From Gnetum montanum (lineage: Eukaryota > Plantae > Gnetophyta): a stretch of 64,000 nt of DNA. Location: the NCBI GenBank assembly GCA_015680685.1, contig MNCI01002198.1, forward strand, positions 217,775 to 281,774, read 5' to 3'. The position numbers and the translations under genes were made by a program. Below, in pieces: positions 1 through 64,000 of the stretch (position 1 is the stretch's first letter; each line of letters starts with the position of its first letter). Under the pieces are notes generated by a model. The model made no database searches. It was not told the DNA's origin and was given only the letters and a program-made list of their open reading frames with translations.

Positions 1-17
1 ACATTCTCAATGCCCTT

Positions 18-2170
18 TCAATCTACCATTATGAGATTGAATTCTTGTAAGATCACTAGCCACCATATGACATAGGGGCTCACTGTTGGCTTTTTCATTA
101 GGAAGCAGATGGCACTGTGGTCTATGTGCATAAACACTTTGTATTCAAGCACATAATGCCTAAAATTTTCTAGAGAAAACACCATTGCCATCAGTTCTTT
201 TTCTATAGTGGTGTAGTTTAATTGTGCACACACAATGCTTCAGCTAGTGCAATGTATGTAATATGGATGTTTTTCATCATTCATCTCCATAAGCACAGCT
301 TCCAAGGCATAATTTGATACATCTATCATAGCATGAAACAGTTTAGACCAATCGGGTGCTTGTAGGATTGGAGTTTCTACAAGTTTTTTTTTCAGTTGTT
401 GGAATGCTTTTTTGCATTCTTTCGTCCAAAAAAATGGAGCATCTTTCTTTGTTACCTCAACCAATAGTTTTGCGATCTTAGAGAAATTCTCTATGAATCA
501 CCAATAGTAGCCAATATGTCCAAGGAATGACCAAACATCTTCGATAGTTTCTGGTTGGTGGGTTATTCCTTAGATGACCCTTATTTTTTTAGGGTTGACT
601 TCAATTCCTACTTGTGATATTCTTTGCCCTAATACAATGCCTTCCTGGACCATTAGGTGACTCTTTTTCTAGTTGTGCTTGAGGTTTGTTTCAACACATC
701 TTTTTAGCACTTGCTTAAGGTGGTCTAGGGCTTGCTCAAATGTAGTTCCATAGGTGGAGGAGTCATCCATGAAGACTTCCACACCACTACCAATTTGCTA
801 TTGAAAAATGCTTAGAACCAGGCTTTAGAATGTAGTAGGGGCATTGCACAAATCAAAAGGCATCTTGCAATATGCAAAAGTCCCCTAGGAAGTTGTGAAT
901 GTTGTTTTGGCTTGGTCTCTAGGCCCGATCTAGATTTGGTTATAGCCACTATAACCATATAGAAAACTGTAGTAGCAATGCCTAGATATTTTATTTAACA
1001 CATGATTAACAAATGGCAACAAAAAATGATTCTTGAACATTGCCATATTTAGTAACTGAAAATCAATGTAGACTTGCCACTCACTACCTTTCTTGAGCAT
1101 AATAACGAGTGGACTAACCCACTCACTATCAATAATGGGATAAATAAACCCCACCTTGAGGAGTTGTTTAATTTCCTCTTTGACAATTTACTTCAATTTA
1201 GGGTTCAATTGCCTTTGTGACTGTCTCTTTGGCTTCATGGTCAGATCAGTGTAGATGTGATGTTGGCATATCCTAGAATCAATCCTTGTGAGTTCAGGAT
1301 ATGACCAAGAAAAAGCTATTGATGTTTTTTCAACCACATTCAACAACATCGTTTTCTATTTTGGAGAAAGATTTCCATTGATTATGATCGACTTCCCATT
1401 CTTCAAGAACACATATTCCATGCTGACCAGTATAGGTCTTAGTTTAAAGGACTCTTACTTGAAACATTTAGGAATTTCCAACTCTCCCTAGCAAGTATCA
1501 TCATTTGCATCATTAGAGATTTGGTAATGAACTTGCTCTAGTTCGTTCATGCCTACAACATATGTGCATATTAAGCTCTTAGTTGGTTCCATGCAGAGTG
1601 TGCTGCTTTCAAAATCAATGATTAGTCATTGGGTATCTGCCTATTTTGTGGCTGTTGCATACATACACCTTTGAATTTGTGCTTCTAGTGCACACTACTT
1701 GCATTTAGAGATAGATGCTCATTTGACTGCCCAGAGTTTCTAAACACAATTGCACCTTGTATCATTGTATGTGATGCATGGAACTAGCTTCTTCTCAATT
1801 TTTCCAAATGCATTTTCTTTGGATATTTCTAGGGAAAGATCTCTAATGCCCATCCTAGCATCAACGGTGCTTAGCCATGCCCTTCCCATGATGATTGAGA
1901 AGTTCCCTTTGTAATTCTCCACTTTGATCACTAGGAAATCAACAAGATAAGACCATTCATAGATAGTGGTCACAATGTCTTCTACTAGTCTTAATGGAAA
2001 AATAATGTACTAGTTTTCCAATTCTACTCTAATATTTCTTTTCTTTAAAGGAGGAAGGTTACATGTAGTATACATCTCATGAGAGATCAGATTGACAATG
2101 GAACCAGAATCAAGAAGAGCTTTACATGGTTCATTCCTAGCAATCTACAAATAGATCAAAGGACTCCTAG
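18..2170 (-). pseudogene. pol: pol relic (protease, RT, RNase H) with many stops and frameshifts
   Basis: The ORF-track fragments above lie in PR-RT-RH order on the minus strand. Confidence 0.88.
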
Positions 2171-2399
2171 GATATGCTAACTTCTTGAAAAGGTTTCTAG
2201 CACAGATCCAATTAGATACAGTGTTAGTAAGCATCATAGTATTGATTCTGGGCAATGTTTGGTTTGAAGGGGACTTGAAAGAATTTGATATAGAGGAAGA
2301 TGGAGGAATAAGGTTGTCAACTACAGGTGTATTTGAGGGCTTAGGTGGACTGCATGGTTGAAAGAAAGGTCTTTTCTTTGATTGAGTATCTGAATGACT

Positions 2400-4742
2400 T
2401 GATTGATGAACTAAGTATAGATTAAGGACCCTGGTAGCATTGCATTATTGTGGTTGAGTTGGGAGTTCACCTTGCATAGGTGGAGAAGGTGGTAGCTATG
2501 CGGTTGGAGGAGGAAGATGTGCAAGAATAGGAGGAGCATAGGGCAAAGAGCTGGTATGTGGAGAATGAGTTTGATAATAATTATAAGGGTGGTAGTGAGA
2601 TTGGAAAGTAGAAATGTGATTGGTGGAGTCATGTGGAGACAAGGGTTGTTGAATGTAATACCCATAGGGATTAGGTTGTCAGTAAGGGTATTGCTACCTT
2701 GTTGGTGCTAGCACCCATGACTATGGTTGCTACCACTGTTGATATTGCCCATATGGTTGTGGTGGAGTTTTGCTTGGATAATACTATTGTGGCTAATGGA
2801 ATTGCTTAGAATTACCTTAAGGATAAGGAAATCTTCTAGATGTTTGCCTTTGTGTTAGTCATGGATTCAAAACATACAACCCCAGACTCTTGTAAGTGTG
2901 ACACTATGGGGCAACATCCATTAGGATGTTCATACTAGCAAATGTCACATCCACCATCATCATTTGATTCACTTTTGGTAACTTCTTCTATTGCAGCAAT
3001 CTTACCCTTACCTTTTTGATAGGCATGTTCAACTTCCTTGCACCTCCTACACTCACGATCACTACCTCATTCTTTGGACTCTTTAGCAATTTTTAGGACA
3101 ACTTGAAATCTGTTATTCATGAAGTCCCATAACTAATCAACCTTGGCCATAATTTTGGATTGAATCTTTTAGAGGGGTAAGGCTTTCCTATTTACCACCT
3201 CATCAAGAGATGATTCTTTCTCATTATCACAAAATCGAATCTCCCTCTTTCATATGGAAGGATCACAATTATACTCTTCTACACTTTCTCATTTTCTCAA
3301 CTTACTTTCCTATTTAGCTACTTGCTCAATTAGTCTTTGGATTTGATAGCTACTTAATTTTGATAGTTTTCCTTGGGCATAAATGCCAAGGGTTCTCCTC
3401 GTTTTAGATCAAAGCCCATCTACAATGTGGCAAAGTGATCTAGTTTAGAATAACCATGGCCATGACATCTATGCATTAAGGGATAGTATCAACTGATGAT
3501 GGCATCCAAGGGTTCATGTGTTCCTTGTTTCCATCCTTGGATCTACCTTCTCAAGTTGGACACTCTAGAGTATGTTTGATATTTGTTGTTGAAAAATTCA
3601 AGCATTATACTCCATCATTTGATAGATTCTGATTCTAAGGACTAGTACCAGTTTTCTACTTCTTTAATGAATTTTTGTGGGAACAACTTATGTTTTTGCC
3701 ACTCATTCTATATATTTTACAGGGAACATGCATCTTGAAAATCTTGGAGGTGGTTCTACAGATCTAAGTTATATCCCCCTTCGAACTTAGGGATATTATT
3801 CATGTCTAGCCTTTTGATTCGACTATCCTTCACATGCTTTGTTGGAATTCGTACTACCTATACAATGTTTAGCATACTTCGAGTAGCAAGAAAAAGCTCA
3901 TCGAGGCCTTGATTTTGGTGCTTTCGATGCCCTCTACTACCCCTTTATTCCTGGCATTTTGTCTCTCTTGAATGCTCATGCCCTTGGTCTTACCTTGCTC
4001 AATGGTCCGTTTGATCATTTCGGTGCCATCAGTCACCTTCATCACAGTCGTACCCTCCACAGTTGAGATTAGAGCCAAAAGAAGAAAAGGATGATGAAAA
4101 AGGTGAAGAGGAAGGAGGACTAGGACCATAACTATGCCTACTACCACCTCTTCGATGATTACAACCATGATCATGATCTTGTTTCTTATTTGCATCCCTA
4201 CCTTGATGTGCCTCTTTAGATCCTTCTTTATCATTGGATCCATTAGGATTGTGAATTGTGGATTGTAATTTTTGGTTTTGACCTCCTTCACCAAAGTCAA
4301 AGAGAGGAATTTCAATGAATGGGAAATCCCTAGAGAAGGACTCTCTACCACCTTTTTGGTATAGCAAGAATGAGGAATTATTAAATCTTTTTCCCTTTGT
4401 AGATTCATAATGTTGTTCTAACTGGTGATCCCTAAGACATTGTGCCTTAGTGGGATGATAATCCATGGAGTCACTATCTTGCATCACGTACTCAGCATGA
4501 ATTCCTTAGAAACCCCATCATATAAGCATCTGTTAGAGCATTGTAGGAATGGATCAACTGGACGGTAACATAATGTTTCCTTCCATGTCACACCACCATA
4601 GCTAATAATCTGACTGTAGGATGAAGGTGAAATTTGGTACATACTCATCAGGATGAGCATATACCACTTGGTATTGTTAAGGCACTAGAAAATGTACTCC
4701 ATCAGACTTGGGTGGAGAATTGCTCCTATGAGAAGAAGACAT
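2400..4742 (-). pseudogene. gag: gag relic with a long N-terminal extension
   Basis: ATG at 4742 (MSSSHRSNSPP...) is in frame with ORF 4029-4487. Capsid-like core at about 3400-3800 (PKFEGGY..., 'KNWY'), a Cys/His-rich knuckle-like stretch near 2900-2950, then P/Q-rich sequence. Confidence 0.75.
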
Positions 4743-4883
4743 TTTATGTTAGGAAATAAAAATTGTAGTGTGTTTCTAAATATTGTTGTAGTAATTTTAA
4801 GATGTGATATGACTCTAAGGTTCATTCCAATGATTTGAATAAGTTTCAGTAAATCTTAGATAACACACGAAACAACTAAAATG

Positions 4884-4901
4884 TCCTTAGCAATGGTGCC
4901 A
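4884..4901 (-). promoter_or_regulatory. Primer binding site, decayed tRNA-Asp type
   Basis: Minus strand reads tggcaccattgctaagga, which matches TGGCGCCGTTGCCGGGGA with transition changes. It sits right beside the LTR end. Confidence 0.75.
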
Positions 4902-4902
4902 A

Positions 4903-5777
4903 TGATGAGTGGCGAGGTACCCCTATGTCCAACCATATGAATCACTAAGGCATTCATGTGTGATTTGGTCGAATTTTGTGGACCTGTAGTTCTCTAGTGC
5001 ACTAATTCTCTAGAAAGTAAATTAGGTGTTGAGAACATTTGTTGTCTTCCTAACTACACTTATGAAGCTCAAGGATATGGTTTAAGTGTAATCGAGGCAC
5101 ATGTTTTTTATTATTTTTACATTTTGTAAGTTTAATTACCTACAACAAGAATAAAAGGTAGAGAAATTTAGTATCTAATTATTTTACTTCCTAGCTATCC
5201 TAACACAAGTACTCATTCCCATTTTCCAGACACATCCTAAATATGTATAGCGTTGTTGGGCTACCAAATGTTAAGTGTTTCTAGATTACTAAGTGCTACA
5301 TGTATGCTCGAGGTGATCGTGCTTGTGTTCATTAACAACTGGAAATTAATTGCTTAATTAAAGTGCATTAAAGTGAAATGCATGAAAATAAAGTGCATGA
5401 ATATTAAATGCATCAAGGAAACATTTAATTTATTCTCAATGCTGTAAAGATGATCAAAAGGGTTCATTTTTATTCTCATCACACTATTGTGCTCAAGCAC
5501 ATAAGTGTTCAAACAAAGATCCATACATGATTAGACTCCTGTTGCGAGCACTTAGAAAATATTCTAACTCTAGAGAAAACAAACTGCAAGAGCTTCACTA
5601 TGCCATGACAAAAACTATATGGAAAGTGTGAGTCCAAGAACTATATTTATAGGCTAGCATATACCTTGCGATATCAGATATTTGACATTGCATCTTGGGC
5701 TCTAACATTAGGTATCCAATGTCGAGGCTCTGATATCAGATATTCAATATCAGAGCTAGTCAAAACATGATTCATCA
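4903..5777 (-). repeat. 5' LTR of the Athila-like element
   Basis: TG...CA termini with inverted tgatga/tcatca ends and a minus-strand TATAAATA near 5645. The U5 end matches the solo LTR end at about 41010-41053. Confidence 0.85.
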
Positions 5778-7085
5778 ATTAGTATGTAATTCTTTCAAGT
5801 GGTTTAAGGCTCTTGAATGAAATTTGTAAATCTTTTATGAGAGATCAACAAAGAGCTTTTCATCAAAAGGAAAATTATTATGCTATGTTGGTATATTTGT
5901 TGAAAATTTTGGTATTTATCATATATCAAAGGTACTACTAATGAGATACTTTAAGTTTAAAAGGCTTCATATTTAATCTTAGTATGGCATTAAGGATTTA
6001 TTAATATTGATGAGATTCAAGGATGCATCTCTACAAAGGAAAGGTGACCAAAGGAAGGAAATTCGAGTAGTAGATGCATTGCAAAATTTGGAAGAAAATT
6101 TGCACTTATGTAGGGGAATCCTACACCTCATCAACCATCATTATCTTTTGGGTCACCAGTGTAGGGGGAGTCTTTAGAGACTCTCACCAAAAGACGCTAA
6201 AGTTGCAAGACTTCCAATTTTAGTATCCATAGTAGAAAATGAGAAAGAAAAGATTTATTCATTATTGAATTTGCTAAAGTATCTAAGGTAAAAGTGTAAG
6301 TTAATTTTGGTCAAATAATTTTTGGATCTTTTACCTAAAGATGATATTTATTGGTGTTAGCATTTGAAATTGACATGGTTGTAACAAATTTCTTTATGAG
6401 CATTGTGTTAAGAATATGATTTATTGTGCTTGATATTTTTTTTGGTATGCTAAGATTGTGTTGTTTTGACTATTTTAACAAATACTAAGTCTAAGATCTT
6501 CAAAGAAAAATGTGTTGTTTCTCTCACATTGGAAATGAAATCTACTTGTAGTATCTTTTTGATGATGTCTAAAAAGGAGGAAGAAGATGTTATTCATAAG
6601 ATCTTAAGATCTTAAGATATGTGTATTGTATATATGTTGAAGATCATTACTATTTGTTAAGACTTGGCTTTTATTATGGATATCGTCTTCATAATCATAA
6701 ATATTAGCCTATACTAGAAATAGTGATTTTTTTACTAATTGCTTATAGTTCATTATTTCAGAGACATGATACTTCATCTTTAATGCTTAGCCTTTGATCC
6801 TGAACAAAAATATTTTAGATTCACATTTGAAAGGCTTTAATTATGTCTCATTATGTTTAATGGATTATGTGATGTGCTTTACGGGCAACTCCTAATAGGA
6901 CATTTTTTTAGCCCTTTGAAACCTATGCTGAAGGATGTCTACTCATTGATGGCTATTCATCTCTTTGTCATCAATGCTAGATGTACATTTACAAATGTTT
7001 ATACCTTTCATTGCTTAATCATATGATATTATAGAATGTGCTATCCCATTTTCTTAAGTTTTTGACATCACTAAAAGGGGGAGAT

Positions 7086-8239
7086 TATTGACCTTCTAGT
7101 ATGTCAACCTTAGAAAATAGAGAAAGTGGAAAATGTATTTATATCTTACAGGTATAAGAAAGAACATGATGGGATTGGAACAAGATCATGATAATTGATA
7201 CAAGACCAAGATGACAAGAGCTTAAGATCTAGACAAGAGCTTATTAGTATAAAGACAAAGACTTCATGAGCTTGAGGCAAGAGCTTCATGGTACCAAGAT
7301 GAGAGCTATGTTGAGATGACAAGAAGTCTCAACCAAGATAAAAGATTCCAAGGATACATGGAGCCTACAAGCCAAATTAAGATGTTTTTATGGCTTCTTG
7401 CATGTCCTAGAAGATCAGCAGACATCTCAATGTTGAAGATTTAGTTTTAGGCTAGCCATCCTAAGAAAAAAACAAATGTCCCAACTGCTATTGGGACATC
7501 ACAGCTAGGATTTCCCAAGTGAGATGTCCTAATTTTCAGTGGGATATCTCACTTGCATGTGGCTAATTTTTAGTGGGACATCCCAAGCTCGAATATGATG
7601 CCCCAACTAGTCGTTTCCTAGCCGTTGCATGAATTTTGAGAAGTATTTGAAAAGTAAAAGACTATAAAATAAAGTGAAATTCTTGGAAAAAAGATAAGCA
7701 TTATTCATTGGGATATTCATTCATTTTACTCCTTATTTATCTATCATTTGTAAATTATTTTATGTAAGCTCAAATTGCAGAGAATTTGTAAAGTTAGTTA
7801 CATTCTCTTCTTGATTCTTTTTCTCTCATTGTAGCCTACAAGGTTGATGTGCTTTTTGCCAGAGGGCATCTTGTGAGCTTGTTGGGACCTTACAAGGTTG
7901 ACGGTGTTTCCAATGAGAAAACACTTTGTGTGGAGCTCACGTCATTGTAAAGGTTGTGGGATCCTTGAAAGCACATTTTGAGATTGTTGCGACCTTGCAA
8001 GATTGAGTGTGTTTTCAATGAAATAACACTTTGAGCAGAGGTTAAACATTATAAAGGTTTTGGTGTTCTTTAAACTACTTTTTGAATGAATAAAGTCCTA
8101 GGATGTGCAAGGATTCTATCTTCTAATTGTGGACATACACAAATTAGGAAACCACATAAATTTATGTGTAGTTTTGGTTATCTTTGTTGTTTGAATTAGG
8201 AAACTTATTCAACCCCCCTTTCTAAGTTCTCAATCCTCA
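7086..8239 (+). repeat. Shared (middle) LTR of the Copia tandem
   Basis: PPT at 7073-7084 upstream, PBS at 8242-8254 downstream, colinear with 11799-13020. Confidence 0.88.
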
Positions 8240-8241
8240 AG

Positions 8242-8254
8242 TGGTATCAAAGCC
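8242..8254 (+). promoter_or_regulatory. Primer binding site (tRNA-iMet)
   Basis: tggtatcaaagcc versus consensus TGGTATCAGAGC, 2 bp after the LTR-terminal CA. Confidence 0.88.
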
Positions 8255-8294
8255 TAGAAATCTCCATTTTTGGAGCTTAACATCTCAAAAGTGA

Positions 8295-10240
8295 ATGATG
8301 GAAGGGACATCTTACACCAAGCCACCAATGTTTAATGGGATTGACTTTGTGTACTAGAAGGCTAGAATGCAAGGATTATTTGAATCCATGGAGTTCAAAG
8401 TCTAGAAGTCCATGCTTGAAGGTTACACACCATCCATTGACAACACCAAAAGAGCTACTAAGCTAAGAAGCAAATGGATGCAACATGAAAAATAGTAGTT
8501 CATGTTTGTGTCAAAAGTAAAAAATTATCTTTATTGTGCTTTGAGTAAATCTAAATTTAATAGAGTAGCTGGGTAGAAAATAACAATAAAAATTTAAGAA
8601 AATTTGGAAGCATCATATGAAGGTACATCTATTATCAAGCAATCTAAGATTTTAGTATTACAAAGTAAGTATGATAAAATGAAAGAAGAAGAGAAAATCA
8701 AGGACTATTTTTCTAGAGCAAATGATTTAGCTATAGCTATTTGTGAGATGGGAAAAGATTTACCTAAAAGTGATGTGATTGCTAAAAGGATTATAACTTT
8801 GTAGCCTAAGTTTAGACCAAATGTTATATCCTTGGAGGAAATCAAAGATTTCTCAATTCTTAAATTTAAAGAGGTTCAAAGTGCACTCATTACTTATTAG
8901 ATGAGTCTCATTAGCAAAGGTGCTATCAAAGAAATGCCTATTGCCCTTAAAAGTTCATCAAAGAAGAAGGAGCCACCTAAACATTAAGAAAATAGTGAAG
9001 ATGAATTGGTTTTTTTGTCTAGGAGAGTTTAAAGATTACCTACATGAAAAGGCAAGGGCTTCAACCAATCCAACATCAAAGGTAAGTTAAAAGGTAAAAA
9101 TTTTAAAAGTTCAAATATTGATGCATCATCTATAGAATTTTGGGTTTGTGGTGGTAGAAACCATGCAGCCTCTAAATGTCCAAGTGGTAAAAGGTTTACA
9201 AGGAAGGATTAATCCAAAAAAGAAAAAATCTTTAGACAAGCTACAATAATGAGTAAAGTGAGAAGGAGGTAGATGATACTACAAGAGATTCACATATTCT
9301 ATGCATGGATCTTACTCATTAAAATTCTATAAAAGTCCTTGAAGAATCTAAAGGTAAAGCTGATGAAAGGTATAATGAATTGCATGAGAAAATTATTATT
9401 CTATATTATTTACTTAAACAATCAAGAAAAAATATGCATAGAAAAGGAAATAAAATTTCTAATCTCTATACCATATGCTCCACTCTAAAATGGAAAATAT
9501 CATATGCAAAGGCTAAGGTTCAATTACTAATCCATTTATGTGAGCAAAAGTATAGGGAAACACAAGATGCAAAGACTAGAAAAAATTAGGAAGTGCCTCA
9601 AAATCAGCACAACAATGAAAATTTTAAAGAGGCTTCTCAAAAGAATTCTTGTACAACTTTGGTATCATCTAAAACTAGAAACAAGACCAGGTTTGATTAT
9701 CCTATCCAAATTAGGAATACTCTATATTTTTGTTGTAAAGTATGTGGACATGAACAAGGCTATTATCAGACACATATAGAGAAAAATAATGTGGCTACTT
9801 GGTCTTATTAAGGGGAGTCTAGTAAGTGTAACTTACAAGGTACAAAAGCTTGGAGAACCAATGAACAAGAGGACGAAATGGTCTTTGATGAAATTAAAGG
9901 ATTTATATCCATAATTAGCAAAAATTATTAGGCTTGTCATTTTGAAGAACATGAGCATGACAAAGTAGCAACCTTGCATGGATTTGGAGATGCAAACCAA
10001 GATTCTAATGAAAGAAAAGGTAAGGAGAAGTTGCATGCTAAGGAGGTACTCTATGATGGAGGAAGTCACCTCAAAATTTATTAATCATGTTCATGCTAGA
10101 AAGGAAGCAAGGTAAGTAATGGTAAATCCTTATTCCTTCACTTGCTAGACTTAAGAGTAGATTAGTTTATGTTGATAAATGATTAGTAGATAGGAAATTA
10201 AGTAAATGGATGTTGTTGGAAATATTTGGTTATCCAAAGG
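8295..10240 (+). pseudogene. gag: Copia/SIRE-type gag relic
   Basis: MMEGTSYTKPPMFNGIDFVY*KARM N-terminus, 'LEASYEGTSIIKQSK...KMKEEEKIKDYFSR' (8604-8804), a CCHC-like knuckle near 9140-9180 and a second decayed knuckle near 9730. Confidence 0.85.
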
Positions 10241-11798
10241 AAATCTCACTTGATCTTACAAGATGTTGAGCTATAGATAAAAGCATATGGCCATTAAAAT
10301 TTGAATGGATATTGATGAGAATTATCTCAAGGAAGGGTCAAAATACAAAAACTCACAAGGTAGGATCTGATAAGTTTGCATCATCTCACTAGTATTAGAA
10401 CATATATACCTTTGATACAACTCAGATGATGTAGAAATTATGCTTATTGTTGGGTTGTAATATGTTTTGAAAGATGTTTGATGAACACTGGAAAATCAAT
10501 TTTTGGATCATTAACTAGTATGTAATGCTTTCAAGTGGTTTAAGACTCTTGACTAAAATTCGTAAATATTTTAAGAGAGATCAATAAAGAGCTTTTCATC
10601 GAAAGAAAAATTATTATGCTATGTTGGTATTTTTTGTTGAAAATTTTGGTATTTATCATCTATTAAAGGTTCTACTAATGAGAGACTTTAAGTTAAATGG
10701 TATCCATACTTGATCTTAGTATGACATTACAGATTTATTAATATTGATGAGATTTAGGGATGCATCTCTACAAAGGCAAGGTGACCAAATGAAGGAAATT
10801 CAGGTAGTAGATGCATTACAAAAGTTGGAAGAAATTTAGTACTTATGCACCTCATCAACAATCATTATCTTTTGGGCCACTAGTGTAGGGGGAATCTTTA
10901 GAGACTTTTACCAAAAGACACTCAAGTTTCAAGACTTCCAATTCTAGTATCCATGATAGAAAATGAGCAAGAAAAGATTTATTCATTATTGAATCTGCTA
11001 AAGTATCTAAGGTAAAAGTGTAAGTTAATTTTGGTGATATCATTTTTGGATCTTTTACCTAAAGATGACCTTTATTGGTGTTGGCATTTGAAATTGACAT
11101 GGTTGTATCAAATTACTTTATGAACATTTTGTTAAGGATATGATTAATTATGCTTGATATTTTTCTGGCATGTTAATATTATACCATTTTGACTATTGTT
11201 ATGAATATTGAATCTAAGGTCTTCAAAGGAAAATGCATTTTTTCTCTCACCTTGGAAATGAAATCCACTTATAGTATCTTTTTGTTGATGTCCAAAAAGA
11301 GGAAGAAGATGTTATTCATAAGATCTTAAGATATGTATATTGGATATATGGTGAAGACTATTACTATTTGTTAATACTTTGCTTTTATTAAAGATATAGT
11401 CTTCATAATCATAAATCTTGGCCTATACAATAAATAATGATTTTGTTACTAATGGCTTATGATTCATTATGTTTGAGACATGATACTTGATCTTTAATGC
11501 TATGCCTTTTGTGCTAAACAAAACTATTATAGATTTACATTTAAAATAATTTACTTATGTCTCTTTATGTTTAATGGATTATGTGATGTGTTTTATTGGT
11601 AGCTCCTAATAGGATATTTTTCAGCCCTTTGAAACCTATGTTGAAGGATGTGTACTCATTGATGTCTATTCATCTCTTTGTCATCCTTAGCTAGATATAT
11701 ATTTACAAATATTTATGCCTTTAATTTCATAATCATATAATATTATGTAATGTTAAACCCATTTTCTTAAGTTTTGAACATCACTAAAATGGGAATAT

Positions 11799-13020
11799 TG
11801 TTGATCTTTTAGTATGTCAAAACCTTAGAAAATGGAGAATGTAGAAAATATGTTTTTATGATCTTGCATGTCTAAGAAATAACATGATGGGGTTAGAACA
11901 AGAGCATGATAATTGATATAAGAATAAGATGACAAGAATTCAAATTAGGACAAGAGCTTATTGGTGTAAATACAAGGACTCCATGAGTTTAAGACAAGAG
12001 CTTCATGGTACTAAGATGAGAGCTATGTTGAGATGACAAGAGGTCTTAATCAAGATGAAAGATTGTAAGGATATATGAAACCTACAAGCCAAATGAAGAT
12101 GTTTTAGTATCTTCTTGGATGTCTTAGAAGATCAGTAGATGTCCCAAAGGTGAAGACTTTGTTTTAGGCCAGATGTTCCAAGAAAATAGTAGATGTCCCA
12201 ATTACAATTAAGACGTCATAACTAGGATGTCCCAAGTATGACATCCTAGCTGGGACATCCCAAGTGAGACATCTCAGCTGGAATGCTTCAAGTGAGGTGT
12301 TCTAATTTTTAGTAGGATGTCCCACTTGCATGCAAGTAGTTTTCAGTGAGACATCCCAAGCTCAAATAGGATGTTCCAACTACCCATTTGCTAGCTGTTG
12401 CATGAATTCCATGGAGTATTTGAAAGTAAAAGGCTACAAAAGAAAGTGGAATTCTTGGGAAAAAGATAAGAATTGTACAAGCACTATTCATTGGGATATT
12501 CATTCATTTTACACATCAAGTGAATCATTTTGTTCCTCATTTATCTATCATTTGTGAATTATTTTTTGTAAGCTCAAATCGCAAGGAATTTGTAAAGTTA
12601 GTTACATTCTTAATTTTTTTGTCTCTTTGTAGCCCTGTAGGGTTGATATGATTCTTGAAAGAATATATTTTGTGAGCTTATTGGGATCTTGTGGGGTTGA
12701 GTGTGTTTCCAGTGAGAAAACACTTTGTGTAGAGCTCACATCATTATAAAGGTTGTGGGATCCTTGAAATCATATTCTGAGATTGTTGGAACCTTGCAAG
12801 CTTAAGTGTGTTTCTAGTGAGAAAATAATCCAAGTGAAGCTCAAACATCGGAAAGGTTGTGGTGTCCTTTAAACCACTTTTTAAAGGAAAAAATTCTAGA
12901 GGTATGCAAGGATTCTACCCTCTAAGTGTTGGAGAACCACATAAATTTGTGTGTGGTTTTGATTATCTTAATTGTTCAAATTGGGAAACTTATTCAGTCC
13001 TTCTAATTTCTCAGTCCTTA
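11799..13020 (+). repeat. 3' LTR of the Copia tandem
   Basis: Starts tgttga after the decayed PPT aaaatgggaatat and is homologous to 7086-8239. Confidence 0.85.
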
Positions 13021-16000
13021 TATATCATATATTTCAAATATATGATTTTCAAAAACCAAATTCAAATGGACGCTATGAAGGTAAAGGCTGATAGAAATTA
13101 ACCAACTTCTAAGAATGTTGAGGAAGGTAAGAATGTTTCTTAGTTTAGCAAGTTTTTATAGATGGTTCATAAAAAATGTTAGGGATATTTTGTGGTCTAT
13201 GTTTGCTTTGTTGAAGAAAAATAAAGATTTTAAGAGGGATAATGAAACCCATGGGAGCTTTAACTTGTTGAAAGTAAAGATTACCAATGAATTGATGCTT
13301 AGAATTTCAAATTTTTAGAAGCTTTTTTAGGTGTATGTGGATGTAAGTGAACTTGCCATTGGTGGGATACATTCATAAGAAGGTTGGCTTGTGGCTTTCT
13401 TTTCTAAAAATTTTAATGAGTTAAGAGAAAAATATAGCATATATGAGAAGTAGTTGTACAATATTCTTCAAGTAATCAAGCATTGGAGGCATTATTTGTT
13501 GCCCAAGTAGTTTAACTTGACGATGGATGAAAAAACACTTAAATTTATAAACTTAAGAAAGGACTTAAGTGTAAAGCATATGAAGTGGGTTGCATAGTTA
13601 CAAGAGTTTAATTTTCTTTTGAAGCAAAAAAGTGGAAAAGCCAATGTGGTGGCTGATGTGTTATCAAGGGTGCATGTGGTTAGTTTCAATGTACCTTATG
13701 TAAAAGGTACAAATGATTTTTCTTCTTTTTATGAGAATGATATTGATTTTGGGTAGGTTTGAAGGAGCCTCAAAGATCCATTCATAAGTCGGATAGGCTA
13801 GTGTAGGAACGATCATATTCAAGATAAACTATTATTTAAAAATGGAAAAGTATGTATTTCTAATTATGGTTTTATGAAAAATATTTTGTTTGAAAAGAAT
13901 TGTAGTAGCATGGCAAGTCACATGGGTAGGGATAAAACATTAGAACTTATGGGTAGGTACTATTTTTGGTCTAGTATGGCAATTGAAGGTTTGAAATTTG
14001 TGAAGGAGTGTTTGACTTGTGAATGGACATTGTATACTTTTGCAAATTCCCAAGGATCCATGGGAAAGTATGTCTATGGATTTTGTGAGTGGTATTCCAA
14101 AACAAAATGTGGGAATGGTGTAATTTTAATTATTGTTGATAAGTTCTTCAAGATGACACACTTTATTCTATGCAAGAAGGTGAATGATGCTTCTCATGTT
14201 GCAAATTTGTTTTCCTAGCATTTTGTGAAGTTGCATGGAATTTTTTTGAATATTGTTCGTAAGAGACTCCAAATTCACAATTTACTTTTAGAGGTTTCTT
14301 TTGAAAATTTTAGGGAAAATTTGAATTTTTCTAGTGCATATCATCTACAATCTAATGGTTGAGGTGGTGAATAAATCCTTAATAAAAATATTAAGATGTT
14401 TGTATGATAGATAGTTAAATAGATGGAAAACCTTGTTGTGTCATGCTGAGTTTTCATACAATAATGCTTTTCATGCTAGTATTGGAAAAAGCCCATTTGA
14501 GGTAAACTATGAGTTTTGTCCAAAGATGATTGACACTTTGAAGAGCTTTAATGGGGTACCTCCAGTTAGTGCTAATTTTGTGTAAGAGATGAGGGATCTC
14601 CATGCATAAGGAATATTGAGGAGAAGAAGGATAAATATAGAGTTCTTAAAAGGAATGAGGAAAAATAGAAGTCTACTTTTGTTATTGATGATTTGGTTTG
14701 GATGCACTTGAAGAAGAAGTAGTTGAAAGGTGTTAACTTCTCTAAGTTGAAAGCCAACAAGATGGGACCTTTCAAAATCAAGCCTAAAATCAACAATAGT
14801 ACTTTTGAGATTGATTTACCAAATGATGTTGATATGTATTTTTTATTTAATATTTTAGATCTTGTATACTATCATGGAATAGTTGATAAGGAGACCATAT
14901 AGGGTATGATCGATGAGTTGAAAGGGACTATTGATTGGTCTAAGTTTTCAATGGAGAGGAAGGTAATTGTACTCAAGAAGAGAAAATATTCTAGCACTTG
15001 AGGAGTCAAGAGGCATGAATATTTGATCCACTGGAAGGATCAATCCATGAATGATGTTGTATGAGTCCATTAGACTAATATTCATGAAGGGGAGATCACT
15101 TCAATCCCTAGTTCCTTGTTCACATGAGTTCACTTTTTGAAGGATGGGAGAGCTAGAGTAGGGACATCTCTTTCAATCCTATTGTTTTTTCCTGTGTGTA
15201 TGTTGTGCAAGTTTTAGGCTCTATGGAGACATCTTAGAGGTCAACTAGATGTCTTGTCTAGGAGTTGAAATTATGCAGGAGATGTCTTAACTTCAAAGAA
15301 GATGTCTTAGTCGAATGTGAAACTTCTTAGAGAAGATGTCTTACTCTTAGAGGAGATTTCTTAGAAAAGATGTCTCATCAAACTAGAAGACATCTTAAGG
15401 AAGATGTCTTATCAAACTAAGAGATGTCTTGCAAAGAAGAAGACACCTTGGCCAAGGAGGAGACATCTTCCAACAAGAATAGATGTCTTCTTTGAAAGCT
15501 AGTTTTTGATAAGAGACATCTTTTGAAGGCCAGAGATGACTTGTACAGTTAGGAAAGCTTCCAAAATTAGCCATCCTAATTCAAGAAATAGCCAAGGTAA
15601 GTTGGAAAGTGATGAAAAAAATTGGAGAAAAGGTGAGAAGATCATGGAAACAACTGAAAAGTGTTAAGTTGAGTTAAGGAAGGGTTTTAGGTTTCTTATC
15701 TTCCTATTATCCATAAATATTGATGTAATTCATAATTTTTGGTATCATAAGTAAGAAAGAGAGCTCTTCAGTGTGGAGATCTTAGTAAGAGAGTGTGTGA
15801 GAGCACATTAAGTGCAATTGGTGAATGTAGCTCCAAGATCAATTGTGTGGTGTATTAGCTTATGTACTCTATTCTCTTATCTCACTTGTGAGTTAAGATC
15901 TTAGTCTTGGGTTATGACAAAGATTTTCTATTGGTTATGTCTTGCATTAAGAAAAACCATTATGGGATTGTAGAGTCTCATGCTTTACAATATTTTTTGA

Positions 16001-16175
16001 GTGTGAAAGGTTTTGGATGTTGTTGATATTGGAAACCATGTTATAATTTTCTAATTAATTAATTAAAGATGGGTATTTTTCCTTTTTTTTTTAGAAAATT
16101 AATTATATTTTCATAATATCTAGATTTAGTGTTTGAAGATGATTAATTAGTGCAGTGAACCTGCTCCAAGCATCA
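13021..16175 (+). mobile_element. 3' half of a decayed Ty3/Gypsy chromovirus (RT end, RNase H, integrase, chromodomain, PPT, 3' LTR)
   Basis: 'FLSLASFYRWFIKN' (13115-13318), integrase 'HMGRDKTLELMGRYYFW...IVDKFFKMTHFI' (13874-14218), chromodomain-like 'HEYLIHWKDQ' near 15015-15045, PPT gaaggatgggagag, LTR at about 15154-16175. Homologous to the element at 30531-36260. Confidence 0.9.
15154..16175 (+). repeat. 3' LTR of the chromovirus
   Basis: Follows the PPT, aligns with the reverse complement of 35287-36260 and ends gcatca. Confidence 0.75.
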
Positions 16176-18107
16176 AGCACCTTTCTTATCTTAGGATCAT
16201 TCATAGGTAAGAAATTTTTCAAATTGAAGGTAATCTTACTTTTCAATTCTAGTTTTCCCTATAATAGCCCTATCCATGACATCACGAAGACTTCATTTAC
16301 ATTCAAGGGGACTTCAAAATTGAGTTTTTTCTCTAGATTCGTCTTAAGAACACTCTTTTCTTGTGATTTTCCTACATATTTAGGATTGCAGTACTTTTGA
16401 AAATAGATTTAGATCTCAAAATTATAGTTACTCCAAGCTCTAATTTTTTTGAAAATGCTTGCTTAATTTACTCAAATTAAAATATTTACCTCTTTAGTTG
16501 TCCTTAATCATTTAAATTTATATAATTTTAATAGCAAGTGATGACAAACATTTAAGTATTTACATAATTATGATCATATGAGAATTAATGACTTGAGTTG
16601 GCTTAAAATCATATTTTATTCAATTTCAAGGATAAAAATATTTTATTAGGTAGCAAAGCCACTTAATTCTCTTATTTTGATATCACTTTTATATAACTTA
16701 TCAAGAGTTTAGAAGGCTTGTTCTATAGGGTTTATTTCTTGGATTTTTATTTCATTTTGGTTTGGGATAATCATAATGGATTCCTAGTAGAGGGAATTAA
16801 TCATGTGTTTTATTATGCTTAACATATCCTCCTCCAATGTTACCAAATTTATTTCCATAACATCCTTCTTTGTTTCTTTCTTGAGTTAGGTGTTCCTATA
16901 TTACATCCACTTTATCTTTAATTCATAACACCACATAGGTTAAATACTTTATCCAATGTTCCTATAGAAGATGTATATTATAGCTACTAGTATGTCTTGT
17001 TGTTGTATTTGAAGGCTGAAGAACATATTCCATCATATATTATAACACTTTAAGTTTCTTATGCATGGTCTCCATTATCCTATGAGTAACATAATTATGC
17101 TTCCTCTCATTCTTTTAGTTTCTTATTCTTGCCCCCATATTATTCATTTCCTTCATCTTACTCTTATAGTTTCTTTAGATAATTTTGAACTGTCACATCT
17201 CTTTCATCTTTCTTCAATTACTACATCAACAACCATTCTATTTCCTTCTTCTATACTTGTTAGTCATTAACTTCTTTGTGGAACATATCATGTCCTTAAT
17301 CAAATTATAGAGCTTTGATACCATGTTAGAGATAGGTATGTTTTTATGCTCTTATCCAACTTTAATGTATTAGGATTGATTTTCTAAGTATTATAATGAG
17401 ATTTCTAACATAAACTTAACATTCTTATCGCATTCATATTTCTCTAATTTGTAACTTACGATGTGTCACAAATTTCTTCATTTTAATAGTTGTAAATAAG
17501 TTATATTATATTATGAGAATTTTTGTTCTAACTTATTATAGTCAAAGTTTCATTCTTAACTAAGTTCTTAATAAACCCAACTTCACATTATTTATTATAC
17601 TTCATTAAGTTCCTACTATACTTCATGGACTTCTATTATGACTAACTTAGCTTCACTATGCTTATAGATTAGATCTCATAAGTCTTTTTTATTGTAATCT
17701 TCTAGAAGTCTTTCTCTTCTTATTTAAGAAATAAGATGTAGGATTGCAATAATCTCCCTTATCTCCTACAATACCGACTCATCGGTTTTGATGAATAGAA
17801 TTGACTACTACTAATTCATCTTAGTATTCATAAGTTGCAAAGCTAAGGAATTAATTTTATGAAAGTTACTATGAACTTCCTCTTATGAACACTAATTATT
17901 CTAAGACTTTATTTCTTTTTTAAGTTTATTATACTTCTTGTATTATTTGTAGTCCATTTTTCTTCTACTTCTTTCTCAATTCCTTAATTTTGGAATTGAG
18001 ATTTACCTTTATATTTAATCAAGACTTATGATTGTTCTTGGGATTCATCATATAGTTGCAAAATAAAGTTGTTACGAATTATTTCACTTGTTTTTTATAT
18101 TGTATAT
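16176..18107 (-). mobile_element. Highly decayed LTR retrotransposon: 5' internal region, PBS (17311-17323) and LTR from 17324, interrupted at 18108 and probably resuming at 24815-24860
   Basis: Minus-strand tggtatcaaagct directly follows ...tctaaca. The LTR-like sequence resembles about 39300-41450. Confidence 0.55.
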
Positions 18108-19009
18108 TAATGAGCAATGGGTATCCCCTATGCCCAACCATACGAACCACAAGTGTTCATGTGTCATTCGGTCAAATTCCATGGGTGGAACTAGTATGAT
18201 ATCTAGATTGTTAAGCACTGATCGTAGGTCGCTATCTTCTCACTTGGACTAGTAGTAGCTTTGTCATGCATGGCTTAGTCCAAAGTGAGACATATGATTA
18301 TTGATGTTGTTGTGAACCTTAAAATAACTAAATAATAATACATAAATTAATTATTTAATTTTAATTGATAATAAAATTAAATTCTAAACTATCCTAAGGA
18401 TGATGAGTATCAATTTCCATCTTGCTATACATGTTTTGAACTCATGTATCAACTATTGGGATTACCAAGTGCTATGATATTGGGCAAACCAAGCAATAAT
18501 GCTACTAGGATTACTAAGCGAATACATGTTTATACTTGAAACTAGTCACACTCATTCTACCAATTGATTACATTCATGGAAATGTAAATATTAACTAAGT
18601 ACATAGAAAGTAAATTACATTAAAAGAAAATCTATTCTAAGTCAAAGTATTGCAATGAATATGAATCAATCTTTATCTCATTGTCATTCATGGAGTGTGT
18701 GCAGGTACAATGTCACTCAAATAAGTTGTTGCATAATTGACTTAAATCCATAGTGTAGGTATTCATTGACTATTTGCTAAGATTACAAGGAAAAACTGCA
18801 AGAGTCTAGCTATCCTATTATTGAATGGTTCCAAATACATGGGAGGTGCTCACATATTTATAGATTTTAGCCAACAAAGCATTGATGCATATATACCAAT
18901 GCATCTAAGATGCATTGATGGGGATGCACTAATGCATCTAAGATGCATTGATGAGGCTTCATTGATAAGGGTGCATCAACAAAGTTACTTGACAGATGGT
19001 GTTTCATCA
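18108..19009 (-). repeat. 3' LTR
   Basis: Colinear direct repeat of 23914-24814. Confidence 0.9.
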
Positions 19010-22000
19010 TATTCCCACAACTGATGAAAAACTCATCCTTGAGTTATATATAAATGGATGACATCCATTACAAAAATTGTAAGGTGACCAAGACTAGATG
19101 AGTATGCATTACCAAACTTGAGTGCCAGATTACAAAATTTTATTTGAGTGGATACATTACAAAATGACAAAGAGATTAGATAAATATCAAAGTTTATAAA
19201 ATTTCATAAGTCTTTAAAAACTTGCTAATGATGAATCTTCATGTTGTTCCTAGGGGTGGCAGTTTTTTAAACCTTGGTTATTATGTTGGCGCTTCTCTTT
19301 TATGTAGAACATTTTGACGTATGGACTAAAATTTCTCCTCATCAACCCATGGGTTTCTAGCTAGTGAACATGCAATGTTTGAGTTTTAATTCTTGTTTAT
19401 GCTACTTGTCCATGGGCATGTCCTCCTCTTAGCCTCTTTTCCTTTCCTTGCAAAAGATCTTTAAGCTTAGGCATTTCTTTTGGAATCTTCTGCAATCATC
19501 GAAGAATCTATGTTAGTTTTGTTCATTTTTTCTTTAATGATTAACTATTTTTGAATCCTTGGTTAGCTAAAACTTAAAAATAATTCAGCATTTAGGCTTA
19601 AGGTGATTACAAAATACTATTCCTAAGGCTATGAGATAACTAAACTCATCATGTTATTTAAGTTATTTTGATTATTTTTATTATTAATTACCAAAGGTTT
19701 GGTTGATAAGATGGCCAAGAAATATTGAATTTGGAGGATAGTTTAATATAAAAGCATTAAAAATCAATAGATATTGATGAGAAGTAGTCTTAAAATCATG
19801 ATATCCTTGAAGATGTATGGTTTGGTTTAGAGCCATGATCAATAAAAGTCATGCAAGTGGATCCTTCCCAAAGTAGGCTCTTGCCATAATGTCCTTGCAT
19901 AACCACTTCTATAGATGTCCATGGACATCTTAGAAGTTAAATGTAGATCATGAATTTATCTAATAGCACACAACTATCCTGGTTAGGATTCTTCACAATA
20001 CTATACAAAATCATTAGGCTCATAAGAACATGCAGTAGTTAGGTGAATAGTGGGATGAAAAGGAATTACAGAGATTGGGATGTAAGTTAATTAACCATGT
20101 CCACAATAGGTTCTTATGTTAATTGTGATTAATATGACCATCACACATATTTGTCCAAGTTTCAACCAATTCCATACCATTAATAGTGGTCTTACATTGA
20201 TGTGTCCCTTCTTGCCTATGATCATGAATTCAAAAAAACCATAGAGAATGAGCAACACTCCAAAAATAGAAGAAGGGAGAAAGAGCTTTAGTTAGAGGGG
20301 TAGCTTCAGGCATGGGTAACATGTCTTTTTAGCCCCATAACTAGTGCTTGTATCCATTTATTGTGTCTAAGGGGTGTGATTTAAATTTTCATGTTTTTTT
20401 TGTTTTTTTGAATCATGAGGAACTACATCATGTAAAGACATGCTTTCTATTTATTGGTCAATGATTAGGAGTGATGGTACATTCTTGTAGAAGTCATAAA
20501 TCACAAGAAGGAAGTCAAGAAGAGAATCTAACAAATCCCCTTGAGGTCACATCCTTTGTCATTCCCACTTGGTCTTTTCCTCTTTCTTTAAGGCATAATG
20601 ATTAGTAATTAATTTTAGTTTCATGTGAGAAGAACCATATTGTTTTCATGATAAATTTTTTTTTTAGTAAAACTAGAGGAATGGATGATGTGGTCTCACT
20701 ACATTACATAATTATTTACCTAACCATCTTGATAGCATAGGACAAAGATCCAACACATGGTGTTGACTTCTGCATCATCATTGGCAATATCATTATTAAC
20801 AAAAAAACATTGTAATCATTCATAAAATTTAAAAGAAATAACCCCAAAAAAGAGAAAACTATAAAGAAAAGAAAAAAAAGGAAGAAATAGAAAACATATT
20901 AAGAATTGAAAAATTTTGAAGAAATAAAAAAATGATAAAAAATTATAAAACAAAAAGTGAAAATGCACTTATTAGTTCTTGATTCAAGATGGAGCATCTC
21001 CCCCACAACTAAACTCATGGGTAAGTATTCAGAAAATGGATTGCACATTTCCTTGGTTATGCACAATAAGTTTTCCATTTATTATCTTTAGTGATTTGAG
21101 TTTTCATTGGTTAGCATGTTTAACATTGATGATAATAAGATTTTAGTCATCTAGAGACATATATTTAGTTGGACTAGAAGATGTTATCTTGTTAGATGAT
21201 CTAGATATGTTTTCTTTTTAATTTTTGATTTTGGTTCTTAGGTCTTGATGCTTAACAATTTCTTCTGGTGTATAGTCAAAGTGTAAGATGTCCTTTTCTA
21301 AGTTCTCTATTTGGTTCATTTTCTTAGGACTAGAACTAATAAGTAGGTTGGATATTTCCTTGCATCTTTTGAATGGTTTGGTATTCTCATTTTCTAGCCA
21401 TTAGGTGTCTTTTGGTTTAGTAGCTATTGTGTAGACATAGTTTTGCACAAACACTTATTCCTTAATTTTGTTGTGAGTTGGTATAGGGATCATGTTAATA
21501 CTTTGAAGTTTTGGCCCATAAATACTTCCTTTATCATTATTAGTGATGCATGGAATTTTCTATCTCTTCACAGTGATAGGTTCATCTTTTATGTTTTGTG
21601 TTGGACTGGTGATAGCTGTTGGCTTTTGCACAAGATTAGAAGACATTGTTTTAGGGAGGAAGGAGGTTACACTAGTTTGTTCTTATGCTAGTTCTAATGA
21701 GCTAGTAGGTATACTAGTTTTATTTACTTGTGTGGAAACTATTTTAAAGAAAGGACATTTCTAAGACCTTTGCTAAGATCTACTAACATTATCATTCACT
21801 TGTATGTTCATGACACAAGTGACATTCTTTTGTTGAGGTTGTGGTGCCAATCCTTCTTGCATTGTTGGTGGCGATGTATGCTAGAGGGAAGTATGAGAGT
21901 ATTGAGTATGTGATAGATAACGAAAGACATGGGATGGTGATCTTACAAGAGATGTTCCAAGTTGATGGTATTCAAGAGGGTAGTAGTAGTATGTTGAGGT

Positions 22001-23913
22001 ACGAGAAATAGAACCATTCAGAGAAATAGGATGTTGAACATAATATCCATAAGGGCTCGATTAGTAATAGGAATATTGCTTATTTCTTCATGGCATCCCC
22101 CATGACTATGGGTTTTGTCATTGTTGATAGTACTCTTAAGGTTGAGAGGAGTCCTTCTTGGATAATGTTGTTCGTTGTAGGACTATCTATAATTATCTTG
22201 TGGATAGGGCTATCTCCTGGTCATTTGCTTTTCCACAAACTTGAGATTCAAAGAGAAATCCCTAGACTCTTTTAGATATAACATAATTGGGCAATAGTCC
22301 TTTGGATGTTCATATTGATATATGTTACATCCATCTTCCACCTTTAAATTTGAGTTTGCAACCTCTTCTACTATGACTATTTTTCCTTTTTGCCAATAAT
22401 TATTCTTGCCTGTTTCCTTATTCTTTTTGCTCTTCTTGTCTTGATTAATGTATCCTACTTTACCTTCTCCTCAATGATTTTCAAGTTGGTTGTAATTTTT
22501 TCTTCCATCAATTCTCACATCTTATCTATCCTTGCTTCAATTTCCATGATAGATTCTTATATTGGCAATGTTTTGTGTGAAATCAACTCATCAAGAGCTG
22601 CCTCTTTTTCCTGATGATAAATATGGTCCTCCCTTTTGTGAAAAGTTGGGTCCTAGTTATATTCCTCTACACTTTCCCTTTTGCATAGCTCTTCTTCTAC
22701 TTTTGCCACCTATTCAATTAGCCTTTGATTTGATGGATTGTCAAGTTAAATAATTTTCCTTAGGCATAGATCCCAAGGGTCTCCCATGTTTTGTTACAAA
22801 GCCTATTTATGATGTGAAAAAGCTACTCTTTTTGAGAAAATCCATGGCATGGACATCTATGCAATAGAGAATAGTATCTACCCAAGGTTGCATCAATGGA
22901 TTTATGATTCTCTTGCTTCCATCATTGAATTTTTTTCTTAGATTAGATACTCATGAATAAGTTTGGCATTTTTCATTGAAGAGCTCAAGAATTATGAACC
23001 ACTATTGGATTAAATTTGGTTCCAACTATCTATACCAACTTTTAGATTATTCTATTAGTGTCTTAGGAAAGAGGTTAAACTTTTGCCACTTACTTTCAAT
23101 GTTTTGTAACCTGCAAGCATTCTTGAAGGCTTGTTAATGATGTTGTGAATTAGAATTATAGCCTCCCTTAAATTTAGAAATATTATTCATATTAAGCCAT
23201 TTGATGCAGCTTTCCCTATGATGCCTATGAGATATTTGAACTACCTCCCTAATTTGTATCATGTTCCTAGTAGCCAATAAGGATTCATCATCATCAGACA
23301 TGTCATGGTCATAATCTCTATTTCTATTTGTTTGATAGTGATGGTCTTGTCTATGATTACCTTGATGTCTTTCATCTTGTCTTTAATCTCTATTTCTATC
23401 TTCATCTTGACCTCTGAGTGTATCTCTATCTTCATACCTATGTTCATCTTTGTCAGAACTAGACAATGAAGAGGAAGAGGAAGATGGTGAACCGGAAGAA
23501 TCACCATGGCTCCTATATCTCTCCCTGTGGTCCCTTGATTTATCTCTTCTAGATTTAGAGGAGGTCTTAGGCCTTGATACCCTCCTTGTTCAAGGACTTA
23601 CTCCATCCTCTCTAGGATTACCTCCATCAGTAACATAGTCTTTTAATGTAGAAAGGGTCTAAATGAGCATATGAGACCCCCACTTGTAGTGGTTCACTCC
23701 AATTCTCTTCAGTATAGATCATGTCATTTCTCCTACTAGTGTCCTCATCATGTAATGGATTATTGGCCCTATGTGAAGAAGACATGTTTTCAATTAATAA
23801 TGTATGTCTTAAAATATTAATATTTTTTAAAAGTAAACTGTTAAGGATTTACAACGATCGTTTATAATATAACCAATCTAGATTACTAGCACCATCCCTA
23901 GCAACGATTCTAA

Positions 23914-24814
23914 TGATGAGTAGTGGGTATCTCCTACGCCCAACCATATGAATCACAAGCGTTCATATGCAATTTAGTTGAATTCTATGGATGGAACTAG
24001 TGTGGTATCTAGATTATTAAGCATTGATCATAGGTCGCTTTTTCACATATGGTTTAGTTCAAAGTGAGGCATATGATTATTGATGTTGTTGTGGGCTTTA
24101 AACTAACTAAATAATAATATATAAATTAATTATTTAATCTAATTAATAATAAAATTAAATCCTAAACTATCCTAAGGGTGATGAGTGTTTGTTTCCAACT
24201 TTTTGTACACATCCTAAACTCATGCATCCATCATGGGGACTACTAAGTGTTATGCTACTGGATGAACCAAGTAATAATGCTACTAGAATTACCAAGCCAA
24301 TACATGCTTACACTTGAAATTGGTCAGGCTCATTCCACCGATTGATTAACGTGCATGGAAATGTAAATATTAACAAAGTACATAAAAAGTAAATTGTATT
24401 GAAAGTAAATCTATTCTAAGTCAAACTGCTATAATGAATATGAATCAATGTTGATCTTATTGCTATTCATGAAATGTGTATAGGTACAATGCCACTTGAA
24501 TATGACACTATACAACTGACTCAAATTCACACTGCAGGCAGTCATTAATTGTTTGCTAAGATTATAGGAGAAAACTACACGAGTTTAGCTACACTATTGA
24601 TCAAATGGTGCCAAATACATGGTAGGTGCTCACATAATTATAGATTTTAGATGATAGAGCATTAATGCATATGTGCCAAGGAATCTAAGATGTGTTGATA
24701 GGGATGACTCAACGCATCCTCATCAACACATGCACCAACGCATCTAAGATACTTGACAAGGATGTGTCAACGAGCCTTTGTCGATAAAATTACCCAATAG
24801 ATGGTGTTTCATCA
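23914..24814 (-). repeat. 5' LTR
   Basis: tgatgag...ttcatca termini with a PBS on its left side. Confidence 0.9.
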
Positions 24815-26129
24815 CTTATAAAAGTCATGATTAGGCTTATGTCTTATTATAGGATCAACAATTTTTTCAATTTTCATAGCATTTTGAGTTCTAATGTACT
24901 CACCACCCTCTAAGATCTATGATCCTTATGTAGTCATTGTTCTAGACTCCGATGCTCATTATTTTGGGATGATATGATAATTGATGCAATTTATTAATAA
25001 TTGATATTAATGTTTAATTAATGCTAAGTAATTATTGTTGTGTGATAATAATGTGTTAACATAGTGCAATAATCCATATGTTTAACACTCTAGCTTTATG
25101 GTCCTTGTCATTGAATCCATTAGGGAGTAAGAGTAATTTATTTTCCTTAATTAGTCTTACTGACTAATGTTTCTCTCTTGTTTTTTAGGTGTAGCTAGGG
25201 CTAATGGAGTTAATAAATCAATTTCAACACTATACCTACTACTACTTGTGTTATGGTTGGTAAGTTAGTATATTTAGTTGGTATATTGTGTACTTGTCTA
25301 TCTTCGATGTAGGTCATGGCTATTTAATTTTTCATGTTGGTTTAGTTATTTTTTTAAGATTAAGATACATATAATAGGATTGAATGGTTATTTCTTTTTA
25401 GTCGAGATGCCAATTACTAGCCCTGTTCAAGACAATCCTCTTTTTTCATTGTAAAATAATTTTATTATTGTAATAGTGAGGGGTAGCTTTCTTGGTTACA
25501 ATTTTTTTTGTTGAAGTTTACCATAGTAAATAAATAATTGTTGTCACAACATCTAAATAAGAGATGACCTTTTTGACTACAATTATTATTTGTGATAGTC
25601 TAACTACTTTGTAACATGGACTTTGTACTTGAAACATCAATTCTAAGTGAATAAATTTGAGATTTTTTAATTTGAAAAAAATTCTTTTAGCCAAACACTA
25701 TAGGTATATATATATAACATAAATATATAACTAAACTAGTAGTTAAGTAAACTAGATATTATTTTTGAACAAACTAGCATTGCTTATTTCTTTTGATACA
25801 AATACCTCACTATTTAGTATTCTTATTGCTACGCTACATTACTAGCTATGCATTTCCAATTATGATGTCTTTCATGTGCCATAGAATTGAATACTCTAGA
25901 ATTGTTTAATTACCCACAATGATGGTAGATAGACTAAGTTTGTACCCATGAGCTGTTGTTATTGTTTATACATTAGTTTTATTTTATTTTCCTATTGAAA
26001 TTGCTTGCACAAGGGATTTTCTATTATTTTGTACTACTAGAATTTTATTCTCTTATGCCATTATTTAAACTCTTCCTATTTATCTTTCTATAATTTTTAT
26101 TTTCTCTTAGTACTTGTTTTAATACAATA

Positions 26130-27370
26130 CCATATAAGCCTAAGTCTAGGTTAGGAGATGTTACAAGGTCAATCATGTATACAAATTTTAATCTTTATAA
26201 ATGATGTAGTACTTATTGCAAATTTTGAAATATGGTGAAAATCAATGTTGCATCAACTATAAAAACTCTTTAAATGTACAAAACTGAATATGAATATTAA
26301 TCAAATGAAAGTGCTAATTTGTAGAACTAATAAGAGAGATTATAGTGTTCAACTAAATAGTAAAAAACTTGAGATTGTGAAGAAATATAGATATTTGGGA
26401 GTATAATGCTCTTAAAATTATAAGTAAAAGATCTATATATTATACCAGGTTTCAAATATTCAAAAGGCTTTATATACAATAAAGAATAGATATAGCAATC
26501 ATAATATTTGAACTTAGATAATTTAAAAATATTTTTTTCAAACAATTATATAAGCTACAATATTTTATAGATCTATAGTGTGCAACACAAGTCTTGATGA
26601 GAAACCATGAAATAAAACTAACAAACTTCAAAAACATTTTTTGTTCCATGAATTCAAGATGAAAGATCAAGATGCATACACAATACTTTTAGAGCCTAAT
26701 TCATTGCCATTGAAAGTTAAAATAATTTATCAGTTATTAACATTCTACTTAAATAATAAAAATATTAATACAATCTTAGAAGAAAATATCTAAAATTCTC
26801 AATAAAGTTACTACCATGAAAGAAGATGGTGACTAAAAAAATTGGGCATTGAAAATATTGATGCATTAATAAATTTACAAGAAGCTTGGAAACTTATTAC
26901 AGAGAAAATTTTCCAGAAATGATAAAATGACACATAAATATAAAAAAAAGCTTCAATTCTACTTGCAAAACAACATTAATGATGGTAGGCATGATGAAGC
27001 AATATATCTATATACAAAAATTCTAATCTCCATGAGAGCACTAATCAACAAAGTAAGAATAGAATCATACCATCTCCAAGTTGAGATTGGAAGATGGAAG
27101 AATACGAAACATGTATTATTAGAATGATATCAAATAAATTTCTTTACAAGAAAATAATAAATCTCTAGCCAATATTTATAGAAACTATTCATGTTTCTAG
27201 TGTTAGTTCTTGGGAAATATGTAAAAGAAGTGTTCAAGTTACATGAATATTAGATACCTTTGTCGTACTTAGCATTTACGGCTACGAAGGTATTCTCTAT
27301 AAGTTAATTTATCTTATAGATCCATTGGGTTAATATACATGTAATAAAATCTTAGTTTAGTTTCTATTTC
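26130..27370 (+). mobile_element. 5'-truncated, decayed non-LTR retrotransposon (LINE): RT C-terminal half
   Basis: 'LIFINDVVLIA' (decayed FADD, about 26190-26220), 'LEIVKKYRYLGV' (about 26368-26403), 'RALINKVRIESYHLQVEIGRWK' (about 27035-27100), and aataaa plus short tagtt repeats near 27342-27362. Confidence 0.72.
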
Positions 27371-29113
27371 ATAATACCCTACTAACTTAGGATAAGATAG
27401 GAGGTATTCAATATTTGTAGTTTGATTTTAAATTTATCTCATTCAATAAGAAAATCCATTGAATCTTTTTAATTTTTTTCATCATCATGTTATCTATATG
27501 AAATTACTAGTTGTATGCTAAAAAAAAGTGGCTTATTGATTTTCCATATTCGTATATATTTTTTTTGCTACATTTATTTGTAAGATAAAATATAGTTTCA
27601 TTCCTCCCTCTATTCTATGTTGTACATATGCATCCAACTTATAAGTGAATAAGCACTTCAATTCTAGATATTTATAATGTTTTATAACCTACATTATATT
27701 AACTAAAAAACTAAAATCATCTATATGTTTTCTATTAGTACATATCCTGACGTTAGTCTTCTCAATATTTACTTCCTTTCCAAATTTGCTACACAAAATT
27801 TATATAGATTGTAGTCCTTCCATTTTTTTTAAAAAAAGAGAGAGAAAGATCAAAGGCACACTATCTTCTAAAGAAATTGTACATGGTTACTTATGTAGAG
27901 CCAATAAAAATTGAATACCTTATGAGTAGGTTCTATATTCAATGTTAAAGTTCATTAACAAGATACCAAACAAAATGGGATAAAATAAACATTCTTATTT
28001 AACATCAAGTTACTCACCCACAATGTTTGCATCCTCGCATCATGTAACATTTTTACTTTGATTCTTTCCTACAACTTTTAGATTGCATAAACTAACTCTT
28101 ATAATGTTAAAAATTCTTAAGTTAAATATAAATATTTGAATAAAAGTTTAATGTAAACAAATTAAATAAACCAAAGAACTAAAGGAACACAAAAGTCTCA
28201 ATTTAACAAAATATATTGCATTATCCATAACTTGCATATTATCTTTTTTAAGACTTTTTCAAATCATACTACTAGTAGATTGGTAATGCATTTCTTAAAA
28301 TAAAAGAATAAATTATATTCACGACGTATAAAATACAAGTATGATTGGCCTTGTATCTACATAATTCGTATCTCAATGAAGATTTTGTAGTAAATAGTAA
28401 GAGTTCACTTTATGCCATTCCTTAAAAGAAGCAGGCCTCTTCAATCGTGGACTTCTTCTAGGGTTACAAGCAGCATCAATGTTGGGCTTGAGTAACGGAC
28501 AGTTATTGTCGAGAGGTTCTTTGAACAATCACTTTTTTGAGTGGCGCCATATAGGGTTACAAAACTTTCACACGCTGGTTGTCATCACAGTGAGCTGTAA
28601 TAGTGAGCTACGTAGACTTCCTCAATAAGGTCTCTTCTGCCTGTTGCTGCCAGCAGTCAGTCAGAGAATCAACAAACAAAATATGCCCAGGAATCAAATG
28701 GTCGTGTCAAAACCCATTACATTTTTGTGGGGTTCGAATCCCTAATCACACACACAAAAGTGATAGCAATCATCAAGAGATCAAAGTGGTGGACAGAAGA
28801 TTGAAAACGAATCTGCATGCAATGACGCCATGGGAAGGCTGTGGATAAAAATTGAAAGGCAAGAATGCAGTTGGACACTGGAATCTAGGCTTTCCTCTAA
28901 GGAGAATGCGTTATCTGGTGTTGGTTCTGCGTCTTTTCTGATATGGAAATCTACAACAGTGACGCCCTTCGTTACTGTCCGCCAACACATGGAAACTGTG
29001 TCGACATATTTAATTTTCTAGGTAGAAGTCCATGTAGTGCAAGATATTAAGCTTCACCAGTTGTTCACAAAACCCTCTCTCTTTCTCTGTTCACAGCCAT
29101 AGCAATCTCTCTC

Positions 29114-29121
29114 TATATATA
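29114..29121 (+). promoter_or_regulatory. Candidate TATA box of a Pol II non-coding transcript
   Basis: TATATATA preceded by CT-rich tracts (29074-29113), about 100 bp upstream of the hairpin, inside a CpG-retaining unique island. Confidence 0.5.
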
Positions 29122-29220
29122 CATATATTCATATTGAGAAGGCAATGTGCCAAGCAAAAGCAAACCAGAGCACAGCAAAGACTGGTGGTCGCTGAGCTGA
29201 TTAACGTTAGATTTTGGAAT

Positions 29221-29321
29221 GGGGAGTAAAGCAGTTGCAAGGATAACACCGGCTGCTGCTTCATGGGGTGGTATGATGACGGAAGTCATGCCGGTGTTAT
29301 TCTTGTGACGGCTTTGCTTCC
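29221..29321 (+). ncRNA. Candidate microRNA precursor hairpin (family not recognised)
   Basis: 29222-29253 pairs with 29290-29321 over 32 positions: 26 Watson-Crick, 5 G:U and 1 mismatch. The 36-nt loop region has further gcttc/gaagt pairing. Non-repetitive context downstream of a TATA box. Confidence 0.7.
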
Positions 29322-29424
29322 AAGCTCTAGTGTTGATATTATGACGGAATTCATGCTGCTGTTATTCTTGCTATGGCCTTACTCGCCGGTCCGCATATTC
29401 TTCCTCAGCTATAATGTTGATAGT
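29276..29424 (+). repeat. Imperfect tandem duplication (65-bp offset) of the hairpin 3' arm
   Basis: atgacggaagtcatgccggtgttattcttg (29276) versus atgacggaattcatgctgctgttattcttg (29341); agctctagtgttgata versus agctataatgttgata. Confidence 0.85.
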
Positions 29425-29623
29425 TGCTTTAGGTAAATTGATTTCCACGTTATCTTTTCTCCCTGCATCTTATCAAAATGAAGATTATGATTATCTACAT
29501 GAGAGGAGACTGTAATTGTAGTTTGGAATTCTTTTACTCTTGCCGTCTTGTAATATTTATGCATATTGGTTTAGTTTTTTTAATACGCTCTCACCTTTTG
29601 TAATCTTAATGGCTTTAACCGCA

Positions 29624-29700
29624 GAGGGATGTAGCGTAGTAGCCCTCAGGAGCGTCATCTCTCAGAAGTGTGGTTGTGGGTTTGATACTTTGATACATGT
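29624..29700 (+). mobile_element. Possible decayed tRNA-derived SINE head
   Basis: gggatgtagcgtagtag (A-box-like) and gggtttgatact (B-box-like) at tRNA-like spacing. Confidence 0.35.
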
Positions 29701-30530
29701 CTGTATTTACAGGTACATTACACTTACCCTGTGATGCAACACTCTTACAATCTACTAACTCTAAATTTCCTTCTTAAAACATCCTACAAACTTCTAATTT
29801 ATAAAGCACACAAGACAACATAATTAGACAACCTTGCCTTTTAGGTTCTGCCTCCACCACAGAAGCATGTACTAATGTATCATTACCATGAGTGTTCTTT
29901 GTTGTTTAACTTGTGTCCAATGGTTAGGCCATTTCCCTATTAGGTAAAATGTTGTATTTTATTATTCTTTTAATCTTAGATTTCAAAAAATGAATAATAA
30001 TTTTTTACAAAAATTTGTAGTACCTTAGATCAATAACATAGAAGAGAAACTCTAAAAAGAAGTCCCATAATTTTGAAATGCCTTTTCAAGTATTTTTTTT
30101 CATTACAACTAGTCTTGAAAAATTGTCTAAAGTAAGAAAAGAATCAGATCTTTCTTATATTCAAAAATGCTTTCATAAGTTTCCATTTTCTAGTAAAAGG
30201 TTTATTGTAAAAAAACAAAAAAGGAAAAAACTCTCTGTAAATACCTAAGAAAGCATCAATCAAAAATAATAAACAAATAGCAATAGAAGCTAAAAGCTTC
30301 TCCAACTTGAGGATCAAAAACATGCTGTGCAATTGGACACTTAAAAAACAAAAAAAAAAAAAAAAGAAGATTTGAGCAAATGAGCCTTTATGTAAAAAAG
30401 GAGGACATGGAAAAGAAACAATTTCTACTTACCTCTACTAAAACCCCTTAGATCTATCGGATTAGTTCAAAATTTTTTAGATATTTTTTATTTTAAAAAA
30501 CTTATCACTCATTCATGTCTATTAAAATTA

Positions 30531-33500
30531 AATATCCCTACAACATCTCTTTCATCCTTCAAAAAGTGAACTCATGTAAATAAGAAAGTAGGGGTTGAAG
30601 TGATCACCTACTCAGCAAGTTTGATGTCATGGACTCATACAACATCATCCATGAACTAATCCTCCCAATGGATTAAGTACTCATGCCTCTTGACTCCTTG
30701 AGTACTAGAACAATCCCTTGAGTATGAGTACCTTCTTTTTCATTGAATGCTTGGACTAATCAATAGCCCCTTTCAACTCATCAATGCTTCCGTGTATGGT
30801 CTTCTCATCAACAAGTCCATGATAGTACATAACATCTAAAATATTGAACAAAAAATACATACCATCATCATTTGGTAAATCAACTTCAAAAGCATTATCA
30901 TTGATCTTGGCCTTACTTTTTAAAGGTCCCATCTTCTTGGCTTTCAACTTGGAGAAGTTAACATCTCTCAACTACTTCTTTTTCAAGTGCACTGAAACTA
31001 AGTTACCTACAGCAACATTTGACTTCTGTTTACCCTCATTCCTCTTAAGAACTCCCTCTTTAGCCTTCTTCTCAAAATTTAATTTTAGATGTGCATGGAG
31101 ATCCCTCATCTCTTGCACAAAATTAGCACTAAGTTGAGCTTCTCCATCAAAGATCCTTAATGTATCCATCATCTTAGGACAAAAATCATAATTCACCTCA
31201 AATGGACTTTTACTAATAGCAACATGACAAGCATTATTGTATAAAAAATCAGCATGACACAACAAGTTTTCCCACTTGTTTGGTTGTCCATCACACAAAC
31301 ATCTCAATATGCTCAATAGGGATTTATTCATCACCTTTGTTTGGCCATCATATTGTGGATGATATGCACTAGAAAAATTCAATTTTATCCCAAATTTTAT
31401 TCATAGCCTCTATTTGGCCATTATATTATGGATGAAATGCACTAGAAAAAAATCAGTTTTATCCCTAACATGTTCACAAGGGACCTCCAAAAGTGGTTTG
31501 TGAAATTGGAGTTTTTGTCACTACCAATATTTAAAGGAATTCCATGCAACTTCACAACATGCTAGAAAAATAAATTTGCAACATTAGAAGAATCACTCAT
31601 CTTTTTGCAAAGAATGATGTGTGTTCTCTTAGAAAATCTATCTACAACAATAAGAATTGCATCATTCCCACTCTTGGTTTTTCGAATACCACTTACAAAA
31701 TCCATAGACACACTTTCCTATGGACCCTTGGGAATTGATAAAGGCATGTAATATCCATCCACTCCTTTACCTTCTTTTAATTTCTAACAAGTCAAACAAT
31801 CCTTAAATTTTGAAACTTCAATTACCATATTAGGCTAAAAATAATGCCTACCCATAAGTTCCAATGTTTTATTCTTACCCATGTAACCTACCATACTACT
31901 ACAATGCTTTTCAATTTTTTTTCCTAAAATCACAATTAGAAATAGATACTTTTTTATTCTTAAATAATAGTTAATCTTGAATATGATAATTCCTTCACTA
32001 GTGTACCCTACTCAAAAATGGCTCCTTAAGGCTCCTTCAAACCTATCCAAAATTAACATCATACTCATACAAAATAATAAAATCACCCATACCTTCCACA
32101 TGAGGTACACTGAAATTCACCACATGTACCCTATACAATGCATTAACCACCACATTGTCTTTTTCACTTTTGTATTTCAACACAGAATTAAATTCTTGTA
32201 ACTATGTAATCGACTTCATGTGCATTACACTCAACTTTCTTTTGAGAATTTAGAAACTGTAGTGCTCTATGGTTTTCATCAAAGTGAACTCCTTGAGAAA
32301 TAATTAATGTCTCTAATGCTTAATTTCTTAAAAAATAATATACAAATCCTAGTCATATATGTTGTAATTTTACCTTAACTCATTTAACTTTTTAGAAAAG
32401 AAATCAATGGGCCTACCTTCTTGTAAAAGTACCCCACCAATGAAATGTCCACTTGCATCCACCTCCACTTGAAAAAGCTTATGAAAATCTGGAATTGCAA
32501 GCACTATTTCACTAGTGATTCTTTCTTTTAACAAGTCAAAAGCTCCCTTGGGTTTCATTATCCCACTTGAAATTTTTATTTTTCTTAAACAAAGAAAACT
32601 TAGACCATGAAATACCACTAAAAGTTTTTATGAACCATCTATAAAGCCTTGCTAAACTAAGAAATAATCTTATCTACCCAACATTCTTAGGAGTTGGCCA
32701 ATCCCTAATAGCCTTCAACTTGGTAGCTTCCATCCAAATTTGGTTTTTAGAAACCACATGTTCCAAATATGTGATTTCTCTCTTGAAAAAAAAAAGACTT
32801 TTCTTTACATTGATTAATAACTTTGCCTCTTCTAACCTAAGACACACCATCCACAAGTGATCTAAGTGCTCTTTCTCATTAGAGCTATATACCAATATAT
32901 TATCAAAAAATGCATACAACACTTACTAGTCAAGTTCTTCAATACATCATGTATCAATCTCACGAATGTAGTAGGTGCATTCATGATCCAAAATGGCATC
33001 ATCAACTACTTAAATAGTCCATCTGGTTTCTTAAAAGTTATCTTTCATTCAACACTAGGCCTAATTCTAATTTGATGGTAACCACATTTTAAATAAGATT
33101 TGCTAAAAACCTCTACATTGGTAAGGACATCAATGATATCATCTATCCTTGAAATAGGAAACCTGTGCCTCATTATTATCCTATTTCCTACCCTAAAATT
33201 AAGATACATCCTCCATTCATTGCGATCCTTCTTTGGCACTGGCATTGATGGAACTACATAAGGTCAAATGGATTCCCTCACAAATCCATTTGCAAGTAAC
33301 TTCTCTATTTATCTTTATAATTCTACTAGTTTATTTAGTGACATTCAATAAGCTCTCTCATTTGGAATGGTAGCACCAGGGATGAAATCAATCTCATGTT
33401 ATATATTCCTCATTGGTTGCAATCCATCCAATTCGCCATTGAAAACCTTGGAAAATTTCTCCTTCAAGTCTAGCACACCTATAGGAATTTGAATCTGCAC

Positions 33501-36260
33501 ATCATCATGATTAGAATCAACTATTGATAAAACAACAAATCTAAAACATATTTCATCATGTTCCTTAATGTATTCCCTCACTTTGAAAAGGATTAAGGAA
33601 GCATTAAGTGAGTTTTTCTACCTCAATTATTCAACTATCATGGGAATTAACTCATGGATTCCATCAAATCTAGCTACACTCCACATATTTCTTAATTCAT
33701 CAAATTGAGCACAACTATTAAAATTCCAAGCTCTACCAAGAATTACATTAACACAATCTATTAGAAGCATATCACACTTCACAACATCATGCAAACTTTC
33801 AATTTTAAATTTCAAAGTACATTATCTTCTCACCTCTTAAGAGAAATCTCTAGATAACCAATGCACCTTATAGGATCTAGGAGGATTAGTTACCAAACCT
33901 AATCTAACAATTTTCATAAAAGAAATAACAATTTCTTTGGTCTTCCATCAATTAGAACATGAATCTACCCTCCACTAGGATTTAATTTAGAAACTTACTT
34001 AATCTTGGAAGTGTTAGGATTATCTCTCTAAAGAGCTTGTCTTGATGTCTTATCCACCTCCATGATTTGTACATCTTTTCCCTTAGTTTCCTTGTGAAGT
34101 GGAAATTTCCATTTCTTTTGTCCCCATTCTTTACATTTGAAGCATTGAATCTTGGATAAGCTACTACCTTGATCTTGTCCTTTGTTACATTTTTCCTTCT
34201 TGTCTTTGTCCTTCTCATCTTCCTTCTTTGTCTTTGTCTTTAGATTTGGACTTGGATCCCTTCCCAGATTTGGATTCCTTATCCTTCCCCTTAGAGGTTT
34301 GTTGTCTCTTATTTCTGAATTTTCTTATTTTTTTTAGCCTTAAGTGTAAAACTATAAGCCTCATTAATAGTTTGTGGCTTATAGAATGACAAATCCTATT
34401 GATATGTCATTTTGAGAGCTCCTAAAGTGATTGAATCTTATTTGTACTCCTCCTAGTTTACCTTAGCTTGATGGAATAAATCATAAAATTTGATGTAGCA
34501 TTTTTTGACATACTTGTCACCTTGCCTTCGGAATTTCAACTTCATGATAGTCTCTTATCTGTAACAATGTTGTTCAAATTTTTTTCTCAACCTATATTTC
34601 ATTAAGTTCTAATATCTTATGGGTTGACCATTTTATCTTTCATAACCTTGTGACTTCTTTACCCACTAATTAGAAGCCATACCTTCTAATATGGACTTAG
34701 CAATAGGTGCCCTCAAGTTATTTGTTACATCTTCCAATTCAAAGTGCTTGTCAAGTACCTTTAGCTAGCTTTAAAAAGCATCGGTTCCATCTACACTATT
34801 GAAATTCTTCAACTTATCATATGGAAGTATTCCAACATTTTTGAATACTCTATCAAGCCTTACCTCATCTTCCTCATCTAGCTTTTTAGGAGAAGAAATA
34901 GTTTCCACTATTGAAGCCTTAGCAATTTTCATCTAAGGAATAGAATTTCCCTCCCCCCATTGGAATCCTTAGCTAATGGGTTCCTAAATTTTCATAATTG
35001 GATTATCCTTCTTCATCATCTACTCCATATCCACCAAGATGTAAAAATTCTTCATTTTAATGTGAATGCTAATCATCTCTATGTGTCTACATTTGGCTGG
35101 GACTAAAATTTTTGTCTATGTTTGCACTAATTTCATCCAATTGAGCAACCATCAATTAAAAGGTAGATTTCATGCTCTTCATGTCTCTGTTTAGGGCTTG
35201 CACCTATTTCTTCTTAGGTATAATCTAAATTAAGAAAATTCTCAAAACATGTTTAAGTAACAATTAGCACTAAGCTTTGATACCAATAATTAGCTAGAGC
35301 AAGTTTACTTCAATATTAAATCATATTTCAATACCAAATCTACATATTATAAAAAGATAATTAATTTGCTAGAAAATAAGAAAACTAGTTATTTGCAATT
35401 ATTGAAAGAGAATATTACAATTGGGTTCCACAACCCATAAAACATCCAAAACCTCTCAAAACACTCAAACAATACTATAGAGCATGAGTCTCTACAACCA
35501 CACAATGGTTATTTTTAATGCAAGATACAACCACTAAAGAATCTCTCCCACAACCTAGAACTGAGACTCAACTCACAAATAAGACCAAAATACATAGGCC
35601 AATACATGACATAATTGATCTTGGATTTGAAACCACATATGTACTCACTTAATTTGCTCTTTCACATTCTTGCTCAAGCTGAACACACAAACTAACATGA
35701 CATATCATCTCTTCATGATATAAGCATGACATACAGTTCATGTTTATTAACCAAGTAAGATAAAAACCCTAGGAAATATTTCTCAACCTTAACTTAAAGA
35801 TCTTCTACTATTTCCATCTTTTTTTCCCATATTTCAACTATTTCCAAACTTAGAATAATAATTCTAGACATTTTCCTATCCCTTCAAGTTGTCTCTAGTC
35901 TTTCTAAGATGTCTTATTGTCAAACTAACAATTTTGGGAAGATGTATCACTTATGGATGAGACGTTTCCTATTGTAGTTGAGATATCTCAGTCCATCCTA
36001 AGACATCTCATCATTTTGTGAGGCATCTTAGAAACATATGAGATGTCTTTTGTGTTTTTAGATATCTCATCTAAGATGTCTATCGATAATCTCAAGATGT
36101 CTTTTGTAAGCTCTCAACTTGGCCTAGATGTCTATCTTGAAAGCCTAGATCTCACACAAGATGACTCCATGATCTTTAAGATATCTTCATGAAGTCTAAA
36201 ACCTACAAAATCCACATGTATAAAAAAACCAAGAATATTGGAAGAGGTATTCCTAAACCA
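30531..36260 (-). mobile_element. Decayed near-full-length Ty3/Gypsy chromovirus (gag-PR-RT-RH-INT-chromodomain); 3' LTR almost entirely deleted
   Basis: RT 'PVPKKDRNEWRMYLNFR' (33045-33245) and 'FFDNILVYS' (32674-32922), RH 'FQVEVDASGHFIGGVL' (32370-32618), INT 'FSSAYHPQYDGQTKV' (30972-31382), protease 'VILGRAW' (33627-33815). PBS tggtatcaaagc at about 35274-35285 and 5' LTR at 35287-36260. After the PPT only about 14 bp of LTR remain (30531-30545). Confidence 0.93.
35287..36260 (-). repeat. 5' LTR of the chromovirus
   Basis: Adjacent to the iMet PBS and homologous to 15154-16175. Confidence 0.8.
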
Positions 36261-38600
36261 TAATGCCAACATTTGTAGCCACAAGTGCATTAGCATTTGC
36301 AAAACAAGTCTTCACAATCCCAATAAAATTTTCATTAAAACCATATTTGCAAAGATAAATAATAATAAACTATCATTCAATTATATTGTATGCTTTAGCA
36401 TAATAAAGCTTCAAAAAAATAATGTCTTGATTCGAATCCTTTGCCTACTATATACCCTTCTAAGATGTCATAACGGTATCTAGAATATATCTCCCTTTGA
36501 AAAATCCAGTTTGCACTAGAGTAATTAAGTAAGGAATAATTTGTTTTAATCTTCTAGTAAGATATTTTGCCAAAATTTTATAAAAAAAATTTAGAAGTGT
36601 AATAGGACATCAATTACCAATCTAAGAAAGGTCATCATCCTTAGGAATAAATCTAATGACTTCTCTATTTAGCTCTTGACCAAGATAATGTTGTTTAATG
36701 GCTTCAGCAAAAGCATAATAAAGGTCCATATCAACAACATCCAAATGATTTTTAAAAAATTCCATGAGAATTCCATCAAAACATGGAGCTTTATCATTGG
36801 CCAAGCTAAACGCTACATCTTTGATTTTAGTGAGAGAGATATCTTATTTAAGAATATGGTTGTGACTACCATGAACAATATTAGATAAATGATCAAAATT
36901 AGAGAGAAAATATACATGATCAAAACCGTCTAAGATAAATACACATTAAAAATATCTTTCAATAAAATCATTAATAATAAGAGGATCAAAACTAATTTAA
37001 CCATCAAATTTCATGAAGTTAATAATAGGTAAATTATCTTTTTCTTTTAATAATTTAAAAAATTATTTACATGGTTCTCCCTCTACTTTCAATAGTTGAG
37101 ATGAATCTTGATGAAAGCACTCTTAGCATTATGAATATCTCATTTTTATTTGATTGAGCAAACATAAGCAAGTTTTTTTTTGGAACATTAATATTAAAGG
37201 AACCATTAAGTAAAGCAGTATTGATTTGTTGAATTTCATCACAAAATTTTTCTCAGTCTTCCTTTGTCTCTTGGCATATTGCTTACCTAACCAAAATCAT
37301 TGACAACTTTTGTTTAAAGCCTATTAATAAGACCTTGGATATTTCATGAAAAGATTAACATAGTGTGGAGGGGAAGAAGACCCTTACCTTATTAGTAGAA
37401 TCAACATTCTTGAAAGAAATTATCTTTATATCTTAATCAATATTTGTAAAAAAATTAGTAGTAATTAAAATATCTTGAACATGATGACCATTCTAATGAT
37501 TTAGTATATATTCATCAATAGATAGATGTCCTCAACATTTTTTATTATTAAAAATCATTTGAAAATCATCTGAATCAACAATAGGATTCTATGAAATCTT
37601 AAGAGCATATATTTGTTTCCCCTTTATTATTAAAGAATTTTTTGAAATTGATTTCATTAGAATCTTTTTTAAATATACATTTTGTTAAATAGTAGTAAAA
37701 GAAAGGGGTGGGCTAAATATTGAAATATCAATAGAAGAAATCATCGCAAGATTTTCAGTATCTATAGAAAAAACCTTAGAAGAATCTTTAACATTAGTAG
37801 AAGAAACCTTAGTAGCATTTATAGCAGCTTGTTGCTAACATGCTTGCATTGCCTTTTTTTGTAGAATAAAAGGACATGAATCAAACATATGACCCTCATA
37901 ATTATAATTATGACATGACTTTAGAAGATTATAATAAATAACCTTTTGTGCATAATCAATTCCACCAGCATGCAAAAGAATTTCTACCTGAAGTGAATCT
38001 AGATCTATTTTAATTATATATTGAATTTTCCAAAAATAACTAGCTATATTGAGAGTTTTGGAATGCTTGATTGCCCCAATGTGAGAGAGAATATCTCATT
38101 CAAATTTTTTAAAAATTAATGGAGGATTCAGTAGTTCAATAAAATAGAAACCTTTTCCAATTTAGGAGATGCTAGATTAGAAAAGGAAGTCTAATTTTAA
38201 ATAATTAATCAATGATGATTGAAAACATCGATATTAAGGGCCTTAGAAACCATCAACAAATTAACAAATTTTAGTAGCAAAAATGAGTTTGAAAAATAAC
38301 AAGTAGAGATACTATCTAAATGTCAATCTTTCCAAACCAAATTTAAATTATTTAAAAAACTCAATAAAAGATGTAAATAACCCATAATTTTCATGAAAAC
38401 ATACATTCCAAAAATTTCTAGAGTAATAGATTCATATAAATCATTAGAAAATTTGTAGAAAGGAAAAGAAGTGGTGGTTTTTCTTGAAGGATTACCAATT
38501 GAATCTAGTGACATTATACATAATATCAATGCCAAAACCCTTGCTACCTCAAATCAATATAAAAACCCTCATTTTTGGAACACTTCCATTTATAGACTTT
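36261..38600 (-). mobile_element. Decayed L1-clade LINE (ORF1 zinc knuckle and ORF2 RT N-terminus), interrupted by the chromovirus
   Basis: 'MANDKAPCFDGILMEFFK...IRFIPK' (36622-36804), 'LDFSK' near 36500, 'IVKTCFANANA' near 36290-36320, and a C..x...GH....C knuckle at about 37873-37917. Confidence 0.78.
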
Positions 38601-38799
38601 GACAAATAGCAAGTTAGTGAAATTACACCAAGTTTATGGACTTTTTCTTTAGACTCTATCTTTGATCAACCTATTTTCAATAAGATAAGACCTCATAGGA
38701 GGTATTGTATATGTAATTTATCATTTAGGTTCTACCATTCCTTTAATGTATCATGTAAGCTAAATATCTCATGTATAATATGTACTTGTAACTTTAAAT

Positions 38800-38961
38800 T
38801 TTCTCATCTTATGATGGATATTGGAACTTGAAATAATTGAAACATAGGTACACTACAAGATATAGTCTACATAGAAGTTTATAACTTAGTGTTGCCCACC
38901 AAAATTGAACCCACGACTTAGAGTTTCAAAATCAAGAGTCTTACCACTAGGCCAACATGTC
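38800..38961 (-). mobile_element. tRNA-derived SINE, copy 1
   Basis: Minus strand reads gacatgtTGGCCTAGTGGTaagactcttgattttgaaactctaagtcgtGGGTTCAATTttggtggg (A and B boxes). The body is shared with 48998-49165. Confidence 0.68.
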
Positions 38962-39157
38962 ATTGTTGGATGCTTTTATAATGGGCTACATCTATTATTA
39001 AAATATAAATATACTAAATTTCCTTGTAAAATAACTATTATTTTATGAAGCATATGTTTATTTGCTCTGATATCATCTTAGAGTTTGATTATGTTAATAT
39101 TTCATTGCATTCGTAATATAATGTTGGTGCCACATGATCTTTTACAAGGAGATTAAA

Positions 39158-39261
39158 TTTTTGTAACTAATAGTAATATCAATATCATGAAAATATAATA
39201 TCGTAGCTCTTTTTGTAACTAATAGTGATATCAATATCATGAAAATATAAGATCGTAGTTC
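39158..39261. repeat. 52-bp tandem duplication
   Basis: tttttgtaactaatagt(a/g)atatcaatatcatgaaaatataa(t/g)atcgtag(c/t)tc occurs twice. Confidence 0.9.
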
Positions 39262-39998
39262 TCTTTGTAATAATGAATCCTTTTCATAATTCTTGATACT
39301 TCTAAGTCTCATAAGCCTCACTGACTTGGCTACTTACAAATCTTCTTATGATAAACAGAGTACCATTATACTAATCCCATCACTTAATATTTTTTTCTTA
39401 ATTTTGTAATTCATAACATCATCTTTGGACTTGTTATATCTCTAGGTTTTGCCTTGTAAAGAACTTTCTATGTTGTTCTTGGTGATGCATCTTTTTCTGG
39501 TTTGTGTTTACTTTATCATAAGATACAATATACTTATGATTATCCTTCATAACTCAATATATTACAAACTCTTGTACTTGAAATTGGCTTACTATAATTC
39601 ATTAAGTTCCTCTTGAAATTAACTTCACAAACCTCTCATGTAGTTCATTAAGTCATTATTAACTTAACTTCACTTGACTTTACAAAATAATTCTTCGTAA
39701 CTTATTCTTCATTTTCTTCATCTTTGGCTCCATCTTTATGATGCTTGCCTTTTCCTATTACTTATTATAGGTCTTCTAGGAATTTCTGTAGTTGGTCAGT
39801 CTTATGTGGATAGGCTTTCTTAGGCTCCTTCAACTATCTCAACTGTAGCTTGTTCTTCTTCTTAGTCATCTTATTCATTCCATCGTAACCTTCTAGATAG
39901 TCTTCTCTTCCTATATAGGAAACTAGACTAAATTATGAATGGATCACCTTGGATCTTCTTGTCCTATTTAGGAAACTATATCCTTTTTCATTGCTTCT

Positions 39999-41053
39999 TG
40001 ATGAGACGCGACTTACACTAGGCCGCGATATCGCGTACGCGATATCGCGTCTTCTCCTGCGATATCGCGTACGCGATATCGCGTCCCGCCGCCATATCTA
40101 TAAATAAGAGGCGGCACTCCCTTCATTTCCCAATCCTGGCTAGTGCAGCGAAGCTCTGGCAGATTGATCACTCCAGAGTTAGAATTTTTCCCCATGTGCC
40201 CACAGTAGGAGTCCTAGAGTGAACAGCTCTTTATTCGAGCAGCTTGTAACTTGAACCCAAGTTGTGTACAGCAATAAAGATGAACTTGTTTGGATAAACC
40301 TTGCAGCACGTGGTTTCATTTATTGCTTTCATTTACTGCTTTCCTAGTGCGTTCAAGTACGAACTGATTACGAGCATCTACGGACGTGTACGGCTAGTCA
40401 AGGAATCAGTTGCTTGCCGCAATGCATGAGTACGACTCAATTACGAGCATTGGATGCTTGGTAACCCAGTAGCGTATTCCAGGATTCTGCGCTTTGTAAC
40501 TCCAGGGTCCGATGTGTACGGCTAGTTGAGGAATCGGCTGCTCATTGCTAGGCTAGATCGTGTGATAAGTACGACTTAGTTACGAGCACCCACGGGTGTG
40601 TACGGCTGGCTAAGGAATCGGCTGCTTATCACACGTATGCTAAATAGATGCCTCAGTACGACCACTTCGAGCACTTGCGTTACGTGTGGCAATCCCAGTA
40701 ACGATTAGCGTTTGGTAAGCCACAGTTGCGTAGTTCAGGGTGTGTCCGGTAAGTGGGAACGGATGCTGACGCTAGTTAATTTAGACTTAGATCTTAGTTA
40801 GAGTTAGTTTAGTTTTCTCAACCCTTTCCCCTGATAGCATAGGAGATAAGCCGAAAATACCAAAAAAATCACATACCTCAGACTTGTTTAACCATACACC
40901 GTGACACTTACAAGCAAGCCTGGGAAGACAACGAACGATTAACCCCAAGTGTTTCTTGTGGCGTTAAGGCATTTAGTCTGCGGAGTTCGACCGGATCGCG
41001 CGTGCACGCTCGTATTCGTATGGTTGAGTGTAGGGGTACCTCGCCACTCATCA
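39999..41053 (+). mobile_element. Young solo LTR (Athila-like family) with a perfect 5-bp target-site duplication
   Basis: tgatgag...ctcatca termini, cttct at both 39994-39998 and 41054-41058, TATAAATA near 40099, CpGs intact. The end is homologous to the LTR at 4903. Confidence 0.95.
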
Positions 41054-42530
41054 CTTCTATTTAGAAGTCACTTGTTAACCTTTTGGTTTCTTGAATAGTC
41101 ATTACAAAACTATGAATCGTAGTGACTTATTTATTTTATTATACTTCTTGTTGCTTATTACTTCTAATACATCTATTTTTTCTTGTTCCTTGATTCATTT
41201 TTCTTATTTCTTATTTCATCTTAATCCACTATTTTTCCTTTTATTATTTCATGTTACTCATTGTATCTTATTATTTCACATTGCTTCACACATTACAAAG
41301 TGAGAACTTGTAGTCTTTTATTCTTCATAAGGAGTTGTAACTCTTGACCGAATCATCATGATTATTTGTAATTACTAATATATTAAGATAAGAAACTAAT
41401 GATTGTATCTTAAGTTAGGAATATACTCTAAATACATAGTTAGATAACCTTTGGAGGGGTTATGATACCTAGGGTTTTCTTGTTAAAAAAAAGTAAAAAT
41501 TAATGGCTTTAAGCATACATGTTCTTTTAATCTACTATGTTCTTGATCTTAGTGACTTCAAATGCAAGTGTTCAACTTCTATACTTCTCAAAAATGAAGA
41601 AGATAGTATAGCTAAGCTACCTTTGTATGCAATACATATTAATGTATCATTATAATATTAATACCATGAGTGTTCTTTCATATTTAACTTGTCTCATCTT
41701 GTAAGTGATAAAGATTGTCATGAGATTTATGCATATTTCATCTATGTAATTGAATAATCAAAATCTAGTGCTTGAAGTAAGTTGGAATGCATGCTAAATA
41801 GAATACAATAACATTGTTATAAAAGGAACCTTTGTGTGTTTCTTAATTCTATCTATAGTTTTGGTGATCATTGTGGAATATCAGTAAAAAAATGTATAAT
41901 TGACATTGGTTTATAACTACTATCATGAGTAGTTATGCTTCTTGCTTAGCCAAGATCGAAATTAGCTCTAATACCACTCATAAAAGTTTAAAGAGAATGC
42001 AAGACTAGCATAATTACAAAACTACTCTTTATTCAAAGCCTGTAACATAATTTTTTTGAAGGATTCTTTAAAAAAAAAAAGATAAATTTCAGTCATACTT
42101 TTTAATGATGTATGGAAAATTTTAATGCTTTTATTATAATAAATTTTAAAATTAAAATAAATTAATTTTTAATAAGAATGAATAAAAAATGGATGCTCCA
42201 TATATAAGCTAGAAGAAAACCAATAAATATGTGCAATATAATGTGAATTCTATTAATAATCTTAAATAGGCTTATATGTTGATATACTTGAATATATATA
42301 GGAATTTGAAAATTCTAAAAATATTAGTTTTTATTTAAATCTAATAAATTCAAAATCCTTTAAAGCTTGCATTTGAGATCATTCAAACACTTAACTAGCA
42401 AGTACATCTTTTTCCCATGTCCTAAACAAATATAGCAAAATAGTAAAAAGAAACATACATAAAAAATAACAAAACAGTGAACATAGAAAAATATATAAAA
42501 ACTCAGATAATTGCAAAAATAACCAGCTTG

Positions 42531-43037
42531 TATATATATATATATATAATTTAGCCAAGAGAATCTTATCCCTCTTTGAAAAATCAAGTCTTGCTATCAA
42601 ATATTCTTAACTCATGGATGAGGAACAAGATTTTAACAAACAAATATTTTGGGATCTTTAGACAAAGAACAAGATTTCTAACTCAAAATTTTTAGGTCTC
42701 TTCTTGAGGAAGAAGATTTGTGTATTATACTATGGTATGTTCCCCCTTCTAGCCAAATTGTAAATGCATGAGAAGCACTAATAGAAAAAAAAAAAAACAA
42801 AAACAAAAACAAAAAATTAGCCAAGAGGGAGAACATAACATGGTGGAATGCATGAATCTTCTTCCTCAAGAAGAGATTCTAAAAGATTTGAGTAAGAAAT
42901 ATTATTTCTTATCTAGAGATTGTAGAATATTTATTTGTTAAAATCTTGTTCCTTATCCATGGGTCAAAACTATTTGATGGAAATACTTAATTTTTTGAAG
43001 AAGGATAAGATGCCCTCAACCAAATTATATATATATA
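42531..43037. mobile_element. Foldback/MITE-like element: about 225-bp inverted arms, A-rich spacer, (TA)n at both ends
   Basis: 42531-42760 is the diverged reverse complement of 42815-43037, e.g. tctcttcttgaggaagaagatt / aatcttcttcctcaagaagaga and catggatgaggaacaagattttaacaaa / tttgttaaaatcttgttccttatccatg. Confidence 0.85.
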
Positions 43038-43099
43038 AAACATCAATGATAACAAAACATGTAACATGAAGATTGTGAAATCATTTCCCATTTTATCTA

Positions 43100-44960
43100 A
43101 TGCAACCTTCTTCAACAAGTCTTCTTTGAAGGTTTGAAGCCTCTAAAATTTTGTAATATCTTTTCCTAAAAATTAGAAAAAATATCTTTAAACAGTCAAA
43201 CTATTTTGCTCTAGAAAGCACTACAAATATAAGACATTTTATTTCTTTGTTGCTTATATCAACACTTATCCTTTCAAGGGTCATCCGTTGTCATTTGTGT
43301 ATAGTCAAAGCCCATGTTAATCTCAAAGGTAACTGGTGAGATTCTTCATAAATAATTAGAAGAATAGGTATCTACTTTAGATTTTATTGGTCATAAGGAA
43401 TTCCAATGTATGAGTCAAAGTCAATAATGACATAGAATCGTAGCTTTGGTGGTTTATACTAAGGACTATAAACTATACTTTTAACAACTTCTAAATAATC
43501 ATTAACCAACCTTGCTTTTGGCCATAAATTAATAGTTTACATAATCCTTACACTCTTACAAATAAGAATCATTTGATCTAATTCTCCTTTGTTATCATCC
43601 AAAATCTGATATCATTCTTATTTTTGTCAATCAAACATCATGTAATACATCTTTGTTATTTTAGTAAGATTTTTTTTTAGTACACATATGAACCTTATCC
43701 TTTGTATTAAGCCATTGCATTCAATCTTCAAATCTATCTAAGACATCAAATGTTGGTCGAATATCCATCATAGAGGATAGAAAATCATAATCATAAATGA
43801 GTATTTTTTCCCTCTTGACTATATATTAAAACCTATTTAATTTTTTGTTGTAATGGATTATCTTCCCTTTGTTTGTATACTACATCTAGCATTACAAATG
43901 TAGTAAATATTGATAATAGAGTTTTGATATAAATATTCCTAGGTAAATATGGTATAACATCCTTTATAGAAGGAAGTTGTGCAAGATCTTTAATTGAGAT
44001 AATAGATCTAGCTTTTAAATAATAATCTTGATGACTTGGAAATATTTCTTTCATAGTATATCAATATTATAGAGCAAGTTACCTCCTATAAGCTCATTTT
44101 ATTAATTATGATGTATTTATATTTATTCTCTAGTGATCCCAATGTAGATGAAATAGAAGGCTTATACTCTCCTGTTTCAAGTTTCCATGCAAAATGTATG
44201 GTTGTTGTATTAATATTGTATGCTACACCACCAGTAGAAGCAAGTACTAATAAACTATTCTTACCTAGAAAGAAACTCTGAGAGAATTCTTTACATATGA
44301 CATTAATTAGATATTATTGCTTTTTGTTAAATTATCTTTAGTAATGGATTAATATTCTCATCTTCAAACTAGTAATGTAGGTGGACAATGATAATTTCAT
44401 AACATTTTTTTTGCTAAACACCAAGGGAAGATATGTCCATCCGATTACAATTATTTCCAAACATGATATTCTTCCATTTGATCTATGATTATGGATTAAA
44501 TATGTAGCAATATTTGCAACATCTTGTTCATGGTAGAAACTTAACCAATCATGTTTTCTATCTAGATATTTTAATCCAAGCATCTTAAGTTTGCTTTTGT
44601 AAAAGTTAGCAGATGATAGCAGATGTCGATTTAGTATCTTGATGTTGTATTTCACATCATTCTATACTAGAGGAAGTATATCTTCATAGTGGTCTTTCTC
44701 TACATGGTCATGTTAAAAATATTCATTGGGAGTTTCTTCATACACCTCATAATTATGTTAAACAAATAACTAGTTTTGTTCAATTTCTTCATTGATTCTA
44801 TGAAGATCACTTTGGATATCTCTAAATTGATAATGCAATAGCAATTGACACAAAAAATAATCTATCCATATTTCTTCATTCATTCTTGGAGAAACTAAAA
44901 AGTGAAAATAAGTTCTAACCAAAATATGACTCATTTCCATCATATATGAATTCACATAAA
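43100..44960 (-). pseudogene. PIF1-family (SF1B) helicase relic, Helitron-type
   Basis: Minus strand: 'LLVLASTGGVAYNINTTTIHF' (motif Ia, about 44190-44253), 'YIIINKMS' (decayed DE box, about 44093-44117), 'QLPLRLTWALTIHK*QRMTL' (motif V, about 43275-43335), 'FVVLSR' (motif VI, about 43210-43227). Confidence 0.85.
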
Positions 44961-45199
44961 AATAATGGAAAAATACTATAAGTCACTTACCATAAGAATT
45001 AAATATTCCTTTAATAATTTAAAATAATGAACATAATAGTATAATAGTATCTCATAAGATACTACATAAATGATAATATATCTCCCATATGAAACCATGA
45101 AATATATGTAAATAACTATATCACCAAAACTACATAATTTACTATAGATCACCAAAACCATATAATGAAAAATATAAACATCACATAATAAGTCATGCA

Positions 45200-46085
45200 T
45201 AACCAAGCAACCTTATTTATTAGTATATAATTACCCATGCAATACATATCATTAGGTATTTATAGAAATTTTTGTAATAAGTATATCGTTTACAACATAT
45301 GATCCATATAAAATCATGTGTATTCAAGAAGCCTTTATTACTCATAACTAGTTAATCATGCAAGACCTAGAAACCTCATTTAATTAAGAATTATATATAC
45401 AATATCAAATCATGCATGGCTAAGTAACCTCAATTATCATTAGACAATTGACCATGAAATACCTACCATTAAGTATTTATATAAATTTTCATAATAAGTA
45501 TATCATTTATAATATTTCATTCATATTAAAACATGGATAGTCAAGTAACCTTAGTTATTAGTAGACAATTAACCATGCAATACCTACCATTATGAAATTA
45601 TAGAAAGTTTCATAATAAGTATATCGTTCATAATATATCATCTATATTAAACCATGTGTGACTAAGTGACCTTAGTTATTAGTAGAAAATTAATCATGCA
45701 ATATCTACCATTATGTATTTATAGAAATTTTCAAAATAACTATATCATTCATAATATACTATCCATATTAAATCATGCATGTGCAAGCAACCTCCATTAC
45801 TCATAACTAGCTAATCATGCAAGACCTAAAAACCTATGTTACTGTAAACATTATAGAGACAATATTAAATCATGTATGATAGAGCAACCTGAGTTATCAA
45901 TAGACAAATAATCATGTAATACCTATCATTATTTATTTATATAAATTTTAATAATAAGTATATTGTTCACAATATATCATACATATTAAATCATTCGTAG
46001 TTGAGCAACCTCCATTACTAATAACCCATTAATCATGCAAGACAAAGAAACATACATAATTCATAACTAGTTAATCATGCACGAT
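45200..46085. repeat. Composite tandem array of about 121-bp (A) and about 97-bp (B) units
   Basis: Units begin with aagcaacct-like motifs near 45206(A), 45325(B), 45422(A), 45543(A), 45664(A), 45785(B), 45882(A) and 46002(B). Confidence 0.8.
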
Positions 46086-46682
46086 GCAAGAAATTCCTCT
46101 TATGTATGGGTTCATGTTGAATATATGTGAAATTTGACATGTATGGATGCTTGTTTGTTCATGAATTTTTAAAATTTCTATGTAATTATGATGGTATGAA
46201 ATTGCTTGATTTGATAGAATATTTCTAACGTTCTATTATGTGAATATGTTATCTGATTGAATAGAATTCTTATTGAATTACATAGTTAACATTAGTTATG
46301 AGCTTATGTGAAAACTAACCCTAAATGATTTAGTATCACATGTAGTAAACTTAATTTTCTTTATTTTGATGTTAGTATGTCAAGGTGAAGTGTATTGAAA
46401 CCTACGTTTATAGACTATGATAGGAAAAGTCATTGTGTGAGATGAAATATGGTTTAGTAAAAGATGTAGTTCATATTAGAATGCTTTAGATATGAGAATT
46501 TTCTCAATATATATTTATCTATATGAATGCATAGGAAAATATAAAAATATCACAAATTTCAATAACATATTCAAATGTTTTTGGTTTGTACACTAAAGGA
46601 AGAGAGATAAATATACTAAAGGAATGGAACTAAATGGAGATTGATGTTTAAGTAAAATATAAAAAAGATACCTGAAAATTAC

Positions 46683-46915
46683 TGTTTAGTGGTAATAGTA
46701 CCTCAAACTTCCTATTATGTCCTTTAATGATAAGTAGAATATGGAATATTTAGTTAACTTTGATCTATAATGATTCTGTAAAGGCTTAATATTGGCATGA
46801 AGAACTTGCTAGAGAATGATTGTTTAGTGGTAATTATACCTAGAACTTTATTTTGTCTCCTTTAGTAATAAGATTAATATGGAATATTTAGATAACTCTT
46901 ACTTATGATGATCTA
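46683..46915. repeat. Diverged two-copy repeat, 138-bp period
   Basis: tgtttagtggtaat...aatatggaatatttag at 46683 and 46821. Confidence 0.75.
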
Positions 46916-47210
46916 GTAGTGTTAGTTATTTGTTTCCTAACAATTGTTTCCATGACCTCTTCCTAGATTTTTAAGTGGAACTTTAATATTCTTTTCCTTT
47001 TACTTTTTTGTAGGATTATCATTTTACATTTTTGAAGTTTGATTTATCCTTACAAAAGAAGTTTTTTACTAGTAATTGAATCTATAGTTGAAAAGTTCTT
47101 GACAATATTTGTAAGATAAAGATAAGGATTATATAAAAGTACTATTGTTGATTAGCCTAATTACGATATATATAAAAGTAATATAATTATCATTTAATAT
47201 TGTTAAAAGA

Positions 47211-48834
47211 TGAGGGTTAGTCCTCCTGATGTCATATGAGTGAAGATGTGCTTCTTTAGATGAGTCAACTATGTGTTGGATGCTTCTATCATGGATTTAG
47301 CAATGCTATGATTCTTATCAATAGTTATAATTGTTATCCCTAAACTAGGGTTAGCCCTCATATTGTCATATTAGCAAAGATATTCTCCTTTAGATGAGTC
47401 AACTATGTGTGGGGTGCTTATGTCATGTATTTAACAATGTTGTAATTCTAATGAATAGTTTTAACCCTAGTCCTTGAACTAGGGTTCACCCTTGTGTTAT
47501 CATCTTAGCAAAGATGTGTTCCCTTAGATGAGTGAACTATGTTTGAGGTGCTTGTGCTATGGGTTTAGCAATGTTGTGATTCTAATGAATAATTCTAACC
47601 TTGATCCTTGAACTAGAATTAGTCATCATGTTATCATATCAGTGAATATTTGCTTCCTTTGATGAGTTAAATTTGTATGGGGTGCTTATGTTATGTGGTT
47701 AGCAATGTCATGATTGTAATGGATAGCTCTAACCCTAGTCCCTGAACTAGGGTTAGCCCTCATTTTAGCATCTTAGTGAAGATGTACTTCCTTGAAATAG
47801 TCAATTGTGTGGGGTGCTTGTGTCATAGGTTTAGTAATGTTGTGATTCTAATGGATAGTCTTAACTCCATTCCTTAAACTAGGGTTACCTCTCATGTTGT
47901 CATCTTAGTGAAGATGTGCTCTGTTCAACAAGTCAACTATGTATGGAGTGCTCGTGCCATGGGTTTATTTTGTAATTCTAATGGATAGTTCTAACCGTAG
48001 TTCCAAAACAAGGATTAGCCTTCATGTTATCATATCAGTGAAGATATGCTCCCTTAGATAAGTCAATTATGTGAGGTTCTTATATCACGGATTTATCAAT
48101 GTTTTTATTCTAATGGATAGTTTGAACCCTAGTCCCTAAACTATGGTTATACCTCATTTTGCCATCTTAGCAAAGATGTGCTTCCTTAAAATAGTCAATT
48201 GTGTGTGTGGTGCTTATGTCATGGGTTTAGCAATGTTGTCATTCTAAGGAATAGTTTGAACCCCAATTCCTAAACTAGGGTTAACCCTTAGTATATCATC
48301 TCATTGAAGATGTGCTCCCTTGAACAAGTCAACTATGTGTAGGGTGCTTGTCTCATGGGTTTAGCAATGCTGTGATTCTAATGGATAGTTCTAACCATAG
48401 TCCCTAAACTAAGGTTAGTTATCATATGATCATCTTAGTGAAGATGTGCTTTCTTAGGTAAGTCAATTATGTGTGAAGTGCTTTTGTCATGGGTTTAGCA
48501 ATGTTGTGATTCTAATGAACAATTCTAACCCTAGTCCCTAAACTAGGGGTTATCCTTCATGTTACCATCTCAACAAAGGTATGCTCCCTTGAACGAGTTA
48601 ACTATGTGTGAGATGCTTGTGTCATGAATTTAGCAATGTTGTGATTCTAATAAATAGTTCTAACCTTAGTCCCTGAACTAGGCTTAGCCCTCATGTTGTC
48701 ATCTTAGTGAATATGTACTTCCCTAGACTAGTCAAGAGTATGTGGGGTGCTTGTATCATGGGTTTAGCAATGTTATGATTCTAATGGATAGTTCTAAGCC
48801 CAATCCCTAAACTAGGATTAGCCCTCATGTTGTT
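47211..48834. repeat. Satellite, about 12 copies of a 134-bp unit with an internal palindrome
   Basis: The ctagggtt-type anchor recurs at 47345, 47479, 47613, 47747, 47879, 48009, 48141, 48275, 48409, 48543, 48678 and 48812. Confidence 0.95.
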
Positions 48835-48997
48835 AATTTTTAAGGTTTTGATGCTAATTCTAATGTTAAAAATTATATACATGAGCAACACCATAAAAAA
48901 GAAATAAATTATCATTAACTTTCTATTAGTTTATGTACATATGTATGAGTTGATCTTGCTCATACAATGGGTTATGCCTAAACAACCTCTACATTAT

Positions 48998-49165
48998 GAG
49001 GTGTAAGCCTAGTGATAAAACTTTTGATTTGAGACCTCCAAGTTATGAGTTTGATTTTGGAGGGCATTGCCAAGTTATAAAAGTTTGATTAAACTATATA
49101 CCATGTGGTGTAGCTAGATTACAGTTATTTTGGATTTTAGCATGGTACACAAGGTCATAACATGA
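48998..49165 (+). mobile_element. tRNA-derived SINE, copy 2 (more decayed)
   Basis: gaggtgtaagcctagtgataaaacttttgatttgagacctccaagttatgagtttgattttggagggca...aagttataaa aligns with the reverse complement of 38800-38961. Confidence 0.62.
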
Positions 49166-49596
49166 TATCTATATCATTGGGTTTACCCTCCTAGTTAGAC
49201 TAAAAATATTAGACTTGAGCGAATGTAAAATATAAATTTACTATGAACAAAAAGATGATAACAATAAAAATGATGTTATTAGAAGATGTCATTATCTCTA
49301 TTAATCTCCTAGCTATAGAAATTTTTTTTATTATTTATTTAATCTCAACTATAGAAAAGAATATTTCTTAAGCATAAATATTGACTTTAATGCCTAAGTA
49401 AATATCCTCTATGAAAAGCTCAATCTTGGAAGGATATAATAATGAATCATTAATGTTGAGGTTAGAAAGGATCTAACTACCTATACTATCAATTGGATGA
49501 ATCACTTAAGAAGACAGAGGTTGAGGCTTTAACAAACAAGCTAAAGTCTAAATTTACTTACCCTTACTCTTAAGAAGAGATAAAGAGAGAAATCAA

Positions 49597-49632
49597 TAGT
49601 AATAATAATAATAATAAAAAGATAATAATGAT
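49597..49632. repeat. Imperfect (AAT)n microsatellite
   Basis: aataataataataataaaaagataataatgat. Confidence 0.7.
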
Positions 49633-50378
49633 AAGAATGTTAGAATTAATTATTTGTAGTTGGAAAAGTCAAAGAAACATTTGAAATACATAAAAAACAT
49701 GTGACATAAAAGAACAAAAGAGCGTTGTTTATTCACTTTTCACCATTGCTCTAACTCATGCAAAGTCCACACTGCTCATGTTGCTCACACTCTATACCGC
49801 TACTCTTGTGATGTCTATTCCATTACTCTTGTCACTACTTTTGATCACAATTACCATGCCACTATCACTTTTGATGTCACACCATTCTTGAAATGGTTGT
49901 GTTTTAGAAATTAGCATTTTTTATTGACATGCATATAAAATGTAATTACAAACTTCTTTAATATGCAAACACTATGTAGTTGCTTAATAGAGATGTTATC
50001 ACTAATTCATATACTTTTTTTCATGACTTAGGAATGCTATTATTTCATATTAATTTATACTATCCTTCAAGTCACCACTTTTAGGAATCCATGATTTTCC
50101 TCTACTGATCATCCATTTATACATTTGTGGCTATGATATACTAATATTATTGTTTTGCAAGTTATAGGTTGTAATGTTTTTATTCCCTGTTATTCATGTT
50201 ATAATGGTTTTATTTCTCGCTATCTTTCATCCTATTTACATTATCATTTTTTATAAACTAGATTATTTATTAGTCTAATGTTCCTTATTCTAGGTCAAAA
50301 TTGTAATTATCCTAATAGCATGCATGTGTCTTGGTATTTTAACCATCTATTAAAATGAATTGAGGATTTGAAATGATA

Positions 50379-50654
50379 CCAAAAATAAGTGACATAAAAT
50401 ATATTCATGTAACATGATTTAAAAATTCATAAATATATTAAAAATTTTATTATTATTGTTCCCTTTTTAAAAATATGTTCTTTAAATTGCACATCCAAGT
50501 TGCTTTGGAGGGTTGCTCATCTAAGAAACCGATAATCCATGTACATTTAAATAACAAGAAAGTATGTTTAAATTACATATACTTTATAGAGTTGTGGTTT
50601 TTTAGAATCATTTTTATAAAATTATAAGTGTAAGAAAAGAAATTTATTATAGAA
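50379..50654. repeat. 276-bp direct repeat, left copy
   Basis: ccaaaaataagtgacataaaat...atttattatagaa, repeated at 59531-59806. Confidence 0.95.
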
Positions 50655-52077
50655 TGTAACGTCTGAAAACATCGGTGGCTGGAACACCGAGAGGTTACCA
50701 GGTGTATAGCCTAACCCCGGATCCATGTGAGGGCCGTGGTAGAGAAAATAGAAATGGGGTGCCCTAAATAGTCTTGTCAATTAGATAGGGACTTACAAGG
50801 TGTCAAATAACCTCTTGCAAACAGTAATTTTGGAATGTAATAAGTGATGGGTGTAATGAATGGAAACGTGAGATGCACAACAGTAGAAACATATCATAAC
50901 ATGTAACCGAAACAATAGACACAATTGCACACTTGATAATGCAAAGTAAATGTTGTAATAAGGCAAAAAGAGAGTTTGAATAAGAAGATGCACTACCCCA
51001 AAAGGGGGAGTGTAACCAATTACAAAAGGGTATACACAGTGTACAATAGATGCAGTGGGAGCACAGTTACAACATCAGTGGTGTCAGGCTATGAAGTTTG
51101 GTGCTCACTATTTTGAACTATGCTTGCCAGGTTGGTAGCCATGGTGTACCATGTGAGGTTCTACTGGGCTGCAATGGGGCTACAGTGTACCGTGTGGTGT
51201 GCTCCGGGTCTCGTTCGTCCATAGATCTAAGTGTTAGGATGCCAAAGTGTCAAATGCCAAAATGGAAGTGCCAACTGCCTTGCTGGTGAAAGATGGAAGC
51301 CTCCCCCTTCTTCCCCCTCTTTCCATTAGGGTGTAGGGGTATTTATAGGGCTAGGATTAGCCCAAAATGCAGATCAGGTGCCACATGGCAGTGCGGTGGG
51401 TGGGACCATGTTGTCTGCTATGCTTGTCCCATGTTACGTGTGGGACATAGGATGTTGGCTGCAACACTGGATAGGGTGCTATGCTGCAGTAGACATGGTG
51501 TTGTGCTACGCTGCATAACATGGTGCTATGCTACAGAGTGTGACAGGGTGCTATTCTACACAGCGTAATAGGGTGCTATGTTGTAGTAGACATGGTGCTA
51601 TGCTACGTAGCATAATAGGGTGCTGCACTATGCGAAGCTACACAATGTAACAGTGTGCTACGCTGCATAGCGTAGCACCATGTCTACTACAGTGTAGCAC
51701 CCTGTTACGCTACGTAGCATAACACCATGTCTATTGCAGCGTAGCAATGTGCTACGCTATGCAGGGTAATAGGGTGCTACATTGCACTATGCTACATAGC
51801 GTAACATTTTTCTATGCTACGTAGCGTAACATTTTGCTATGCTACGTAGCATAACAAGATGCTACGTTGCGCTATGCTATGCCGCATAATGGGGTGCTAC
51901 ACTATGCAACATAGCAGACAGTGCTATCGTTCTAACACTTAGAAAAATTTTGTAAATTTGGCAGTTGGAGCTGACTACACCCAACACTCTGGAGAAATTT
52001 GGGCAAAGTACCACCGTTTTGACATTTAGCCAAATTTGTAGTTGCGATGCCAAGACCCAAAATTTTGTGGTGTTTCA
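50655..52077 (-). repeat. 3' LTR
   Basis: tgtaac...gtttca termini, minus-strand TATAAATA near 51340-51347, minisatellite at about 51460-51920. Confidence 0.92.
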
Positions 52078-53395
52078 ATGGCCCCTCTTTGTTAACATCT
52101 GGAGGAGTGACCTAAGAGATGTTGACAAAGAATTACAAAAAACACCACAACAAGCATGCCACCAAAGTCACTTCTTAGTACAAGATCAGATGTTGTTTTA
52201 CCATGCTCAAGAGTGCTATGGGAATAATGTTATGCTAAGGGATAAAGAGTATAGGTAATGCTAGGGAGATGACATTTAAATGGTGAAAATGAAATGCAAA
52301 TAGTGGATCATGATGTAAGATGCAAATTTAACATGGTTGATAGCGACCAAGGCATGAAGTGGTTTGCCCCTAAAATGGTGAGCTATCATCAAACTGCTTA
52401 TGAGAGCGTCAAAGTCAATCTAAGGTTATGCCAATTGTAAAGCTGCAACATTGTCAATTTGTTTAGGGATGTGTTTTTCCCCATTCTTCTTTTTGTTTTT
52501 TTTTTGCTACAAGGTGAACCTCTGTTGGGTTCGGCTTACTGTTGAATAATAGCTGCAAAGGGTGGGCCATCTAGTGGATGGGCTTTTCTTTGATGCAATC
52601 ACATTGCATCTATATGATAGGTGTCTCTTCCCTAGGATGAGTTGTATTACATCTATTTGAATCTTTAACCAGCCCACAAAGGCTCCCCATGGGACGAGTT
52701 GCGTTACATCCACCATGAGTTTAGCGGTTGATGTGAAGAGAATGCCATGTGTGTTACAAAGCATATGCATCAGAGGAATGTGAAATCATGAGTTTGCAAA
52801 GGATGAGAGGATATTGGGATGAAGGAGTGGATGTGTGTAGGCTGTAACAGGAATGAGGGAGATGTGCACTCTTAAGTGGCTCAACTAGTCTAATGATGTA
52901 CATTAGAGCAACATGGTAACTTGTTGCTATGATGAGATGCATCTCTGCACAACTATTTCCAAGGCTTCATCCTGCAAACACAACTCCAAGATGACAAGAA
53001 AACCACAAAACGTGAAATGCAAGTGCAAATGTTAGATGTGAAGATGTTGCAGGTGCTAGATGTGAAAATGCTACAAATGTGTCAAATGTTGTGCCAGTTG
53101 TATGTGCGTAGGAAGCCAGTGAAAGTGCCAGGGTGATGATGTTGCAAGTTCTCTGAAGGCCACACTAATGGCATGTGCTCCAAAAAATTAGCAGAATGGT
53201 GAGAGGCGATAATGCTACAAGTGCCCCCAAGGGTTTCACCAATGGTAGGTACTCAAATTAGATCAGCAACATGCCATTTTAAAGTCTTGGCAGACTCTGA
53301 ACCCAGTTTAAGATCTGGGTAGACTATGATGTGCTAGTTTATTATCCGAGCAGACTGCTAAGTGCTAGTTTAGTGTCGTAGTAGACAGTGGATGT

Positions 53396-53617
53396 TGTGC
53401 CAGTTTAACATCATGACCCAAGAACGAGCTATTATGCCAGTTTAACATCATGACCCAAGGATGAGCTATTATGCCAGTTTAACATCATGACCCAAGGATG
53501 AGCTATTATGCTAGTTTAATGTCATGACCCAAGGATGAGCTATTATGCCAGTTTAACGTCATGACCCAAGGATGAGCTATTATGCTAGTTTAACATCATG
53601 ACCCAAGGATGAGCTGT
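53396..53617. repeat. 37-bp minisatellite, 6 copies (plus degenerate copies at 53300-53395)
   Basis: gc(c/t)agtttaa(c/t)(a/g)tcatgacccaaggatgagctattat, anchors at 53401, 53438, 53475, 53512, 53549 and 53586. Confidence 0.95.
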
Positions 53618-54189
53618 GCCGATTTATAGTCATAGCAGACTATCTATTTACCTTGCTTATGTAAGGTGTGATGTTGCATGCATGGTCATGCTATGTGCCT
53701 GCAAGATCTTGCAAAAATCAACTAGAAAGAAAGCAACATCAAGCAACACCTATTATAAACAAAGTTAAAATGGATGAATGAAAGGAAAAAATGCCAAAAG
53801 TGATAGTTTTAGACCATTTCAGGTCGTAGGCTAGTTTAAGGCCTTTTTGGGCCATGGGCTAGGTTAAGGCCATTTTGGGCCATGGGTTTTTGTTGTTTTA
53901 TGTTTTTTTTTATGTTTTTCAAATGCAATGTGTAAAATAATTTGACGCATGTGTAAACAGAGTAGAAATGGATAAACAAAGAAAAATGTGTGATCTAAGT
54001 GAGCAAGCAAAATGTAAATGCGTAGGCTAGTGCAATGTAAACAAAAGTAAAAAATGCATGGCAAGCGGAGGCAAAGGGTAGGCAGGCATCTGCATTTTTT
54101 CCGAAGGGAAAGTCTTGGTCATGTAGTTGCTTCCTAATCAGGTGTGGATTAGGGGGTGTGCAAGGCTTAGAATCCTCTGGGAGGTTGTT

Positions 54190-57100
54190 GGCTTCAACCA
54201 CTCATTTGTGTGTGTTAGCCTTAGGTATTGCGTTGGTTGCTATAGGTGTACCACCAAGAAACTCTTCTTCCAAAACCTGCACCATGTCTATGTTGTGAAT
54301 AGTTGAAGAGGCAACATTATCACCATGGATGATAACTTGACCACCCTTGTATGGAAGGTGGATTTCTTGGTGGATGGGAGAGGAGACAGTGTGTAGTTGG
54401 GCTAGCCAAGGCCTGCCTAGAATTAGGTTGAAACTTGGCATCTCCTCTATGACAGTGAAATCTACACTAGTGGGGAATTGCTCTCCTACCACAAAGGCTA
54501 AGTTGATTGTACCCCTGATTGTGACACATGATCCGTTGAAGGATTTTAGACACATGGTTGTGGTTGGCCTGATTTCATCTGCCAGGCCTAGCTTTTCGAT
54601 GATGGAGTACAGGACTATGTTTGTTGCTGCACCATCATCGACATGTACCCTATAGATGGTGCACTACCCAACACATATGCTAATTGACAATGGAGCTGTA
54701 GTGACCTCCCCTTGTTTGGGGTTGACCTTGACTGCATTGTTGCAGAATATTAGAGATGTTGAACTCGAATCTTATGGTGTAGGGGGCAACATTGTTGCAC
54801 AGATGGATGTCTCATTTGTAGGGATGTCTTCCGTAATAGGAATGGATGCCAAGATTTGGGCCAAGGCTTGGTGATGAGTAGATGAGGTCATGACCAGGTC
54901 ATACAAGCTCAATGTTGTGTTCTTTTGCTTGAGCATTTGTTTCAGTTGGGTTAGTGCAACTATGAAGTCCTTATCATTGGCTGTTGTGTTGGCCTTGATT
55001 TCCTCCATGTGGCTTGAGAGACAGATCTCCTAGGGAGGGGACTTGGGCTTTGTTTTCTTGGCCTAATTAGGGGTAGGGGCCCTAGTGTTCAGTTGTTGTT
55101 TGTTGGTTGTGGCTTTTGCTTCAGCTATGGGGGTTGTGAGGTGCTTGTTTGTCCTCTCGTGTTTCCATTTGGTAGGCCTACTTGGGTTGCTAGTGGGATC
55201 AACCCTCGAGGGAGGAGAGATTGAGACATTGCTCACTGTTGGGCTTTGGGAAGGTGAGGGGCCATCACGTTGTGGCACCTTGATTACAAATGGTGAGTTG
55301 TTGTAGGATTTGTTGTATGACCAACTCATTGTGGTATCTTGATGACAAAAGGTTTCTTAGTGGTTTTTTTTGTTGTGTCATGTCAGTTTAATGTCTTAGT
55401 GGATGATTGGCTTGGAACCTTGACCAAAAAGGGTGTTGCGGGTGCTAGAGGTGGCACTTTGATAACAAAGGAAGGCCTCTTGTTTGTGGAGGTCAAGGGG
55501 ATCCTTGTCTTGTTAGGAGGCACATGGATCACAAAAGGTTGTTGCATAGTTTTGGGTTTGCCACCTATGCTAATGGAATTTATGACATAGGAGGCATCCA
55601 TTGTGTTGGATTGACTCACCATGTCGATTACCAGTTGGTCCCATTCTATCATTTTCTACAGGTCATCCTACAAAGCACAAAAATTATCTGTACTGTGACC
55701 AACCAATTGGTTGTAATGACAGTATTGGTCCAATTTAAAATGTTGTGGGGTTGGGGGCTTGTTTGGTACTGCTAATGTGGAGTTCCTTAGTAGTTTGTAG
55801 TACCTATCATGTTTTTGGTGACCAATCTCTAATGCGTGTTTGTATTGGATTTTCCTAGCTTTCAAGAGTTTCTCCAGTAGTTTAGAGGGTTGCATTGGTA
55901 GTGGTGTATACTTTGAGTAGTACTTATGCTGAAAGTTGGGCCTTGGGGTGGCCCTTGCCGATGTAGGTGAGTTGGTACTAGAGTTGGNATGCTGAAAGTT
56001 GGGCCTTGGGGTGGCCCTTGCCGATGTAGGTGAGTTGGTACTAGAGTTGGCGGTTTTGTCAACTAGGGCCTTGGGCTGCTTAGCTATCTGGGCCTTGAGT
56101 TGTTATTGTGCTTGTGGCCACTGTTGTGTTTTGCTTGCGAGCATGTTGGTTTCTGTAGGCCATGTAGGCTAGATCATTGCTAGCTTGCACTGCTTCCCCT
56201 ATGCCTTTTTTTTAGGAAAAGGCTTGGCTAAGAGACTTTGGGGCTAGATAATACAGTTTGGACTTGATGAAGTCATTCATTGCAACTTTGAAGATGGCTG
56301 GTAGATGTGTCTCTACTAAGGGTTCATGCATTTCACTCAATGTAGCATTCCAACATTGAAGGAATTTTGACATGGGTTCTAAAGGCCCCTGTTTAACTTG
56401 CATAAGTTGGTCAAGGGTTGCTTTAGGATTTAGGTTGTACCTGAAGCATGTCACAAACTGGCTTATGAGATCCTCCAAAGAGGATATTGAGGCCTTGGGA
56501 AGCATGTGATACCAGTCTAAAGCCTTGTTTGTGAGTGACATGGGGAACACATGCATGATGGCATGTGGCCAAGCTTGAAGTAGTAGGCACTCAGATCGAA
56601 ATGTGACCAAGTGTGCATTGGGATCCCCTTCACCATTGTACTTGGTGAATTATGGCAGTTGGACCCTAGTTGGGAGAGGTAGAGGTGGTACAGTAGGACT
56701 TATGGGGTTGTCTCGGTAGAAGTCCACCACCTTGACAATGTTGAAGGAGGTATCCTTGAGTTAGTTTATCTCCTCTGTCAAGCATTGGATCAGCTGGAAT
56801 GCCTAATCCAAGCTTAGGGATGTGCCAACTGGTTACATTGGTTGGGCTTATGTTGGTTGCATAGCATAGGGTAGAATTTTTGGGTGCAGAGTTTGCCACT
56901 TTAATGTCATAGCGGACAATTGTTGCTAGTTTAACGTCATAGCGGATGGTTGTTGCTAGTTTAATGTCATAGCAGATGGTTGTTGCTAGTTTAATGTCAT
57001 AGAAGATGGTTGTTGATGTGTTAGTTGAGCAATGAGTGTGGTGATTGAGGTAGGCCACACATGAGTGGGTTGGAAGGACACCGCAAATGCCAATGAGACA

Positions 57101-57640
57101 GGTGGAATGTAGGATGCCTAAGTTGTCTGGGGCTGGGAGGTGGCCCTTTCATGAGCATAGTGTTGGGAAAATGCATTAGTTGCTTGTGAGTAAGGCTAAA
57201 TTGGCATGGTCACCATCTTAGAGAGAATGGGTGGACCGAATCGAAGAGGGACTGTACTAGGGAGTGATCGTTGGAAGATAGTGTGGAGAGGGCTCTCATG
57301 CTCGGAGTGGGCCTCGAACTCATCTTCTCCCTTCTGTGAGGCCTTCTCGTAGGTTGTCATTGCATCATGCTTGTTTGCATAGATAAGTTGGGACAACAAC
57401 TAGTGGTAGAACTCTGTGAGTGGGATTATGTCAAACAAGGAGGGTTTGTACTCCCATCCATTCCGGTGGACTTGTTCATAGTCCTGTTTTGCCTCCAAAT
57501 CAAGGTAATCCATTGGTAGTCCTGTTTGGATTTTGGCACAAATAAAATTGTATTGTTCATGGCTTAGTGCGGCATGCTTTGGCTAGATTGTAGTGTCAAA
57601 TGTATTAGACACCAATGTGGAAGGTTGATCTAGATTCATA
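54190..57640 (-). pseudogene. gag: gag-protease relic of the Tat/Ogre-like element
   Basis: ORFs 56212-56610, 55668-55895, 54772-55008 and 54202-54555 carry capsid, knuckle and aspartic-protease motifs. Confidence 0.85.
56895..57014. repeat. 30-bp tandem repeat, 4 copies, in the gag 5' region
   Basis: gctagtttaatgtcatagcagatggttgtt units at 56895, 56925, 56955 and 56985. Confidence 0.93.
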
Positions 57641-58236
57641 TTCACAGATCAGGTTTTGAGAGTTGAAATTTGCAGAAAATGGCTAACTTTGAAAACTATA
57701 GAAAAATGACTAAGTCTGTTAGTAGCAGAAAAATGTATGAAAATGGTTAAGTGTAAAAATATAGAAAAAATGCTAAGTATGAAAATGCAAAAAAAAAATG
57801 CTAAATATGAAAACTGTGAAAGATGGCTAACTTTGGTGCTGCACTCACTATGCTGGAGCTTGGTATGCTCGCTACATTGTAGCTTGTCATGCTTGCTACG
57901 TTGAGGAAGACCCTGCTACGCTGATGAGGTTACTACGCTACACAGGACATAGGCAGTGTAACACAGTAGACAGTTTAGGGACTGCTACATTGATAGTGTT
58001 GCTATGCTACACAAGATAGAGGTAACATAACACAGGATACAGGTAGCGTAACGTAGTTGACTATTTTGGGCTTTCAACCTGCAGGGTTCTAGAGGAACCA
58101 TCGTGGCAACCAGTTTGTACCACCTGGTGCGTAGACAACCATAGAGGTGTCAAATCTACACTAGTAGGCTGCTGGTGACAGGGTACAAATAGCGTGCAAG
58201 ATTACCCGTGGCACACAAAAAGGACATAGAGATTGG

Positions 58237-58253
58237 CCCTCCTTCTAGCACCA
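58237..58253 (-). promoter_or_regulatory. Primer binding site (tRNA-Asn type)
   Basis: Minus strand reads tggtgctagaaggaggg, matching TGGCGCTAGAAGGAGGG, the complement of the plant tRNA-Asn(GUU) 3' end as I recall it. Confidence 0.75.
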
Positions 58254-58258
58254 AAAAC

Positions 58259-59536
58259 TATAACAATCAGAAACATCGGTGGCTAGAACATTGAGAGGTT
58301 ACCAAGCGTACAGCCTAACCTCGAATCTGTGTGAGGGCCGTGCTAGAGAAAGTAGAAACGGTGTGCCCTAAACGGTCTTTTCAATCAGACAGGGACTTAC
58401 AAGGTGTCAAATAACCTCTTGCAAATAGTAATTTTGGAATGTAACACATGATGGGTGTAATGAATGGAAACGTGAGATGCACAATAGTAGAAACATATCA
58501 CAACACGTAATTGGGACAGTAGACATGATTGCACACTTGATAATATAAAGTAAATGCTGTAATAAGGCAAAAAGAGAGTTTGAGTAAGAAGATGCATTGC
58601 CCCAAAAGAGGGAGCGCAACCAATTAAAAAAGGGTATACATAGTGTACAATAGGTGTAGTGGGAGCACAATCATAGCCTCGATCATGTTAGGCTATGAAG
58701 TCTGGTGCTCACTGTGTTGAATTGTGCCTACCAGGTTGGTAGCCACGGTGTACCATGTGAGGTTCTACTGGGCTGCAATGGGGTTGTAGTGTATTGTGTG
58801 GTGTAGGTGTGCCTCTCTACCAGGGTGGTGTGCTCTGGGTCTCATTCACCCACAGAGCTAAGTGCCAAGATGCCAAAAAGCCAAATGCCAAAATGGAAGT
58901 GTCAACTGCCTTGCTGGAAAAAGATGGAAGCCTCTCCCTTCTTCCCACTCTTTCCATTAGGGTGCAGGGGTATTTATAGGGCTAGGATTAGCCCAAAATG
59001 TAGATTAGGTGCCACATGGCAGTGCTGTGGGTGGGACCATGTTGTTTGCTATGCTTGTCCCATGTTACATGTGGGACATAGGATGCTAGCTGCAACGCTA
59101 GACAGGGTGTTAAGCTATGCTGTGTAACAGGGTGCTATGCTACACAGTGTGATAGGGTGCTACGCTACATAGTGTGATAGGGTGCTACGTTGTAGTAGAC
59201 ATGGTGCTATGCTATGCTGTGTAATAGGGTGCTACGTTGTGTAACAGGGTGCTACACTACATAGTGTAAAAGGGTGCTACGCTATAGTAGACATGGTGCT
59301 ACGCTACACGGCGTAACAGGGTGCTACACTGTAGTAGACATGGTGCTACGCTACGTAGTATAACGGGCTACTATGCTATGTAGCATAGCAGAAAGTGCCA
59401 TTGTTCTGACACTTAGAGAAATTTTGCAAATCTAGCAGTTGGAGCTGACTACACCCAACACTCTAGAAAAATTTGGACAAAGTGCCACTGTTTTGACACT
59501 TAGCCAAATTTGCAGTCGCAATGCCAAGACCCAAAA
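58259..59536 (-). repeat. 5' LTR, missing its outer 15 bp
   Basis: Colinear with 50655-52062 and lacks ttttgtggtgtttca. Confidence 0.9.
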
Positions 59537-59806
59537 ATAAGTGACATAAAATATATTCATGCAACATGATTTAAAAATTCATAAATATATAAAAAATTTT
59601 ATTATTCTTGTTCCCTTTTTAAAAATATGTTCCTTAAATTGCACATCCAAGTTGCTTTGGAGGGTTGCTCATCTAAGCAATTGATAATCCATGTACATTT
59701 AAATAACAAGAAAGTATGTTTAAATTACATATATTTTATAGAGTTGTGGTTTTTTAGAATCATTTTTATAAAATTATAAGTGTAAGAAAATAAATTTATT
59801 ATAGAA
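59531..59806. repeat. 276-bp direct repeat, right copy
   Basis: About 9 mismatches (counted by eye) versus 50379-50654. Confidence 0.95.
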
Positions 59807-60279
59807 GGGTGCATAGCCATGTAACCTACTAAAACAAATTTATCAATTGAGAATTCAAGAATGAAATTGTAGAAATTCTGTTATCATGTGAATGTCTTGA
59901 TATTCTCATTGATATTTTAATAACCTATTAAAATAAGTGTGGTTTTAAAATTATATTAAAAATAATTTATATAATTTAATAAATCTCAAATATATAATAA
60001 TTATTTATTATTAATTTTCCTTTTTCTAAAACAAGTTTCTCTTTAGGGTTCTATCGAGGGTTGCACATTCAAGCAATCCATAACTCATGTAGGTATCCAT
60101 ATATCGACAATATATTCAAAGTAAGTATAGAATTGTAAATAATTTTAAAAATCTTAGATATATAATAATAATTTATACACATTATTCCTTTTAGTAAAAT
60201 AAGTTTCACAAATCTCACATCTCTACTGTTCTTGAAGGTTGCTCGTTCGAGCAACCCATAACACATAAAATAACCTATG

Positions 60280-62140
60280 TAAACTAGATAATAAATTACT
60301 AGGTTATAAGTACCTCTCCAAAATAGGTTGCCTAGTCATGCATACTTCCAATAATAAATTAAAAATTCTATTCTTTGTCCAAGGTATTCCTATATTGTAC
60401 TATTAGCATTATATGACCAACCAATACGTTGTCTATTCATGCATGTTCCTATAGGAATGTTGTGTGATTCCTGGCTTTCAAGGGATTAATGATGTAGTGT
60501 AGTTATAGAGTTGACAGTAAATTTTCTATAAGTCTAGGATGCTCGATCATGCATGTTTAGATCTATACATTATTTAATGTTGGTAGTCTAAGGTACTCTT
60601 ATACTATATGATTAGCATTAGATGATCAATAAATACATTCCATAGAATTGGTATGATTTAGTAGGTTGCTTGTCCATGCATGTTCTTGTATGAATGTTGT
60701 GTAATGCCTCATTTTCAAGGGAATAATGATGTAGCATAGTTCTAGAGTAGATAGTAAATATTCTATAAGTTTGGGATACCCGATCATGTATGTTAGAATA
60801 TCCAATGTAATTTGATTTGTGATATGTAGTTTAATATATATGATATATTATATTCATTCTCCATAGGGAATAAATGTGAATGATAAATTCATGGAAATCA
60901 ATAAATTATTTATTAGGATAGACTCCTTGATCATGAATGTTTCATTCTAGATGTTGTATGCTATTTTTATTCTTTATAAATATAATTCTATTAATTACTG
61001 TACTGTCTTAGGAAATGTCATTTTTTTAATCATGAGAATTTAGAAATTTTTTACATAGTTTTAATATGCACATATACGAGCATTATATCATCAAATAATT
61101 GTATAATACATAAGGTTGTATAGTCATGCAAGTATACATGAAGGATATTGATGTAGTTCTAGAGTTAACAATAAATGTTCTATAAGTCTAGGATGTTTGA
61201 TTATGTATGTTAGAATATATAATGTAATTTGGTTTTTGATACATAGGTTGCAATATTATGCATGGTTAGATCTATAAGTTTTTTACTATTAGTGATCTAG
61301 GGTGTTACTGTACTATACAGTTAGCATTACGTGATCAAAAAATACATCCCATATACTTGATATCATCCAATAGTTATCTGTTAATGCATGTTCCTATAGG
61401 AATGTTATGTCATGCATGGGCTTTAAGGGAATAATGATGTAGCATAGTTTTAGAGTTGACAGTAAATATTTTATAATTTTAGAATGTCCTATCATCCATG
61501 TTAGAATCTCCAATGTGATTTTATTTTTAATATGTAGGTTTCCCAAATGTGCATGCTTAAATCTATATGTTGTTCAATGTTGGTGGTCTAGGATATTTCT
61601 ATAATGTATGATTGACGTTAGATGATCAACATCCCATATAATTGGTATAATCTAGTAGGTTTTTTGTCCATGTGTGTTGTTGTAGGAATGTTGTGTAATG
61701 CCTAAGTTTCAAGGGAATAATGATGTAGTGTAGTTCTAGAGTTGATAGTAAGTATTCTATAAGTCTGGGATGCCTGATCATGCATGTTAGAATATTCAAC
61801 GTAATTTAGTTCAGAATATATAGTTTAATATATGTAATAAATTTTATTCATTCTCCATAGGATATGAGCATGAAGGATAAATCCATAGCTAACAATAAAT
61901 TATTTTCTAGGAGAAGCTTCCAAATCATGAATGTTTCAATTTGGAAGTTGTATACTATTTTTATTCTTTGTGAATATAACTGAATCAATCATGGCATTAT
62001 CTGAGAAAATGTTGTTTTTCCAATCATAAGGTTGTAGAAATGTTTTATGTAGTTTTAATATGCACATATACAAACATTGTATCATCAAACAATTATGTAA
62101 TATGGGAAATTGCACAATCATGCAAGTATACATGAAGGGT
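60280..62140. repeat. Higher-order composite repeat array
   Basis: The module agggaataatgatgtag..tagttctagag...ctataagt recurs near 60481, 60718, 61150, 61427 and 61712. 60660-61145 is repeated at about 61655-62140. Confidence 0.8.
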
Positions 62141-63226
62141 AATAATGTATTTCATTAATAAATTTCTCCTATTTAGGTATATTTTTATTTAAATAAACAA
62201 TACATACATTTAGAAGGTTAGTATAGTATAGTCTATTCCTTACTTGAGTTACATTATAGGATCAAATCAGTAATATTGTTTAGAATGTAAAGAAGCAAAT
62301 GAATCTTGCCAAATCCTGGTATTTGACTAATATGAAGCCATAAGAGAGACATGAGGATGTTCATATTTTTGTGCAATCCATTGATAGCAACTCCTTCAAG
62401 GATGAGGGAATCATTATTGCATTTTGTGTTGGAAATAATGACATTATTTACATTCAATTAGAGAAGCTACTTTTATTAATGAATGAAATACTTCAAAGTG
62501 GTAGGTTTCTTCTTGGGACCTTGGACATGGATTGAACTAGGTCATCTGCTACAATAAGAATATATGACATAGAAAGGAATGATTTTAACTTTATTGAGTA
62601 TGAGGTTGTGGCATTTATAAAGAGGTTTCTTCAATACAAGATAATGATAATAACATTGTCTATTTTTCTTTATATGAGGAATCATATGAATCAATCTTAT
62701 AATTTATATAATGAGATTCTCCTAACATATTAGCTAAGATCATTTTCTATGCACATTATATTATCTATTTAGGAACTACCTACAATCACTCTACATAAAT
62801 CAAAAAAGAAATCAGAGTCCCAAAGTAAAAGAGTTGTTTGGGTTACTAATAAGAAAATCAAGGTAGAAATAATGTAGAAGGGATATTTCCATCCTAATTT
62901 CTCAACAAGGTATTTGATCAAAATTGATAAATCCAACCAGGCTTTAGATAAGTTAATGATGAGACGCGACATGCACTGATATCGCGTACGCGATATCGCG
63001 GTCCGCCGCCATATCTATAAATAAGAGGCGGCACTCCCTTCATTTCCAAATCCTAGCTAGAAGTAGTGAAGCTCTAGCAGATTGATCACTCCAGAGTTAG
63101 AATTTTTCCCATGTGCCCGCAGTAGGAGTCCTAGAGTGAACGACTCTTTATTCGAGCAGCTTGTAACCTGAACCCAAGTTGTGTACGGCAATAAAGACGA
63201 ACTTGATTGGATAAACCTTGCAGTAC

Positions 63227-63803
63227 NNNNNNNNNNNNNNNNNNNNNNNNNNNNNNNNNNNNNNNNNNNNNNNNNNNNNNNNNNNNNNNNNNNNNNNNNN
63301 NNNNNNNNNNNNNNNNNNNNNNNNNNNNNNNNNNNNNNNNNNNNNNNNNNNNNNNNNNNNNNNNNNNNNNNNNNNNNNNNNNNNNNNNNNNNNNNNNNNN
63401 NNNNNNNNNNNNNNNNNNNNNNNNNNNNNNNNNNNNNNNNNNNNNNNNNNNNNNNNNNNNNNNNNNNNNNNNNNNNNNNNNNNNNNNNNNNNNNNNNNNN
63501 NNNNNNNNNNNNNNNNNNNNNNNNNNNNNNNNNNNNNNNNNNNNNNNNNNNNNNNNNNNNNNNNNNNNNNNNNNNNNNNNNNNNNNNNNNNNNNNNNNNN
63601 NNNNNNNNNNNNNNNNNNNNNNNNNNNNNNNNNNNNNNNNNNNNNNNNNNNNNNNNNNNNNNNNNNNNNNNNNNNNNNNNNNNNNNNNNNNNNNNNNNNN
63701 NNNNNNNNNNNNNNNNNNNNNNNNNNNNNNNNNNNNNNNNNNNNNNNNNNNNNNNNNNNNNNNNNNNNNNNNNNNNNNNNNNNNNNNNNNNNNNNNNNNN
63801 NNN
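63227..63803. other. Assembly gap (577 N)
   Basis: Run of n. Confidence 1.
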
Positions 63804-63804
63804 C

Positions 63805-63999
63805 CTCCATCAGGACGAACAGTTGTGCTGGAGAGATTCAGTTGGTAATATAGTCTTGCCACCAGATCGATCCGTTTCGAGCATGCTTCTCCGTGAATTG
63901 GCACAGATTGGCATGCAGGACTTATTCGCTGAATACGTTGCTGGAATGTATCGCATAAGGGATTATCAACCCACAAATGCCCAACGTATTCGGGATGCA
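63805..63999 (+). CDS. gag: Partial open frame: N-terminal extension of retrotransposon Gag (both ends outside the visible sequence)
   Basis: LHQDEQLCWRDSVGNIVLPPDRSVSSMLLRELAQIGMQDLFAEYVAGMYRIRDYQPTNAQRIRDA, 65 codons with no stop, ungapped match to the decayed copy at 4425-4619. Confidence 0.75.
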
Positions 64000-64000
64000 A

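Follow-up and report, generated by a model that had tools for sequence, protein, structure and literature searches.

A strand-asymmetric, single-copy foldback as a candidate hairpin-RNA gene in a CpG-retaining genomic island

The foldback and its surroundings

We analysed a 64-kb stretch of DNA (the window) in which a first-pass annotation had proposed an isolated, lineage-specific miRNA gene. The features of the locus are the following:

28300-29970, no strand: unique, GC-richer, CpG-retaining island of ~1.7 kb that contains the hairpin
29070-29121, + strand: promoter-like sequence, as read, with a CT-rich tract (29070-29113) followed by TATATATA (29114-29121)
29200-29218, + strand: 5' strand of the lower stem, pairing with 29319-29337 (14 Watson-Crick pairs, 4 G:U, 1 mismatch) in both the MFE fold and a strand-blind arm alignment
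29219-29224, + strand: asymmetric 6-nt bulge, an indel between the arms that divides the lower from the upper stem
29222-29253, + strand: 5' arm of the 32-bp upper stem, from the repeat search and the pair list
29254-29289, + strand: apical region with predicted small helices (29254-29261/29266-29273 and 29276-29280/29285-29289)
29290-29337, + strand: 3' arm, contributing to the upper stem (29290-29321) and the lower stem (29319-29337)
29334-29383, + strand: unit 2, a direct copy of 29269-29318 found by repeat search (80% identical, 65-nt period)
29430-29437, + strand: splice-donor-like AG/GTAAAT ~95 nt past the hairpin, a possible first-exon end judged on sequence only

Counting pair by pair, we obtained 26 Watson-Crick pairs, five G:U pairs and one A.G mismatch for the 32-bp stem formed by 29222-29253 and 29290-29321, exactly the composition given at first pass. 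The same inverted repeat was independently recovered by the repeat search (32 nt, 81% complementary, 36 nt between arms). The G:U pairs are 29224:29319, 29227:29316, 29236:29307, 29237:29306 and 29242:29301, and the sole mismatch is A29233.G29310. This stem extends into a 138-nt foldback (29200-29337) with arms of 48-54 nt that differ by one 6-nt indel. In the alternative register, which is that of the first-pass annotation, 29222-29224 pair with 29319-29321 and the bulge moves to 29216-29221.

Folding, which had been suggested along with the original proposal, gave -68.5 kcal/mol for the 138-nt foldback on the + strand (z -9.0, with 0 of 200 shuffles as good) and -41.7 kcal/mol on the - strand (z -6.5). 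The stability of the foldback is well past chance, and the + strand is clearly favoured. When the 64 kb were scanned on both strands in 6386 segments of 140 nt, the hairpin ranked third for stability, behind 40021-40160 and 51561-51700, both of which lie in repeated, LTR-like DNA; hairpins of comparable strength number 3-4 in this 64 kb. Judging from this rank, such hairpins are rare here, yet not unique.

Within 29225-29255/29290-29320, candidate 21-nt duplexes contain 3-4 G:U pairs and leave 0-1 base of each strand unpaired. The registers from 29225-29245/29300-29320 through 29235-29255/29290-29310 would all give duplexes with 2-nt 3' overhangs in uninterrupted stem, and U would be the first base in several of the potential 3p and 5p species. 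For plant MIRNAs, Axtell and Meyers reportedly asked in 2018 for a foldback of at most 300 nt whose miRNA/miRNA* duplex contains neither a secondary stem nor a large loop, and for at most five mismatched duplex positions, at most three of them in asymmetric bulges. They are also said to have required that miRNA and miRNA* be sequenced, with 2-nt 3' overhangs and at least 75% precision, in at least two libraries, and a primary Pol II transcript is expected to span the foldback. The structural part of these criteria agrees with the 138-nt foldback and with the registers starting at 29225-29235, which lie in unbroken stem with at most one unpaired base per strand, while registers that cross the 6-nt bulge at 29219-29224 fail the mismatch criterion.

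Strand asymmetry of the arm divergence

To follow the divergence of the arms without the bias of an RNA fold, we compared the 5' side with the reverse-complemented 3' side in an alignment scored by match and mismatch alone. The alignment contained 48 positions and one 6-nt gap, with 38 complementary positions, eight transitions and two transversions. All eight transition differences appear as G:U on the + strand and as A.C on the - strand (two-sided binomial p 0.0078, under a null of symmetric mutation in which each paired transition is equally likely to favour either strand); this statistic is post hoc, as the asymmetry was partly why the locus was flagged, among many flagged hairpins of the genome. 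The earlier observation that the G:U pairs work on the + strand only is therefore stronger than it was originally put, with the same post hoc reading of p 0.008. The arms are ~19% apart and just two of the 48 aligned positions are unpaired on the + strand. Regarding the base composition, the hairpin has a keto skew of +0.23, compared with -0.02 over the 900 nt upstream of it and +0.10 on the downstream side. The G+T excess is thus local to the hairpin, and a regional mutation bias is not its explanation.

A third, direct copy of the arm sequence

The first-pass annotation had seen no other copy in the window. This holds for the whole hairpin but not for 29269-29318, which comprises a portion of the apical region and the bulk of the 3' arm and is repeated directly as unit 2. 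Folding 29200-29410 gave -80.4 kcal/mol, and -48.7 kcal/mol with the true 3' arm blocked. We rejected unit 2 as a competing 3' arm that would act as a switch, because its pairing with the 5' arm is ~30 kcal/mol weaker.

Unit 2 served as a comparison copy in a three-way alignment, where an 'odd one out' rule assigned the changes to a lineage. Five changes could be polarised in this way. In the 3' arm these are two C>T changes, at 29306 and 29319, and an A>G change at 29316; the 5' arm has one A>G change, at 29242, and one C>A change, at 29233. Four of them keep the pairing through + strand wobble, and the only pair-breaker is the transversion, C>A at 29233. Both CpGs are lost in unit 2, while the hairpin arms retain them (CCGG and ACGG).

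Copy number and divergence in related species

The locus is present in public runs labelled as five species (A-E), from four studies, and we compared contigs of two of them (D and E) over 28500-30500. In species D, a 2677-nt contig with an even depth of 13.5 spans 28500-30276, including the hairpin, and its sole break is a 44-nt deletion. In species E, the hairpin is covered by shorter single-copy contigs at a depth of 3-5. True repeats nearby (29974-30040 and 30242-30308) reach depths of ~350 and ~1000, with more than 1000 in a relative, and break the assemblies. The unbroken, even-depth contig and the presence of one copy in the window indicate that the hairpin is single copy, and practically eliminate the MITE reading. 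The many genomic copies with TIR/TSD that would mark a MITE were not found, as there is one copy in 64 kb and a single-depth contig in the relative; and, in line with the first-pass statement that there is no TIR/TSD, 29199/29338 show no convincing target-site duplication. As a separate observation, the 44 nt deleted in species D (29580-29623) lie ~240 nt downstream of the hairpin and are replaced by AT.

Divergence from this locus is 0.75% in species D and 1.4% in species E, so both relatives are too similar for a test of covariation or structure conservation. Within the 138-nt foldback they share two changes. One, 29255 G>A, converts a G:U into an A:U pair in an apical helix; the other, 29206 G>T, breaks a G:U pair of the lower stem. 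The fold is kept in both (-67.3). The 64-nt upper stem has no change in D or E against 0.5-0.9 expected, which is not evidence of constraint either way. Given that the substitution density of the hairpin (two in 138 nt) equals that of the flanks and that one of the changes breaks a pair, purifying selection is undetectable.

A CpG-retaining island next to transposon remains

The island is bordered on the left by AT-rich, CpG-free DNA and on the right by repeats and a degraded Ty3/gypsy remnant that starts at ~30530. Its GC content is 0.41-0.43. For the CpG o/e we obtained 0.56-0.60 over 28001-29500 and 0.80 over 29200-29440, compared with a window average of 0.235 and with 0.0-0.12 for the 500-nt bins of 30001-33000 (repeats and transposon remains). 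With a CpG o/e of 0.80 and the CCGG of the arms kept, this DNA is unlike long-methylated repeat DNA.

Elsewhere in the 64-kb window, we found no similarity to the island beyond short chance-level matches. Membership of an LTR was rejected on account of this lack of similarity and of the start of the gypsy remnant at ~30530. A recent insert of organelle DNA, suggested by the GC and CpG content, is unlikely, since the species D contig passes through at single-copy depth. ARAGORN detected no tRNA in 27500-31000, and none of eight island ORFs had a Pfam match at a meaningful E. For a 57-aa ORF across units 1 and 2, a word-indexed protein search returned no relative, and HMMER, run against 1.84 billion representatives, found 12 weak matches (best E 1.5e-7), none of them from plants. 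In every case the score adds up an 18-20-residue pseudo-match (W..DG..AG..LV) across the repeats of a multi-repeat protein, and of the five proteins that we checked, four had bacterial-type Pfam hints only. We rejected a coding origin of the island DNA, as the Pfam and word searches were empty and the HMMER matches were judged to be chance. With no family, tRNA, domain or plant protein match, the island DNA looks neither coding nor transposon-derived. The hairpin, described at first pass as isolated in a sea of dead transposons, sits in ~1.7 kb of non-transposon DNA that repeats and gypsy remains adjoin on the right.

Besides, we noticed some minor features in the island. Two stretches, 28715-28745 (with the T-loop motif GGTTCGAATCC) and 29628-29690 (GGGATGTAGC...GTGGGTTTGATAC), are faintly tRNA-like by eye; ARAGORN and Rfam were negative for both, and they may be decayed heads of tRNA-derived SINEs, or chance. 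A 40-nt stretch (29878-29917) is 85% identical to 41656-41695 (E 2e-6 within the window), and links two CpG-retaining islands.

Promoter-like sequence and RNA reads

The TATA box claimed at 29114, about 100 bp upstream of the stem, was confirmed as TATATATA at 29114-29121; it precedes 29222 by 108 nt and the extended stem base at 29200 by 86 nt. CTCTCTATATATA occurs once in the 64 kb. The window is AT-rich, and the generic motif TATA[AT]A[AT] has a frequency of 1.4 per kb on each strand, so that the TATA alone is weak evidence. The TATA is identical in both compared relatives (D and E), one of which has a CTCT insertion at 29074. The CT tract and the TATA could work as a promoter, with a predicted start at ~29145-29155.

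We then considered the available RNA data. Neither of two runs with the same species label had reads on 28500-29970: for an oligo-dT RNA-seq run the analysis covered 12.6 million records, which is 26% of that run, and for a very large 'transcriptomic other' run 12.9 million, which is 2%. The few RNA reads placed in 28500-30500 fall on the repeats at 29974-30040, 30175-30375 and 30443-30500, and in the two runs none supports the donor-like site at 29430-29437. Among the indexed runs that contain the stretch, none is on record as RNA. The zero reads in two RNA runs lower the odds of an expressed gene. Primary miRNA transcripts are often rare, tissue-specific and rapidly processed, and could be missed here.

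Family identity and comparison with known systems

With E up to 10, Rfam had no match on either strand of the hairpin, and at gathering score the whole window had none on it, so that MIR169 and every other curated family are rejected. This agrees with the initial impression that no conserved family could be recognised. A loose resemblance to miR169 had also been pointed out: the 5' arm has, like MIR169, the short string CAAGGAU.AC...CCGG, but only ~9-10 of 21 positions seem to agree. We discarded this as homology, given that the MIR169 covariance model has no match at E up to 10. Metagenome pattern scans, for a hairpin with both arms and for a degenerate arm consensus, yielded 0 matches, and a full-text literature search for 14-16-nt arm strings, in RNA and DNA spelling, found none either.

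Allen and colleagues reportedly put forward, in 2004, a model of MIRNA birth by inverted duplication. The hairpin is like young plant MIRNAs and proto-MIRNAs (Arabidopsis MIR161 and MIR163) in its long, near-perfect foldback with two homologous arms, and also in being single copy, restricted to close relatives, without a conserved family and preceded by a TATA-type promoter-like region. It differs from them in the extra tandem copy of an arm and in arms without coding signal, for which the Pfam and protein searches gave no parent or target gene, and in being a candidate known from sequence. Plant DCL1 is said to follow a base-to-loop rule, with a lower stem of ~15-17 bp below the duplex (work attributed to Mateos, Song and Werner, all in 2010). 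Measured from the single-strand junction at 29199/29338, the lower stem of the hairpin is 16-19 bp long and fits this rule. The branched apical region and the 6-nt bulge, placed where the first cut would fall, are less typical of a pre-miRNA. Endogenous inverted-repeat siRNA loci offer another comparison, as the ~50-bp double-stranded stem could also give several phased or heterogeneous small-RNA duplexes; these loci typically measure hundreds of bp to kb, while the hairpin is much shorter and its bulges and size are nearer to those of a pre-miRNA. With MITE-derived hairpins and MIRNAs the locus shares the foldback size and the transposon-rich surroundings, but it is single copy, lacks a target-site duplication and retains its CpGs.

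It is established that inverted duplications and other local rearrangements can give rise to MIRNA genes (PMC1790633, PMC3237417, bioRxiv 10.1101/2024.07.25.605110), and heterogeneous 'proto-miRNA' products are the early state expected under the inverted-duplication model (PMC1790633, PMC3237417). MITEs are also a frequent source of hairpins and new MIRNA genes (bioRxiv 10.1101/2024.07.25.605110). Reviews report that purely computational predictions of plant miRNAs mostly fail to survive (PMC7924660), which sets a sober prior for the hairpin.

Interpretation and alternative explanations

The explanation that we tentatively favour, with a probability of about 45%, is that the locus may be a young, genus-restricted hairpin-RNA gene on the + strand, either a MIRNA or a proto-MIRNA, that would yield small RNAs. 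Within this reading, the status of canonical miRNA is unproven and rather unlikely. Both arms would have come from unique DNA, neither coding nor transposon-derived, through a local inverted duplication, and one arm would have gained, later or in parallel, the tandem copy that is unit 2. Pol II would start ~30 nt past the TATA, at ~29145-29155, and the transcript would fold into a lower stem of 16-19 bp, the 6-nt bulge and a near-perfect upper stem of 29-32 bp, from which a Dicer-like enzyme could excise 21-22-nt duplexes. A stem so long and perfect could equally give heterogeneous 'proto-miRNA' products. The fold, its strand asymmetry, the single copy, the presence in relatives and the CpG retention are observed, while transcription, dicing and any target, and hence the label 'miRNA', are what we infer for this hairpin. 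The lineage-specific miRNA of the first-pass annotation gains from the foldback anatomy, the + strand asymmetry and the single copy, and loses from the zero reads in two RNA runs; it is offered here as a hypothesis and not as a finding.

The main rival to a hairpin-RNA gene is an inert relic, in which inverted and tandem duplications of intergenic DNA decay neutrally, are hardly or never transcribed, and show G:U at all eight transitions by chance. We regard this as a real possibility, if somewhat short of even odds. It accounts directly for the silence of both RNA runs and for the lack of an RNA record among the indexed runs containing the stretch, and it would leave the divergence of the relatives equal inside and outside the hairpin, as is the case. 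Strong hairpins are common in the window, a TATA motif is frequent in AT-rich DNA, unit 2 shows that the region is prone to duplication, and the asymmetry statistic is post hoc, with many hairpins flagged. What an inert relic explains less well is the 8:0 split of the transitions, which has a p of 0.008 under symmetric mutation and no matching skew in the flanks, and the fact that four of the five polarised changes are of the two wobble-preserving kinds. Likewise, the arms have diverged by ~19% and yet pair almost throughout on the + strand, and a unique, GC-richer island that retains its CpGs is gene-like.

One could also argue that the foldback belongs, as a structured segment, to a Pol II transcript that lacks an annotation, such as a lncRNA or a leader or first exon with its end at the GTAAAT donor (29432). 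The foldback would then act in cis on, for instance, stability or translation, and be left undiced. The + strand-specific fold, the upstream TATA, the donor-like site 95 nt downstream and the CpG-retaining island would suit such a transcript. However, the two RNA runs contain no reads or splice joints from it, and the island ORFs have no Pfam match and no plant relative among the 1.84 billion representatives. Moreover, Dicer normally processes a nearly perfect duplex of ~50 bp when a Pol II transcript of a plant contains one. We consider this reading very unlikely. Even less probable, and largely refuted, is an origin of the foldback in a MITE or other transposon, or a repeat locus that makes 24-nt siRNAs for RNA-directed DNA methylation. 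The position between transposon remains would speak for it, as would the known seeding of hairpins and MIRNA genes by MITEs (bioRxiv 10.1101/2024.07.25.605110). Against it stand the single copy in the window and in the assemblies of the relatives, where real repeats nearby break the contigs at depths above 1000, the lack of a convincing target-site duplication at 29199/29338, and a CpG o/e of 0.8, which argues against long-term methylation.

Returning to the hairpin-RNA gene, a more specific version would have a genus-restricted MIRNA arise from inverted and tandem duplication of anonymous unique DNA, with neither a coding-target nor a transposon origin, and with the + strand fold under selection since then, so that the arms would have diverged by wobble alone and retained their CpGs. 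This version we hold to be improbable; if true, it would be a de novo origin, that is, a clean and datable miRNA birth with the unused unit 2 alongside as an internal neutral control.

Plant genomes contain dozens to hundreds of lineage-specific MIRNA genes. If small RNAs confirm the hairpin, it will be one more of these, which is routine by itself. The locus does have three adjacent paralogous copies, of which two are held in the hairpin and the third is free. Paired arms can be compared in their divergence with an unpaired duplicate, with wobble-only changes and retained CpGs on the one hand and CpG decay on the other. If the locus is silent, it will be a reminder that a fold, a TATA and a strand asymmetry together do not make a miRNA.

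Other features of the window

The most stable hairpin of the window, at 40021-40085, is a 26-bp perfect stem of CpG-rich palindromic repeats (CGCGATATCGCGTACGCGATATCGCG, twice) and is followed by TATAAATA at ~40100. The sequence at 40185-40310 recurs nearly identically at 63100-63226, and 62921-63060 is also among the strongest folds. Together, 40021-40310 and 62921-63226 appear to be two copies, ~23 kb apart, of a young LTR-like or promoter-bearing element that is undepleted in CpG (o/e ~0.9-1.0). Just inside this CpG-rich element, 40380-40640 holds three direct repeats of ~60-110 nt with the core GTACGGCTAG..AAGGAATC.G.TGCT. A run of N (assembly gap) extends from 63227 to ~63850, and we dismissed the 'long ORFs' in several frames at 63131-64000 as artefacts of this gap.

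The second strongest hairpin, at 51561-51700 (-72.6 kcal/mol), consists of 47-nt tandem units (TAGGGTGCTATGCT...) in an LTR region, and these units recur at 59099-59363. Finally, CpG-poor DNA contains two tandem arrays, one with 121/218-bp periods at 45402-46043 and a satellite-like one at 47213-48831, with ~12 copies of a 134-bp unit and 75% matches.
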